A DNA stretch of 64,000 bases from an uncultured Gemmatimonadaceae bacterium (GTDB lineage Bacteria > Gemmatimonadota > Gemmatimonadetes > Gemmatimonadales > Gemmatimonadaceae). Of this stretch, positions 1 through 64,000 are shown piece by piece. The notes beneath the pieces are model-generated. The model had not been told where the DNA came from and searched no databases. It saw only the letters and a program-made list of their open reading frames with translations. The stretch is from assembly GCA_963817955.1 (NCBI GenBank), contig CAWFQK010000004.1:96001-160000 (forward strand), given 5' to 3'. Position 1 is the first letter of the stretch. Every line of letters begins with the position of its first letter. The position numbers were made by a program, and so were the translations under genes.

Positions 1-638
1 GAGGCGCCCAGTCCCGCCGTCACGCCGGATCTGCGTCTCCGCATGGGGAACGACGCCGTCGCCGGCGCCAAGGCCATCGATTACGTCGGCGCCGGGACGA
101 TCGAGATGCTCCTCGACGAAGATGGGTCGTTACTTCTTCATGGAGATGAACACGCGGATCCAGGTCGAGCATCCCGTCACCGAGATGCTCACGGGAGTCG
201 ATCTCGTGAAAGAGCAGATCCGCGTCGCCGCAGGCGAGCCGCTCAGCATCACTGAGATGCCGGCGCTCCGCGGCCACGTCATCGAAGTGCGCGTCAACGC
301 GGAGGATCCGGCGCGCAATTTCCAGCCGTCGCCCGGAAAGATTCTGGCCTTCCATCCGCCGGGCGGCCCGGGTGTGCGGCTCGATACGCACGTCTACGAC
401 GGGCTACACCGTGCCGCCGTATTACGATTCGTTGCTGGCCAAGCTCATCTGTCAGGGGCGCGATCGGGCCGAGGCCATCGCGCGGATGCACGTGGCGCTC
501 GACGGGTTTATCATCGAAGGCGTGACGACGACCATTCCATTTCTCGCCCGCGTGATGCAGAATCCGCGTTTCGTCGCCGGAGAGGTCGATACGAAGTTCC
601 TGGAACGCGAGACCGAGTTGCTCAAGGAGCCAGCCTAA
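1..638 (+). CDS. accC: Acetyl-CoA carboxylase biotin carboxylase subunit, 3' part (5'-truncated; two apparent +1 frameshifts near 125 and 402)
   Basis: [32 protein letters not shown] and [12 protein letters not shown] motifs are spread over three consecutive frames. Confidence 0.9.
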
Positions 639-1385
639 GTGAGCGTCGACGTCGTCTTCGGCGGGACTGCCCTCGGGCCGTCCGACGGCTCTGGCCGAGT
701 CGTGGTGGTGATCGACGTGCTCCGCGCGTCTTCATCCATCGCGACGGCGCTTGCCAACGGCGCGCGTGCGGTGATTCCGCTCGATAGTTCAGAGGATGTC
801 GTCAACTGTGCCAAGGGATTCGAGCGAAGGGACGTGCGTCTCGCTGGCGAGCGGCGTATGCTGGCCATCCCTGGCTTCGACCTCGGCAACTCGCCGCGCG
901 AATACACGCGCGAGGCCGTCGAGGGCAAGACCGTCATCATGACCACGACAAACGGCACGCCCGCGATCGCCAACACCCAAGGGGCTCGTGACGTGGTGAT
1001 CGCCTCGTACGTCAACTTCACGGCGGTGCTCACGATGCTGCGCACTGCGGTGCGCGGCAATACCGACATCACCATCGTATGTGCCGGTCGCGACCGGCAG
1101 TTTTCACTCGAGGATGCCGGCTGTGCGGGACGGTTCGTGTACAATCTCTCGAAACGCTCGTCCAACATCCGTGTGAACGACGCAGCGCAAGCGTGCGTGC
1201 TGATCGACCGCAAGTACGGCGATCAGGTCCTTCGCCTGTTCGAGGCGTCAGAGCACGGCCGAGCGTTGAGCGAGGCGGGATTCGGCGATGATCTCGCTGC
1301 ATGTGCCGCCGTGGATTCCTACCCAGTCATTCCGCTCTACCAGGATCGACAGATCACCAAGCTCGGACCAGACCGGGAGCGGTAA
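639..1385 (+). CDS. comB: 2-phosphosulfolactate phosphatase (ComB family)
   Basis: [26 protein letters not shown] and TTTNGT motifs. Confidence 0.88.
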
Positions 1386-1389
1386 CCCC

Positions 1390-3765
1390 GTGGGCAGTTC
1401 CAACCTGAAGCGCGAAATCCTCGGGATCGCGCTGTTGCTGTTCGCGGTCTTCATGGCTGCCGCGTTCGTCATGCTCGGCGCGGCGCAATTGCGCGCGGGG
1501 GTGAGCGTGGAGGCGAGCGTCGGGATCGTCGGCCGCATTCTGGCGAATCCCCTGGTGCTGTTCTTTGGCTGGCCGGCCGCGGCACTCATCCCACTCGTGC
1601 CAGCGGTGCATGCGCTGCGTCTGTTCGGCCGTCTCGAATCGCAGACCGACCGCTCGTGGATGATCTTCTTTGCCGGCATGGTCGTTTTGCTGCCGGTGGC
1701 CATCGGATTGACGATTGCGCCACCGGCCCCCGGATTGCCGAGCGGAGGTGCCGGGTTGTGGGGAGCGCTGATCGGCGGCTGGTGGCAGAGTTGGTTTGGA
1801 TTCTTCGGTGCGTGGGTCGTGGTTGCGCTTGCCGCGTCGGTCCTGATGGCGGCGACGCTGGCGTGGAATCCCATCCGGGCCCTCGTTGGTCATCGTAAGC
1901 GGCGCATGGAAAGCGGCGAGATCGTGTTGGACGACCCGCCGACGGCGGCGGATTTGGCGCCGAAGAAAAGAGGACGGAAGGGAAGGGGCGATAGCGACGG
2001 GGCTCTTTCTGGCGACCTCGCGCTCGCGCTCGAGCCGCCGCCCGAAGAGATGCCGGGAATCGAGTCCGAGTCTGGCCAGGAGAGCGGCGATCACGTCTCG
2101 CAAGGCACCGCTCGCCACGTGAAGAAGAAATCGAAGGCCGACAAGTCAGCGGCACATGATGCGGAAATCGCCGCGGCGATCGAGGCGACCGCGGCCGTCG
2201 ATGTCAGCGGTGAGGAGCTTCCCTCATCCGAACTGCTCACGCCAGTGCCGCCGCGTAACGTCGACGCCAGCAAGCGCGAGCTCGATGCCATGGGCCTGAA
2301 ACTCATGGATGCGCTGCGCACCTTTCGTGTCGAGGGTGAGTTGGTCGGTCGTACGACAGGTCCCGTCGTCACGCAGTTCGAAATCGAGCCGGCGCCGGGG
2401 GTGAAGGTTCGCCAGATCGCGAACCTCTCGAATGACCTCGCACTGGCAATGCGCGCACCGTCGATCCGGATCGTGGCGCCGATCCCGGGCCGCGGCGCCG
2501 TTGGCGTCGAAGTGCCGAATCCGACATCTGAAATCGTGGCATTTCGCGAGTTGATCGAGACCCGCGAGTTTCAGCACGCGCGCGCCGCGCTGCCCATCGT
2601 CCTCGGCAAGGACCTCGAGGGAAAGCCGGTCATCGCCGATCTGGCGAAGATGCCGCACCTGCTCATCGCCGGTGCCACCGGATCGGGTAAATCGGTCTGC
2701 GTGAATACCATCATCACCAGTCTCGTCTTCCGACATACGCCGCGTACGCTGCGTTTTCTGATGGTCGACCCCAAGATGGTCGAGCTCTCGGTGTACAACA
2801 CCTTGCCGCACCTCCGCCACAAGGTCATCACCGACAACCGCGATGCGGCGTCGGTGCTCAAGTGGGCGGTGATGGAGATGCAGGACCGTTACGAATTGCT
2901 TGCCGCGAACGGCTGCCGCAACATCCAGGATTTCAACAAACGCGTGCAGGACGGCGCCCAGCTGCAGCTCCCAAAGCGTCCAAACGTCGCGTTCGAGAAC
3001 ACCACCTACACGGGTAGCATCCTGCCATACATCGTCGTGGTGATCGACGAGATGGCAGACCTGATGATGACCGTGCAGAGCGAGGTGGAAACGCCGATCG
3101 CCATGCTTGCGCAAAAGGCGCGTGCCATCGGCATTCATCTCTTGCTCGCCACGCAACGCCCGAGCGTGAACGTCATCACGGGCCTGATCAAGGCGAATTT
3201 CCCGAGTCGCATCGCCTTCCGCGTCGCGTCCCAAGTGGACAGCCGCACGATCATCGACGGCGCGGGCGCGGAAATGTTGCTCGGCAACGGTGACATGCTG
3301 TTCATTCCGCCGGGGAAATCCGAGCCATCGCGCCTTCAAGGAGCGTTCCTGTCGAGCGAAGATACCGAACGACTCATGATCTGGTACCAGGGCGTGCGTG
3401 ACGCCAAACGCGCCGCGCTGGCCGCGCAGGGTCTCATGCTCGAGGAGTCGAACGACGGCGAGCCGGACATTCTCGAAACCGTGCGCACGAAGGAAGCGCT
3501 CGAGGCCGGGCAGTCTGACGCGGACGACCACGACGCGGCGGATCGCGACAAACTGTTCCGCGAAGCGGCAGAAGTGGTGGTGCAGAATCAGCAGGGTTCT
3601 ACGTCGCTCCTTCAGCGGCGGCTCAAGGTCGGCTACGGCCGCGCAGCACGGATCATCGACCAGCTGCACGCCGCAGGCGTGCTTGGGCCACCCGACGGAT
3701 CCAAGCCGCGCGACGTGCTCGTCGGGCTCGATCAACTGGACTATATCTGTGGCCCACATTCGTAG
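1390..3765 (+). CDS. ftsK: DNA translocase FtsK
   Basis: N-terminal TM helices, HLLIAGATGSGKS Walker A, VVVIDEMADL, gamma domain STSLLQRRLKVGYGRAARIID; GTG start at 1390. Confidence 0.95.
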   Translation: MGSSNLKREILGIALLLFAVFMAAAFVMLGAAQLRAGVSVEASVGIVGRILANPLVLFFGWPAAALIPLVPAVHALRLFGRLESQTDRSWMIFFAGMVVLLPVAIGLTIAPPAPGLPSGGAGLWGALIGGWWQSWFGFFGAWVVVALAASVLMAATLAWNPIRALVGHRKRRMESGEIVLDDPPTAADLAPKKRGRKGRGDSDGALSGDLALALEPPPEEMPGIESESGQESGDHVSQGTARHVKKKSKADKSAAHDAEIAAAIEATAAVDVSGEELPSSELLTPVPPRNVDASKRELDAMGLKLMDALRTFRVEGELVGRTTGPVVTQFEIEPAPGVKVRQIANLSNDLALAMRAPSIRIVAPIPGRGAVGVEVPNPTSEIVAFRELIETREFQHARAALPIVLGKDLEGKPVIADLAKMPHLLIAGATGSGKSVCVNTIITSLVFRHTPRTLRFLMVDPKMVELSVYNTLPHLRHKVITDNRDAASVLKWAVMEMQDRYELLAANGCRNIQDFNKRVQDGAQLQLPKRPNVAFENTTYTGSILPYIVVVIDEMADLMMTVQSEVETPIAMLAQKARAIGIHLLLATQRPSVNVITGLIKANFPSRIAFRVASQVDSRTIIDGAGAEMLLGNGDMLFIPPGKSEPSRLQGAFLSSEDTERLMIWYQGVRDAKRAALAAQGLMLEESNDGEPDILETVRTKEALEAGQSDADDHDAADRDKLFREAAEVVVQNQQGSTSLLQRRLKVGYGRAARIIDQLHAAGVLGPPDGSKPRDVLVGLDQLDYICGPHS

Positions 3766-4513
3766 CGCGGCGCCGCTCGTCGTGCTTCTGCTCGTCGTCG
3801 CTGGCTTCGCCGGCGCGCAGAATGCTCCCGTTGATTCGTCAGCGCGGCATCTTCGCGTGGATGCCACCGCGCTCCGATCGGGAGAATTCGTCTATCAGAC
3901 GACGCTCGAACGTGACGCCGGCACAACGGTGCTGGGGACGCGCACCATCAGTGTGTCGCAGACATCGTACGTTGGGACGCCCGCGTGGCTGCTGCTTGAA
4001 ACGCGGGCGGGCGACGGCATTCCTGCCGCCGATTCACTGTTCACGACACTCGGCGGCCTGCGCCCGCTGCACTGGAGCTCCACGCTCGGGCGCGCGCGTC
4101 TGGTGGCCGAGTTCCGCGGCGACACGGTGTTCGGCGGCACGAGTGCGCCGCCGGGACGTCGATCCATCGTGTCAGTGCTACCGCCCGATGTCATCGTGAG
4201 TGCGGCGATGCTCGAGAGCGTCCTGCGGCTTCTGCGGTTGCAGCCTGCCTTCGAAGATTCGACGACCACACTCTCCATCACGCTGAGCGGCAACGCAGTG
4301 CTGCCAGCGCGACTCGCGGTCATCGGCGAGGACCGTGTACGCGTGCCAGCCGGAACGTTCGACTGCTGGGTCGTCTCCGTCCACGCCGGCGACACCGCCC
4401 GCGGACTGTACTGGGTGACGAAGAATGATCCGATCCTGGTCCGCACTGCGTTGGACGTGCCGGTGTTGAACGGCGCGCAACTCGTGACGTCATTGACGCG
4501 CATCGCGCGTTAG
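3749..4513 (+). CDS. Secreted hypothetical protein, DUF3108-like
   Basis: Signal-peptide-like N-terminus (LVVLLLVVAGFAGAQ); VRVPAGTFDCW motif; GTG start overlaps the ftsK end. Confidence 0.6.
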   Translation: MAHIRSAAPLVVLLLVVAGFAGAQNAPVDSSARHLRVDATALRSGEFVYQTTLERDAGTTVLGTRTISVSQTSYVGTPAWLLLETRAGDGIPAADSLFTTLGGLRPLHWSSTLGRARLVAEFRGDTVFGGTSAPPGRRSIVSVLPPDVIVSAAMLESVLRLLRLQPAFEDSTTTLSITLSGNAVLPARLAVIGEDRVRVPAGTFDCWVVSVHAGDTARGLYWVTKNDPILVRTALDVPVLNGAQLVTSLTRIAR

Positions 4514-4597
4514 GCGCTCCACTCCTTCGAAATCGATGGTGACTACGCGGGCTCCTTTGGTGGCAGAGCCCGCCGCCACCGCGCCTACGTTGGCCCC

Positions 4598-4972
4598 ATG
4601 TCAGCGGCCAGGCAGGCATTTGGCGAACTGGGAGAGCGGATCGCAGAGCGGTGGCTCCAGCGACAGGGATGGCGCGTCATTCAACGCCGGTTCCGGAATG
4701 GGCACCGCGATATCGATCTGGTCGTGGAGCGAGATGGTACGGTAGCGTTCGTCGAGGTCAAGGCACGGCGAGGTCGACAGTTCGGCGATCCAGTGGAGGC
4801 GGTTAACTGGCGTAAGCAGAAGGAGTTAGTGCGTTCTGCATCCGTCTGGATCGATCGGCATGGCCGTCCGTCCGACTCGTATCGTTTCGACGTGGTCGGG
4901 GTGCTCGTCGAAAGGGGTCGCGTACGAGTTCGGCACGTGCCCGACGCATTCTCACTTTCACGCTCGGCTTGA
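4598..4972 (+). CDS. yraN: YraN family (UPF0102) endonuclease-like protein
   Basis: GELGERIA...IDLV...FVEVKAR...YRFDVV pattern. Confidence 0.9.
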   Translation: MSAARQAFGELGERIAERWLQRQGWRVIQRRFRNGHRDIDLVVERDGTVAFVEVKARRGRQFGDPVEAVNWRKQKELVRSASVWIDRHGRPSDSYRFDVVGVLVERGRVRVRHVPDAFSLSRSA

Positions 4973-4997
4973 ATCAGCCCGTCGATCTTCGTATTTT
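4969..4997 (+). promoter_or_regulatory. Putative sigma70 promoter of recA
   Basis: TTGAAT-17 bp-TATTTT. Confidence 0.5.
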
Positions 4998-5084
4998 ATT
5001 CGGGTATCGAATTGGCCGATTTCCCGGTACGATTACGCTGCACGGCCAGAGCGGACTACAACTAACCGAGAGGATGAGTGAGAA

Positions 5085-6128
5085 ATGGCTGTGTCTACAT
5101 TGCAGGAGGACAAAAAGAAAGCGCTGAATCTGGCCATCGCGCAGATCGAAAAGAGTTGCGGTAAGGGCTCGATCATGCGGCTTGGAGCGGATCAGAAGGT
5201 CCGTGTCGAAGCGATTTCGACCGGAGCGATCAATCTCGACGCGGCGATTGGGGTAGGTGGGATTCCGCGTGGTCGCGTCACTGAGATCTATGGTCCGGAA
5301 TCGAGCGGAAAGACGACGCTCTGCTTGCATGTCGTCGCGAACGCGCAGAAGGCTGGCGGGATCGCGGCGTACATCGACGCAGAGCACGCGCTGGACACGG
5401 ATTACGCGAGAAAGCTGGGTGTCGATGTCGAAGCGTTGCTGATCTCGCAGCCAGACACCGGCGAACAGGCGCTCGAGATTTGTGAGATCCTGGTTCGTTC
5501 CGGAGCGGTGGACGTGGTCGTCATTGATTCGGTCGCGGCGCTCGTGCCCAAGGCCGAGATCGAGGGTGACATGGGTGACTCGCACATGGGCCTGCAGGCG
5601 CGGCTCATGAGCCAGGCGCTGCGGAAGTTGACGGGCGGTATTGCGCGGTCCAATACGTCGGTAGTGTTCATCAACCAATTGCGTGAAAAGATCGGCGTCA
5701 TGTTCGGCAACCCCGAGACGACGACTGGTGGCAAGGCCCTCAAGTTCTATGCGTCGGTTCGTCTCGACATCCGCCGCATTGGACCGGTGAAGGACAAGGA
5801 AGACGTGGTCGGTTCGCATGTTCGCGTCAAGGTGGTCAAGAACAAGGTTGCAGCGCCGTTCAAGCAGGCCGAGTTCGACATCATGTACGCGGAAGGCATC
5901 AGCCACGCGAGTCTGGTGCTCGATATCGCTGCCGAGGCGGGGATCATCGATAAGTCGGGCGCGTGGTACAGCTACAATGGTCAGAAGATCGGGCAGGGTC
6001 GTGAAAACGCGAAAATGTATCTCAAGGATAGTCCGGCGATGATGGCCGAAGTCGAAGAGAAGGTGAAGACCCTGCTCGGCGTAGGACCGCGGGATATCGT
6101 GGCCGACGCCGAGGTGACGGAAGAGTAG
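5085..6128 (+). CDS. recA: Recombinase A
   Basis: [38 protein letters not shown]. Confidence 0.99.
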
Positions 6129-6233
6129 GGCACTGCTCTTCCGCCGCCGGTCGATCGGGCCGGGGAGAAGTAGTCTTGCGACGATGGGACCCGGAAACTC
6201 CCTTCGGAACAGGCTGCGACTCCCCGGCTCTTT
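6118..6233 (+). terminator. Two stem-loops in the recA-recX spacer
   Basis: 11-bp stem 6118-6128/6133-6143; long stem 6157-6176/6211-6230 followed by TTT. Confidence 0.45.
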
Positions 6234-6281
6234 CATTCCCGTACTGAGCGCCGCGAATAGCGGATCGAGGCACCTGCCGTG

Positions 6282-6947
6282 ATGATCACCTCGATTCTTC
6301 CCAACATCCGCAAGCCGGGGCGGTTCGTGATCGAGGCGGACGGCCGCGAACTCGCCACACTCTCCATTGAGGCGATCGAGCGGTTGCGCCTGGGAACGGG
6401 CTCCGTGCTCGACGAGCGGCTCCAGCTCGAGATCGCGCGTGAATCTGGTGTGCTCGAGACCTATGACCGGGCTCTCAACATGCTGGCGGTGCGGGCGCGA
6501 TCCGCTGCCGAGTTGCGCCGGTTGCTCGTCCGCAAAGGCGAGCCTGTGGATCGCGTCGATGCTGCGATCGAGCGGCTTCGTGCGATTGGTTTCATTGACG
6601 ACGCGAGTTTTGCCCGCCAGTTCACACGGTCCAAGGCGCTCGGCGCCGGCCTGTCGCGCCGCAGACTGCAGCAGGAGTTGAGTAAGCGTGGCGTGATGCG
6701 CGAGATATCGGACGCGGCAATCGAACAGGTGTTCGTCGAAGAAGGCGTCGACGAGGAAGTGTCGATCGAGCGCGTGGCGCGCAAGAAGCTCCACATGCTT
6801 GAACAAGTGGATGCACCGACGCGGCGGCGGCGATTGTACTCGTTCCTCGCCCGGCGCGGCTACGATGCCGACGATATTTCGCGCGTGCTGCGGGTGGTGC
6901 TTCGTGATGGTGACGAAGACGCCGCCGACTCGCGTTTCGACGACTGA
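6282..6947 (+). CDS. recX: Regulatory protein RecX
   Basis: Downstream of recA; ALNMLAVRARSAAELRR, GFIDDASFA and FLARRGY motifs. Confidence 0.92.
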   Translation: MITSILPNIRKPGRFVIEADGRELATLSIEAIERLRLGTGSVLDERLQLEIARESGVLETYDRALNMLAVRARSAAELRRLLVRKGEPVDRVDAAIERLRAIGFIDDASFARQFTRSKALGAGLSRRRLQQELSKRGVMREISDAAIEQVFVEEGVDEEVSIERVARKKLHMLEQVDAPTRRRRLYSFLARRGYDADDISRVLRVVLRDGDEDAADSRFDD

Positions 6948-6988
6948 CGTGGCTCCCTGCCTGGGCGATGAGCCGGTATATTGACGAT

Positions 6989-9778
6989 ATGCTCGCCTCC
7001 GAAATTCGCTCCCGTTTCCTGCAGTATTTTGCCCGTCACGGGCACGCCATCCGCCCCAGTTCCTCGCTGGTCCCTGCGGACGATCCGACGTTGTTGTTCA
7101 CCAACGCGGGCATGGTGCAGTTCAAGAAAGTCTTCCTCGGTATGGAGGACCCGCCAGACGGGACGCGGCGCGCCACGACATCACAGAAGTGCGTTCGCGC
7201 CGGCGGCAAGCACAACGACCTCGAACAGGTTGGGCACACGGCTCGGCATCATACGTTCTTCGAGATGCTGGGCAATTTTTCATTCGGCGACTACTTCAAG
7301 CGCGACGCGATCACGTTTGCGTGGGAGTTCGTCACGAAGGAGCTCGGAGTCGATCCATCGTCGCTCCGCGTGACGGTGCACCATTCCGACGACGAAGCGC
7401 GCGGCCTCTGGAAGGAGATCGCCGGCCTGCCCGATTCGCGCATCTATGGGCTCGGCGACAAAGACAACTTCTGGCAGATGGCGGACACGGGCCCGTGCGG
7501 CCCCTGCTCCGAGATCTACATTGACTTGGCGCGCATTGCGCGCGACTGGACATTTCCCACCAGCGCGGTGGGTGAATGGACAGAAGTCGATCGAGAAGAC
7601 TTCTCTGTCGACGCATTCGTCGAAGGATCGGAGGCCGGTCGATTCCTCGAGTTCTGGAACCTTGTGTTCATGCAATACGACCGCCAGGCGGACGGCACCA
7701 TGAATCCGCTGCCGAGGCCGTCGGTTGACACAGGAGCGGGCCTCGAACGCATTGCCGCATTCATGCAGGGCGTGACAACGAACTATCATGCCGACCTGTT
7801 CGCGCCGCTGCTGTCGGCCGTCGAGAACGCGGTCGGCATCGACTACTGGGGCCGCGAGAGCAACGACGTGCGTGTCGGCGTGAAGGTCCGGGGCGGCAGG
7901 AGCGGATTGCAGGTGCTGTCGAACCCTGTCGATCCAGCATCCTTCCGCGTGCTCGCGGACCACGCGCGCGCCGTGGCGTTCCTGCTCGCCGACGGTGTCT
8001 TTCCGTCAAACGAAGGCCGCGGCTACGTCTTACGCCGTATCTTGCGCCGCGCCGTGCGGCATGCGTGGCTGCTGGGCCGCAAGGAACCGACGCTCGTTGC
8101 CGTCGTGCAGGCGGTCATCGACTCGATGTCGGATGTCTACCCCGAGCTGCGACAGCGCGCGCAGCACATTCTCAACACGACGCGTGTCGAGGAGCAGGGG
8201 TTCCTCGACACGATCGAGGGCGGCTTGTCGCGCTTCGAGCAACTTGCCCCGCTACACCCGGCGGACGGCGGTACCGATATTCGCGGCACCATCAGCGGCG
8301 AGGATGCCTTCCGCCTCTATGACACGTTCGGCTTTCCGATCGATCTGACCGAGCTGATGGCGCGGGAGCGCGGTTACGTGGTGGACATCGCGGGCTTCGA
8401 GGCGTCGCTCGATGCACAGCGTCGCCGTTCTCAGGACGAGCGCAAGTCGAAGCGTCTGAGTGTGACCGTGGATGCGCTTGAGGATCTGACGGATTGGTCG
8501 CTTCCGCCGCAGGCCTCGGCCATCGAGTCGTCGTTCGTCGGCTACGAGACCGTCGAGATCGACACGCAGGTGACGGCCGTCAAGCATCTGCCGGATGGCC
8601 GGGTCGCGATCATGTTGCGGGAGTCCCCGTTTTATGCCGAGTCCGGTGGACAAGTCTCGGATCACGGTGAAATTCTCGGCAACGGTTGGCGTGTGGACGT
8701 AGACGACGTCCGCAAGATCGACGGCCGACCGGCAGCCATCGGCTCAATCGAAGGCGCATTTCACTTCGGGCACGCCAGGGCGCGCGTGCCAAGCGATCGC
8801 CGCCGGGACACGGAACGCAATCACACGGCGACGCACCTGCTGCAGGCTGCCATGCGCCAGGTGCTGGGGGAGAGCGTCCATCAGGCGGGTTCGCTCGTCG
8901 CGCCGGACCGATTGCGCTTTGACTTTACTCATCATGGTGCTGTCAACGCGGAGGGCCTCGCCGAAATCGAGGCGATCGTCAACCGCGAGATCTGGCGTGG
9001 CGCGGCGGTGACCACCCGCGAAATGGCGTACAACGATGCGCGGGCGCTGGGAGCCATGGCGCTGTTCGGCGAGAAGTATGGCGACGTCGTCCGCGTCGTG
9101 AGCATTCCTGAGTTCTCCATGGAGCTCTGCGGCGGCACGCACGTGGGCAACACGGCGGACATCGGCCTGTTCAAGATCGTTGCTGAAACCGGTGTCGCGG
9201 CGGGCGTGCGTCGTATCGAGGCAGTCACGGGACCGGGTGCCTACGAGCTGATGCGCAGCTCGGAGCGAACGCTGCGTCGCGTGGCCGAGTTGCTCAAAGT
9301 GCCGGCTGAGAGCGTCGAGCGCCGCGTGGTCGGGCTCCTCGACGAACGGCGTGTGATCGAGCGGCGACTGGATGAAGCGATGCGCGGCGGTGGCGGTCAG
9401 CTCCAGACATTGCTGCAGCAGGCGGAACGAATCGGCAATGCCGAGTCGAGACTCGTTGCCTCCGTCGTGCGCGCCGGAGACGTCAAGGAGCTGCAGGCGC
9501 TCGGCGACGCTGTCCGGGAGCAGCTCGGGAGCGGGGTCGGGGTCCTCGCCGCGAGCTTCGAGGACGGCAAGAATTCGTTGCTCGTCGTCGTAACGGACGA
9601 TCTCCGGGATCGCGGCGTGCGCGCTGATCTGCTGATCAAGGATCTCGCGGCGGCCGCGGGCGGGCGGGGCGGCGGCAAGCCGCACATGGCGCAGGCGGGC
9701 ATCCCCGATGCATCGCGCTTTCCGGCCGCATTGGCGCGCGCTCCGGAACTGGTGCGCACTGCGCTCGGCCAATCGTGA
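6989..9778 (+). CDS. alaS: Alanine--tRNA ligase
   Basis: LLFTNAGMVQFK, HHTFFEMLGNFSFGDYFK, NHTATHLL, ELCGGTH, GGRGGGK. Confidence 0.99.
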   Translation: MLASEIRSRFLQYFARHGHAIRPSSSLVPADDPTLLFTNAGMVQFKKVFLGMEDPPDGTRRATTSQKCVRAGGKHNDLEQVGHTARHHTFFEMLGNFSFGDYFKRDAITFAWEFVTKELGVDPSSLRVTVHHSDDEARGLWKEIAGLPDSRIYGLGDKDNFWQMADTGPCGPCSEIYIDLARIARDWTFPTSAVGEWTEVDREDFSVDAFVEGSEAGRFLEFWNLVFMQYDRQADGTMNPLPRPSVDTGAGLERIAAFMQGVTTNYHADLFAPLLSAVENAVGIDYWGRESNDVRVGVKVRGGRSGLQVLSNPVDPASFRVLADHARAVAFLLADGVFPSNEGRGYVLRRILRRAVRHAWLLGRKEPTLVAVVQAVIDSMSDVYPELRQRAQHILNTTRVEEQGFLDTIEGGLSRFEQLAPLHPADGGTDIRGTISGEDAFRLYDTFGFPIDLTELMARERGYVVDIAGFEASLDAQRRRSQDERKSKRLSVTVDALEDLTDWSLPPQASAIESSFVGYETVEIDTQVTAVKHLPDGRVAIMLRESPFYAESGGQVSDHGEILGNGWRVDVDDVRKIDGRPAAIGSIEGAFHFGHARARVPSDRRRDTERNHTATHLLQAAMRQVLGESVHQAGSLVAPDRLRFDFTHHGAVNAEGLAEIEAIVNREIWRGAAVTTREMAYNDARALGAMALFGEKYGDVVRVVSIPEFSMELCGGTHVGNTADIGLFKIVAETGVAAGVRRIEAVTGPGAYELMRSSERTLRRVAELLKVPAESVERRVVGLLDERRVIERRLDEAMRGGGGQLQTLLQQAERIGNAESRLVASVVRAGDVKELQALGDAVREQLGSGVGVLAASFEDGKNSLLVVVTDDLRDRGVRADLLIKDLAAAAGGRGGGKPHMAQAGIPDASRFPAALARAPELVRTALGQS

Positions 9779-10086
9779 CGTTGGGGGAGTGGCTCGACGA
9801 ACGGACGCCGGCACCGCCGCCGAGATTGGCGGCTCGCATTGGCGCGGTGCTCGGCGATCGCGTGACGCGTGATTCCAATCAGGCGCCAGTGTTGTTCGTA
9901 GACGCTGCCGAGGAACTGCTGCGCGATCTCCTCGCGCGGCCGTCGGCCGGGCGGGCATCAGCGCTCGACCTCCTGACCGTCGATGCCCTCGTGACGTATG
10001 CGTTCGAGGCGGCCAGCGACGCCCCCGAGACGGTCAGCGACCTGTCCACGCTGGCGATGACTCGATTGGCGCTGGGCAGTTCCTGA
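9775..10086 (+). CDS. Hypothetical protein
   Basis: GTGA overlap with alaS; coding-like composition; LDLLTVDALVTYAFEAA segment. Confidence 0.7.
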   Translation: MTLGEWLDERTPAPPPRLAARIGAVLGDRVTRDSNQAPVLFVDAAEELLRDLLARPSAGRASALDLLTVDALVTYAFEAASDAPETVSDLSTLAMTRLALGSS

Positions 10087-10106
10087 CCTGGAAGCTGAGA
10101 CTAACC

Positions 10107-10685
10107 ATGGTGAGCACGAACACACGCGAGCACTTCACCGCCGGATTGCGCGATCTTGCTGAACTGGCGGTGAAGGTGAGCCGCGAACTCGGTCCCGATC
10201 TCGACCGGGCGCTGGAGCTCGTGAGTGAGACGGTTGCTGCGGGCGGCACATTGTTCTTCTGCGGGAACGGTGGCAGCGCGGCCGATGCGCAGCACATGGC
10301 CACCGAATACGTCGTCCGGTACATGCGGAACCGCCGAGCGTATCCGGCCGTTGCGCTCACAACCGACACGTCGCTGATCACTGCAGCCGGCAATGACATC
10401 GGCTTCGATCTGATCTTTTCGCGTCAAGTCGAGGCACTCGCCAGGCCGGGGGACCTGCTGGTGATTCATTCCACCAGCGGCAACTCGCCCAACGTGCTCA
10501 AGGCAGCGGAAGCCGCGTTGGCAAAGGGAGTACGCGTTCTGGCCTTCAGCGCACGCGACGGCGGCGCGCTGCGCGCGCTTGCCACCCATTCGGTGGTGGT
10601 TCCCACGGTGCGAACCGACCGGGCGCAGGAACTACACCTCTGCATAGAACATCTCATCTGCGATTTCGTGGAGCGTTCGTTATGA
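10107..10685 (+). CDS. gmhA: D-sedoheptulose 7-phosphate isomerase
   Basis: CGNGGSAADAQH, NDIGFD..FSRQVEA, STSGNS, QELH. Confidence 0.93.
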   Translation: MVSTNTREHFTAGLRDLAELAVKVSRELGPDLDRALELVSETVAAGGTLFFCGNGGSAADAQHMATEYVVRYMRNRRAYPAVALTTDTSLITAAGNDIGFDLIFSRQVEALARPGDLLVIHSTSGNSPNVLKAAEAALAKGVRVLAFSARDGGALRALATHSVVVPTVRTDRAQELHLCIEHLICDFVERSL

Positions 10686-11437
10686 TCGGCTTGAAAGGAA
10701 AGCGGGTGTTAGTGACTGGTGGGTCGCGTGGTATTGGCGCGGCCACCGCGCGACTGTTCGCCGAGCATGGCGTGCACGTGGCCATCGGCTACCGGAGTCG
10801 GCGCGACACCGCCGAGGCGCTTGTCACCGCTCTGCAAGGACTCGGCGTGACGGCGACGGCGCTCGCGTCGGACATCTCAACGCCCGATGGCGCGCAGCAA
10901 CTCGTCGACCATGCTGTCTCGGCGCTCGGGGGGCTGGACTTCTTCGTCGGCAATGCGGGCATCTGGCCCTGCGACGAGGTGGCGCTTCACGCCATGACCG
11001 ACGAGCAGTGGCGTCGCACGATGGCGGAGAATGTCGATTCGGTGTTCTACACGACGCGCGCCGTGATCCGTGCGATCGGCGATGGCGGTCGTATCGTCCT
11101 CGTCTCGAGCACCGCTGGTCAGCGTGGCGAAGCGTTCCACGCCGACTATGCGGCCTCGAAGGGCGCGATGATCTCCTTGGTGAAGTCATTGGCGCCAGAG
11201 CTTGGCAAGCGAGAGATCACCGTGAACAGCGTCGCGCCGGGATGGGTGGACACGGAAATGTGCGAGCAGCCGTTTGCCGACGGCGGCCGCGATCGCATCT
11301 CGGCCGCCATTCCTATCGGACGAATCGCCGCGCCACGGGACATCGCCGGCCCGATCGTGTTCCTCTGCTCTCAGCTCGCCCGCCACATCACGGGAGAAAT
11401 CGTGAATGTGAACGGCGGTAGCGTGCTCTGCGGATGA
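10682..11437 (+). CDS. SDR family oxidoreductase (FabG-like)
   Basis: TGGSRGIG, NAG, YAASK, NSVAPGWVDT. Confidence 0.9.
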   Translation: MIGLKGKRVLVTGGSRGIGAATARLFAEHGVHVAIGYRSRRDTAEALVTALQGLGVTATALASDISTPDGAQQLVDHAVSALGGLDFFVGNAGIWPCDEVALHAMTDEQWRRTMAENVDSVFYTTRAVIRAIGDGGRIVLVSSTAGQRGEAFHADYAASKGAMISLVKSLAPELGKREITVNSVAPGWVDTEMCEQPFADGGRDRISAAIPIGRIAAPRDIAGPIVFLCSQLARHITGEIVNVNGGSVLCG

Positions 11438-12405
11438 TAGTCCTTCTGTTTACCGGCGGCACCATCTCCATGCGTCACGATCCTGTGGCGGGCGGTGCCG
11501 TGCCGACGCTCCGCGGGCGCGACATCGTCGCGCTCGCGCCGGGCATAGAGGGCATTGCCGAGCTGGAAGTGGATGACTGGGGGGCGTATCCGGGACCGCA
11601 CATGACCGTGGAGCGCATGTGGGCGCTCCGGAATCGGATCGTTGAGCATTTGGCGCGACCGGGAGTGAAGGGGGTCGTCGTCACCCATGGCACTGACGCC
11701 CTCGAGGAGTCGGCGTACCTCGTCGCGCGCACCGTGGATGACCAGAAGCCCGTGGTGTTCACCGGCGCCATGCGAACTTCGAGTGATCTCGGCTGGGACG
11801 GTCCGGGCAACCTCGAGGCGTCGGTCCGCGTGGCGGCTAGCGCCGCGGCGCGCGGCTGCGGCGTCGTGGTGGTGATGGCAGATCGCATTCTTGCGGCACT
11901 GGACGTGACCAAGGCTCACACCCACCGGCTGGAAGCATTTGACAGCCCAGGGCTCGGGCCGCTCGGGGTGATCGATGACGGGCATGTCATCTTCCGTCGC
12001 GCATTACCGGCGCCCGTGTCGGTTCTCACGCCAGCCTCGCCCGTCGTGCCCGTGGACATCGTCTACGCTTATGCAGGCGCTGATTCGCGCTTGCTCGATG
12101 CCGCTCGCGTCGACGGCCGCGGGGTGGTGATAGCGGCGATGGGGCGGGGGAATGTGCCGCCGGCGATGGTCGACGGCATCAATCGCTGGATCGCCGAAGA
12201 CAAGCCGGTCGTGATTACCTCCCGTGCCATGCGGGGTCGGGTGGGCTGGACGTACGGATATCCCGGGGGCGGGCGGCGCTTGGCCGAATCGGGGGCGATC
12301 TTCGCCGGTGCGCGCCGGCCGCAGCAGGCGAGAATCGACGTGATGTTGGCGCTCGGGGCGGGTATGGGGCTCGCGGAGATTCGCGAGTTACTCGAGCGGA
12401 TCTGA
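11434..12405 (+). CDS. Asparaginase (class 1, bacterial type)
   Basis: TGGTISM, THGTDALEESAY, FTGAMR. Confidence 0.9.
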   Translation: MIVLLFTGGTISMRHDPVAGGAVPTLRGRDIVALAPGIEGIAELEVDDWGAYPGPHMTVERMWALRNRIVEHLARPGVKGVVVTHGTDALEESAYLVARTVDDQKPVVFTGAMRTSSDLGWDGPGNLEASVRVAASAAARGCGVVVVMADRILAALDVTKAHTHRLEAFDSPGLGPLGVIDDGHVIFRRALPAPVSVLTPASPVVPVDIVYAYAGADSRLLDAARVDGRGVVIAAMGRGNVPPAMVDGINRWIAEDKPVVITSRAMRGRVGWTYGYPGGGRRLAESGAIFAGARRPQQARIDVMLALGAGMGLAEIRELLERI

Positions 12406-12819
12406 CGGCGCGATCGCCACGATGTGCACGGGTTCCCAACGCTCAAAGCACTGCCAGTCATATTCACGCGCGGCTCTAATTTGATCGGGGAAGCCGAAGC
12501 AGTCGGTCCACCCTTCCTGTTCGGCCCGCCACCGACAGTTCCACGCGAATTCAAAGACGTGCGCCTCGGTTCCCGTTTCGAGACGCACCGTTCCGACGAA
12601 ATCGGAACAGCCCGATCGGCCATTCAGCGATACGTGCTCGATCCGCAGATGAGATTCGGCGGTCAGCACGTGCATGAGGAGTCGCTTCACCTTGATTGTT
12701 GGAGCACATCCTTCAATGCGGATGTGCTCGGCGTCGCCGTTCGTCCAAAAGGTTCGGACGGAAGACTTGAAGGATTCCGCGGCTCGCGACTGCGCGAGTA
12801 CTCGCTTCAGTTCGGCCAA
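12388..12819 (-). CDS. Hypothetical protein, Cys/Trp-rich
   Basis: Fills the gap between + strand genes; SGCSDF and WNCRWRA..GWTDCFGFPDQIRAA motifs; TTG start at 12819 chosen from the upstream purine-rich tract (uncertain). Confidence 0.65.
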   Translation of the reverse strand: MAELKRVLAQSRAAESFKSSVRTFWTNGDAEHIRIEGCAPTIKVKRLLMHVLTAESHLRIEHVSLNGRSGCSDFVGTVRLETGTEAHVFEFAWNCRWRAEQEGWTDCFGFPDQIRAAREYDWQCFERWEPVHIVAIAPSDPLE

Positions 12820-12974
12820 ACCTGCCCTCGGGAGATGTCGCGAAGTTAGGTCGCAAACGACTGTCGCAATATCATGGCGCCAGGCCGCAAGTTGCAGTGG
12901 CTGAGCGTCTTTCACCGGCGCGAGGAACCCTGCTATTGTCTACCCTTCGCTCACCTGCACCAAGGAACCACCGG

Positions 12975-14303
12975 ATGATCCGCCTGCATCCACCCGCCAC
13001 GGTGCTCGAGATTGCCGATGCGCTAGAACGTACCGGGCACGAGGCGTGGTGCGTCGGCGGCGCGATCCGTGATGCGCTGCTGGGCCATCCTCATTCGGAC
13101 TGGGATCTGGCGACCTCGGCCACTCCCGCGCAAATGAGAGAGTTGTTCGGAGCGAGGCGGACGATTCCCGTTGGCATAGAGTTCGGTACGGTCGGCGTAC
13201 TCGACCGCGAGGGCGTGATGCACGAAGTCACGACATTTCGACGAGATGTACGAACAGACGGACGACATGCTGAGGTCGAGTTCGGTGCCTCGCTGGATGA
13301 GGACCTTGCCCGTCGCGACTTCACAATCAACGCGATAGCCTACTCACCCCGGCATGGAGAGATTCGAGATCCGTTTCAGGGGCAGCTTGACTTGAGGCGG
13401 AAGCTGGTGCGCGCGGTCGGAGACCCCGACGCCCGGATGCGCGAGGATCGCCTGCGGGCGCTACGCGCCATTCGGTTCGCGGCGCGGTTCGGCTTCACCA
13501 TCGAGGAAGCGACATATCGTGCCATTGCAGACAGTGCACCGCACCTCGGCCGGTTGTCGCCAGAGCGCGTGAAGCAGGAACTGGACAAGACGATGGAACA
13601 AGTGCGCTGTCCAAGTGGCGCGCTGCTGCTCTGGCGCGACACCGGTGCGTTCGCCTCGCTCATCCCGGCGCTCAACGATCTGCCTCGTGGCGCGCTCGAT
13701 GTACCCGATTACCTCGCCATTCCCGGACCCGCTACGCGGCCAGCGAGACGTTCACTGCGCGTTGCTGGTTTGCTGCTCGGGCTCAGTGGCCGAGAGACCG
13801 CGGATGTACTGACGAAGCTTCGCAGCTCCAAACAGGAGTTGCACATGGTCACAACGCTCATTGATCGCTGGCACACGCTTGGTGCAACAATGGGTGTGGC
13901 GGTTCGCGACGCGGCGATCACCGATGGCGAGATTCGTACATGGGTAGCCGCCATTGGCCGGCTGCAGATCGGCGCGTTCATGCGGCTCGCGTCGGCGGCG
14001 TGGAACGCCGCGCGGGCCACTGGGCAGCCGGCGCCACCGTCGGCGGGGGTGCGAGTCCTCTATCGCCGGATGCTGCGCAGCGCGTTCCGCGATGCGATCG
14101 ATCTCGGATCGTTGGCCGTTGACGGCGATGATCTTCGACGGGCGGGTATACCGCCGGGTCCAAGCCTCGGTAAGATTCTCCAGGCGCTCCTCGCGGCGGT
14201 GATCGAGGAGCCGTCACGAAACACGACGGACTGGCTGTTGCAAGACGCACGGCGGCAGCACGACCAGCTGCAGCGTGACCGTGGGCAGGGTGGACGATCG
14301 TAG
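12975..14303 (+). CDS. cca: CCA tRNA nucleotidyltransferase
   Basis: VGGAIRD..LG...DWDLAT, EVTTFR, DLARRDFTINA, EDRLRALRA.RF. Confidence 0.9.
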   Translation: MIRLHPPATVLEIADALERTGHEAWCVGGAIRDALLGHPHSDWDLATSATPAQMRELFGARRTIPVGIEFGTVGVLDREGVMHEVTTFRRDVRTDGRHAEVEFGASLDEDLARRDFTINAIAYSPRHGEIRDPFQGQLDLRRKLVRAVGDPDARMREDRLRALRAIRFAARFGFTIEEATYRAIADSAPHLGRLSPERVKQELDKTMEQVRCPSGALLLWRDTGAFASLIPALNDLPRGALDVPDYLAIPGPATRPARRSLRVAGLLLGLSGRETADVLTKLRSSKQELHMVTTLIDRWHTLGATMGVAVRDAAITDGEIRTWVAAIGRLQIGAFMRLASAAWNAARATGQPAPPSAGVRVLYRRMLRSAFRDAIDLGSLAVDGDDLRRAGIPPGPSLGKILQALLAAVIEEPSRNTTDWLLQDARRQHDQLQRDRGQGGRS

Positions 14304-14314
14304 AGTGGAGCGAC

Positions 14315-14842
14315 ATGTTCTTTCGAGGGCGGCAACCCGAGGCGTCGATCTGGCGTCGGTTCCGAGTCAGTGCCGATGGCTTCACGTTCGCGCAGCAAGG
14401 CGATCTGTACACGGCGCACGTTGTCGCGAACGCGGAGCGTGTCGTCGATCTGTTCTACAGTCTGACGGATCAGCTGCCGCCGGCAGTGGATATCGCGATC
14501 GATGACTTGCGTAGTGGGCGATCGTGGCAAGCCGAATCGGTTGCGCTGCCAGACCTGCGGGAAGCGCTTGCTCGTCTCAAGATACTGCTGGCGCGCTATG
14601 GCGGCGTTGAGTTCTCGGCATACACGGCGGATGATCAACTGACGCTCAATCCGTATCTCGAGCTGTTCATTTACGCGCGGACGGATCGCTGGCTGTATCT
14701 CCTCGAGGGGAAAGGGCTCGAGGAACAGCCGCGCGTGCATAGCAAGAGCTGGAGGACCAATCGCCAGCACTTCCCGGCGGCGCCTGATCTCGTCAATGCC
14801 GTCACGGCGGCGGCGGAGCGGCTGGGGCTTCAGCCCGCGTGA
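14315..14842 (+). CDS. Hypothetical protein
   Basis: ATG with upstream GGAG; in operon context; stop overlaps the next start. Confidence 0.75.
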   Translation: MFFRGRQPEASIWRRFRVSADGFTFAQQGDLYTAHVVANAERVVDLFYSLTDQLPPAVDIAIDDLRSGRSWQAESVALPDLREALARLKILLARYGGVEFSAYTADDQLTLNPYLELFIYARTDRWLYLLEGKGLEEQPRVHSKSWRTNRQHFPAAPDLVNAVTAAAERLGLQPA

Positions 14843-15555
14843 CGCGGCCTGAACTGCTGTACGCGTTGGCCGCCGCCGCCGCCAACATACTCGGTGCGCT
14901 CGCAGTCACATCCCACGCGCGGTGGAGCCTGCGCGCGCTCGACGCCATGTTGTCACTCGCCGCGGGGTTTTTGATTTCGGTCTCGCTGGTGGATCTCTTT
15001 CCGGAGTGCATTCGCGCTACCGGCGCGGTTGCGCCGGCGGTGGTGTTGCTCGCGTACGTGCTGGTGCACCTGACGCAGCACACGATCGGTCGCCACTTCC
15101 ACTTTGGCGAGGAGACTCATTCTGTTTCCGAGCTCGTGAGCGTCTCGGCTCTCGTGGGGTTGCTCATGCACACGTTCGTCGATGGCGTCGCCGTGGCGAG
15201 CGGACTGCGCGTCAGCACGGGTCTCGGGGCCTTGGTATTCGTTGCCGTGCTCCTGCACAAATTTCCCGAAGGGTTGGCAATCTCCAGCCTTTTTCTCGCG
15301 GCTGGTGCATCGCGAGCCACGGCGATCCTAGCGGCCGCAGCACTCGGCGCCACCACGGTGGCCGGAGTGTTGCTCACGGATTCCTGGGGGGTGCTGCGAA
15401 CGTATGGTCTGGCGGTATCCGCTGGTGTGACGCTGTACGTTGGCGCGTCGAACCTCGTGCCGGAGTTTCAGGATCGCCCGGGCCTCCGTATTCCCCTGAG
15501 TTTCGTCGCGGGGTGCGCGTTGTACTTCGCGGCGCGCAGCCTCGCCGTGGGCTGA
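14839..15555 (+). CDS. ZIP family metal transporter
   Basis: Multi-TM; HFHFGEETH loop, HTFVDG and HKFPEG motifs. Confidence 0.9.
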   Translation: MTRPELLYALAAAAANILGALAVTSHARWSLRALDAMLSLAAGFLISVSLVDLFPECIRATGAVAPAVVLLAYVLVHLTQHTIGRHFHFGEETHSVSELVSVSALVGLLMHTFVDGVAVASGLRVSTGLGALVFVAVLLHKFPEGLAISSLFLAAGASRATAILAAAALGATTVAGVLLTDSWGVLRTYGLAVSAGVTLYVGASNLVPEFQDRPGLRIPLSFVAGCALYFAARSLAVG

Positions 15556-15572
15556 GCGCGGACGGTCGAGTC

Positions 15573-16952
15573 ATGGCGGAACATAAGAAACGGGGCAGCG
15601 CGGGTTCAGGCGACGAGGCGTACACGGAGCGTGGCACGGGCTCGTTGTTCGCGCCCAGCATGCCACAGCCGCTCGCGGCGCGCGTGCGTCCGCGTACGCT
15701 CGACGAGATCGTCGGTCAGCGGCACTTGCTCGCGCCTGGCAAGCCGTTGCGGGAGGCGATCGAGAAAGGCACCGTTGGCTCGATGATCTTCTGGGGTCCC
15801 CCCGGCACCGGCAAGACGACGATTGCACGGGTCATTGCGCAGTACACCGATCGCGAGTTCGTTCCGTTTTCCGCCGTCACCGAAGGCGTGCCGCGCGTGC
15901 GCGAGATCGTGGCTGAAGCCGAAGGGCGTCGCCGACTTGGGCGCGGCACCATCCTGTTCGCCGATGAGATTCACCGGTTCAACAAGGCGCAACAGGACGC
16001 GTTTCTGCCGCACGTGGAAGCGGGCACCATCACACTGATCGGCGCCACCACGGAGAACCCATCGTTCGAGATCAACGGCGCGCTGCTGTCGCGTGTGCGC
16101 GTCTTCGTGCTACAAGCGCTCGCCGCCGACGACATCCGCGCGTTGATCGATCGCGCATTGAGTGATGCCGAGCGCGGTCTGGGGGATTGGGGACTCGACG
16201 TGGACGAAGACGCCATGGCCCTGTTGACGGTCGAGGCGGACGGCGACGCCCGACGCGCGCTCACGGTGTTCGAGGCTGCCGCGGAGCATGTGGGGCGTGC
16301 CGGGCGGATCTCCGTAGAGGTGATGCGCGACGCATTGCAGCTTCGCTTCGCCAGGTATGACAAGGGTGGCGAAGAGACGTACAACATGCTCAGTGCGTTT
16401 CACAAGAGTCTCCGAGGGAGTGACCCACAGGCGGCGCTGTACTGGATGGGACGTATGATCGAAGGCGGCGCCGATCCGATGATCATGTTTCGGCGTGCGA
16501 TCGCGATGGCGGCGGAAGACATCGGCCTCGCCGATCCGGAGGCGCTCAAGCTCGCGGTGGCGGCGCGCGATGCCTATCACATGCTCGGCCCGCCGGAGGG
16601 CTACCTGCCGCTGGCGCAGATGATCGTGTATCTCGCAACGGCGCCCAAGTCGAATAGTTCGAAAGTTGCGTTGCATGCCGCGCTGGACGCCGCGCGGCAG
16701 TATCCAGCCGAAGGGGTTCCACTGCACATCAGGAACGCCCCGACGGCGCTGATGAAGGAACTGGGGTATCACTCGGGGTATCAATACGCGCACGACGCAC
16801 CTGAGGCGTACATTCCGCAGGAGTACCTGCCGGAGCCGTTGCGTGGGGTGCGATTCTATGAACCCGGAGGGTTCGGGTTCGAGAAGGAGATCGCCAAGCG
16901 GTTGGCCTGGTGGGAGGAGCTTCGCCGGCGGGCAAACGAGAGCTCGGGGTAG
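15573..16952 (+). CDS. rarA: Replication-associated recombination protein A (MgsA/RarA)
   Basis: PLAARVRP, WGPPGTGKTT, DEIHRFNKAQQD, SAFHKSLRGSD. Confidence 0.96.
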   Translation: MAEHKKRGSAGSGDEAYTERGTGSLFAPSMPQPLAARVRPRTLDEIVGQRHLLAPGKPLREAIEKGTVGSMIFWGPPGTGKTTIARVIAQYTDREFVPFSAVTEGVPRVREIVAEAEGRRRLGRGTILFADEIHRFNKAQQDAFLPHVEAGTITLIGATTENPSFEINGALLSRVRVFVLQALAADDIRALIDRALSDAERGLGDWGLDVDEDAMALLTVEADGDARRALTVFEAAAEHVGRAGRISVEVMRDALQLRFARYDKGGEETYNMLSAFHKSLRGSDPQAALYWMGRMIEGGADPMIMFRRAIAMAAEDIGLADPEALKLAVAARDAYHMLGPPEGYLPLAQMIVYLATAPKSNSSKVALHAALDAARQYPAEGVPLHIRNAPTALMKELGYHSGYQYAHDAPEAYIPQEYLPEPLRGVRFYEPGGFGFEKEIAKRLAWWEELRRRANESSG

Positions 16953-16979
16953 TTGGGGCACTCACATGGAGAGGGCAGG

Positions 16980-17456
16980 ATGAGAAGAGTTGCACTAGTC
17001 GTGGCGGTCTCGGCGGCGATGGCCGGCGGCGCGTGTTCAGCCATCGGACGGGCGGCGTTTCAACAGCCGGTCGTGAGCTTGCGCGATGTGCGGATTCGGG
17101 GCCTCGGCCTGACGGGCGGCAGCTTGGACGTGATTCTGAGCGTCTACAATCCGAATCACTACCGGCTCGACGCCACTCGACTCACCTATCGAGTGAATTT
17201 GGCGGGCGACAGCGTCACGGTGGCGACGGGAGCGCTCGACAGCCGGTTCACCGTACAGGACAATGACTCGACGACCGTTTCGATTCCGGTCAGCTTCACC
17301 TATGCAGGGATCGGCGCGGCCGGGCAAAGCATCATCAACACGGGTGCGGTCAACTATCACGTGGTGGGCGACGTGACGGTCGGCTCTCCCGTGGGTAACT
17401 TCACGGTGCCCTATTCATCCACAGGTCGTTTCACGACGACCGGCATCCGTCGTTAA
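16980..17456 (+). CDS. LEA_2 (WHy) domain lipoprotein
   Basis: Lipobox-like GGAC; VYNPN motif. Confidence 0.8.
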   Translation: MRRVALVVAVSAAMAGGACSAIGRAAFQQPVVSLRDVRIRGLGLTGGSLDVILSVYNPNHYRLDATRLTYRVNLAGDSVTVATGALDSRFTVQDNDSTTVSIPVSFTYAGIGAAGQSIINTGAVNYHVVGDVTVGSPVGNFTVPYSSTGRFTTTGIRR

Positions 17457-17480
17457 GCGTTCGTTGACGAGGAGTCTCAG

Positions 17481-18794
17481 ATAAGCCGCGATTATATCGA
17501 CGTCACGCCGCCGGTCGAGCGGGCGCTCCTCGTGGGTGCGCCGCTCAAGCGACCCGGCGCCCGTCGCGTGACCGACGACCATCTCCGCGAGCTGGCCGAG
17601 CTGGCTGATACGGCCGGCGCGGTGGTGATCGGCGAGATGATTCAGCAGATCGACCGCCCGCATCCCGGGACCTATCTCGGTAAGGGAAAGATCGACGAGC
17701 TTCGCCAACGTGTCGTCGACACCGGCGCGACGCTTGTCATTTTCGATGACGAGCTGTCGCCGAGTCAGGGCAAGAACATCGAGGACGCGATCGGCACGCG
17801 TGTCATGGATCGAGCCGAACTCATTCTCGACATCTTCGCGACGCGCGCGCGTACGAGTGAGGCCAAGGTGCAGGTTGAGCTCGCGCAACTCGAGTACATG
17901 CTGCCTCGCCTCACCCGCATGTGGACGCACCTCGAGAAGTTCCGCGGCGGTATCGGCGTGCGCGGACCAGGGGAAACCCAGCTCGAGACGGACCGGCGGC
18001 TGATCGGCCACCGGATCAAGGTGCTGCGCCAGCGACTCCAGGATGTGCAACAAAGCCGGGCCGTCCAGCGCCAGTCGCGCCAATTGGAGTTCAGGGCGTC
18101 GCTCGTCGGCTACACGAACACCGGCAAGTCGTCGATCCTGCGCGCACTGTCGGGGCAGGAGGTGTTCGTCGAAGATCGACTCTTCGCGACGCTCGATCCG
18201 TTGACGCGAGACGTCGATCTGGGGGACCGGGCACACGTGCTGATCACCGATACGGTGGGCTTCATCCGAAAACTGCCCCACCACCTGGTCGCGTCCTTTC
18301 GCGCGACGCTCGAGGAGACACGGGACGCGGATCTCCTCCTCCACGTGATCGACGCCAGCGCCCCGACCTGGGAAGAGCAGCGGCTCGTCGTCGAACAGGT
18401 GCTCGACGATCTCGGGGTGAACGACCGTCCGAAACTGCTTGTGTTCAACAAGATCGACCTCCTTGGCCACGACGCCTTGCTCGCGTTGCAGGAACGCATC
18501 TGCGCGCTCGTGCCCTCGGCGGTGTTCGTGTCGGCAACGGCCGAAGGGGGCCTCGAACCTCTCCGGCGCGCGCTCGCGGCGGCCATGCGGCAGCGCCGTC
18601 CCCTCACGCGCATCAGCATGTCGCCGTCAGACGGAAGGCTGCTCGCTGAGATCCATCGCGACGGCGAAGTGATCGAGCAGCACATGGAAGGCGACTGCCT
18701 CGTCGTCGAGGCCCGGGTCGATGACGCACTCGCCGGCCGCCTGAGGCGTGCCGGCGCCGAAGTAACCAGCAACGGAAAAGCCCCGCGCGAATGA
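17481..18794 (+). CDS. hflX: GTPase HflX (probable non-canonical ATA start at 17481)
   Basis: ERALLVG, GKGKIDEL, QVELAQLEY, GPGETQLE, VGYTNTGKS, LFATLD, DTVGFI, NKID; GAGGAG lies 6 nt before the in-frame ATA. Confidence 0.95.
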   Translation: MSRDYIDVTPPVERALLVGAPLKRPGARRVTDDHLRELAELADTAGAVVIGEMIQQIDRPHPGTYLGKGKIDELRQRVVDTGATLVIFDDELSPSQGKNIEDAIGTRVMDRAELILDIFATRARTSEAKVQVELAQLEYMLPRLTRMWTHLEKFRGGIGVRGPGETQLETDRRLIGHRIKVLRQRLQDVQQSRAVQRQSRQLEFRASLVGYTNTGKSSILRALSGQEVFVEDRLFATLDPLTRDVDLGDRAHVLITDTVGFIRKLPHHLVASFRATLEETRDADLLLHVIDASAPTWEEQRLVVEQVLDDLGVNDRPKLLVFNKIDLLGHDALLALQERICALVPSAVFVSATAEGGLEPLRRALAAAMRQRRPLTRISMSPSDGRLLAEIHRDGEVIEQHMEGDCLVVEARVDDALAGRLRRAGAEVTSNGKAPRE

Positions 18795-18834
18795 CCTTCG
18801 CGTCGGACATCTTGGCCCTTGCGCTGACCCCCTG

Positions 18835-18879
18835 TTTTCGGAATTAATATATAGGACTACGCTCGTCGCACGACGAGCG
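18835..18879 (+). promoter_or_regulatory. AT-rich -10-like patch followed by a perfect 9-bp hairpin
   Basis: TTTTCGGAATTAATATATAG in a GC-rich background (TAATAT at 18845-18850); CGCTCGTCG-CA-CGACGAGCG at 18860-18879. Confidence 0.45.
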
Positions 18880-18883
18880 GGTG

Positions 18884-20037
18884 CCGAGAAGCAATCGATC
18901 GCTACCCACAGGGGATGCGAGCGTGGCGAGAAGGGATCGGTCGGCGTGCAGAGGGGATGTCCGCGTGTTCAGGTGGGATCCCCGCCTGCTCAAGGGAATC
19001 CCTCGCGGTCGAGACCGAATTGACGCGTGTGCAGCTGGAATCCCTCGCGGTCGAGACCGAATGAGCGCCGATCGAGCAGGGACTCCGGCGCATCCAGCTC
19101 GCACCAGCCGCTGTTCAGGGCGGAGTCATTCCGGTCAAGAGGGAACACCCCGGTGTCGAGCCCGAATGCCGCTCGCGCTACACCGGACCGTCTCGCGCCA
19201 ACATGCCTCTCCCGCGCATCCACGCCCATCTCATGCGCTTCCACCGACAATCCTCGCCCCGTTCGCTGAGACACTGTGACGTCCACCTGAGATTGTGTCT
19301 CGGTCAGGTCGGAGTCTTTCCGGTTGAGATGGAACCCACGCGCGTCGAGGGGTGACTCGTCCGTGGTGAGATGGCACGGCGCCGGTGCAAGCACGAACCC
19401 CTCGCGTGCAAGCACGAACGCCTCGCGGTCAAGCACGAACCCCTCGCAATCAACATCGGACTCGCGGCCGTGCAGGAGGATTAGCGATTCATCTAGCTCG
19501 TATGCCGGCATGCTCACCACCAACTGCACGCCGTGCCGGAGGGATCGACCGGCGTCACGCGGGGAGTCGTCGCCGTCAACATCAGACTCTCGGGCGTCAA
19601 CGTCAGACTCTCGGCCGTTGAGACCTCTCTCGCGCGATGTCACGAGGGACTCATCCGTGTCGACGTGGAATAGATCCGTGTCAACGTGGAATGGGTCCGC
19701 GTCCACAGGCAATGGCTCGGCGTGCACGACCCAGTCGCTCGCGTTCAGCTGGGATGGCTGACGTAACAGCAGGAATGGCTGACGCAGCCGATCGAACCGT
19801 CTCGTGTGCAGGCGCCACGCCCGATCGTGAAGCTCGCAGGCAATCGTCTCGAGGACGGACTCCCCGCGTGACAGGCAAGACCACCGCTTCTCACGCAGAC
19901 ACCCACCGGTCGGAACGAGGCTCCGACTCTTCCGAACACGAGTCTGTCGGTTCCGACGACCATTCCGTCACTCCCGACGACCATTCCGTCGCGTCCGACG
20001 GCAATCGCGACACGTCTCACGCCGGTTGCTCGCTTTC
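18884..20037. repeat. Degenerate tandem array with 21-bp period (about 55 units)
   Basis: Near-identical neighbours: CAAGCACGAAC.CCTCGC x3 at 19388/19409/19430; TCAAC.TCAGACTCTCGG x2 at 19576/19597; CGACGACCATTCCGTC x2 at 19954/19975; an exact 26-mer repeated 42 bp apart at 18995/19037. Phase is held from 19009 onward. Confidence 0.85.
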
Positions 20038-20108
20038 TACTCCGGCGCGTCCGGCGCTCGCCGTGGTGCAGTTCTTTTTCAGCGCCCTCATGGCCACCTG
20101 AAGGCCAT

Positions 20109-20613
20109 ACGAAATACCGTGAAGGCAGTACCTTGGCGACGCTCTGCCGCAGCGCAGATTTTGTCGCGGCACGCCCCGTCTCGTTCGCCGCACCGAACGG
20201 CTCGACGATGCTACGGAAGGCATCGCAGCCGCCGCGAAGATTCGGCTCAAGGCAGTCCCGGACTTGAGCTCGCTGACGACGCCGCGGGATAATGTGTCGA
20301 TGGAGCGGTTGCTCGCTTCGGCGGCCGCGATTGCCGAAGCGCCCGGTGGCACGAGGCTGTGCTGATCGACGGCGGTCTGCCGACCAATCTTATCGCGCAG
20401 CTCGATTCGCAACTCCTGCCGCTCATCGGCACCGACCAGGCTTTGCTCGCCGCTTGGCAGGCCGCCAAGCGCATCCAGCGCAAACCCGCCATCAAGATCG
20501 GGTCTACGACTGCGACGACGCCGTCGCTGGTCATCATCCCACCGTTCCCCACATCACCCGTTACCACACCGCCGGTAACTCCTCCGCCGGCGAGTGAAGT
20601 GCTGGCCGCGTAG
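20109..20613 (+). pseudogene. Decayed gene for a predicted helical protein with a Pro/Thr-rich tail
   Basis: Three protein-like fragments in three frames: (ACG)KYREGSTLATLCRSADFVAA..., IAAAAKIRLKAVPDLSSL...MERLLASAAAIAEA, and HEAVLIDGGLPTNLIAQLDSQLLPLIGTDQALLAAWQAAKRIQRKP...; ACG sits where a start is expected, after GAAGG. Confidence 0.6.
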
Positions 20614-20646
20614 TCCGTAACACCACGAGGTCACAACCCGCAGCAG

Positions 20647-20680
20647 ACGCGAACGGCCGCCCGAGGGCGGCCGTTCGCGT
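20647..20680. terminator. Perfect 16-bp inverted repeat, likely a bidirectional terminator
   Basis: ACGCGAACGGCCGCCC-GA-GGGCGGCCGTTCGCGT between the convergent pseudogene and tRNA-Val. Confidence 0.75.
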
Positions 20681-20693
20681 TCCTCCCCAACGA

Positions 20694-20767
20694 TGGTCAC
20701 GCACGGACTCGAACCGTGGACCTCTGCTGTGTGAAAGCAGCGCTCTAACCAGCTGAGCTACGCGACC
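20694..20767 (-). tRNA. tRNA-Val (CAC); CCA not encoded
   Basis: Cloverleaf GGTCGCG...CTGCT-TTCACAC-AGCAG...GGTTCGAGTCC...CGTGACC-A. Confidence 0.95.
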
Positions 20768-20847
20768 GAGCTTTGAAAAATAGATCACCGGGCTACGTGA
20801 AGGTAGGTGTGGGTGTTTGCCCTGGGCCTGGCCTTCTCGTCCATTAA

Positions 20848-20921
20848 TGGTCCCGGTGGGACTTGAACCCACGACCTGGCGATTATGAGTCGCTCGCTCT
20901 AACCAACTGAGCTACGGGACC
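20848..20921 (-). tRNA. tRNA with CAT anticodon, probably tRNA-Ile2 (lysidine); CCA not encoded
   Basis: GGTCCCG...GCGA-CTCATAA-TCGC...GGTTCAAGTCC...CGGGACC-A; C4-G69 and C5-G68 pairs; no initiator features. Confidence 0.88.
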
Positions 20922-20968
20922 GCTCTTCGTAGTTAGGTGACGACAGCCCGCCGCGCAAGCGTCTGCGA

Positions 20969-21982
20969 TCAGGCCGGCGTGCCGTCCAGCGCGGTCGCCA
21001 TGAACGCGTCGAATGCGTCGATGACTTCGTCCGGCGTGACGGTAGCGGCGCCCAGCTTGCCCACTTCAACGCCCGCCGCGTAGTTGGCGATGATCGCCGA
21101 CTCGGTAGGCGAGCCGCCGGCGGCGAGGGTCAAGGCCAGATACGCCGTCACCGTATCACCTGCTCCGACAACATCATACACCTCGCGCGCCACCGTCGGC
21201 ACGCGTTTGATCTGTCCTCCCGCCGACATCAGGACCATGCCGCGCTCGCCGAGGGTGAGCAGCAAATGATCCACTCCAAGCCGCGCGAGGGTCGTGGGCA
21301 GGGCGGCAGGGTGCTCCAGGTCGACGTCCGCTCCAAGGGCAGCCTCCAGTTCCCGGCGGTTGGGCTTGAAGATCGTGGCACCTCGGTAGAGAAAGAAGTT
21401 GCGGTACTTGGGATCTACGACGATTGGAATCCCGCGATCCCGCGCGATCTGCATCGCTGTTTCGATGACGCGCGGCACCAAGATGCCTTTGTTGTAGTCC
21501 TCGAGAATGAGGGCGTCGGCGGCCGAAACGGCCGTGCGCACGACGGCGAGCAGACGTTCCACATCGTCACCCTCGAGGTCGACGTCTTCTTCCTCGTCGA
21601 CGCGCACCACCTGTTGGGACCGGGCAACGATACGCGTCTTCGTCGTCGTGGGGCGATCGACCGCCACCAGAGATTCCAGGCTGGCGCCGATATCGCGCAG
21701 CATGGCGGAAAGCTGGCGACCGCCAGCATCGTCGCCGATCGCTGCGATCAGGTCGCATGCGGCTCCCACGGCGCGGACGTTCTGCGCCACGTTGCCAGCG
21801 CCTCCGAGCGCATACCGCCGCTCGCGCACGCGGACGACCGGAACCGGGGCTTCCGGCGATATACGGTCGATGTCGCCCCGGAGATATACGTCAAGCATGG
21901 CATCGCCGACAACGGCGACGCGGCGATCTGAGGCGGCGTGGAGCAGGGCCACCAGGCGGTCACGTGAGAGGGAACGGGGCAT
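20969..21982 (-). CDS. rfaE1: D-glycero-beta-D-manno-heptose-7-phosphate kinase (stand-alone HldE kinase domain)
   Basis: VGDAMLD.Y, RISPEAPVPV, GGAGNVA, DYNKG, DVVGAGDT. Confidence 0.92.
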   Translation of the reverse strand: MPRSLSRDRLVALLHAASDRRVAVVGDAMLDVYLRGDIDRISPEAPVPVVRVRERRYALGGAGNVAQNVRAVGAACDLIAAIGDDAGGRQLSAMLRDIGASLESLVAVDRPTTTKTRIVARSQQVVRVDEEEDVDLEGDDVERLLAVVRTAVSAADALILEDYNKGILVPRVIETAMQIARDRGIPIVVDPKYRNFFLYRGATIFKPNRRELEAALGADVDLEHPAALPTTLARLGVDHLLLTLGERGMVLMSAGGQIKRVPTVAREVYDVVGAGDTVTAYLALTLAAGGSPTESAIIANYAAGVEVGKLGAATVTPDEVIDAFDAFMATALDGTPA

Positions 21983-22103
21983 GGCGGCACAAGCTAGCGG
22001 CTGCCGCGATACGGGGTCAACGGAAAACTGGTTTCTGGGCACAGGCCTTGCGCCTTCCGGGCTCGACCGTCGCATCCCCGGCGAGACTCCCGACCACACA
22101 CGC

Positions 22104-22919
22104 TTGCCCGAAATCCTCACACGGCTCAACGACGCGGCAAAGGCGAAAGTCCGGACCGTTCAGGAGTATTTCGTCCTCGCCGGCAAATCGCTGCGGTTCA
22201 TCTTTGCGCGCCCGTTCTACGCCCAGGACGTGGTGCAGCAAATGGATGAGATCGGCGTCAAATCGCTCGGCATCGTGGTGCTGACGGGACTCTTCACCGG
22301 CATGGTGCTGGCGCTGCAATCGTCGGTGCAGCTCAAGACTTTCGGCGCCACGATGTACATCGGCAACCTCGTCTCCGCCTCGATGATCCGCGAGCTCGGA
22401 CCGGTGCTCGCTGGTCTGATGGTGGCCGGGCGCGTCGGGTCGGGCATTGCCGCACAGCTCGGGTCGATGCGAGTCACCGAGCAGATCGATGCGCTCAACA
22501 CCCTGGGCACCGACCCGATCAAGAAGCTCGTCACGCCGCGGCTACTCGCCGCGCTGATCATGGTTCCGATGCTGACGATCATCAACGATTTCGTCGGGAT
22601 CATCGGTGGCAACATCATCGCGTCGGCGGTCGTCGGTCTGCCCACGTCGCAATACTGGCGTACGGTGTGGACGCAAATCGCATCGGACGGCTTCACCCTG
22701 CGCTATTTCCCGAACGATTTCATACAGGGACTGTCGAAACCGCTGGTGTTCGGCGCGATCATCGCGATCACCGGCTGCTATTTCGGGCTCGGCACCACCG
22801 GCGGGACCGAAGGGGTGGGGCAAAGCACAACCCGAACGGTGGTGACGTCGAGCATTCTCATTCTCATCGTCGACTACTTCATCACCCAGCTCTTGCTCTC
22901 GGTGCTCGCGTATGGCTGA
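22104..22919 (+). CDS. mlaE: MlaE family ABC transporter permease
   Basis: IRELGPVL, AGRVGS, GSMRVTEQIDAL, TTGGTEGVG; TTG start assumed. Confidence 0.9.
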   Translation: MPEILTRLNDAAKAKVRTVQEYFVLAGKSLRFIFARPFYAQDVVQQMDEIGVKSLGIVVLTGLFTGMVLALQSSVQLKTFGATMYIGNLVSASMIRELGPVLAGLMVAGRVGSGIAAQLGSMRVTEQIDALNTLGTDPIKKLVTPRLLAALIMVPMLTIINDFVGIIGGNIIASAVVGLPTSQYWRTVWTQIASDGFTLRYFPNDFIQGLSKPLVFGAIIAITGCYFGLGTTGGTEGVGQSTTRTVVTSSILILIVDYFITQLLLSVLAYG

Positions 22920-23817
22920 CGACCTGGCGGACAGCGATCGGCGCGAGGGCGACCGCCGCGGCGGAACAGAAGCGGTCAATGGGCGCACGACGGCATCGGT
23001 GCGCAAAGCGATTCGCACGGAACTCGACAAGGACGCGTCGGCGATGCACGGTCGCGCCGCGAGCCGCGAGCGTGGGCCGAACGCGCCGCCGGTGGTCGAG
23101 TTGAAAGACATCTCGTTGGCCTTCGACGTTCCCATTCTCGAGGACATTTCGCTCTCGGTGGGAGAAGGCGAGACGATCGCGATCGTCGGCGAATCGGGGA
23201 CGGGTAAGTCGACGATTCTCAAGCTGATTCTGCGTCTGCTCGTGCCAGACCGCGGGCTCGTGCTGGTCGACGGCGAGGACATCACCAACCTGACGTTCGA
23301 AGAGGCGCTGCGCGTGCGGCAGAAGATGGGAATGGTCTTTCAAGGTGCAGCCCTGTTCGACTCGATGACGGTGTTCGAGAACGTGGCCTATCCGGTGCGG
23401 GAGCACACCGACCTCGGCGAGGAGGAAATCGAGCGCCGGGTGCGTGAGAAGCTGGAATTCGTGGATCTGGAACCCGATCGCGTCATGGACCAGATGCCTT
23501 CAGAGCTCTCAGGCGGCATGCGCAAACGCGTTGGCATTGCGCGGGGAATTGCGAACAATCCTGAAATCATGCTCTACGATGAGCCAACGTCGGGCCTGGA
23601 TCCGTTGACGACCGGAACGATCACCCGGCTGATCACCAAGCTCCAGCGCGAGCTGGGCGTCACCAGCATCGTCGTCTCGCACGACATTCGCTCCGTCTTT
23701 CGCATGGCCAGCAAGGTCGCGCTGCTCTATGACCACCACATCACGTTCTTCGGCACACCGGAAGAAATGACGGGCGCCGACAATACGTACATCCGCGATT
23801 TCCTGGGCGGGATGTAA
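22912..23817 (+). CDS. mlaF: MlaF family ABC transporter ATP-binding protein
   Basis: GESGTGKS, FQGAALFDS, LSGGMRKRV, YDEPTSGLDP. Confidence 0.92.
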   Translation: MADDLADSDRREGDRRGGTEAVNGRTTASVRKAIRTELDKDASAMHGRAASRERGPNAPPVVELKDISLAFDVPILEDISLSVGEGETIAIVGESGTGKSTILKLILRLLVPDRGLVLVDGEDITNLTFEEALRVRQKMGMVFQGAALFDSMTVFENVAYPVREHTDLGEEEIERRVREKLEFVDLEPDRVMDQMPSELSGGMRKRVGIARGIANNPEIMLYDEPTSGLDPLTTGTITRLITKLQRELGVTSIVVSHDIRSVFRMASKVALLYDHHITFFGTPEEMTGADNTYIRDFLGGM

Positions 23818-23819
23818 TC

Positions 23820-24806
23820 ATGAAACGCTCCTCGTTCATCACGTGGGATCAGCTCAAGGTGGGCGCGGTCATCCTCGCCGCGCTCGCGGTGCTCGCGGTC
23901 GCGATCTACAAGCTCGGTCAGGCGGCCAATCTGTTTTCCCGCCGGTACGAGCTGCTCGCCTACCTCCCGAACGCCAATGGACTCACTGCCGGCGGCACCG
24001 TGTTCATTGCCGGACAATTCGCCGGAACCATCAAGTCCATCGAGTTCATGCCTGTCGATTATGACACGACGCGCAACCTGCGCGTCCGGATGGCCATCGA
24101 TGAGTCGCTGCAGCCGCAAATCCGCCGCGACTCGAAGGCGAAGGTGCGCACACTCGGGTTGCTCGGCGACAAGGTCATCGACATTTCGGTGGGTACGCCG
24201 CGCTACGCCATGCTGAAGAATGATGACACCGTCCCGGTTGCGCCGTCGCTCGACTACGACGCCGTTCTGGCGCAAGCGGCGGGCGCCGTCAATGACATGG
24301 TCGGTCTCACGCACGACCTGCGGCAGATCACCGGCGGCATTACCAGGGGCGAAGGTACCATCGGGCAATTGGTGACGAACCGCGCGCTCTACGATCAGCT
24401 GCTGGGCACCATGGGCCGCGCCAACACGATGATGGCGCAGTTCCAGAATCCGAACGGGACGTTCGCGCACCTGCTGGACGATCCCACGCTGTACAACCGA
24501 TTCGTCTCGGTGCTGACGTCCGCTGACTCCCTTGTACTAGCTCTCAACAACAAGAATGGTACGTTGGGCAAGTTGCTCCGGGACGATACGTTGTACACGC
24601 ACATCGTGAATATGGCAGCCGCGGGGGACTCGCTCATGCGGATGCTGACCAACGGCCAGGGGCTCGCCGGCCGCCTGCTGAACGACCCGACTCTCTACGA
24701 CCGGCTGAACAAGCTGACGACCGATCTCGGGACGATTCTCGACGATGTGCGAAAGGATCCGCACCGGTATTTGCGCGGAATGATCTGCGTGTTGAACTGC
24801 AAGTAG
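23820..24806 (+). CDS. mlaD: MlaD/MCE family protein
   Basis: N-terminal TM, GLLGDK motif, helical tail with GTIGQL/GTLGKLL repeats. Confidence 0.88.
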   Translation: MKRSSFITWDQLKVGAVILAALAVLAVAIYKLGQAANLFSRRYELLAYLPNANGLTAGGTVFIAGQFAGTIKSIEFMPVDYDTTRNLRVRMAIDESLQPQIRRDSKAKVRTLGLLGDKVIDISVGTPRYAMLKNDDTVPVAPSLDYDAVLAQAAGAVNDMVGLTHDLRQITGGITRGEGTIGQLVTNRALYDQLLGTMGRANTMMAQFQNPNGTFAHLLDDPTLYNRFVSVLTSADSLVLALNNKNGTLGKLLRDDTLYTHIVNMAAAGDSLMRMLTNGQGLAGRLLNDPTLYDRLNKLTTDLGTILDDVRKDPHRYLRGMICVLNCK

Positions 24807-24816
24807 CCGCTATGCA

Positions 24817-24845
24817 TTGACGGGTCTGGCGCGCCGGCGTACACT
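24817..24845 (+). promoter_or_regulatory. Sigma70 promoter, near-leaderless, for the DMT transporter gene
   Basis: TTGACG-17 bp-TACACT, 8 nt before the ATG. Confidence 0.65.
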
Positions 24846-24853
24846 CCCGCGCC

Positions 24854-25750
24854 ATGCCTGCCTCTCTCGTATTGTGTCTGGCGCTGATCGGCATCTCGTT
24901 CGCCGGACCGCTCGTCCGCCTCTCGCACGCTCATCCACTGGCGATCGCGATCTGGCGGCTCGGGTTCTCTCTCGTCATCATCGTCATCGCGCTGTTGGTC
25001 ACGGGGACGTGGCGGCAGTGGAGGCGCCTCGATCGTACGGGCACGTTCGTCGCCGTTGGCGCTGGCGGCATGCTTGCGCTGCATTTCTGGAGTTGGAATA
25101 CCTCGATCGGTCTGACGACAGTCGCGGCTTCGGTCGTTCTGGTGAACATGCAGCCCGCACTGGTGGCGCTGTTGTCTGCCGGGTGGCTCCGTGAGCCGCC
25201 GAGCCCTGGACAATGGACCGGAATCGGGATTGCCATGCTCGGGGCGCTCGTCGTCGCCCTGCCCGATCTGCTGACATCTCAGGGTGGCGCCACCGGACGC
25301 GCGCTGCTCGGCGACGGCCTGGCGTTGGCCGGAGCGGCCACAGCGGCGTGCTACTTTGTCGCCGGCAGACGGCTTCGTTCGACGCTGGACATTTGGCCGT
25401 ACGTCGCCGTCGTCTACGGTACATGCTTTGTGGTGTTGCTCGTGCTCGCAGCGATCGTGCACGCGCCCGTTCTGCGACAGCCTCCCCGCGAAATGGGGAT
25501 ATTTCTTGCGCTCGCGGTCGGGCCGATGCTGTTCGGACACACGGGGCTGAACTGGGCACTCAAGTATCTGCCCGCCTATGTGGTGAATCTCACACTGCTC
25601 GGTGAGCCCGTCGGCGCGACCATTCTTGCGGCGGTCCTTCCGGGTATTCGCGAGGTGCCGGGCGTTTCGGCGCTGATCGGTGGCGCCCTCATCCTGGCGG
25701 GCATCTACGTCACGGCCCGCCTGGCTCGGCCCGTGGCCGCCTCGGCTTGA
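24854..25750 (+). CDS. DMT/EamA family transporter
   Basis: About 10 TM segments; LALHFWSW, GHTGLNWAL, LGEPVGA. Confidence 0.9.
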   Translation: MPASLVLCLALIGISFAGPLVRLSHAHPLAIAIWRLGFSLVIIVIALLVTGTWRQWRRLDRTGTFVAVGAGGMLALHFWSWNTSIGLTTVAASVVLVNMQPALVALLSAGWLREPPSPGQWTGIGIAMLGALVVALPDLLTSQGGATGRALLGDGLALAGAATAACYFVAGRRLRSTLDIWPYVAVVYGTCFVVLLVLAAIVHAPVLRQPPREMGIFLALAVGPMLFGHTGLNWALKYLPAYVVNLTLLGEPVGATILAAVLPGIREVPGVSALIGGALILAGIYVTARLARPVAASA

Positions 25751-25857
25751 TCGCCGAGTGCGCTCTCTGCCACGCTCCGATTAGATTTCGTAGCAGTAGT
25801 CAGAATCGATCCGTCGACCTGGCAGCGTCTCACGAATTGCGGACGGCTACCCACCAG

Positions 25858-26847
25858 ATGAAATCGCTCGAGCTCGACGTCGTCGCCACGCGAGGTGCGG
25901 ATATCGAATCCCGGCACCGCGTGCACGCCGCCGTCGTCGGCGCCGACGATACGCTCGTCGGCCGGGCGCATGATGCGCGCCTCGTAAGTTCATGGCGCTC
26001 GTGCGCCAAGCCGTTTCAGGTCATGCCGTTCGTTGAATCAGGTGGCTTCGACCAGCTGCATTGGGGCGACGACGAGCTTGCGTTGTCCTGTGCGTCCCAT
26101 GGCGGTGAGCCGGAGCATGTCGCCCTTGCAGAGCGCATGCTGAACGACATCGGCCTCGAAGAAGGCGATCTCGCCTGCGGCCCGCACGATCCGCTGTCGT
26201 CGCGTGGCATGAAGCTTCTGCGCGAGTCCGGCGCGCGCGTGACGCGGCTGCACAACAACTGCTCCGGCAAGCACGCATCGATGCTCGCGCGCGCGCAAAC
26301 GGCGGGGTGGCACACCTACGGGTATGAGCGCCGAGATCATCCGGTGCAGCGGTGCTGTCTGGAGTCTGTGGCCAAGTGGGCCGGTCTGGCGGATCACGAG
26401 GTGCGCCAGGCGGTGGATGGCTGCGGCGTGGTCGCATTCGCCCTGCCGCTGGAGAACATGGCGCGCGCGTGGTCGCGTCTCGCCCGCGGGGCGCGCGACG
26501 ATAACGAAATTCCCGCGCGGATCGTGCACGCCATCCAGACGCGGCCTTTCCTCATCGGCGGCACTGACCGGTTCGACTCGGTCCTGATCGAGGAGACGGG
26601 CGGGCGCGTGATTGCCAAGATCGGCGCAGAGGGCGTTCATTCCGTTGCGGTGCCGGAGCAGGGAATTGGATTCGCGGTGAAGGTCGACGACGGCGCCCAG
26701 CGAGCGCAGTTCCCGGCGGTCATTCGCATTCTGCAAATATTCGATGCGCTTCCCGCCGCGCTGCCCGTGCGTCTCGAGGAGTTTCTGCACCGGTCGGTGA
26801 GAAACACCCGCGGCGAAGTGGTTGGCGAAATCCGTCTCGCCTCCTGA
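25858..26847 (+). CDS. Asparaginase II family (Rhizobium etli type, class 3)
   Basis: RSCAKPFQ, CASHGGE, HNNCSGKH, DGCG, AKIGAEG. Confidence 0.88.
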   Translation: MKSLELDVVATRGADIESRHRVHAAVVGADDTLVGRAHDARLVSSWRSCAKPFQVMPFVESGGFDQLHWGDDELALSCASHGGEPEHVALAERMLNDIGLEEGDLACGPHDPLSSRGMKLLRESGARVTRLHNNCSGKHASMLARAQTAGWHTYGYERRDHPVQRCCLESVAKWAGLADHEVRQAVDGCGVVAFALPLENMARAWSRLARGARDDNEIPARIVHAIQTRPFLIGGTDRFDSVLIEETGGRVIAKIGAEGVHSVAVPEQGIGFAVKVDDGAQRAQFPAVIRILQIFDALPAALPVRLEEFLHRSVRNTRGEVVGEIRLAS

Positions 26848-26887
26848 CCCAGGCCGGAAATCCCTTGCGCCTACGCGACGCCGAACG

Positions 26888-27520
26888 ATGACGCCGCCCC
26901 TTCGCTCCACCGAGATATTGTCGGTGCTGGACGACGCCACGCGGGCGCTCGTCCGGTTGTCGGCTGTCATTACGTGTGGTTGTGAACAGGAGATTCGTGA
27001 CGCGATTACTCAGGCGCCGCTCGTCATTCCGGGGCTGTGGGTCGAAGAGTTGCTGCTGCAGAGCTATCTGTTCGCCGGCTTCCCGCGGGCGCTCAACGCG
27101 ACGCGCGAATGGCGGCGCGTTCAGCCGGAGCCGTTGTCACCGATCGAGCCGGCCGCGTTGGATCGGTGGCGTGAGAACGGCGTCACGACCTGCTCTGCAG
27201 TGTACGGGTCCATGTACGAGCGGCTGCGCGGGAACATCCGTGCGCTGCACCCACAGCTCGATGACTGGATGATTACCGAAGGCTATGGCAAGGTGCTGTC
27301 TCGCCCTGGCTTGGATCTGGCGCGGCGCGAGCTCTGCATCGTCGCCGCGTGCGCGGCGGCCGCGCAGGACCGTCAGCTGCACTCGCACCTTCACGGCGCG
27401 CTGAATGTCGGCGTCGCCCCCGTAGTGCTCGACGAAGTCATTGCGTCGCTGTCTGGCGTGCTCGGCGATCGTCGCGCCCAATCTGTGCGCCTGTTGTGGG
27501 CGCGAGTCAAAGGAAAGTGA
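26888..27520 (+). CDS. Carboxymuconolactone decarboxylase (CMD/AhpD-like) family protein
   Basis: QSYLFAGFPRALN, YGKVLSRPGLD...REL, QLHSHLHGALNVG. Confidence 0.8.
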   Translation: MTPPLRSTEILSVLDDATRALVRLSAVITCGCEQEIRDAITQAPLVIPGLWVEELLLQSYLFAGFPRALNATREWRRVQPEPLSPIEPAALDRWRENGVTTCSAVYGSMYERLRGNIRALHPQLDDWMITEGYGKVLSRPGLDLARRELCIVAACAAAAQDRQLHSHLHGALNVGVAPVVLDEVIASLSGVLGDRRAQSVRLLWARVKGK

Positions 27521-27524
27521 CGGC

Positions 27525-28544
27525 ATGTTCATCGATCGCGTAGTAGTGAACGTCAAGGCGGGCGACGGCGGCTCGGGCATGACTTCCTTCCGGCGGGAAA
27601 AGTTCATCCCGTTGGGCGGTCCCGATGGCGGCGACGGGGGGCGCGGCGGCGACGTCATCGTGATCGGCGACAGCAACCTCGCGACGTTGCTGGACTACAC
27701 CTACCGTGACGCGTGGACCGCACCGGCGGGTGAACATGGGTCCGGCAACAACAAGACAGGTCGGTCCGGTTCGGACATCGTCCTGCCGGTCCCGACCGGG
27801 ACAGTGATCAGGGATCTCGAAACATCGGCGCTCGTGGGTGAGGTGCTCGAGGACGGAGACCGGATCGTCGTCGCCAAGGGAGGACGTGGGGGAAAGGGCA
27901 ATTCGTTCTTCGCGACTCCGACGCATCAGGCGCCACGCGAATATCAGCCGGGCGAAGACGGCGAGGCCCGGACGCTCGAGCTCGAGCTCAAGCTGATCGC
28001 CGATGTCGGGCTCGTTGGCCAACCGAATGCCGGGAAGTCCACACTCCTCTCCGTCGTTTCGGCCGCGCGGCCCAAAATTGGCGACTATCCGTTCACGACG
28101 CTGAGCCCGAATCTGGGCGTGGTGCAGCTCAGCGACAATCGCACGTTCGTGGTCGCCGACATCCCAGGTATCATCGAGGGCGCGCACGAGGGCCGCGGGC
28201 TGGGGTTGAAGTTCCTGCGGCACATCGAGCGGACGCGTGTGCTCGCTTTTCTCGTGCCCATCGACGCCATGGACTGGCAGGAGGAATATGATCAGCTTCG
28301 GCGCGAGATCGAGTCCTACTCCACGGAACTGGCGCAGAAGCCACATTGCGTCGTGTTCACGAAAATGGACTTGCTTGGCGATGAGACGCCGCCGCCCGTC
28401 GACGCACCCGATGCGTTTGGCGTGTACGCCATCAGCGCCGCCGGCCGGATCGGATTGGACGCGCTGCTCTCCGCTTGGTGGAGCCGTCTGCTTGATATGA
28501 AGAAGACCGTTGTCCGGCGAACCGAGTCGATCGAGCTCCCCTGA
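27525..28544 (+). CDS. obgE: GTPase ObgE
   Basis: MFIDRV, Gly-rich Obg domain, VGQPNAGKST, DYPFTTL, DIPGII. Confidence 0.97.
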   Translation: MFIDRVVVNVKAGDGGSGMTSFRREKFIPLGGPDGGDGGRGGDVIVIGDSNLATLLDYTYRDAWTAPAGEHGSGNNKTGRSGSDIVLPVPTGTVIRDLETSALVGEVLEDGDRIVVAKGGRGGKGNSFFATPTHQAPREYQPGEDGEARTLELELKLIADVGLVGQPNAGKSTLLSVVSAARPKIGDYPFTTLSPNLGVVQLSDNRTFVVADIPGIIEGAHEGRGLGLKFLRHIERTRVLAFLVPIDAMDWQEEYDQLRREIESYSTELAQKPHCVVFTKMDLLGDETPPPVDAPDAFGVYAISAAGRIGLDALLSAWWSRLLDMKKTVVRRTESIELP

Positions 28545-29568
28545 CGAACGTCGTGCCGCGCTGGCGCTGACGCTCGTTGCCGATGTCGGCAGCGTCACCC
28601 ATCGCCAACTGATTGAGCGGTTTTGTACCGCGTCGCGCGCATTGGATGCTGGATTTGCGCGCCACGTCGTGCGTGAAGCGTACGAGGCCGCCGATGTTCA
28701 GTTACGCGACGGTGACGCGCGCGGCTTGGCGCTCACGACCACGACGGATGCCTCGTATCCGGCCGCGTTGCGCGAGCTGAATGATCCCCCCGCCGTGCTC
28801 TGGTCGCGCGGTGATTGGAACGTGCTGCAGCCGCCGGTGGTGGCGGTCGTCGGGACGCGCCGTTCCACCGGATACGGCCAGCGCGTGACGCGCGAGATCG
28901 TCTCCGCGCTCGCGCGTCGCGGCGCATGCATCGTCAGCGGTATGGCCCTGGGAATCGACGGCGTCGCGCACCGCGCGGCTCTCGACGCCGGCGGCCGCAC
29001 CGTTGCGGTGCTCGGGACAGGCGCCGATGTCGTCTATCCACGGGCCCATGCCGCGTTGCACCGTGAGATCTCAGAACGCGGCCTCGTCTTGTCGGAACTT
29101 CCTCCCGGCGCGCGCTCGGACGGCGGCTCGTTTCCGCGTCGAAATCGCATCATCGCTGGCCTGGCGCAGCTCACGATCGTCGTCGAGGCACCGAGGGACA
29201 GTGGGGCGCTGTTGACGTCAAATCGCGCGCTCGAGCTCGGGCGCGACGTTTCCGCCGTTCCCGGCTTGATCGACTCCCCGCAAAGCGAGGGATCGAACAA
29301 CTTGCTGCGCGAGGGTGCCCACGTCATCACGTCCGTGTCCGACGCGCTCCATCTCGTGGGACTTTCGCCGATCGCGCGGATCACGCCCGATCTCCGGACC
29401 GGCCCGGAGCGAGCGATCTGGCATGCGTTGCACGAGCGCGGCCTCATGCTCGACGAACTCTGTGCCCGATCCGCGCTCCCCGTTGTCGAGTGTCTCACCG
29501 CCGTCACCACGATGGAGATGCGCGGCGTCATCGAGTGCGTGATCACTGGTGAGATCCGTCGCCGGTAA
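28510..29568 (+). CDS. dprA: DNA-processing protein DprA (start uncertain)
   Basis: VAVVGTR, SGMALGIDG.AH, FPRRNRIIAG, SGALLT. Confidence 0.93.
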   Translation: MSGEPSRSSSPDERRAALALTLVADVGSVTHRQLIERFCTASRALDAGFARHVVREAYEAADVQLRDGDARGLALTTTTDASYPAALRELNDPPAVLWSRGDWNVLQPPVVAVVGTRRSTGYGQRVTREIVSALARRGACIVSGMALGIDGVAHRAALDAGGRTVAVLGTGADVVYPRAHAALHREISERGLVLSELPPGARSDGGSFPRRNRIIAGLAQLTIVVEAPRDSGALLTSNRALELGRDVSAVPGLIDSPQSEGSNNLLREGAHVITSVSDALHLVGLSPIARITPDLRTGPERAIWHALHERGLMLDELCARSALPVVECLTAVTTMEMRGVIECVITGEIRRR

Positions 29569-29592
29569 GTGCGCCGGTCCGTATATTCCGAA

Positions 29593-30714
29593 GTGTTCCC
29601 TCGCCATGTCTACGTTCATGTGCCGTTTTGCGCGCGGCGCTGCTCCTACTGCGACTTCTCGATCGCCGTTCGACGCATCGTGCCTGCAACCGAGTACGTG
29701 GAGGCGCTGCGGCGCGAGCTCGCGTTGCGGTTTCCGCGTGACGGTCCTTGGACTGTGGACACGTTGTACTTCGGCGGCGGGACGCCGTCGCGGCTTGGCG
29801 CCGCCGGCGTCTCGGCGATCATGCGACTCCTTCGCGATCGGCTGACGCTGGCTGACGGAGCGGAAGTCACGCTGGAGGCGAATCCCGAAGACATCACCGA
29901 CGAAACCGTCCGCGCATGGCATGATGTCGGCGTGAACCGCTTATCCATTGGCGCGCAGTCGTTTGATGACCGCGTACTCGCCTGGATGCATCGGACACAC
30001 GATGCGGCGGCGATTGGCCGCGCCGTTGATGTCGCCCGGCGCGGCGGCATCGACAACCTCTCCATTGACCTGATCTTTGCATTGCCGGAGAGCGTGAAAC
30101 GTTCGTGGGCGAACGATGTCGAGCGTGCATTGGCGCTCGATCCGCCGCATCTGTCGCTGTACGGCCTCACGATCGAACCGCATACGCCGTTGGGCCGCTG
30201 GCAAAGTCGTGGCCAGGTGACGGAATCGCCTGAGGAGCGCTACGAGCTGGAGTTCACGGAAGCACACCACGCGCTCACCTCCGGCGGGCTAGAGCACTAC
30301 GAGGTTTCGAACTTTGGCCGGCCGGGTTTTCACGCGCGTCACAATTCCGCCTATTGGGCGGCGGTGCCATATGCCGGCCTGGGCCCCTCAGCCCACGAAT
30401 TCAATGGGACGGGGCGGCGCTGGAACACATCGGCGTACGTGGACTGGTTGCGCCGGCTTGGCTCAGGGCACGATCCGGTGGCCGGCAGCGAGGAGTTGAC
30501 CCGCGGCAACATGACAGCCGAGGCGGTGTACCTTGGGCTGCGCACTACGAAAGGGCTGCGTTTGTCGGGCCCGGAAGTCGCCCGTGTCCAACCGTGGGTC
30601 GAAGCCGGGTGGGCGGTTCTCGATGCATCCGGGCATATGGTGCTCACCCCTTTGGGTTGGCTTCGTCTCGATGCCATCGCCGCCGACTTGACACTTATCC
30701 GAAGTCGTTACTAG
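29593..30714 (+). CDS. hemW: Radical SAM heme chaperone HemW (HemN-like)
   Basis: YVHVPFCARRCSYCDF, YFGGGTPS, EANP, HYEVSNF; lies upstream of hrcA. Confidence 0.92.
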   Translation: MFPRHVYVHVPFCARRCSYCDFSIAVRRIVPATEYVEALRRELALRFPRDGPWTVDTLYFGGGTPSRLGAAGVSAIMRLLRDRLTLADGAEVTLEANPEDITDETVRAWHDVGVNRLSIGAQSFDDRVLAWMHRTHDAAAIGRAVDVARRGGIDNLSIDLIFALPESVKRSWANDVERALALDPPHLSLYGLTIEPHTPLGRWQSRGQVTESPEERYELEFTEAHHALTSGGLEHYEVSNFGRPGFHARHNSAYWAAVPYAGLGPSAHEFNGTGRRWNTSAYVDWLRRLGSGHDPVAGSEELTRGNMTAEAVYLGLRTTKGLRLSGPEVARVQPWVEAGWAVLDASGHMVLTPLGWLRLDAIAADLTLIRSRY

Positions 30715-30717
30715 GTT
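30688..30717 (+). promoter_or_regulatory. Sigma70 promoter of hrcA, predicted leaderless
   Basis: TTGACA-18 bp-TAGGTT, 7 nt before the ATG at 30725. Confidence 0.6.
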
Positions 30718-30724
30718 TGAAGTT

Positions 30725-31774
30725 ATGGCATCCGAGGAGCTCAGCAGGCGCGAACGCCGTGTACTCGAGGCGGTGATTCGCAGCTACGTAGAAACTGCCG
30801 AGCCCGCCGGTTCACGGACGCTCTCGCGGCGGTTTGGGCTCGGCGTGTCGCCGGCAACGATCCGCAACACGATGAGTGATCTGGAAGAGAAGGGTTTTCT
30901 CTTCCATCCGCACACATCCGCCGGCCGCATTCCAACCAACAAGGCATACCGGGCGTACGTGGATTCGCTCCTGAGCCTGCCGCCGTTGAAAACCGTTGAG
31001 AGCGATCGTCTGACGGAAGAGATTACCGGTGGACCGTCGATGTCGCCGATCGAGACGATCCTGCGGCGGGCGGCCCAGACACTCGGCGTATTGACGCAGG
31101 AACTTGGCGTTGCGGTGGGACCACGGATCGACGGTTCTGTGCTTCGCCGGCTCGAGCTCGTGCGCGTCAGTAGTGAGCGGTTGCTCATGGTGCTGACGCT
31201 CGACGGCGGGGTCATGCGGACGGTCTTCGTGGAAGTACCTGGCGAGATTGCCGGTACGGCGCTTATGGAAGTCACGACGGTGCTCAACGACCGACTCGCC
31301 GGGCTCACGATCGGACAGATTCGTCACTCATTGGCGGTCCGGCTCCGTGACACAGGCACCGACCGCGGCGCGGCGGAGCTCCTCAATATTTTTCTTCAGG
31401 AGGGCGACCAATTGTTGGACGCAGCACTCCCGTTGTCGGGCGGAGACGTGGTGCTTGGCGCAGCGTCCGTGCTCGCCGAGCAACCTGAGTTCTCTGGCGC
31501 CGACCGGCTGCGCCGACTCCTCGCGCTCACTGAAACGCCACAGGCCTTCGGTGATGCCATTCGCAAGCGCGTGCAAGTTCCTGGCATTTCGATCACGATC
31601 GGTGCGGAGCATGATGACCCGCGCTTCGAAGATTTCACCGTCGTCACCGCTGAATATCACGCCGGCTCATTGGCTGGCGTCATCGGTGTGATCGGTCCGA
31701 CGCGGATGCCCTACGAAAAAGTGATATCGCTCGTCAGCCACACATCGCAGCTGCTGAGCGACCTGCTGGATTAA
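30725..31774 (+). CDS. hrcA: Heat-inducible transcription repressor HrcA
   Basis: [34 protein letters not shown]. Confidence 0.96.
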
Positions 31775-31781
31775 TCAAAAC

Positions 31782-32920
31782 ATGGCGGATTTTTACGCAG
31801 TCCTCGCCGTCCCGCGCACGGCGTCGGACGACGAGATCAAGAAGGCCTATCGCAAGCTTGCGATGACGAATCACCCGGACCGCAACAACGGCTCGAAAGA
31901 GGCGGAGGAGCGGTTCAAGGAGATCACCGAGGCGTACGACGTGCTTCGTGATCCGCAGAAGCGCGCGGCGTACGACCGCTACGGCGAGTCGGGACTGCGT
32001 GGGGGCGGTGGCGGATTCCACCACGTAGATCTCTCGGAAGCGCTCGGCATCTTCATGCGAGACTTCGGTGGGTTCGGCGGAATGGAGGACCTGTTCGGGG
32101 GGGAGGCCGCCAGGGCAGCAACGGGCCACGTTCCGGTCCAGATGTGAAGATCACCGTGCCGCTGACCCTTGCAGAAGTGGCCACCGGCGTCGAAAAGAAA
32201 GTTCCGCTCAAACTGCTCGATTTGTGCGACCACTGCGACGGAACCGGCGCCGAGCCGGGCACGAAGTCACAGGTCTGCGCGACCTGCTCCGGCGCCGGCG
32301 AAGTGCGGCGCGCCCAGCGCTCGTTTTTCGGTCAGTTCGTGACGGTCGCGCCATGTCCCAGCTGCCGTGGCGAAGGACGCATCGTCCAGACGCCGTGTAA
32401 GAAATGCCGGGGTGAAGGACGTATACGCGGCGAGCACGAGATCAGTGTGCAGATTCCGCCGGGTGTGGCGACCGGGCAATACATGACGATTCGTGGCCAG
32501 GGTAACGCCGGTGCGCGCGGCGCCCCCCGTGGCGACATTCATGTCTTGTTCGAGGTTGCCGACGACCCGCGATTCGAGCGGGATGGCGAGGATCTTTATA
32601 CCGAGGTGCTCGTTACATATCCGCAGCTCGTACTTGGCGCCGAGCTTTCCGTGCCCGCCGTCTCAGGCCACGCGCTGCTGAACATGCCGGAATCCACGCA
32701 AAGCGGACACGTGTTCCATTTGCGTGGAAAGGGACTGCCGCGCGTGAACGCGAGCGGAACCGGCGACCTACACGTGCGGGTACAGCTCTGGACGCCGGAG
32801 CGGCTGAGCGAAGAGGAGCAACAGCTCGTCGCACGACTGGGCGAGTTGCAGCCGGGAGTGCCCGAGGACAGTCGTGGAAAGGGTTTCTGGGCCAAGATGA
32901 AAGAAGCGCTGGGCGCGTGA
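31782..32920 (+). CDS. dnaJ: Chaperone DnaJ (one apparent frameshift near the G-run at about 32100)
   Basis: J-domain with HPD, G/F region, then four CxxCxGxG repeats in a second frame. Confidence 0.93.
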
Positions 32921-33753
32921 TCGCCGACAGCTCGTGGGTCACCGTGCGCGTGTTCCCCGGCATCGAAGTTCGCGACGCCGTCATCGCCGCGATGTTCGAT
33001 GCCGGCGTGCAGGGCGTGCAGGAGCTCGGCGATTCGCTCGTCACCCAGGTCCCGACCATGGAAGGCGCGGATGCGATCGTGCGCGCTGCTCTCGCGGTGA
33101 GTCCCGACGTGCGCATCGAGAAGGAGCCGCTGCCGCACGTCGACTGGTCTGAGCAGTGGAAGCAGAGTATCCACGTGCAGACGCTTGGTGGATTATCTAT
33201 TGCGCCCCCGTGGCTGGCCGCCGGTCTCGACCCTGCGCGGACGATCGTGATCGACCCCGGAATGGCATTCGGAACCGGTGAGCATGCCACGACTCGCGGC
33301 GTCGTGCGTCTCATGCAGAATGTCATTCGAGGCGGCGACCGAGTCGCTGACCTCGGCGCTGGCAGCGCAGTGCTCGCCATCGCCACCGTCAAGCTCGGCG
33401 CTGAACACGCCACCGCGATAGAGCTCGATCCGGACGCGATCGGCAACGCCGAGGAGAATGTCGCGCGCAACGGGGTCGCCGATCGTGTGACGGTCATCGA
33501 GGGCGAGGCCGCGACGCTCCTTCCGCTCGTCGCACCGGTTCGCGTGATCACGGCCAATATCATTTCCTCGGTCCTGATCGAACTGCTGCCGTCGATCGCG
33601 CTATCACTCGGAGAGGGCGGCCGCGCGATTCTCAGCGGAATTCTCCTGACCGAGCGCGAGGACATGGTTCGGACGCTCGCTGACTCCGGGTGGCGCATTG
33701 AAGCTGAGGACAGCGAGGATGCGTGGTGGAGCACGACGATCGCGCGCCAGTAG
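32917..33753 (+). CDS. prmA: Ribosomal protein L11 methyltransferase
   Basis: IDPGMAFGTGEHATT, DLGAGSAVLAI, ANI, ILSGIL. Confidence 0.93.
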   Translation: MIADSSWVTVRVFPGIEVRDAVIAAMFDAGVQGVQELGDSLVTQVPTMEGADAIVRAALAVSPDVRIEKEPLPHVDWSEQWKQSIHVQTLGGLSIAPPWLAAGLDPARTIVIDPGMAFGTGEHATTRGVVRLMQNVIRGGDRVADLGAGSAVLAIATVKLGAEHATAIELDPDAIGNAEENVARNGVADRVTVIEGEAATLLPLVAPVRVITANIISSVLIELLPSIALSLGEGGRAILSGILLTEREDMVRTLADSGWRIEAEDSEDAWWSTTIARQ

Positions 33754-34466
33754 CCACCTTCTACGCGGAGGCGGCGTTCGCGGTCAGTCACGCGATTCAG
33801 CTCGGCGAGGCGGCCGCGCACCACGCCCGCGTGAAGCGTCTCGCTCCGCGCGATCGTGTCCGGCTCACGAATGGCGCTGGTACAATCGCGTCGGGCGACA
33901 TCGCCGCGATCCGCAGTGGCAGCATGGATGTTGTGATCCATGAGCTGGCGGCGGTCGCTCGGCCGCCCGAGATACACCTCCGGGTGCCGGTCGCGGATCG
34001 CGATCGCATGCTGTGGCTGGCTGAAAAGGCAACGGAGTTGGGTGTGACGACGTGGCAAGCGGTGCGGTTTCATCGATCGGCCAGCGTATCGCCTCGGGGG
34101 GAAGGCCCGGCGTTCGCCGAGAAAGTGCGCACCCGCATGATCAGCGCGATCGAACAATCCGGAGGCGCATGGTTGCCCCGCGCGCTACCGAACGCGACGC
34201 TCGACGCACTCGACTCGGCCGGCAGCGAGCTGCTGCTCGTGCTCGACGTGAACGGACAGGCGTTGCTATCCGTCGTCAACGGAGCCGAGCGTCCGCCCGT
34301 TCTTCTGGTCGGTCCCGAGGGCGGGATCGATCCAGCTGAGAGCCTCGCTCTCGCCAATGGGGGATGGATGAGCGTGCGGCTGGCGTCCACGACGCTCCGC
34401 TTTGAAACGGCAGGCATGGCCGCAGTCGCCGCCGTCCGGTCGGCACAACTGCTCAGGGAGGGTTAA
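33723..34466 (+). CDS. rsmE: 16S rRNA m3U1498 methyltransferase
   Basis: EKATELGV, VGPEGG, LRFETA. Confidence 0.92.
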   Translation: MVEHDDRAPVATFYAEAAFAVSHAIQLGEAAAHHARVKRLAPRDRVRLTNGAGTIASGDIAAIRSGSMDVVIHELAAVARPPEIHLRVPVADRDRMLWLAEKATELGVTTWQAVRFHRSASVSPRGEGPAFAEKVRTRMISAIEQSGGAWLPRALPNATLDALDSAGSELLLVLDVNGQALLSVVNGAERPPVLLVGPEGGIDPAESLALANGGWMSVRLASTTLRFETAGMAAVAAVRSAQLLREG

Positions 34467-34468
34467 CG

Positions 34469-34810
34469 ATGGCTGACGATTGTCTGTTCTGTCGTATCGT
34501 CCGGAAGGAGATCCCAGTGTCGCTCGTGCTGGAGACGGACGACTGCATTGCATTCCGGGACATCAATCCACAGGCGCCGGTGCACGTACTCGTGGTGCCG
34601 CGTCAACACGTGGCGTCGCTGAACGAAGCCACGGATCCAGCACTGGTCGGCCGACTCTCGCTCGTCGCCGCGCAGATTGCACAGGACGCAGGGATTGCCG
34701 AGTCCGGTTACCGGACAGTGATCAACACGAACCGAAACGCCGGCCAAACGGTCTTTCATATTCATCTGCATCTACTTGGCGGGCGCGTTCTCGGATGGCC
34801 GCCCGGTTGA
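34469..34810 (+). CDS. Histidine triad (HIT) nucleotide-binding protein
   Basis: DCLFCRI, FRDINPQAPVH, GQTVFHIHLHLLGGR. Confidence 0.95.
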   Translation: MADDCLFCRIVRKEIPVSLVLETDDCIAFRDINPQAPVHVLVVPRQHVASLNEATDPALVGRLSLVAAQIAQDAGIAESGYRTVINTNRNAGQTVFHIHLHLLGGRVLGWPPG

Positions 34811-34845
34811 GCGGATTTTCACGGAGTCGAGCGCAAGAAGCGTGC

Positions 34846-34875
34846 TTGACACCGCTTCGGCGTGCCACGTAAGTT
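34846..34875 (+). promoter_or_regulatory. Sigma70 promoter upstream of the yqeY-like gene
   Basis: TTGACA-18 bp-TAAGTT. Confidence 0.55.
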
Positions 34876-34976
34876 GAATTGCCCTTTACACTTACCTGAC
34901 GCCCTCTGCGCCACGACAACGAGTTTGTCGGAAGGTGAAAGCCGCATCCGGAACAACCGTTGCAACCACACGCCCA

Positions 34977-35420
34977 ATGGCTCAACTGTTCAGTCGACTG
35001 CAGCAGGACCTGAATTCCGCACGCAAAGCACGCGACCAGGCGGGAGTACTTCTGCTTGGCACGACCATCTCTGACGTTCGCAACCGCGAGATCGAGTTGA
35101 AGCGCGATCTCACCGACGATGACGTCATGGACGTGCTCCGCCGGGGCATCAAGCGCCGCCGCGAGTCCATTGAGATGTACGAAAAGGGCGGCCGGATGGA
35201 TCTCGCGAGCACCGAGCGCAGCGAAGCCGCGGTGCTCAGTAGCTATCTTCCAGTTGGCGCGAGCGAGGATGAGATCCGCGCTGCGGTCGTCGCCGCAATC
35301 GGTGGCGGCGCGACGAACGTCGGTGCAGTAATGGGCAAGGTGATGTCACAGTTCAAGGGACGCGCGGAAGGCGGCACCATCAACCGGATCGTCCGCGAGG
35401 AGTTAGGCAAGACAGCGTGA
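34977..35420 (+). CDS. yqeY: GatB/YqeY domain protein
   Basis: KRRRESIEMYEKGGR, YLP, GAVMGKVM...GRAEG. Confidence 0.9.
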   Translation: MAQLFSRLQQDLNSARKARDQAGVLLLGTTISDVRNREIELKRDLTDDDVMDVLRRGIKRRRESIEMYEKGGRMDLASTERSEAAVLSSYLPVGASEDEIRAAVVAAIGGGATNVGAVMGKVMSQFKGRAEGGTINRIVREELGKTA

Positions 35421-35499
35421 AGGTGTATCGGTTGGCGAAACTCTTTATCCGGATCAGCGATCCCGCTCGCGCGTCCGGGCCTTGCCGGTTGAGCGCCTC

Positions 35500-37896
35500 A
35501 TGAATGCTCATGCGCTGTCCGTCCTCGAGCTCCCGCGCGTGCTCGACTTCGTGGCAGGCTTTGCCGCCTCTGATCTCGGCGCTGCCCGCATCCGCGCGCT
35601 GTCGCCACGGATCGATTCCGATTGGCTGCAGCGGGAGCACGCGCGAGTCGCCGCGATGCGCTCCGCGCTGCAGGGCGATGATCCCTGGCGCCCTGATACG
35701 ATTCCCGATCTCGCGGATGCGCTGACGCGACTCCGCGTGGTCGGAAGCGTTTGGAACGGCGTCGAGCTGATCGCGGCCGCAACGCTGCTGCGTTCGTCAC
35801 GCCGAACGCAGTTGCAATTGCGGGATCCCAAACGGCCGGCCATCGTCCGCGCACTGCTCGCGTCGTTGCTCGACGCGCTGATCACCGCGTCGGCGCTCGA
35901 GGACCGCATCCAGCGAGCCATCCAGGAAGACGGCGAGGTGAAAGACGATGCCTCCGCCGCCCTGCGACGACTCCGGCGCGAACTGCGCATGGCGCAGGGC
36001 GAGCTGATTCGCATTCTCGAGCGTGAGATGGATCGCCTTGAGCCGCATCACCGCGTGTCCGACATGTCGGTAACGATGCGCAACGGGCGGTACGTCATTC
36101 CAGTGCGGCGCGGAGGGCAGGTCGTGGCGGGAGGCATCGTGCATGACACTTCTGCCTCAGGCGCGACGCTCTTCGTCGAACCGCCGGCCGCGGTGGAGTT
36201 CGGGAATCGCATGCGCGAGCTCGAATCGGAAGAGTTCGAGGAGATCGAGCGCATCCTGCTCGAGCTCACCGACGAGATCCGGCCGCGCCGCGACGAGATG
36301 GTCGCTACGCTCGAGGCGCTCGTTGAATTGGATGGACTGTTCGCCCGCGCGCGTTACGCGAATACGTACGGCTGCGCGCCGGCAACGCTGGTACCGGCCC
36401 GCGACGGCTTTGACATTCGCAGCGGACGCCATCCACTGCTGCTCGCGCAGGGTGCGGACGTCGTGCCCTTCGATCTCCTCATGCACCCGGCGGAGCGGAC
36501 GCTCCTCGTCTCTGGCCCGAACACCGGCGGCAAGACCGTCTTGCTGAAGGCGCTTGGATTGATTTCGGCGCTTGCCCAGTGCGGAATCCCCGCGCCAGTC
36601 GGCCCGGAGAGTCGCATCGCCCTGTTCGATGACGCATTCGCCGACGTCGGTGATGAGCAGTCGATCGAAGCAAGTCTGTCGACGTTCAGCGCGCACCTCA
36701 GGAATCTCGCCGAGATTCTGCGCCTCGCGACGGCTGACTCGCTGGTGTTGATCGACGAGCTGGGTTCGGGCACCGATCCCATCGAAGGCGCCGCCCTTGG
36801 CTGGGCGATTCTCGAAAGTTTGACAGCGCGCGGCACCATGACGGCCGCGACAACGCATCTTGGCACGCTCAAGGAGCTGGCGACGCAGGTGCCAGGCGTG
36901 ATCAACGCGTCGCTCCAATTCGACGCCATCGAGCTCGCGCCGACTTTCCGATTGATCAAGGGAATTCCCGGTCGATCGTACGGAATCTCGATTGCGCGCC
37001 GCCTGCGATTGCCCGATGCGATCGTCTCACGTGCCGAAGAGCGGTTGCCGCAACATGAGCGGGACGTGGCCGCGCTCATCGAACAGTTGGAGCGTCGTGA
37101 GGAGGAGTTGGTCATTCGCGAACGCGAGGCGACGGCCGTGCTCGACGACGCGCGACAACGCATCGCGGATGTGGCGAAGCGTGAGCGTGCCGTGCGCGAG
37201 CGCGAGCGAGCCGCAGAGAAGGAGTCTCGGCAGGACGCCCGGCGCTATCTGCTCGATGCGCGCAGCGAGATCGACCGTACGATACGGGATCTCAAATCGC
37301 GCGGTGCCGAGGCGATCGACGATGCGGGACGCAATGCGCGCAAGCGCGCCGAGCAGTTGGCAGCGCAGCAGAATGTGGAGCTGGAGCGCCTCGACCGCGA
37401 AGAGGCGAACGTTCAACGGCGGACCAGCGCGCGTGCCCGTCAGAGCGCCGTTGCTCCGGACGTCGGCGACCCAGTTGCGGTTGCAACTCTCGGCGGAAAG
37501 CTCGGACGTCTGATCGAGTTGCGCGACGGGGATGCGGTCGTCGCGGTGGGTGGGGTCAAGCTGACCGTGCCGAGAGAGTCGCTGACGCGGGTGGAGCAAC
37601 CGGCCGCGCAGGAAACCGCGGGAACCTGGATCGGCGACTTGCCCGAGGTGTACGCTCCAACAGAGGTCGATTTGCGCGGACTGCGACCGGACGAAGCCGA
37701 ATCGGCGGTCCTGCAGGCGCTCGATGACGCCATTCGCGCCGATCTGCGCAATTTACGAATCATCCACGGAAAGGGGACCGGAGCGTTGCGGGACCGTGTC
37801 ACCGAAATGCTTCGCAAGGACACTCGCGTGAAAGGATTCCGCCTGGGGGCTTGGAACGAGGGGGGCGCGGGGGTCACGCTCGCGGAATTCGCGTGA
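35500..37896 (+). CDS. mutS2: Endonuclease MutS2
   Basis: GIVHDTSASGATLFVEP, SGPNTGGKT, IDELGSGTDP, Smr domain IIHGKGTG. Confidence 0.95.
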   Translation: MNAHALSVLELPRVLDFVAGFAASDLGAARIRALSPRIDSDWLQREHARVAAMRSALQGDDPWRPDTIPDLADALTRLRVVGSVWNGVELIAAATLLRSSRRTQLQLRDPKRPAIVRALLASLLDALITASALEDRIQRAIQEDGEVKDDASAALRRLRRELRMAQGELIRILEREMDRLEPHHRVSDMSVTMRNGRYVIPVRRGGQVVAGGIVHDTSASGATLFVEPPAAVEFGNRMRELESEEFEEIERILLELTDEIRPRRDEMVATLEALVELDGLFARARYANTYGCAPATLVPARDGFDIRSGRHPLLLAQGADVVPFDLLMHPAERTLLVSGPNTGGKTVLLKALGLISALAQCGIPAPVGPESRIALFDDAFADVGDEQSIEASLSTFSAHLRNLAEILRLATADSLVLIDELGSGTDPIEGAALGWAILESLTARGTMTAATTHLGTLKELATQVPGVINASLQFDAIELAPTFRLIKGIPGRSYGISIARRLRLPDAIVSRAEERLPQHERDVAALIEQLERREEELVIREREATAVLDDARQRIADVAKRERAVRERERAAEKESRQDARRYLLDARSEIDRTIRDLKSRGAEAIDDAGRNARKRAEQLAAQQNVELERLDREEANVQRRTSARARQSAVAPDVGDPVAVATLGGKLGRLIELRDGDAVVAVGGVKLTVPRESLTRVEQPAAQETAGTWIGDLPEVYAPTEVDLRGLRPDEAESAVLQALDDAIRADLRNLRIIHGKGTGALRDRVTEMLRKDTRVKGFRLGAWNEGGAGVTLAEFA

Positions 37897-39743
37897 TTCC
37901 TGACGATGTGGTCGACCGAGTGCGCGACGAAGCAGACATCGTCTCCATCGTCGGTGAGTTCGTGAAGCTCAAGCGGGTCGGCAACAGCTTCCGCGGACCC
38001 TGTCCCTTTCACCATGGCAAGAAAGACAATTTCTCGGTGACGACGAAGGGGGGGTACAAGTGCTTCCGCTGCGGCGAATCGGGCGACGTCTTCACGTTCG
38101 TCCAGAAGCACGTCGGACTCGACTTCGTGGAAGCCGTGAAGTGGGTTGGGAGCAAGGCGGGGATCGAGGTGCACGAAGTCGCGCATCGCACAGAGGACAA
38201 GGACCCGCGGGAGCCCCTCTGGGAGGTCAACGCCACCGCTGCTGACTTCTTTCGTTCGCAGCTCTGGGATTCACCCATGGCGAAAATGGCGCGCGAATAC
38301 CTCGCGTCGCGAGGCATTTCCAACGACGATGCCGACCGGTTCGGATTGGGATTCGCGCCCCACGACCTGACGGCCATGCGCGACGCGTTGCGGACCCTTG
38401 GCTTCGCCGACGAACGACAGATTGGCGCCGGGCTGCTCGTCGTTCGGGAGGATCGTCCCGAGCCGCGTCCGCGCTTTCGCGATCGCATCATCTTCCCGAT
38501 CAACGATGCATCCGGCCACGTGGTTGGATTTGGCGGGCGCGTGTTCGGCGCCGGAGAGCCGAAGTACCTGAACTCCGCCGAGTCCGAGGTGTTCTCCAAG
38601 CGGAAACTGCTGTACGGTCTGAATTGGGCCAAACAGGCCATCCGCAAGGCTGAGCGGTTGATCGTGGTCGAAGGATACTTTGATGTCATTCGACTGATGC
38701 TGGCCGGAATCTCCGAAGTCGTCGCGCCCCTCGGCACGGCGCTCACCGAGCAGCAGGCCGCGCTGATTCGCAAGTACACCAAGAACGTATTCCTCCTCTA
38801 TGACAGCGATCAGGCGGGTCTCAAGGCCACGTTCCGCGCCGGTGACGAACTGCTCGCCAACAGCGTTTCGGCGCGTGTGATCTCGCTGCCCGCTGGGGAG
38901 GATCCCGATACCTTCGTCGCCAAACATGGCGCAGAAGGATTCGAGCGTGCTGCCGACGCATCTGTCGACGTGTTCGATCGCAAGATCCAGATCCTCGAGC
39001 GCGGAGGTTGGTTTGCAGATCTGCGGCGCAAACGCGAGGCGCTGGACAAGCTCCTGCCAACCATTCGGGTCGCTGCGGATCAGCTGCTTCGCGACCTGTA
39101 CATCTCGCGCACGGCTGAAGTGGCCGGCGTGTCCCGCGACATGCTGATCCGGGAGCTGGAGACGGGGCCTCGCGAACGGCGATTGGCGGCGGAATCCTCA
39201 GCTCCGCCTGGAGAGCCACCACCGGACTTCGGTCCTCCTCCAGATGACGAGGCCTCCGTCGTGCATATGCGGCGCGGCGATCGCCGCGCGGATCGTGGGG
39301 CCATTGGCGTCCGTGCCGAGCGGGAGCTGGTCCGCATGCTGCTGCACCAACGCCGCTACGTCGAACCCGCCGCAGAACGAATTGGCGCCGAGATATTTGC
39401 GGATCGGGCTTATCGAGCCATCTTCACTGAGCTCACCGCGGGCGACATCGAAGCGTCCGTCGATGAGCTGGCGGCAGCGCTCGACGAGGAAGCCACCGAA
39501 GTCCTCCAGGAACTCATGAACGAAAATGGCGGCCTGGAGCGTGCCGAGGAGACTGTGGTGGCGAGCATCAACGCCTTGTTGTCGCGCGATATTTCGACCC
39601 GCCTCGGCGAAATTGATCGTCTGTTACCGCTTTCGGGATCAGATGAGCAGGACGACTTGATACGCGAGAAAAGGCGCCTGGCGCTCGAGATGCAGGCGCT
39701 CGGACGTCCGCGCTGGAAGAAGTTCAATACGACGCGGACCTGA
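37893..39743 (+). CDS. dnaG: DNA primase
   Basis: CPFH...CFRC zinc finger, GFGGR, KYLNS, VEGYFD, YDSDQAG. Confidence 0.97.
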   Translation: MIPDDVVDRVRDEADIVSIVGEFVKLKRVGNSFRGPCPFHHGKKDNFSVTTKGGYKCFRCGESGDVFTFVQKHVGLDFVEAVKWVGSKAGIEVHEVAHRTEDKDPREPLWEVNATAADFFRSQLWDSPMAKMAREYLASRGISNDDADRFGLGFAPHDLTAMRDALRTLGFADERQIGAGLLVVREDRPEPRPRFRDRIIFPINDASGHVVGFGGRVFGAGEPKYLNSAESEVFSKRKLLYGLNWAKQAIRKAERLIVVEGYFDVIRLMLAGISEVVAPLGTALTEQQAALIRKYTKNVFLLYDSDQAGLKATFRAGDELLANSVSARVISLPAGEDPDTFVAKHGAEGFERAADASVDVFDRKIQILERGGWFADLRRKREALDKLLPTIRVAADQLLRDLYISRTAEVAGVSRDMLIRELETGPRERRLAAESSAPPGEPPPDFGPPPDDEASVVHMRRGDRRADRGAIGVRAERELVRMLLHQRRYVEPAAERIGAEIFADRAYRAIFTELTAGDIEASVDELAAALDEEATEVLQELMNENGGLERAEETVVASINALLSRDISTRLGEIDRLLPLSGSDEQDDLIREKRRLALEMQALGRPRWKKFNTTRT

Positions 39744-39769
39744 TTCTTCACACATCTATCGGAGGGCTC

Positions 39770-40474
39770 GTGCACCCAGACGTTGCCGCGCTATTGACCG
39801 TGCAGGATGACGACGTGGCGATTCACGATCTTGAGACGCGTCTCGCCGCGCTGCGGCCGCGACTCGAAGCCATGGCACGCGAGCGGGACCGGGCGCTTGC
39901 GGCGCTGCAGCAGGCGCGACAGAGCGAGGAGAGCGAGGAGCGTCGTCGCCAGGATGTTGCCGCACGTGTCGCACAGCACCGCTCGCTCCAAGAGAAGAAC
40001 CAGACGGCGCTGAACAGCGTCACGTCGATGCGCGAAGCGACCGCGGCGACCGCGCAGCTCGATCAGGCCAAGCGGATGATCGACGAGGATGAGCGGGAAC
40101 TCGCTGCGATCGGCCAGCAACTGGTCGAGGCCAGACGGCTGCTCGAAGAGCGCACACGCGTCGCCGAGGAACTCGAAACCGCGCAGGTGCAGGCCCGCGA
40201 GTCACTGTCCGCCGATCAAGCGGCGATCGAAGATCAGCTCGCCGCGGCGCGCGGTGTGCGCCAGAGGAAAGCCAAGGCGGTGCCACGCAACCTGCTGTCG
40301 CAATACGAGCGCATCCGCTCGCGAAAACGCGTCTTCGCGGTCTTCGCCCTGCGCGGACAATCCTGCAGCAATTGTGATACGATGATTCCATTGCAGCGTC
40401 GGAGCATGATGACAGGCAGTGGTGCGACCGAGATCTGCGAGGGATGCGGCGTGATGCTCTACGCAACGGATTGA
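39770..40474 (+). CDS. Coiled-coil protein with a C-terminal C4 zinc ribbon (zf-RING_7/DUF164-like)
   Basis: Long helical region followed by CSNC...CEGC. Confidence 0.8.
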   Translation: MHPDVAALLTVQDDDVAIHDLETRLAALRPRLEAMARERDRALAALQQARQSEESEERRRQDVAARVAQHRSLQEKNQTALNSVTSMREATAATAQLDQAKRMIDEDERELAAIGQQLVEARRLLEERTRVAEELETAQVQARESLSADQAAIEDQLAAARGVRQRKAKAVPRNLLSQYERIRSRKRVFAVFALRGQSCSNCDTMIPLQRRSMMTGSGATEICEGCGVMLYATD

Positions 40475-40512
40475 TGATTGTTGGTGATCCGCACGACCAA
40501 TAATTTTCGCGA

Positions 40513-42249
40513 GTGACTTCCTCCGCCGTTCGCGCTCGCCCCAAGCGCTGGCTCCTGCCGACCGAGCCTGACCCCGGCGCCGTCGAGCGGCTGCTGCACG
40601 AGCTCCATCTCCCGTTTCCGATCTGCCGCTTGCTCGCGATACGCGGCTACGTGGTGCCGGACGAGGCGAAGACGTACCTCCGTCCGCGCCTGGATCACTT
40701 GCACGATCCGAATTGTCTGGCCGATCTCGATCGTGCAGTCGAGCGACTCGTGCGCGCGCTGCGTGACAACGAGACGATTCTCGTGCACGGCGACTATGAC
40801 GTCGACGGCATGTGTTCGACGACGATCATGGTGCGAGCGCTCGTGGCAGCCGGGGGCAACGCGGTGCCGTTCATCCCTCGCCGTCTCGAGGACGGTTACG
40901 ACCTCACGGACGCCGGGGTACGCGCCGCCCACGCGGCCGGCGCAACGCTAGTCGTGACGTGCGACTGCGGCACGAGCGCGCATCGTCCGATCGCTGAGCT
41001 GCAGGCCACTGGCATCGACGTGATCGTGACCGACCACCATCTTCCCGGCGGCCCGCTGCCGCCCGCGTTCGCCGTACTCAACCCCAAGCGACCCGGTTGT
41101 CCGTCGCCGGACAAGGATCTCGCGGCGGTGGGCGTCGCATTCAAGCTGGCGCTGGCGCTGACGCGCGCCGTTGGCGGAAACGAGCACGCGATCCTCGGCA
41201 TGTTGGATCTGGTTGCGCTGGCCACGATCGCCGACGTCGCGCCATTGCGTGGCGAAAATCGTGTGTTCGTACGCTACGGGCTCAAGCTCCTCAACGAGGC
41301 GAAACGGCCCGGCATTCGCGCAATGATACGCGCGGCGGGTCTCGAGGGGAAAATGCTGACGGCGGGCCGCGTGGGATTCATTCTCGCTCCGCGGCTCAAT
41401 GCCGCCGGCCGACTGGGGAGCGCGTTGCGCGGGGTGGACCTGCTGCTTGCTGCGTCCGACCAGGAAGCCAACCCAATCGCCCGCGAGCTCGAAGAGCTGA
41501 ATGCAACGCGACAGGAAACTGATCGCGCGATCCTCGCTCGCGCACGATCGCTCGTGCAACAGATGGATCTTTCGTCGACGTACGGCATCGTGCTCGCCGA
41601 GCAAGGGTGGCACGCCGGCGTCATCGGGATCGTCGCATCGCGCATCGTCGAGGAGTACGGCCGTCCGACGGTGCTGATCGCGCTCGACGGTGCGGAGGGC
41701 AAGGGGTCGGGCCGTTCGATCAGCGCATTCGACCTGCACGGCGGCCTCGCCGAGTGCGCCGACCTGTTGCTCCGTTTCGGTGGACACCGGTTGGCAGCGG
41801 GGGTGACGATCGCCGCCGAGCAGGTGCCGGCGTTCGCCGCGCGTTTCAACCACGTCGCCGCCGCGCGGCTCACGGAAGACGATCTCGTGTCCGAGCTGCG
41901 CGTCGATCTCGAGTTGCCTCTCCGTGAGGCGGACGATGAGCTCGAAGCGTTGCTTCGCCACATGGAGCCGTGCGGCATCGGGAACCCGTCTCCGCTCTTC
42001 GTCTCTCGGGGCGTCACCGTGGCAGCGCCGCCGCGCGTCGTTGGCAAGGACGGGCTCAAGCTGATGCTGAGCTGCGACGGATATGAGCTCACCGCACTAG
42101 GCTGGGGCATGGGTCCGCGGGCGCGCGAGCTGTCTGCGGGCGCCGTCATCGATGTGGCGTTCCGCCTGGAGCGCGACGAGTGGCATGGCGACTCGCGACT
42201 CCAGGCACGACTTGCAGATTTCGTCACACCAAAACCAGGGCACGCCTAG
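40513..42249 (+). CDS. recJ: ssDNA-specific exonuclease RecJ
   Basis: GDYDVDG, TCDCG, TDHH, PRLNAAGRL, GSGRS, FGGH..AAG. Confidence 0.97.
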   Translation: MTSSAVRARPKRWLLPTEPDPGAVERLLHELHLPFPICRLLAIRGYVVPDEAKTYLRPRLDHLHDPNCLADLDRAVERLVRALRDNETILVHGDYDVDGMCSTTIMVRALVAAGGNAVPFIPRRLEDGYDLTDAGVRAAHAAGATLVVTCDCGTSAHRPIAELQATGIDVIVTDHHLPGGPLPPAFAVLNPKRPGCPSPDKDLAAVGVAFKLALALTRAVGGNEHAILGMLDLVALATIADVAPLRGENRVFVRYGLKLLNEAKRPGIRAMIRAAGLEGKMLTAGRVGFILAPRLNAAGRLGSALRGVDLLLAASDQEANPIARELEELNATRQETDRAILARARSLVQQMDLSSTYGIVLAEQGWHAGVIGIVASRIVEEYGRPTVLIALDGAEGKGSGRSISAFDLHGGLAECADLLLRFGGHRLAAGVTIAAEQVPAFAARFNHVAAARLTEDDLVSELRVDLELPLREADDELEALLRHMEPCGIGNPSPLFVSRGVTVAAPPRVVGKDGLKLMLSCDGYELTALGWGMGPRARELSAGAVIDVAFRLERDEWHGDSRLQARLADFVTPKPGHA

Positions 42250-42252
42250 CAC

Positions 42253-42786
42253 ATGCGCATCGTGGCTGGAAAATGGCGCGGACGCCGGATCGCTCCGCCA
42301 GCCGACGCACGCGTGCGGCCCACGGGAGATCGCGTGCGCGAAGCATGGTTGAGTATCGTCAACCCGTGGCTCGCGGGCGCACGCGTGCTCGACTTGTTCG
42401 CCGGCTCGGGCGCACTCGGGCTCGAGGCGCTGTCGCGCGGCGCCGAGGTCGTGGACTTCATCGAGCTGTCGCCGATCAGTATCGCGGCGATCCGCGGCAA
42501 CGCCGAACTGTTGGGCGCGGGCCCCGGAGCCGTCTTCCATCGCGCCGACGCCCTGCGATTCGTCGAGAAACTGGAGCCGCATGCGTACGACGTGGCCTTC
42601 GCTGATCCGCCGTACGATCTCGGCTTCGCGACCAAGCTCGCTGATGCGTGGCTCGCCGCGCCGTTCGCCGACATCCTCGGCATCGAACATCGCACGAGCG
42701 AAACGCTCGTCGGTGGCGAGGACCGGCGGTATGGCAACACGACGGTGACGATCTATCGGGTCTCCGATCCCGGAAACCGGGCGTAG
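42253..42786 (+). CDS. rsmD: 16S rRNA m2G966 methyltransferase
   Basis: MRIVAG..RGR, RPT.DRVRE, LDLFAGSGALGLEALSRGA, DPPY. Confidence 0.95.
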   Translation: MRIVAGKWRGRRIAPPADARVRPTGDRVREAWLSIVNPWLAGARVLDLFAGSGALGLEALSRGAEVVDFIELSPISIAAIRGNAELLGAGPGAVFHRADALRFVEKLEPHAYDVAFADPPYDLGFATKLADAWLAAPFADILGIEHRTSETLVGGEDRRYGNTTVTIYRVSDPGNRA

Positions 42787-42899
42787 GGCTGGGCCGGGCC
42801 CGCGGAGCGATTCGTTGCTGGTCCAGTGGTTCGCAGCCCCGGCCTTCGGTACGTTCCTCGTACGTCCAAGCGGCAACCTCATCTTCCACCGTGTGTTTT

Positions 42900-43382
42900 G
42901 TGCGGGTAGCCATCTACGCCGGCAGCTTCGATCCACTTACGCGTGGACATGAAGATCTCATTCTGCGCAGCCTCGAGTTCGTCGATCGTCTGATCGTCGC
43001 CGTGGCCACCAATGTCGCGAAAGAACCACTGTTCACGATCGAGGAGCGTGTGTCGCTCATTCGTACGGCGGTGGGAAACGAGGCGCGGATCGACGTGAAG
43101 GGATTCACTGGTCTGCTGGTGGAATTCGCCAAGCAGGAAAGTGCGAACGTGCTCATTCGTGGACTGCGCGCCGTGAGTGATTTTGAATACGAGTACCAGA
43201 TGGCGCTGATGAACCGGCATCTGTTGCCGCGCCTGGAGACGGTCTTCATGGTGCCGTCTCTCGATACGACGTACATCAGCGCGAGTCTCGTGCGCGAAAT
43301 CGCCCGCTATGGCGGCGACGTCTCCGGTCTCGTGCACCCAGCGGTGGCCGAGGCCCTGCGAGCGAGGACCGCGAAGCCGTGA
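42900..43382 (+). CDS. coaD: Pantetheine-phosphate adenylyltransferase
   Basis: [27 protein letters not shown]. Confidence 0.97.
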
Positions 43383-44392
43383 CGTTTCTCACCGACGTGC
43401 AGGTGCGTGCGGCGGCCGACGTTCGGCGCATTGTCTTTCCTGAGACGGCCGATGAGCGCACGATTGCCGCCGTCGCGGAACTGCGGCGCCGACAGATCGT
43501 CGAGCCGGTGCTCGTGCTCGACCCCACGGCGCCGCAGTCGCACGACGCCGTCCGTGCCCTGGGCGTGGAAGTTCGCGATCCAACGACCGATTCACTCGGA
43601 CCACGAGCCGCGGAGCGACTGTTCGCCGCGCGTGCGGGGAAGATCACAAAACAGCAGGCTGATGCCTTTCTCCACACCTCCTTGCCCTTCGCCGATGCCC
43701 TCGTAGCTGACGGGCAGGCGGACGGCTGCGTTGCTGGTGCCGTACACACCACCGGCGATGTCCTGCGTGCGGCCCTCTGGTTGGTCGGCCCGGGTGAGGG
43801 GGTGCGAACGGTATCGAGCGCGTTCTACATGGTGGTGCCGCCATTTCGCGGCACGATCGAGCCGGAGGTGCTTACGTTTACTGACTGCGCCGTCGTCCGG
43901 TATCCGGATGCCGAGCAGTTGGCGGACATCGCTATAGCGGCGGCCGGCGATCGACATCGGATCGTCGGCGATGAGCCGATCGTCGCGTTTCTGTCGTTCA
44001 GTACGCGTGGAAGCGCGGCAGGGCCGTCCGTCGAGTTGGTGCGTGAAGCCGTGGCGATGGTGCGGGCGAAAGCGCCTCACCTTGCTGTGGACGGAGAATT
44101 GCAAGGAGATGCAGCGCTCGCTAACGTCGTTGCCGCCCGGAAGGCGCCGGACAGCGCGGTAGCGGGCCGGGCGAATGTGCTGGTGTTCCCGTCGCTCGAT
44201 GCCGGGAATATTGCGTATAAGCTGGTACAGCGGCTCGCAGGCGCGAGTGCGGTCGGTCCGATCGTTCAGGGATTACGCCGGCCTTGCAGTGATCTCTCGC
44301 GCGGCGCCGATGTGGATGACATTATCAATGTGGCTGCCATCACGGCGCTCCAGGCCGCGGAAGCGCGGGTGGCAACGAACGAGTCCCGCTAG
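43379..44392 (+). CDS. pta: Phosphate acetyltransferase
   Basis: [42 protein letters not shown]. Confidence 0.92.
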
Positions 44393-44403
44393 GAGAGTAC
44401 GAC

Positions 44404-44736
44404 ATGAGCTTCTCGATCAAGAAGGACGGAGAGGTCGTCGTGGTTGATGTGGAGGGTCAGCTCATCGTAGGCAATCGGCAGGAGCTGAAGCAAAAGGTGC
44501 TTGATGAGCTGGAGCGTGGGGAGAGAAAGTTCCTCATCGACTTCTCGCAGACCGGCTACATCGACAGTTCGGGGCTCGGCGTCCTCGTGTCGCTCTCGAA
44601 GAAGATTCGCGAGCAGGGCGGGGAACTTCGCCTGGCCAACCTCAATGACGATCTCAAGACGTTGTTTGAGCTGACAAAGCTCGATACCCTTTTCCAAATC
44701 GCTGACACGCGCGAGCGCGCGCTGCAGAGCTTCTGA
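44404..44736 (+). CDS. STAS domain anti-sigma factor antagonist (RsbV/SpoIIAA-like)
   Basis: YIDSSGLGVL phosphorylation motif; 110 aa. Confidence 0.92.
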   Translation: MSFSIKKDGEVVVVDVEGQLIVGNRQELKQKVLDELERGERKFLIDFSQTGYIDSSGLGVLVSLSKKIREQGGELRLANLNDDLKTLFELTKLDTLFQIADTRERALQSF

Positions 44737-44768
44737 CCGGCGCGTTCTTCGGCGCCACGTGACGTTTG

Positions 44769-44816
44769 CTCGTGGCTCGTGAGGCGTTGCATTCGCAACG
44801 CCTCACGAGCCACGAG
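44769..44816. repeat. Perfect 22-bp inverted repeat (4-nt loop) containing heptamer units
   Basis: CTCGTGGCTCGTGAGGCGTTGC-ATTC-GCAACGCCTCACGAGCCACGAG. Confidence 0.85.
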
Positions 44817-44842
44817 TCACGAATACCGGCTATTATTCCCGC

Positions 44843-45295
44843 ATGAGTGCTGCTTTCGAGAACGAACGCTCCCACGACGATGTTCGGGTCGTCGAGGTGG
44901 ATATCCCCAGCGACGTTCGCTTCATCGAAAAGGTGGTCGAGCTGATCCGCCGCGAGTGTGTGATCATGGAGTTTGCGCAGCGCCAGATCACCCTCAACGT
45001 CCCCGTCGCGCTCGCGGAAGCGATCTCCAACGCGATTCTGCGTGGCAACGGCGATGACCCTGCCAAGTACGTGCACGTCAGTGCCCGCGTCGATGCCGAG
45101 CGCCTCGTCGTGGAAGTGGCAGACGAGGGCGGCGGCTTCGATCTCGATCGCGCGGAGGTTGACCCGACCACGCCAGAGAATATCGACCGTGAAGACGGCC
45201 GCGGGCTCTACCTCATGCGGAAGCTCATGGACCGCGTGGAGCGCGTCGATGCGCCGGGAGGCAGTGTCGTTCGCATGACGTTGAATCGCGAATGA
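44843..45295 (+). CDS. Anti-sigma factor / Ser kinase (RsbW-like HATPase)
   Basis: EAISNAI..GN, DEGGGFD, GRGLYLMRKLMD. Confidence 0.9.
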   Translation: MSAAFENERSHDDVRVVEVDIPSDVRFIEKVVELIRRECVIMEFAQRQITLNVPVALAEAISNAILRGNGDDPAKYVHVSARVDAERLVVEVADEGGGFDLDRAEVDPTTPENIDREDGRGLYLMRKLMDRVERVDAPGGSVVRMTLNRE

Positions 45296-46884
45296 ACGAT
45301 CTCGCGCGCGTCCTCGCCGCTTTCCAGGAAGCCACGCGCTGTGCAGCAGGCGTCTGGGTACAGCCGGCCGTGGGGGACACGCCGCCCGTGCGTGGCGCAT
45401 CCACCCCGAACGCGCCCACGCCCTCACGCTTTCCTTCGGTCGCCGAGGGTGCCCAAACGGTGCCTGCGACCACGGATGCCGTCCTCGTGGCTGCCGTTCC
45501 CGGACCGCGGCGTGCCTGGCTTGCTCTCGGCCCGTGCGAGCAATCGCACGTCGAGCTGTCCAGTTATATGGCGTTCCTTCTTCCCGTGGTCACGCAGTAC
45601 CTGCAATCGGCCCTCGAAGTGGAGCACGCGGCAAATGAGCTCGCGGAGCGCTATGAGGAGATCAATCTTCTCTACACGATCAGCGAGATCCTCGGTCGGA
45701 CCGTCGCCCTTGACGAGGCCATGCGGACGATCCTCGGCGAGGTGTCCGAGACGGTGGGTGCGCGCCGCGCGTCAGTGCTGGTGTTCGACCGCGGCACGAA
45801 TACGCTCAGGCCAGTCGCCGCACTCGGTGCCGACCTCGCGACGGTGCCGCCGATCAGCATCGACGATGGGTGCAGCGTGAGCGCGCGGGTCTACCGGACG
45901 CAGCACCCGATGCTCGCCGAACCGGACGAGATGCTCTGCCCTCAAGAGGCGACGTATCGCCGAGGCGCGATGCTCTCCGTGCCGATCATGTGGACGGCGC
46001 CGGCGCCCGGCGGCGCCGAGCCGCTGGGCGTCGTGAACCTGTCCGACCGTCGCTCGCCATTCACCGCCGGTGATCAGAAGCTGATCGCCGCCATTGCGAC
46101 GCAGATCGGAACCGCCATTCAGAATACGCGCCTCGTCCGGGCCTCCGTCGAGCAACAGCGCCTCGCGCACGAAATGCAGCTCGCCCACGATCTGCAAATG
46201 AAGCTGCTGCCGAACAACACCATCGTCTCGCCGCAAGCCACGGTCGCCGCGCGCGTCGTGCCCGCGGAGAGCGTCGGTGGCGACTTCTATAATCTCTTCC
46301 GCCTCCCCGACGCCAAGACCGGTGTGATGATCGGCGACGTGTCGGGACACGGCTACCAGGCGGCGCTGATCATGGCGTTGACGATGAGCGCCTCGGCGAT
46401 TCATTCTCAGTCGACCAACGATCCCGGCGAGATGCTCCACGCGCTCATGTCCACGCTGCGCGAAGAGCTCACGATGACCGAGATGTTCATCTCCGCGTTC
46501 TACGCCGTGGTTGACCCGGCGCGTGGCGAGCTGCGCTACGCGAATACGGGACATCCGCACGCGTTTCTGCTCACCGAGGGGCGCGACTTCGAGCGGCTCG
46601 CGGCGAGCGACCCGCCACTCGGCATGGACGAGCGCCAGCCGGTCACCGCTCGGCGTACATGGCAGGTCGGGCACGATCTGCTCGTCCTGTTCACTGACGG
46701 CGTGAGCGACGCGCGCAATCGCGCGGGTGTGCGTCTGGGCGAAGAACGCGTGCTCGAGACCATTCGTGCGCATCGAAATGCGGCACCCGCCGAGATCCTC
46801 GATCGGCTCTTCGAAGTGATCGAGTCGCACACGACCGGCGCGCCGCTTCGAGACGATCTCACCATCGTTCTGATGCGGAGCTGA
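45292..46884 (+). CDS. GAF + PP2C (SpoIIE/RsbU-like) phosphatase
   Basis: GAF region; VGGDFY, IGDVSGHG, LFTDGV, DDLT. Confidence 0.9.
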   Translation: MNDLARVLAAFQEATRCAAGVWVQPAVGDTPPVRGASTPNAPTPSRFPSVAEGAQTVPATTDAVLVAAVPGPRRAWLALGPCEQSHVELSSYMAFLLPVVTQYLQSALEVEHAANELAERYEEINLLYTISEILGRTVALDEAMRTILGEVSETVGARRASVLVFDRGTNTLRPVAALGADLATVPPISIDDGCSVSARVYRTQHPMLAEPDEMLCPQEATYRRGAMLSVPIMWTAPAPGGAEPLGVVNLSDRRSPFTAGDQKLIAAIATQIGTAIQNTRLVRASVEQQRLAHEMQLAHDLQMKLLPNNTIVSPQATVAARVVPAESVGGDFYNLFRLPDAKTGVMIGDVSGHGYQAALIMALTMSASAIHSQSTNDPGEMLHALMSTLREELTMTEMFISAFYAVVDPARGELRYANTGHPHAFLLTEGRDFERLAASDPPLGMDERQPVTARRTWQVGHDLLVLFTDGVSDARNRAGVRLGEERVLETIRAHRNAAPAEILDRLFEVIESHTTGAPLRDDLTIVLMRS

Positions 46885-46890
46885 TCGCGC

Positions 46891-47709
46891 ATGAGTGCAC
46901 CGCGTAACGACCGCCCGCCGCGCGGGCTTCCGCCCATTCGCAAGAGCCTCGGCCAGCATTTTCTCAACGATCGCCGCATTCTCCAGCGGATCGTGGATGC
47001 GCTCGAGCTCACGGGGCAAGAAACGGTCATCGAGATCGGACCAGGGCGGGGCAGCCTCAGCGCGCTGCTCGCGCCGCATGCGCGTCGACTGGTCCTGATC
47101 GAGTACGATCGCGCGCTCGCCGCAAGACTACGCGTCACATACGCCGACACGCCGTCCGTCGAGATTCTGGAAGCCGATGTGTTGACTGTGAACCTGAGCC
47201 AGGCGGCCGGCGGCCCGTTCCGGCTCGTGGGGAACGTCCCGTACTACATCACCACGCCAATCCTCTTCCACGCGCTCGAACGCCCCCGTCCGGATCGCGC
47301 AGTGTACCTCGTGCAGCGGGAGGTAGCGGATCGCATCGTAGCGCCTCCCGGCTCGGAGGCGTACGGCGCGCTCTCGGTAAACGTGCAAGCCGTGGCCAAG
47401 CCGACGCATCTCTTCCGCGTGGCGCCGGGCTCGTTTCAGCCGCCGCCACGAGTGGAGAGCGCCGTGCTGAGCATCGAATCGCGCCCCGACCCCGCGATCA
47501 CGCCGGACGAGGAGGCGACCTTCCGGCGTTTTGTCCTCGATGCGTTCGGAATGCGTCGCAAGCAGCTGCGACGAGTTCTGCGAAGCTTGTGGCTGCTCTC
47601 GGCCGAGCAGGCAGATACGATCTTGTCTCGCGCCGGCATCGACCCTATCGCACGGCCGGAAACGCTATCGCCTGAGGATTTCGCACGGCTGATGCGGAGC
47701 AGGGCGTAG
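46891..47709 (+). CDS. rsmA: 16S rRNA dimethyltransferase RsmA/KsgA
   Basis: KSLGQHFL, EIGPGRG, GNVPYYITT, QREVADR. Confidence 0.96.
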   Translation: MSAPRNDRPPRGLPPIRKSLGQHFLNDRRILQRIVDALELTGQETVIEIGPGRGSLSALLAPHARRLVLIEYDRALAARLRVTYADTPSVEILEADVLTVNLSQAAGGPFRLVGNVPYYITTPILFHALERPRPDRAVYLVQREVADRIVAPPGSEAYGALSVNVQAVAKPTHLFRVAPGSFQPPPRVESAVLSIESRPDPAITPDEEATFRRFVLDAFGMRRKQLRRVLRSLWLLSAEQADTILSRAGIDPIARPETLSPEDFARLMRSRA

Positions 47710-47723
47710 CAACCCGCAGCTGC

Positions 47724-48347
47724 TCAGGATCGATTCGTGAGCGCGAAGCTGAGTCCTTCGAGCTCCATCGCCATATTCACGCTTTTCACGGTCACATCGG
47801 CGGGCGCGTGAAGCAGCGTTGGGGCGAAATTGAGAATTGCCTTGATCCCCGCGACGACGATGCGGTCCACGACACGCTGTGCTTCTTCGCCCGGAACAGT
47901 GAGGACAACGATATCCGGTTTCTCGCGCTGGAAGTCCTTCTCCAGTTGCTCGATGTCACGCACCGGGATGCCTGCGAGCGTGCGTCCGACCTTGTCCGAA
48001 TTGATGTCGTAGGCCGCGAGGATCGTGAACCCCCGCTGGCGGAAGCCCCGATATTGCGCAAGGGCGGCGCCGATCTTTCCTGCCCCAATGATTACGACGC
48101 GCCACTCGTGCCCGAGGCCGAGGATCTCGCGCAAGCGATTGGCGAGCTCGGGTACTGAATACCCCAAACCACGTTTGCCAAAGGAACCAAAAAAAGACAG
48201 ATCCTTTCGGACCTGGGCCGACGTCGTTCCACCCTGATGCGCCAGTTCATCGCTCGATATGGTCTCCAATCCTCGGTGCTCGAAATCCTCCAGGAACCGG
48301 AGGTAGGCCGACAGCCGACGAACGGTCGAGTCTGCAATATGTTTCAC
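47724..48347 (-). CDS. rex: Redox-sensing transcriptional repressor Rex
   Basis: TVRRLS.Y, QVRKDLSFFGSFGKRGLGY, IIGAGKIG, ILNFAP. Confidence 0.97.
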   Translation of the reverse strand: MKHIADSTVRRLSAYLRFLEDFEHRGLETISSDELAHQGGTTSAQVRKDLSFFGSFGKRGLGYSVPELANRLREILGLGHEWRVVIIGAGKIGAALAQYRGFRQRGFTILAAYDINSDKVGRTLAGIPVRDIEQLEKDFQREKPDIVVLTVPGEEAQRVVDRIVVAGIKAILNFAPTLLHAPADVTVKSVNMAMELEGLSFALTNRS

Positions 48348-48360
48348 GGGAGACAGGGGC

Positions 48361-48378
48361 TTGTGAATTCATTCACAA
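48361..48378. promoter_or_regulatory. Rex operator (ROP)
   Basis: TTGTGAA-TTCA-TTCACAA matches the TTGTGAA-N4-TTCACAA consensus perfectly, 13 nt upstream of rex. Confidence 0.9.
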
Positions 48379-48434
48379 GTTAAGGGAGCTCCTCTGCCTG
48401 CACCAGCCGCTCCGGGGCTGCTAGCTTAGGCCCC

Positions 48435-49670
48435 ATGCCCGTCCACGTCTCCTCCGAAATCGGCCGTTTGCGCGCCGTGCTCGTGCACTCGCCCGGACCG
48501 GAACTACTTGCTGTTACTCCGAGCAATCGCGCGGATTACCTGTACGATGACATCATCGAGGCCGAGGCGGCCCAGCGTGAGCATCGCCGCCTGATCGCCA
48601 TTCTGGAGCGATTCACGACTGTCTACCAGGTCCGCTCGCTGCTCACCGACATCCTCGCCAATGCCGAGTCCCGCGACCTGCTGATTCGGGAGACGATGGA
48701 CATCGTCCCGTCGGAGCCGCTGGCGCGGGACATCAGCGAGCTGGACGCAGCCGCGCTCGTTCGCATGCTGATCGAGGGACGCGAGGAGCCGCCTGGCCCG
48801 ATCGCCAAAGCGCTCAACGAGCCAGGATACGTGCTGCCCCCGCTGCCGAACATGTTCTTTACGCGCGACAGCTGCATCGTGGCCGGCGATCATGTGCTCG
48901 TTGGATCCATGCGGTATGCCATCCGCTGGACCGAAGCAATCATCATGAAGGCGCTGTTCACGCACCACGCCGATCTCGCCAACGCCGGGATTCTGTATGA
49001 CGGCGCCTCCGAACGGCGCGTCAACTACACGGTGGAAGGCGGAGACGTCCATCCATTGCGGCGCGACTTGGTGGTCATCGGGTTCAGCGAGCGCTCGAGT
49101 CCGGCAGCGATCGACCAGCTGGCGTCGATCTTCTTTGAACGGACCGAAGTGCGCGACGTGATCGTCGTCGTCATGCCGAAGGAAAACACGGCGATTCATC
49201 TGGATATGATCTTCACACAGATCGACCGCGAGCTCTGCGCGGTGTTTCCTCCGCACTTCATCGGGCCGGAGCGGCTGCCCGTGTTGCACTACCGCAAGGG
49301 CGAGCACACGATCTACGAACGGGCGAGTATCTTCGCCGCGCTCGCCGCGTGCGACATGCCCATCGAGCCAGTGTTCTGCGGCGGGGAGCGCCGGACGATT
49401 CAGGAACGCGAGCAGTGGGCCTCGGGCTGCAACTTCGTGGCGATGCGGCCCGGCGTGATTCTGTCGTACCAGCGCAACGAAGTAACCCTCCACGAGCTGC
49501 AGCGCATGGGATTCCGCCTCGTGAGCGGTACGGCATTTCTCACCGGCGAGGAGCGTGTGGTGGAAGGAGAGCGCACAGTCATTACGTTTGAGGGATCGGA
49601 GCTCGTGCGAGGCGGCGGTGGCCCGCGCTGCATGACGATGCCGATTCGCCGCGACGATCCCTGGTCCTGA
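48435..49670 (+). CDS. arcA: Arginine deiminase
   Basis: SEIGRLR.VLVH.PG, PNMFFTRD, EGGD, HLD..FT, ELVRGGGGPRCMTMP. Confidence 0.92.
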   Translation: MPVHVSSEIGRLRAVLVHSPGPELLAVTPSNRADYLYDDIIEAEAAQREHRRLIAILERFTTVYQVRSLLTDILANAESRDLLIRETMDIVPSEPLARDISELDAAALVRMLIEGREEPPGPIAKALNEPGYVLPPLPNMFFTRDSCIVAGDHVLVGSMRYAIRWTEAIIMKALFTHHADLANAGILYDGASERRVNYTVEGGDVHPLRRDLVVIGFSERSSPAAIDQLASIFFERTEVRDVIVVVMPKENTAIHLDMIFTQIDRELCAVFPPHFIGPERLPVLHYRKGEHTIYERASIFAALAACDMPIEPVFCGGERRTIQEREQWASGCNFVAMRPGVILSYQRNEVTLHELQRMGFRLVSGTAFLTGEERVVEGERTVITFEGSELVRGGGGPRCMTMPIRRDDPWS

Positions 49671-49683
49671 CGCCTGACGCTCG

Positions 49684-50580
49684 ATGTCTGCTGGTCTCAC
49701 ACTCGGCGCCCCTGACACGCTGCTCACCGACCGCGCGGCCGACTATCTCGCCGCCGGTCCGGCCGACGCCCAGTCGCTGATCTCGCACGTGTGCCAGCTG
49801 CCCGGTGCGCCGCGCCACGTGGCGGAGCACATGGCCGCCGCGTTGTTTGCCGGCCATCGCCGTTTCTCGCGAGACATCGACGGTCGGTGGCGGCTTCGTG
49901 AATTGTCGGCGCCGATCGAGTGCTCGGTTGCCGCGATCACCGAGCTGCAGAGGCAATCGTTCGTCGTCGTCGACGTGGAGACCACGGGTATGCGGGCGGA
50001 TGGCGGCGATCGCATCACCGAAATTGCCGTGGTGCTCGTGCGCGACGGAGTGGTGACGCCGATATTCGACTCGCTGATCAACCCTGAGCGCGCCATCCCT
50101 CCGGCGATCACGGCGATCACGAGCATCACCTGGGAAATGGTGAAGGACGCGCCGCGATTCGGCGACATCTGCGATCAGCTGCTTGGCGCACTCGAGGGGC
50201 ACATTTTCGTTGCGCACAACGCCAGCTTCGACTGGCGCTTCGTTTCGGCGGAGGTTGCGCGTGCGACGCGCCGGCAGTTGCAGGGGCGAACGCTCTGCAC
50301 AGTGCGCATGGCGCGCAAGCTCGTCCCGCAGCTACGCCGCCGGAATCTGGATTCCGTCACGACCTTCTTTGGCATCGAGATCCAGGGCCGCCACCGCGCC
50401 GGCGGCGATGCCGTTGCTACCGCGCACGTGCTCTTGCGTTTGCTCGACGCCGCGCGCGAGCGCGGCTGCACCACGTACGAGGACATCGACCAGCTCCTCA
50501 GCGGTGCGGCGGCACGCCAGAGGCGTCCTCGGCGTGCTCCCGCCCTTCCGCACTCGGCAACCGACGACGCGACGGCATGA
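49684..50580 (+). CDS. DEDDh 3'-5' exonuclease (DnaQ-like) with an N-terminal extension
   Basis: VVDVETTG, DRITEI, VAHNASFD, HRAGGDA. Confidence 0.88.
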   Translation: MSAGLTLGAPDTLLTDRAADYLAAGPADAQSLISHVCQLPGAPRHVAEHMAAALFAGHRRFSRDIDGRWRLRELSAPIECSVAAITELQRQSFVVVDVETTGMRADGGDRITEIAVVLVRDGVVTPIFDSLINPERAIPPAITAITSITWEMVKDAPRFGDICDQLLGALEGHIFVAHNASFDWRFVSAEVARATRRQLQGRTLCTVRMARKLVPQLRRRNLDSVTTFFGIEIQGRHRAGGDAVATAHVLLRLLDAARERGCTTYEDIDQLLSGAAARQRRPRRAPALPHSATDDATA

Positions 50581-51455
50581 CACCAGTTCCCAAGCCTCTC
50601 GTAGAAACGCGGCAGCTCGGACGCTGGCGCATACACGCCATCCAGGCAGGCGGCCAGAAGCTCGACGGCGGCGCGATGTTCGGCGTCGTGCCGAAGCCGC
50701 TCTGGGAACGCCGCATCCAGGCCGACGAACGCAATCGTATTCAGCTCGGAATGCGTTGCCTGCTCATCGAGCACGACATCGGTCCCATTCTCATCGACAC
50801 CGGCGCAGGCAACAAGGAGTCGGCGAAGTTCTACGAGATCTATGGCGTCGAGAACGCTGGATCTCCCGGGCCGACGGCGCTCGAAGATGGGTTGCGGCAG
50901 GCGGGGTTCACGCCCGATGACATCGTGCTGGTGATCAACAGCCACCTGCATTTCGATCACGCCGGCGGCAACACGTTCAGGAACAGTTCGGGCGACGTGC
51001 GGCCCACGTTCTCCAACGCGAAGTACGTGATGCAACGCGGCGAATACGAGTATGCCACGCACACGAACGAACGAACGGGCGCCAGCTACTTCCCGCACAA
51101 CTTCGTACCACTGCAGGAAGCAGGCATGGTAGAGTTCCTCGATGGTGAACGTGAGATCGTGCCAGGCATTCGTGGCATACCCACTCCCGGGCACACGCCG
51201 CACCATCAGGGACTTCTCATCGAGTCTGACGGGGAACGGGCGTTCTACGTTGCCGATCTCGTGCCGACGACGGCGCATCTTCCCCTGCCGTGGATCATGG
51301 GCTACGACGTGGAGCCGCTGGTGACGCTGGAGACGAAGCGGCGGATTCTTGGTCGCGCATTGGCCGAGGATTGGTTGATGGTGTTCGAGCACGACGCCAC
51401 CACCCCGTGGGCGAAGATTGCCAACGACGGAAAGGCCTACGGTCCGCGCAAATAG
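50577..51455 (+). CDS. MBL-fold metallo-hydrolase (YtnP-like)
   Basis: LDGGAMFGVVPK, HLHFDHAGG, GHT, MGYD, FEHD. Confidence 0.9.
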   Translation: MTPVPKPLVETRQLGRWRIHAIQAGGQKLDGGAMFGVVPKPLWERRIQADERNRIQLGMRCLLIEHDIGPILIDTGAGNKESAKFYEIYGVENAGSPGPTALEDGLRQAGFTPDDIVLVINSHLHFDHAGGNTFRNSSGDVRPTFSNAKYVMQRGEYEYATHTNERTGASYFPHNFVPLQEAGMVEFLDGEREIVPGIRGIPTPGHTPHHQGLLIESDGERAFYVADLVPTTAHLPLPWIMGYDVEPLVTLETKRRILGRALAEDWLMVFEHDATTPWAKIANDGKAYGPRK

Positions 51456-51465
51456 CGGCGGCGAA

Positions 51466-52644
51466 TTGCCCGCTGGATGGTGGATCGATGCTCTCCGCTC
51501 ACCGGACGGCGCGCGGATACTCGACGAGTTGGCGCGCGAGCCACTGACCCGCGAGAGCGAAATCCGACGCATCACTCAGCTTCGCGACCGATATCCCGTC
51601 GAGTTGGTGACGGCGGCCTTGGAGTTGGCGCGGTTGCGCGCACGTGCCGCGCCGAAGTTCACGCGCGCAGACACGATGTGGTTCACGCAGGCGGGACTCG
51701 AACAAGCGTCGTCCGAGCGCATGGCGCGGCATCACGCGCGCCGTTACGCCTCGTTCGAACGGATCGCTGATCTCTGCAGCGGTATCGGCGGCGACTTGAT
51801 CGGGCTCGCGGCCGATCGCCAAGTCGTCGCCGTGGACATGGATCCCGTCCACATCCGCCTCGCGGTGTTGAACGCCGAGGCAAACGCCGTATTGCATCAG
51901 GTCAGCACGGTCTGCGCCGACGTACGAGACGTCGATCTCCGAAACGTGTCGGCCGCGTTCATCGATCCGGCGCGGCGGTCTTCCGACCGCCGCTTTCGCG
52001 CGGGAACGAGCAACCCGCCTCTGAACTGGTGCTTCGCGCTGGCCGATCGAGGCACCGCCGTGGGCATCAAGGCGGCTCCTGGGTTGCCACTCGATCTCGT
52101 GCCGGCGGGGTGGGAACTGGAATTCGTGTCGGAGGATCGCGAGCTCAAGGAGTCAGCGCTCTGGTCGCCCACTCTGGCCACTACGCAGCGCCGCGCCACG
52201 ATCCTTCCCGGCGGTGAAACGCTGCAAACGGGCGACGCAATCGCGGATATCTGTGTGGACGCACCCGGGCGTTATCTGCTCGACGTGGACCCGGCAGTCA
52301 CGCGCGCTGGCCTGGTGGATGAGCTCGCGACGGTACTCGGCGATTGTTGGAAGATCGATCCACAAATCGGATTTCTGTCGTCCGATCGCGAACTCGTGAC
52401 GCCCTTCGGACGAACCCTCCGCGTGGAGGCGTCCGAGGCTTGGAGCCTGAGCCGGCTGCGGACCGCGCTGAGGACGTTGAATGTTGGGACGGTCGACATT
52501 CGGAAGCGTGGCTCAGCGGTAGACGTTGACGATCTGCAGCGACGCCTCAAACTGACGGGGACTCGTCGCGCGATTGCGGTACTCACGCGCGTGTCTGACA
52601 AACCATGGATGCTCGTGTGCAGTGAGCTGTCGAGCCGGACTTGA
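51466..52644 (+). CDS. Class I SAM-dependent methyltransferase with a THUMP-like C-terminus (start uncertain)
   Basis: LEQAS, DLCSGIGGD, FIDPARR, KAAPG. Confidence 0.8.
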   Translation: MPAGWWIDALRSPDGARILDELAREPLTRESEIRRITQLRDRYPVELVTAALELARLRARAAPKFTRADTMWFTQAGLEQASSERMARHHARRYASFERIADLCSGIGGDLIGLAADRQVVAVDMDPVHIRLAVLNAEANAVLHQVSTVCADVRDVDLRNVSAAFIDPARRSSDRRFRAGTSNPPLNWCFALADRGTAVGIKAAPGLPLDLVPAGWELEFVSEDRELKESALWSPTLATTQRRATILPGGETLQTGDAIADICVDAPGRYLLDVDPAVTRAGLVDELATVLGDCWKIDPQIGFLSSDRELVTPFGRTLRVEASEAWSLSRLRTALRTLNVGTVDIRKRGSAVDVDDLQRRLKLTGTRRAIAVLTRVSDKPWMLVCSELSSRT

Positions 52645-52669
52645 CCTAAATTACGGTTCGGTCTAGGTT
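52641..52669 (+). promoter_or_regulatory. Sigma70 promoter of infC-rpmI-rplT
   Basis: TTGACC-17 bp-TAGGTT. Confidence 0.65.
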
Positions 52670-52675
52670 TAGCAG

Positions 52676-52829
52676 ACAACTCGGAAAGTGGACCGTCGTA
52701 GGTCCCACCCTCTGGCCCTCGCGTATGTCGTGAGGTGTGCTGCAGGAGTTCACGATTCAGCCGATCGTCCGCCATGTGCGGAGGAGCGGCCGCATGCGCG
52801 GACTCTGTCACAGGATCCGCGTTTTTTTT
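52676..52829 (+). promoter_or_regulatory. Putative L20-type leader with an intrinsic terminator (attenuator)
   Basis: AAGTGGACC-GTCGTA-GGTCCCACC hairpin; CGCGGA...TCCGCG stem (52797-52821) followed by T8, upstream of infC. Confidence 0.6.
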
Positions 52830-52855
52830 GTTTTCTCTCTTTGAGGACTTTCGGT

Positions 52856-53374
52856 ATTCAGGACACAACGAAGCGTGTGCGAGTCAACCGTCAGATTCGC
52901 ATTAGCCCGGTCCGCGTGATCGGCTCGGACGGATCGCAGCTCGGCATTCTCGAAGTAGACGTCGCGCTGCGCATGGCGGAAGAGCAAGGGCTGGATCTGG
53001 TCGAAGTCGCTGCGACGGCTCGCCCGCCTGTTGTTCGCATCATGGACTACGGCAAGTACAAGTTCGAGATGGCGAAGCAGGCGCGGCAGGCGAAAAAGAA
53101 GCAGCATGTGATCGAGCTCAAGGAGGTCAAGTACCGTCCCGGGATCGACGATCACGATTTCGACACGAAGACTCGGCACGCGCGGCGGTTCTTGGAAGAG
53201 AAGAACAAAGTGAAAGTGACGATGATGTTCCGCGGCCGTCAGGTGGCGCACCCCGAGCTCGGACAGGCGGTGCTCACGCGAGTGGCGACGGCGCTGGCCG
53301 ACATTGGGAAAATTGAGAGCTCGGGAAGACTGGAAGGCAAGTCGATCACCATGATTCTCGCGCCGAAATCTTGA
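52856..53374 (+). CDS. infC: Translation initiation factor IF-3 (ATT start)
   Basis: [38 protein letters not shown] precedes the in-frame ATT. Confidence 0.97.
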
Positions 53375-53384
53375 GGATGTTCAG

Positions 53385-53582
53385 ATGCCAAAAATGAAGA
53401 CTCACAAGGGCGCCAAGAAGCGCTTCAAGGTGACTGGCTCGGGAAAGGTCCGCCGCTACAAGGCGTACAAGAGCCACATCCTGACCAAGAAGACGTCCAA
53501 GCGGAAGCGCCGCCTCCGTCAGCCCGGTCTCGTCGCAACAACCGGTGACCAAAAGCGCGTCAAGCGCCTGATTCAGGCTTAA
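53385..53582 (+). CDS. rpmI: 50S ribosomal protein L35
   Basis: [21 protein letters not shown]. Confidence 0.98.
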
Positions 53583-53594
53583 GGAGAGACTCCC

Positions 53595-53957
53595 ATGCCT
53601 CGTGCCGTATCGAACGTTCCGCGCCTGAAGCGGAAAAAACAGATCATGAAGGCCGCGCGCGGTGCCTTCGGTGCCCGCAGCAAGCTGTGGAAGCCGGCGA
53701 AGGAGACCGTCGAGCGCGGTTGGAAGTATGCATACCGCGACCGCAAGAACAAGAAGCGCGATTTCCGCAAGCTATGGATCATGCGCATCAACGCGGGTGC
53801 ACATCAGCACGACATGAACTACAACACGTTCATGAACGGGCTGAAGCTCGCCGGCGTCGAAGTGAACCGGAAGATCCTCGCCGATCTGGCGGTGCACGAT
53901 CCGGCCGCGTTTACGGCGCTCGTTGACCGGGCGCGCTCCGCGTTGAACGCAGCGTAA
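53595..53957 (+). CDS. rplT: 50S ribosomal protein L20
   Basis: YAYRDRKNKKRDFRKLWIMRINA, NRKILADLA. Confidence 0.98.
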   Translation: MPRAVSNVPRLKRKKQIMKAARGAFGARSKLWKPAKETVERGWKYAYRDRKNKKRDFRKLWIMRINAGAHQHDMNYNTFMNGLKLAGVEVNRKILADLAVHDPAAFTALVDRARSALNAA

Positions 53958-53974
53958 ATTCTCGCTAGTCATAC

Positions 53975-54014
53975 ACGGCGGCAGCGCGACATTCAGTCGT
54001 TGCTGCCGCCGTTT
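53975..54014 (+). terminator. Stem-loop terminator after rplT
   Basis: ACGGCGGCAGC...GCTGCCGCCGT followed by TT. Confidence 0.7.
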
Positions 54015-54043
54015 CGTTGCTCGTGACTCGTTGCCGATCCCCG

Positions 54044-55072
54044 ATGCATCTCAACGACTATATCTCGGAAGCAGACACCATCGAGCGCGAGGGCGTCGCG
54101 ACGCTGCAGAGTGCAGCCGACGCGGACGCGCTCGAGGCGGCGCGCATCGCCTTCCTTGGCGACCGGCAGGGACGGGTCAGGGCGCTGCAGGAAGCGCTCA
54201 AGGCGATCGCGAAGGAAGACAAGCCGGCAGCCGGCAAGCGCTTCAACGAAGCGCGCACGCGCCTCGAGACGCTGTACGCCGAATGTCAGGCGAGGCTGGA
54301 TGCGTCGCGCGGCTCGAACGCCGGTGACGACCTGACGCTTCCGCCGCGCCGGCAGTGGCGTGGCGCCAAGCATCCCGTCACACTCGTCATCGAGGAGATC
54401 GAGTCGATCTTCCGTGAGCTCGGGTTCACCATTGCTCAGGGGCCTGAAGCGGAAACGGAGTGGTACAACTTCGGGGCGCTCAATTTCCCGGCGGACCACC
54501 CGGCGCTCGATGTGCACGACACCATGTACCTCGAGGCCGAGGGGTTGCTGCGCACGCACACCTCACCGGTGCAGGTGCGCACGCTCCAGAAGTACGCGCC
54601 GCCTATTCGCGTGCTGATTCCCGGCAAGGTGTATCGCCGCGATCCGTTTGACGCATCGCACGCCCCGGCGTTCGAGCAGATCGAGGGACTCTGCGTCGAC
54701 GAGGGCGTCAGCTTCGTCGATCTCAAGGCGACGCTCAACCTGTTCGCCGAGCGTTTCTTTGGCGCGTCGCGCACCCGCTTCCGGCCGTCGTACTTCCCGT
54801 TCACGGAGCCGTCGGCCGAGATGGACGTCCAGTGCGGCATCTGCGGCGGGGGCGGCTGTGCGGCTTGCAAAGGGACGGGGTGGATCGAGATCCTCGGCTC
54901 GGGAATGGTGCACCCCAGCGTGCTCGAGGCCGCCGGCATCGACAGCGAGCGGTACACCGGCTGGGCCTTCGGCATGGGGCCTGCGCGCATCGCCATCAGC
55001 CGGTATGGAATTCCGGACATCCGAATTCTTTACGATTCGGACGTGCGATTCCTGGAGCAGATCGCCGAATGA
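54044..55072 (+). CDS. pheS: Phenylalanine--tRNA ligase alpha subunit
   Basis: LRTHTSPVQ, RFRPSYFPFTEPS, GWAFGMG. Confidence 0.98.
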   Translation: MHLNDYISEADTIEREGVATLQSAADADALEAARIAFLGDRQGRVRALQEALKAIAKEDKPAAGKRFNEARTRLETLYAECQARLDASRGSNAGDDLTLPPRRQWRGAKHPVTLVIEEIESIFRELGFTIAQGPEAETEWYNFGALNFPADHPALDVHDTMYLEAEGLLRTHTSPVQVRTLQKYAPPIRVLIPGKVYRRDPFDASHAPAFEQIEGLCVDEGVSFVDLKATLNLFAERFFGASRTRFRPSYFPFTEPSAEMDVQCGICGGGGCAACKGTGWIEILGSGMVHPSVLEAAGIDSERYTGWAFGMGPARIAISRYGIPDIRILYDSDVRFLEQIAE

Positions 55073-57513
55073 ACGTTTCGTACGAGTGGCTGAAAGCGTT
55101 CGTCCCGTTCGAACAGACGGCTGGCGAACTGCGAGAGCTCATCACCGCGCACATCGCGACGGTCGATGAGATGATGTCGTTGCGCGACGACCTCGCGCCG
55201 TTCGTCATTGCGCGAGTGGTCGAGGAGGCTCCGCATCCCGATTCCGACCACTTGCACATCACCAAGGTGGACGTGGGCACGGGCACGCTGCTCGACGTCG
55301 TCTGCGGCGCCCCCAACGTCGCGGCGGGCAAGATGTATCCGTTCGCGCCCACCGGCACGGTGCTGCCCGGTGGCCTCAAGATCGAGAAGCGAAAGATCCG
55401 CGGAGCCGTCTCGAACGGCATGCTCTGCTCGGCGCGCGAGCTTGGACTGGGACAGGAGCAGGACGGTATCCTCGAACTGGATGTCGACGTGCCACCCGGC
55501 ACGCCGCTGCTCAGCGCCCTGCCGCTCGGTGACATGCAGCTCGTCATCGATGTCGGTGCAAATCGCCCCGACCTGCTCTCGCACATCGGCCTCGCGCGCG
55601 ACGTCGCGGCGGTGACACGCAGCCCGTTCGGGCTGCCGGCCATTGCAGGTCTCGACGCCGCCGTGCCCACGGCAATTCCTGCGGCCGAAGCGGCACGGGC
55701 GGGACCAGTGAGCGTACGCGTCGCCGAGGCCGATCTCGTGCGTCGGTTCATGGGTGTCGCGATTCGCGGCGTGAAGATCGGGCCGAGTCCCGAGTGGCTT
55801 GTCCGGCGTTTGCAGGCGGTCGGCTCGCGTTCGATCAACAACATCGTCGATGCGAGCAATTATGTCCTGCATGAACTCGGGCAGCCGACGCACGCGTTTG
55901 ACCTCGCCAAGTTGAACGGCGCGAGCATCGTGGTGCGCCGCGCGATGACCGGCGAGCGCATCACGACGCTGGACGGCGCGGAGCGTACGCTGCGGGACGA
56001 CATGATTGTCATCGCCGACGCGGTGCGTCCGCAGGCGGTGGCCGGGGTCATGGGCGGCCGCGACAGCGAGGTGACGGATGACACCACCGACATCTTTCTC
56101 GAGGTTGCAAACTTCAACCCAGCGCGCATTCGTGATGCGCATCGCGCACTCGGATTGTCTACCGACGCGAGCCACCGCTTCGAGCGCGGCGTGGATCTCG
56201 AGATCGCCCCGCGCGCGCTGGAACGGTGCGCGCAGCTCATCATGCTGCTCGCCGGCGGCAAGGTCGATGGCTCGCCGGTCGACCTCGCGTACGACCGTCC
56301 GGCTCCGACGATCGTTGATCTGCGCACGAGGCGCGTCGCTGCGGTGCTCGGCGAAACGCTCGGCACGGATGAGATCGCGGCATTCCTCCTGAGCATTGGC
56401 TTCGGCGTGGATCGCGTCAACGACGATCTGCGCGTGACGGTCCCTACGTGGCGCCTGGACGTGACGGCGGAAGTCGATCTCATAGAAGAGGTCGCGCGGC
56501 TTCGCGGCTACGACAGTTTCCCGGTAGAGGTTCGTCCATTCCGTCCGGGGACGGTCGCGGATGATCCCCAGTGGGTCGCGTCGAAACGCGTTCGCGAACG
56601 GCTCGTCGGCAGCGGCCTGCTTGAAACCCGGCCCATGCCGTTTGTCACGGGCGGCGAGGGCTTCGTGCGTCTTGCGAATCCTCTGTCGGAGAACGAGGCC
56701 TATCTGCGGCGCGACGTGCTCGACACACTCGCGCGCCGCGCCGAGTATAACTTGGCGCGCATGCAGGGCAACGTCCGGATCTTCGAAATCGGATCGGTGT
56801 TCGCCCCGCGGATGAGCGAATTGCCGAACGAAGAGTTGCGCGTTGGGGCACTCGTCATGGGCCGGCGCCAGCCGCCGCACTTCAGCGATCCCAAATCACT
56901 GGAATTCGACACCTGGGCAACATTCGAGCATTGGGACGTCAAGGCACTCGCGCAGGCGATCGCTGAAGCGGCGTACCCCAATGCCACCATCGTGATCGAA
57001 CCTGGTGAGAGCGATGACGTTCTCTGGCAGGTGACGGCCGACCAGGGGGCGATTGGATTGGTGCGCCGTGTGGCACTCGATGCGCCGGTGTGGGCATCGC
57101 CGGCATTCGGTGTGGAGATTTCGCTTGGAGCCATAGACTCCGGGCAGGTGGCACCCGCCGGCGAGTCCGCATACCGTCCCGCTCCACGCCCGGAGCCGAC
57201 CGTCACCCGCTACCAGCCGCTGCCGACCACGCCAGCAGCCGAATTCGATCTCGCGTTACTCGTGCCGGAAACCGTCGAGGCCGAGCGCGTAGTGTCGGTG
57301 ATGCGCCGGGTGGCTGGGAGACTCTTGGAGCGTGTGGAGCTGTTTGATCGCTATCTTGGGAAGGGGGTCGATCCTGGCTTCCGAAGCCTGGCCTGGCGGT
57401 TGACCTTCCGCCATGCCGAGCGCACTCTACGGGACCGAGAGATCGATGCCCGCCGCTCCGACATTCTTCGAGCACTCGCCGACGAGCTCAATGTCAGACA
57501 ACGTACAAGCTGA
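55069..57513 (+). CDS. pheT: Phenylalanine--tRNA ligase beta subunit
   Basis: VVCGAPN, SNGMLCSARELG, NRPDLLS, RFERGVD, DLIEEVAR. Confidence 0.97.
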   Translation: MNVSYEWLKAFVPFEQTAGELRELITAHIATVDEMMSLRDDLAPFVIARVVEEAPHPDSDHLHITKVDVGTGTLLDVVCGAPNVAAGKMYPFAPTGTVLPGGLKIEKRKIRGAVSNGMLCSARELGLGQEQDGILELDVDVPPGTPLLSALPLGDMQLVIDVGANRPDLLSHIGLARDVAAVTRSPFGLPAIAGLDAAVPTAIPAAEAARAGPVSVRVAEADLVRRFMGVAIRGVKIGPSPEWLVRRLQAVGSRSINNIVDASNYVLHELGQPTHAFDLAKLNGASIVVRRAMTGERITTLDGAERTLRDDMIVIADAVRPQAVAGVMGGRDSEVTDDTTDIFLEVANFNPARIRDAHRALGLSTDASHRFERGVDLEIAPRALERCAQLIMLLAGGKVDGSPVDLAYDRPAPTIVDLRTRRVAAVLGETLGTDEIAAFLLSIGFGVDRVNDDLRVTVPTWRLDVTAEVDLIEEVARLRGYDSFPVEVRPFRPGTVADDPQWVASKRVRERLVGSGLLETRPMPFVTGGEGFVRLANPLSENEAYLRRDVLDTLARRAEYNLARMQGNVRIFEIGSVFAPRMSELPNEELRVGALVMGRRQPPHFSDPKSLEFDTWATFEHWDVKALAQAIAEAAYPNATIVIEPGESDDVLWQVTADQGAIGLVRRVALDAPVWASPAFGVEISLGAIDSGQVAPAGESAYRPAPRPEPTVTRYQPLPTTPAAEFDLALLVPETVEAERVVSVMRRVAGRLLERVELFDRYLGKGVDPGFRSLAWRLTFRHAERTLRDREIDARRSDILRALADELNVRQRTS

Positions 57514-57796
57514 ACAACCCGCCATCCACGAGTTAGGGATACTTGTCCATCATCTCGCGGACGAGCTGGCTGGTTTCCGCCGGCGAGCGTTGCTTGCCGA
57601 AGCGCGCCTCAAGGAGATCGGTGCCCAGGAAGGCGGAGCGGTGAATCTGGAGTTGGCTACGAGAGTTGCGCAGCTGGAGACGGACAACGCAGCGCTACAG
57701 ACGAAGCTCGAGACGGCAACCATGCGGGCCAAGCAGATGCTGGACCGGGTGAAGTTCCTTCGACAGCAGGCACAAGCCGGAGGGGGCGAGCGGTGA
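57491..57796 (+). CDS. Small coiled-coil protein (ZapB-like position)
   Basis: Coiled-coil composition; lies between pheT and zapA with overlapping ends. Confidence 0.65.
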   Translation: MSDNVQAEQPAIHELGILVHHLADELAGFRRRALLAEARLKEIGAQEGGAVNLELATRVAQLETDNAALQTKLETATMRAKQMLDRVKFLRQQAQAGGGER

Positions 57797-58098
57797 CGAC
57801 GAAGAAGCACACCCTGCGCGTGTCCATCCTCAACGAGGAATACGCCATCCGCAGCGACACCCCACCGGAGCACGCCCGTGCGGTGGCGCATTACCTGGAT
57901 CAGGCGATCAGGAAAGTGATGGCGAGTGGCGCGGTCGTGGAATCGAATCGGGCAGTAGTCCTGGCGGCGCTGCAGATTACCGCCGAGCTGTTTGAGGCGA
58001 GATCCGCAGCCACGTCCGCGACGGCGTCGGTGCGAGAATTGAGTGAATATGTGCGGCCGTTGTTGCCACCGTCCAAGCGGCAGACGGCGTCTACCTGA
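57793..58098 (+). CDS. zapA: Cell division protein ZapA
   Basis: VSILNEEYAIR, VAHYLD, VLAALQITAELF. Confidence 0.9.
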   Translation: MTTKKHTLRVSILNEEYAIRSDTPPEHARAVAHYLDQAIRKVMASGAVVESNRAVVLAALQITAELFEARSAATSATASVRELSEYVRPLLPPSKRQTAST

Positions 58099-58109
58099 CC
58101 CGGGCTTTG

Positions 58110-58138
58110 TTGCCTTTTCCGCATCGGGCGTCTAACCT
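58110..58138 (+). promoter_or_regulatory. Sigma70 promoter for the putative 6S RNA and rny
   Basis: TTGCCT-17 bp-TAACCT. Confidence 0.6.
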
Positions 58139-58144
58139 TAGCGG

Positions 58145-58292
58145 GCAGTTGCCGAGCTGACCCGTAGGTCCAAGCGCACTTTGTAGTTAGCGGACCCATC
58201 TCAGGCCCTTCGCCGGCGTGGGATCGGAACGTAAACATCAGGTGCGGCGTCGCGAAGCGGTGGTACTCCTTGTCCTGCGGCCGTGAGGCTGC
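58145..58292 (+). ncRNA. ssrS: Putative 6S RNA (SsrS)
   Basis: zapA-X-rny synteny; own promoter; nested pairings GCAGTT/GGCTGC, CCGTAGG/CCTGCGG, GCACTT/AGGTGC and CCCAT/GTGGG separated by internal bubbles. Confidence 0.6.
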
Positions 58293-58311
58293 GGTGGAGC
58301 ATAGATCCCAT

Positions 58312-59895
58312 ATGGACGTGATTGCAATCATTGCCGCGCTAGGCGTGTTCGTCATTGCCGCGCCGGCTTTTTTCTTAGTAGGGCGCAGCATCGGCACCAA
58401 GGGCGAGCTGGCGAAACAAGCCGCTGCCAAGGCCACCGCGGAAGAAACATCCAAGCGAATCATCGGCGAAGCCGAGCGCGACTCCGAAAACCTGCGCAAG
58501 AGCGCCGTGGTTTCCGGCAAGGAAGAGCTGATCAAGCTCCGCGAGAACTTCGAGTCTGACGTCCGTGGCCGCCGCGAAGAGGTGGAGCGCGAAGAGCGCC
58601 GTCTGTCCGAGCGCGAGGGCGTGCTCGACCGCAAATTCGAGCTGCTGGAGCAGCGCGAAAAGGATCTCGGTCGCCGTGCCAGCGAGTTCGGCCGGCGTGA
58701 AAAGACGATGGTTGATCGCGAACAGGAGCTCGAACGCCTGGTCGGCGAGGAACGGCGTCGCATCGAACAGATGGCCGGCATGTCGGCTGAGGACGCGAAG
58801 AACGAGCTGATTCGCCGTATGGAGGACGAGGCGCAGGCCGACGCCGCCAATCGCGTGCGCGAGATCCGCGAATCGGCAAAGCGCAACGCCGAGCGGGAAG
58901 CGAAGAAGATTGTCGCGCTCGCTATCCAGCGCATCGCCGCCGACCACACGGCAGAGAGCACGGTATCGGCCGTGTCGCTGCCGAATGACGAGATGAAGGG
59001 ACGCATCATCGGGCGCGAAGGGCGAAACATTCGTGCGTTCGAGCTCGCCACCGGGGTCGACGTGATCATCGACGACACGCCCGACACTGTGGTCGTGTCC
59101 TGCTTCGACCCGATCCGCCGCGAAGTGGCGCGTCTCGCGCTGGAGAAGCTCGTGTCTGACGGACGCATCCACCCCGGTCGCATCGAAGAGGTCGTCAACA
59201 AGTCACGTAAGGAAGTGGAGACACAGATCGTCGAGACCGGCGAACAGGCGGCGTACGAAGCCGGCGTTCACGGACTCCACCCCGAGCTGATCAAGCTTGT
59301 GGGACGCATGCGCTGGCGCACGAGCTACGGCCAGAACATTCTGCAGCATTCGAAGGAAACGGCCTGGCTTGCCGGGATCATGGCTGCCGAACTCGGGCTC
59401 GACGTGAGCATGGCGCGGCGTGGCGCGCTGCTGCACGACATCGGTAAGGTGCTCACGCACGAGCACGAGGGAACGCACGTGCAGCTCGGCGTGGAAGTCG
59501 CCACGAAGTACGGTGAGAACCCGTTGGTGGTGAACTGTATCGCGGCGCACCACGACGACGTGCCGCACGAGAGCGAGATTTCTGTTCTCGTGCAGGCGGC
59601 GGACGCCATCTCGGGGTCGCGACCCGGCGCGCGCCGCGAAGCGTTCGAAACGTACGTGAAGCGCCTCGAGGGACTCGAGAAGATCGCGGCGAGCTACAAG
59701 GGCGTGGAAAAGGTGTTCGCGATCCAGGCAGGGCGCGAGGTCCGGGTCATCGTGCTGCCTGAGGACGTGGACGACGTGCGCATGACGACAATGTCAGAGG
59801 AGATCGCGCGGCGCATCGAAGCCGAGCTGCAGTATCCGGGACAGATCAAAGTGGTCGTGATTCGCGAGACAAGAGCGGTGGACTTTGCCCGCTGA
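58312..59895 (+). CDS. rny: Ribonuclease Y
   Basis: N-terminal TM, coiled coil, KH domain ([13 protein letters not shown]), HD domain (LLHDIGK), SRPGAR. Confidence 0.97.
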
Positions 59896-59899
59896 AGCG

Positions 59900-60788
59900 A
59901 TGATGGCCGAACAGAAGTTGATCGACGGGGCCGTGTTGGCCGATCGCGTCAAGGCGGAAGCTGCGTTGAAAGTGGCCGGTCTCAAGGCGCGCGGCATCAC
60001 GCCCGGGCTGACCGTCGTGCTCGTGGGCGAGGACCCGGGGAGCACGGTGTACGTCGGCTCCAAGGAGCAGGCCTGCATCGAGGCCGGCATGCACGGCGAG
60101 ACGATTCGCCGTGCCCGCGACCACCACGCAGGACGAGCTGCTCGCGGTCGTCGACCGGCTGAACGCCGATCCCGCGATCCACGGCATTCTCGTGCAGATG
60201 CCGCTCCCGAAGCAGATCGAGCCCCGACGCGGTCATGCGCCGCATCCGTCCCGACAAGGACGTGGACGGCTTCCACCCGGTGAACGTCGGCAAGGTGCTC
60301 ATCGGCGAGAACGACGGATTTGCGCCGTGCACGCCGTCGGGCGTGCATGTACATGCTTCAGGCGTACGGCGTGCGGACGGCCGGCACGGAGTGCGTCATC
60401 ATCGGGCGAAGCAACATCGTCGGCAAGCCGATGGCGACGCTGATGGTGCAGGCCGGGCATCGACGCCACGGTGACGGTCTGCCACAGCCGCACGCGCGAT
60501 CTCGCCGCGCACACTCGGCGCGCCGACATTCTCATCGTCGCCGCCGGCCGCGCGCGGATGGTCACGGCGGAGATGGTCAAGCCTGGGGCGGTCGTGATCG
60601 ACGTCGGCATGAACCGCATTCCCGACGCCACGAAAAAGAGCGGCACGCGCCTCGTAGGCGATGTGGATTTTGACGGTGTGCGCGAGGTGGCTTCGCTGAT
60701 CACGCCTGTGCCGGGCGGCGTGGGGAAGATGACCATCGCCATGCTCATGGCAAATACCGTGCGTGCCGCGGCGCAACTGTCGCAGTGA
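59900..60788 (+). CDS. folD: Bifunctional methylene-THF dehydrogenase/cyclohydrolase (four apparent +1 frameshifts)
   Basis: [40 protein letters not shown] and TPVPGGVG lie in five successive frame segments. Confidence 0.9.
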
Positions 60789-62047
60789 GCGGTCGGCGCG
60801 GTCCGCGCGCCAGCGAGCGCGCGGATCTCGATCTTTTTTCGCTGCCGCCGGCACCGCCGGTGGCAGCGCCCGCGGACCCCGGGGTGTTGGACACCGCGAG
60901 CTATCCGGGCGAGACGCCACAGTCGGCCGTACCGGTATCTCTGCTCACCCAGACGGCGAAGGATGTCATCGAGGGCGCGTTCATTCCGCTCTGGGTGCGC
61001 GGCGAGATCAGCGATTTCAAGTCACACCGCAATGGCCACTGGTACTTCTGCCTGCGCGACCACGCGGCCCAGATTCGGTGCGTCGTGTGGAAGCGCGACC
61101 AGCGCGGCATTGCGGCGGCGCCTGATGACGGCATGCAGGTGGCCGCACTGGGACGCCTCACAGTGTATGCGGCGCGGGGCGAGATGCAGTTCACGATCAC
61201 GCGCATGGAAGCGGAAGGTGACGGCCTCCGGCGCAAGGCGCTGGAGATCACGCGTGCCCGCCTGGAGGCGGACGGTCTGCTCGCGCCGGAACGCAAGCGT
61301 CCACTGCCGCGCTTCCCGCGCGTGATCGCCATCGTGACGAGTCCCGACGGCGCGGCGCTGCACGACATCGTGGCCGTCGCCAGGCGGCGCGGCGCGAACA
61401 TTCGGCTCGTGGTGGTGCCGGCGGCAGTGCAGGGCGACGCGGCCCCTGAGGAGCTGTGTTTCGCGCTCGATCAGGTGGACCGATGGGGCGGCGCCGATCT
61501 CGTCATCATCGGGCGCGGCGGCGGGTCGCGCGAAGATCTCTGGGCGTTCAACGACGAACGCGTTGCGCGGGCGGTGGCCGCCTGCCGTGTGCCGACGATC
61601 TCCGCCGTGGGACACGAGATCGACATCTCGATCTGCGATCTCGTTGCCGACCACCGTGCGGCGACACCGTCGGCGGCCGCCGAGCTGGCCACGCGCTCCC
61701 GCGACGAGCTGCAGGCCGAGTTGCGCAAATGCTCATTGCGCATGAGTAGCGCCTCACGCGCACTCGTGCGCAGCAAGGCCGACCACGTGCGGAACATCGG
61801 GCGCGATATCGCCTCCGCCGGGAGCATGCAGGTGACCCAGCGGCAGCATCAGGTCCAGGCCGTCGCGGGACGATTGCACGCGCTCAGTCCGCTCGCCACG
61901 CTCGCGCGCGGATACGCGGTCGCGCGCGATGGTGCGGGCAACACGCTCAGCGCCACCGCGGCGTTTGCGCCGGGCATGCCGTTCGATCTCGTCGTGCGCG
62001 ATGGCACCGTTCCGGCGCAGGTGCGCGTGAACCAGGGAACGCCATGA
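60785..62047 (+). CDS. xseA: Exodeoxyribonuclease VII large subunit
   Basis: WVRGEISD...[37 protein letters not shown]. Confidence 0.96.
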
Positions 62048-62253
62048 CGTTTGAGGAACGCCTCGCCCGTCTCGAACAGATTGCGGCCGAGCTGGAGGGC
62101 GACGTCGAGTTGGCTCGTGCGCTCGCGTTGTTCGAGGAAGGCATCGAAGTCCTGCGCGCCGCGTCGGATGAATTGACACAGGTCGAGGCGCGCCTGCAGC
62201 ATCTGGTGGAGCGCGCCGACGGCACCTTCGATACCCTCGATCCCCGTGAATAG
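62044..62253 (+). CDS. xseB: Exodeoxyribonuclease VII small subunit
   Basis: FEERLARLEQI...LE...ALALFEEG. Confidence 0.92.
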   Translation: MTFEERLARLEQIAAELEGDVELARALALFEEGIEVLRAASDELTQVEARLQHLVERADGTFDTLDPRE

Positions 62254-63154
62254 CGCGGCCGCCATCCACTGGGTGGCGGATCGCACCGCCATCGATCGCG
62301 CGTTGGCCGTGGTGTGCGAGCACTACGCGGCGGCGCTTCCCGGCACCGTGAGTGACGCGGTCACCTACAGCTTGCAGGGCGGCGGCAAACGACTTCGCGG
62401 ACTCCTCTTGCTCGCTGCGTACCGCACCGCCGGCGGCCGCGCCGACGCGAGCGCCCTCGCGGCGGCGATCGAGGTGGTCCACGCCTACTCGCTCGTGCAC
62501 GACGACCTGCCATGCATGGACGACGACGACATGCGGCGCGGGCGGCCCACGGTGCACCGCGTGTTCGGCGTGAACGCGGCGACTGCGGCGGGCGTGGCGA
62601 TGGTGCCGCTGGCCGCCAGTGCAGCGCTCTCCGCGAGCCGTGCGCTTGGATTGTCGCGGCCTGCGTGCGGGCAGATCGTGTCGGAGCTCATGCGCGCGTC
62701 GGGAGCCAGCGGGATGATCGGCGGACAACTGCTCGACCTCGAAGGGGAGGGTCGGCCGCTTGGTCTCGACGATCTCGAGCGAATTCACCGCGTGAAGACG
62801 GGCGCGCTGATCCGCGCGTCGGTGGTACTCGGCGGCATCGCGGCAAATGCGGAACCACGAGTCGTCGACGCGCTGTCGCACTTCGGCGCGGCCATTGGAC
62901 TCGCATTTCAGATTGCCGACGACGTGCTGGACGTCACCGGAACGACCGATTGCTTGGGCAAGACCGCCGGCCGGGACATCGCCCTGCAGAAGAGCACGTA
63001 CCCGGCGCTGCTTGGTGTCGGCGGCGCCACGCAACGCGCCGGCGACTTGGTGGCCGACGGATGCTCCGCGCTGCGTTCCGCGGGGCTGCTGTCGACTGAG
63101 CTCGAGGTCCTCGCGCGGTTCGTCATTGAGCGGGAGTCTTACGCCGCCCGCTAG
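62246..63154 (+). CDS. ispA: Farnesyl/geranylgeranyl diphosphate synthase
   Basis: GGKRLR, SLVHDDLPCMDDDDMRRG, FQIADDVLD, GKTAG. Confidence 0.93.
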   Translation: MNSAAAIHWVADRTAIDRALAVVCEHYAAALPGTVSDAVTYSLQGGGKRLRGLLLLAAYRTAGGRADASALAAAIEVVHAYSLVHDDLPCMDDDDMRRGRPTVHRVFGVNAATAAGVAMVPLAASAALSASRALGLSRPACGQIVSELMRASGASGMIGGQLLDLEGEGRPLGLDDLERIHRVKTGALIRASVVLGGIAANAEPRVVDALSHFGAAIGLAFQIADDVLDVTGTTDCLGKTAGRDIALQKSTYPALLGVGGATQRAGDLVADGCSALRSAGLLSTELEVLARFVIERESYAAR

Positions 63155-63181
63155 CTTTCTCGCTGATACTATGTGATGAGC

Positions 63182-64000
63182 ATGACCATTCTCGACCGAG
63201 TACATTCTCCCGCCGACATGCGCGGCATGACGCGCGACGAGCTGAAGCAGCTCGCCGACGCGGTGCGGCGCGTGTCATCGACGTCTGTTCCCGCACCGGC
63301 GGACACATCGGTTCGGGGCTCGGCGTCGTTGAACTCACCATCGCGCTGCACGTCGCATTCGATACACCGCGCGACCAGCTGGTCTGGGACGTTGGGCATC
63401 AGGGGTATCCGCACAAGCTGCTCACCGGCCGCAACACGGACTTCGAGACCCTGCGGCAGGAAGACGGGCTTTCGGGTTTCCTCAAGCGCTCCGAGAGCGA
63501 GTACGACACATTCGGTGCGGGCCATGCGGCGACGTCGATCTCTGCGGCCTTCGGCATGGCCGCGGGGCGCGACCTGAAGGGTGAAGACTTCAAGGTCGTC
63601 GCCATCATCGGCGACGGTGCCATGACGTCCGGACTCGCGTACGAAGGGTTGAACAACGCCGGCCACTCGGATCGTGACGTCGTCGTGGTGCTGAACGACA
63701 ACGAAATGTCCATCGCGCCGAATGTCGGTGCGATGCACAAGTATCTCACGTCGGTGCAGCGCAATTCGCTCTACAATCGCGTGCGTTCGGCGATCGGTGA
63801 CTTCGTGGATCACGTGCCCGGGCCGCTCGCGTCGATGAGCACACTCGTTCGCAAGTGGGAGGAGAGCGTGAAGACGTTCCTCACGCCCGGCGTGCTGTTC
63901 GAGGAGCTCGGCTTTCGGTACTTCGGTCCGATCGACGGGCACGACATCGACGGGCTGGTCGAAACGTTCACGGCGGTCCGTGAGATGAAGGGACCGCGGC
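63182..64000 (+). CDS. dxs: 1-deoxy-D-xylulose-5-phosphate synthase (3'-truncated; one apparent frameshift near 63270)
   Basis: GGHIGSGLGVVELT, WDVGHQGYPHK, IGDGAMT, LNDNEMSI, FEELGFRYFGPIDGH. Confidence 0.93.

Follow-up and report, generated by a model that had tools for sequence, protein, structure and literature searches.

What keeps some 54 short units in phase, when any two of them are on average only 42% identical? The question is raised by an array lying between hflX and two minus-strand tRNAs in a Gemmatimonadaceae genome, within a window (by which we mean the whole stretch of DNA analysed) of 64,000 nucleotides. The initial annotation had proposed a cryptic period of 21 bp, and autocorrelation against shuffled sequence bears it out: from 18884 to 20037, identity reaches 0.485 at lag 21, 0.454 at lag 42 and 0.406 at lag 63, compared with a lag-21 identity of 0.27 ± 0.014 (maximum 0.314) in 300 shuffles. 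Further peaks stand at lags 84, 105 and 126, and the 64-kb window contains no second lag-21 peak comparable to that of the array. The single register of 43 core units and the six units upstream of it, one of them of 20 nt, are as had been described; the units downstream do follow another consensus, but we count about five of them instead of six. The reported occupancy of position 4 (A in 38/43 core units) and position 11 (A in 39/43) was reproduced, with A making up 19% of the array overall, and the four remaining units carry T at position 11. This position is A or T in all 48 units scored, while none of 206 control stretches of the window, each of 43 21-mers, displayed an all-A/T column. Tandem Repeats Finder recovered only six short pieces of the array, one of them at 19952-20000; local identical blocks and 42-bp higher-order repeats are present. 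With units 42% alike, two near-fixed positions and no Rfam CRISPR match (tRNAs are the only Rfam matches on the window), the array is indeed not CRISPR-like. A perfect 9-bp hairpin (CGCTCGTCG / CGACGAGCG) occupies 18860-18879 in the first degenerate unit and is absent from several paralogues.

Table 1. Features of the inserted unit and of its flanks in the window
Feature	Position	Strand	Basis or remark
hflX GTPase (flank, outside the unit)	17532-18794	+	Pfam PF13167, PF16360, PF01926
Unit head: leader with TTGCGC (18819-18824) and AT-rich TAATATATAGG core (18845-18855)	18803-18862	+	Conserved among paralogues
First six array units	18884-19008	+	All 21 nt long except one of 20 nt (18989-19008)
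Core array	19009-19911	+	21-nt units, 43 in number; only A or T at position 11
Tail units, about five, other consensus, same period	19912-20016	+	Lag-21 identity 13, 13, 18, 14, 10 of 21
Predicted H-type pseudoknot in the leader, 5' of the ribosome-binding site	20038-20087	+	ABA'B' pairing, compensatory changes in both stems
Pseudogene of a basic, all-helical family of ~214 aa	20109-20613	+	Alignment to an intact paralogue; family profile
Perfect 16-bp GC-rich hairpin	20647-20680		Paralogue homology stops sharply just 3'
tRNA-Val(CAC), convergent with hflX (flank, outside the unit)	20694-20767	-	Rfam match

The array does not stand alone in the genome. It belongs to an inserted unit of about 1.9 kb, present here as a decayed copy and dispersed elsewhere, in which an AT-rich head, the array, a leader with a pseudoknot, a gene and a GC hairpin follow each other. 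Homology to the paralogues begins at about 18803. In congeneric genomes, hflX is followed by tRNA-Val without any array at 29/29 loci, the gap keeping within ~0.3 kb at 28 of them, and we therefore regard the 1.9 kb as a lineage-specific insertion. At its left border, the end of hflX (18779-18802) forms the left arm of a terminator (AAAGCCCCGC), the right arm of which follows the stop codon in many congeners and is missing here; judging from these sequences, one half of this terminator appears to have given way to the unit.

With a profile built from the window array, the genome yielded 14 type A and 8 type B arrays of more than 700 bp, 22 in all, and a shuffled contig yielded none. Most of the paralogous arrays are 68-86% identical in DNA to the window unit. 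Further 21-bp arrays carry unrelated consensus sequences, at least six unrelated consensus types coexisting in this genome. The copies end sharply past the hairpin on the 3' side (11 copies) and are ragged on the 5' side (20 copies). The head motif itself occurs in 20 copies with ragged 5' limits; in other genomes, a related motif lies upstream of 8 of 21 loci of the same family, with 1 on the reverse strand and 0 downstream. It is possibly a promoter or an end signal. Eleven gene copies are full length without stops and many are broken. The window copy starts with ACG and has lost 127 nt after 20216, 1 nt near 20341 and 126 nt after 20396. Two otherwise intact copies (G000:C8:39194 and C2:999041) each bear one 1-nt insertion, through decay or assembly error.

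As to the mode of spread, 17 of 38 units sit between convergent genes, compared with 281 of 2070 gaps (rough gene calls). No target-site duplication was seen at 11 junctions, no long terminal inverted repeat was found on the unit, and its protein has no transposase match. The Y1 transposase domain PF01797 gave 0 matches in this genome, which is 94% complete, and an intron-type reverse transcriptase was not found there, the sole reverse transcriptase being retron-like. The latter (L168:1679-2194, at G000:C4:732178-732693) resembles best the retron St85 family, below the cut-off and from a partial sequence. Intergenic gaps of this genome (G000) also contain abundant runs of 7-bp repeats (GACACGG/GACACGA, CACTGAT, CACAACT; for instance at C9:47418-47492 and C4:1336139-1336223) and abundant hairpin repeats of the GTCATCCTGAGC type, both often adjoining units.

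A link between the array and the gene family downstream of it had been suggested, and co-occurrence in other genomes supports it. Within this genome, 20 of 23 gene loci have an array 5' on the same strand, one of them sharing it with a tandem neighbour, and 1 of 23 has an array 3'. Elsewhere, an array of period 21/42 lies upstream of 53 of 85 full-length homologous genes and downstream in 2 of 48, leaving 32 of the 85 without an upstream array; these genomes are kin and their counts are not independent samples. For a first set of loci from other genomes, scoring by best period gave an array upstream in 33/54 and downstream in 6/51, with one locus counted twice. Many arrays stand without a gene. 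Across loci, 591 of 627 unit steps are of exactly 21 nt and most others of 20 or 22, while the consensus varies from one locus to another, and the same period with unrelated sequence is encountered across two gene families. The gene family is present in 19/41 relatives and 54/251 genomes of the phylum (this genome included in both) and amounts to 1377 representatives at 50% identity. Scans of sequence collections for more relatives found nothing, and phage and plasmid collections held no match to the unit protein. Two particular arrangements were noticed: at L011 (G000:C5:176744-177932), L018 and L131, a minority, the 21-bp array lies 3' of the family gene, and at L010 (G000:C1:440892-442472) two divergent family genes follow in tandem behind one array.

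The protein consists of a core of 214 residues and a Pro/Thr/Ala-rich tail. All 132 members carry a net positive charge, their median pI being 10.3, and Arg is conserved at residues 70, 155 and 177. The predicted structure (pLDDT 97; the model from a single sequence was poor) is all-helical, with two helices of 55 residues, 33-88 and 137-191. By standard helix rise, such a rod of two helices would measure about 8 nm, near the 7 nm of 21 bp. Pfam and PDB-sequence searches returned no match to it, and a Foldseek comparison with the PDB and with viral models gave nothing at E<=0.001; the best VIA match, a chemoreceptor helical domain (Z 9.3, rmsd 3.9, 178 aligned), is below the level for helical bundles. 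An internal two-fold repeat was not supported (probability 4.6%). Some likeness exists to DUF6261 (PF19775) and PQLLE (NF052641), which are also helical proteins of ~200 aa of unknown function. NF052641 matches 7 of 132 members weakly (best E 2.9e-5, below the curated cut-off), DUF6261 appears in 0/132 among the 25 Pfam families listed, its curated cut-off not being reached, and neither model has a match in this genome. The family shows a weak resemblance to a cluster carrying DUF6261 in 32%. These proteins are distant relatives at most.

Does the array encode a protein? That the constraint acts on nucleotides and not on amino acids, as the initial annotation had it, is supported by pN/pS, by the codons at the anchor position and by recurring units of 20 nt. 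Between homologous units, pN/pS in the two candidate frames is 1.06 and 1.13 for type A and 1.28 and 0.75 for type B, compared with 0.18 and 0.33 for close pairs of intact genes and ~0.53 for distant ones. At the anchor, the minus frame encodes Ser, Phe, Leu, Cys, Trp and Arg; Leu is written TTR in 46/46 cases and Arg AGR in 21/21, and the genes of the window use CTN for 87% of Leu. Type B arrays repeat a 20-nt unit many times. In the window, a minus frame stays free of stops over 245 codons (ORF 18990-19727), and the reverse frame contains 16 stops where a column shuffle gives 60; most of this deficit disappears under a position-specific dinucleotide null (11 vs 20 for type A, 2 vs 2.9 for type B). 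On pN/pS, anchor codon choice and this null, we rejected a protein-coding array; no Pfam or NCBIfam match was obtained, and purifying selection on amino acids in a single frame was not found. A structured or paired RNA was rejected as well: there is no folding excess on either strand (z from -1.6 to +1.1), and covariation indicative of pairing was not clearly seen within the units.

Positions 4 and 11 are both as fully occupied as had been claimed, but only position 11 is protected from private change. Among type A paralogues it shows 0 private substitutions in 511, where about 10 would be expected (Fisher p = 0.002 for A sites), while the other 20 positions show 136 in 6866 (2%), evenly spread; position 4, with 8/379, mutates like other sites. 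Most of the type A copies scored in this way adjoin dead genes. Neither C nor G occurs at position 11 in any of 105 non-redundant type A units; type B is less strict. More generally, a column of at least 90% A/T is found in 25 of 38 fitted arrays and in 1 of 209 control stretches, though small arrays may be overfitted. Selection on each copy or active rewriting of the base may conserve position 11. A methylation site is insufficient as an explanation: GATC occurs in 20/105 and GANTC in 16/105 non-redundant type A units.

Between array and gene, the leader pseudoknot precedes the ribosome-binding site; it scores at least 36 in 14 of 27 loci and in 3 of 162 shuffles, and compensatory pairs occur in both stems (15 loci chosen by eye, including the window). 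It may be an autoregulatory site. A scan with the leader motif gave 20 matches, of which 2, both in Gemmatimonadota, precede a family gene and 18 do not. In a second family (f2), at L058, L059, L062, L071 and L075, a pseudoknot with compensatory pairs lies ~80 nt 5' of the start and displays the mirror loop pattern, with a long first loop and a short last one, as if the structure of the f1 family had been inverted. A sigma-54 motif (TGGCAC-N5-TTGC type) stands between array and gene in 23/61 loci, in reverse in 3/61 and downstream in 1/57. All 23 loci belong to f2, most with the motif 91-137 nt 5' of the start; at that score, it is absent from the family of the window gene, including the copies of this genome, and sigma-54 control of the window copy was accordingly discarded. 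As the f2 array is upstream of this motif, it lies outside the predicted transcript of the gene.

The deletions suffered by the broken copies provide another kind of evidence. Aligned to intact paralogues, eight independent deletions into the gene in this genome measure 127 nt (five copies), 126 (three), 315 or 314 (two), 272 (three), 273, 127, 249 and 404 nt; a ninth, of 167 nt relative to five orthologous loci, comes from another genome and was found after the pattern had been noticed. Seven of these nine DNA-measured lengths are at most 1 nt from a multiple of 21, the misses being 249 and 404. Among periods from 8 to 44, 21 fits best (p = 3e-5, uncorrected), in a small set for which the ±1 tolerance was fixed after the first eight deletions had been seen. 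Two deletions known at the protein level, one of 33 residues (about 99 nt) and one of 8 residues (about 24 nt), do not fit these multiples, and with them the score becomes 7/11 (p = 4e-4). Microhomology would lead us to expect 15% of such lengths, and other repeats of the genome gave 6/27 (Fisher p = 0.017). Gaps of 15, 32 and 23+8 nt in the repetitive Pro/Thr tail, gaps within arrays, and the loss in one relative that ends in arrays of unequal length were left out of the count.

These deletions fall 50-600 nt inside the gene, which, when intact, has no 21-nt period, only the 3-nt periodicity. Four of the seven near-multiples shift the frame, so selection for heptads in the protein is not the cause of their lengths. 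Of 18 copies scored, 13 have their start codon at unit position 9 and the others at 8 or 7. Unit position 15 would suit 4 of the 6 left breakpoints that were mapped, which is suggestive only. The rule does not extend to the whole unit: the head-to-hairpin distance is not constant modulo 21 in the 11 copies considered.

From the deletions inside a non-repetitive gene, mostly multiples of 21, we infer that the protein likely coats the DNA of the unit in 21-base steps. We propose, giving the idea an even chance, that the array is a DNA track on which the basic helical protein of the unit would assemble, one step per 21 bp. The earlier idea of units facing one side of the helix, as sites of protein binding or polymerisation, gains indirect support from the 21-multiple deletions and from the basic protein. 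The array forms the phased stretch, non-coding in its behaviour, of a unit inserted in many copies; the unit's own protein, presumably the binder, would assemble on it with 21 bp, that is two helical turns, per step, and the coat nucleated there would spread 3' into the adjacent gene. The protein would reach copies with a dead gene, such as that of the window, in trans. If the coat left DNA exposed at one phase only, deletions and array expansions would remove or add whole steps, and such handling might be tied to the spread of the unit into gaps between convergent genes. A nucleoprotein coat with a 21-nt step is the simplest way to account for a period whose sequence is not kept, a cognate protein that is basic and rod-shaped, the single protected base and the quantised deletions. 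A broader reading, possible but tentative, is that of a self-spreading element of soil Gemmatimonadota without transposase, with likely relatives in other phyla. Its small helical protein would polymerise along the element's DNA or RNA, 21 nt at each step, with nucleation at a cryptic array whose sequence co-evolves with each protein subtype, and the coat would both set the rule of 21 on rearrangements and drive the copying of autonomous and gene-dead copies into convergent-gene gaps.

Several other explanations have to be weighed against the coated track. The coat could form on RNA: a head-to-hairpin transcript would be covered by the unit protein, 21 nt per step, and copied into DNA again, with skips dropping whole steps and copies sharp at 3' and ragged at 5'. 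The sharp 3' limit at the hairpin and the variable 5' limits agree with this, as do the compensatory pairs of the leader pseudoknot, the basic protein and, in the family of the window gene, a promoter-like head 5' of the array; deletions in multiples of 21 fit it equally. We nevertheless think it unlikely, as this promoter-like head is itself within the copies, the only reverse transcriptase of the genome is retron-like, target-site duplications are missing, the f2 array lies upstream of the sigma-54 motif and the array bears no folding signal. Doubtful too is that a host protein, either a nucleoid protein or a sigma-54 activator, would bind the array as a phased control region, with the helical gene only a regulated passenger. 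Such a role would suit the sigma-54 motif between array and gene in 23/61 loci, the RpoN encoded in this genome and the persistence of gene-less arrays. Against it, every one of these 23 loci is in f2 and none in the family of the window gene, at least six unrelated consensus types in one genome are hard to reconcile with one host regulator, and a fixed upstream site leaves the 21-multiple deletions 50-600 nt inside the gene unexplained.

We consider quite improbable that the array is a neutral satellite, its units arising by slippage and in-register conversion and hitch-hiking with a duplicated gene. Local identical blocks and 42-bp higher-order repeats speak for it, as do private changes at about equal rate at all positions but 11, with no codon pattern; yet the exemption of position 11, the same period with unrelated sequence in two families, and the deletion lengths in a gene that is not periodic speak against it. 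The last explanation, a heptad-repeat protein encoded now or formerly, either by the minus-strand ORF 18990-19727 or in the reading frame of the gene, is largely refuted and very improbable. The minus frame is open across all 43 units, its codon use is weakly gene-like (0.057 per codon, around the first percentile of called genes), and some predicted homologues have heptad N-terminal extensions; these extensions, however, vary in sequence, frame and strand between loci, and a pN/pS of about 1, an anchor Leu written only TTR and an anchor Arg only AGR, repeated 20-nt units and the lack of any Pfam or NCBIfam match all go against a coding array. The host regulator, the neutral satellite and the heptad gene all account for less than a coat does. 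If the coated DNA track is right, this would be an undescribed nucleoprotein system, perhaps a new route of DNA spreading without recognisable transposase; deletion quanta of 21 nt in non-repetitive DNA and one protected base per unit predict a measurable footprint.

How does the unit relate to known systems? Plasmid iterons and sopC-type centromere arrays consist of near-identical sites that recur at whole helical turns beside a Rep or ParA/ParB gene, on a plasmid or at an origin. The unit shares with them whole-turn phased sites beside the gene for a candidate binder, but its units are divergent, and it is chromosomal, in many copies, flanked here by hflX and tRNAs, with no Rep, ParA or ParB and no plasmid match. 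It resembles insertion sequences and MITEs in its dispersed copies and in the empty site of relatives, and differs from them in that no long terminal inverted repeat, target-site duplication or transposase was found. With REP, REPIN and RAYT elements, as presented in the portions of PMC3733652 and PMC3116915 consulted, it has in common dispersed, mostly non-autonomous copies, convergent-gene gaps and a GC hairpin end; in these portions REP elements are without 21-bp array or helical gene. A REP-type tag was also rejected: a GTAG/GGAG-type tag adjoins the hairpin in 3/17 hairpin-bearing loci, and the GTAG type is found in 9/11 within two related subtypes of this genome. TIGR-Tas systems, according to the part of PMC12045711 consulted, combine a Nop-domain protein with 36-nt units that contain edge and loop repeats (UG...CCA, box C/D). 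Like them, the unit has a small protein gene beside a cryptic array in which few letters are fixed; its period is 21/42 and not 36, no motif is common to the loci, and no Nop domain appears among the Pfam, PDB-sequence or fold matches listed for its protein. The repeats of PMC8625621, in the part consulted, are of 52 nt.

There remain the repeats of Subirana and Messeguer (PMC8161180), which in the part of the article consulted are bacterial, non-coding tandem repeats of constant size, 20-21 nt (also 40-41 nt), and variable sequence. To judge from this part, the array shares with them the fixed period, several sequence families per genome, lineage specificity, short conserved letters, a non-coding character and proposed protein binding; a constant period with several unrelated families in one genome and non-coding behaviour are both what we found here. 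The same part mentions neither a partner gene nor a leader and reports neither signs of insertion nor a deletion ruler, and the search it describes accepts regular repeats, whereas the units of the window are only 42% alike. The literature searched holds no description of the unit (most subscription papers were outside reach, and the supplements of PMC8161180 may list related arrays). Constant-period, variable-sequence repeats of 20-21 nt form a class of bacterial DNA that has been described and not explained, and the unit offers a candidate cognate protein for such repeats, together with several natural protein-array pairs in one genome.
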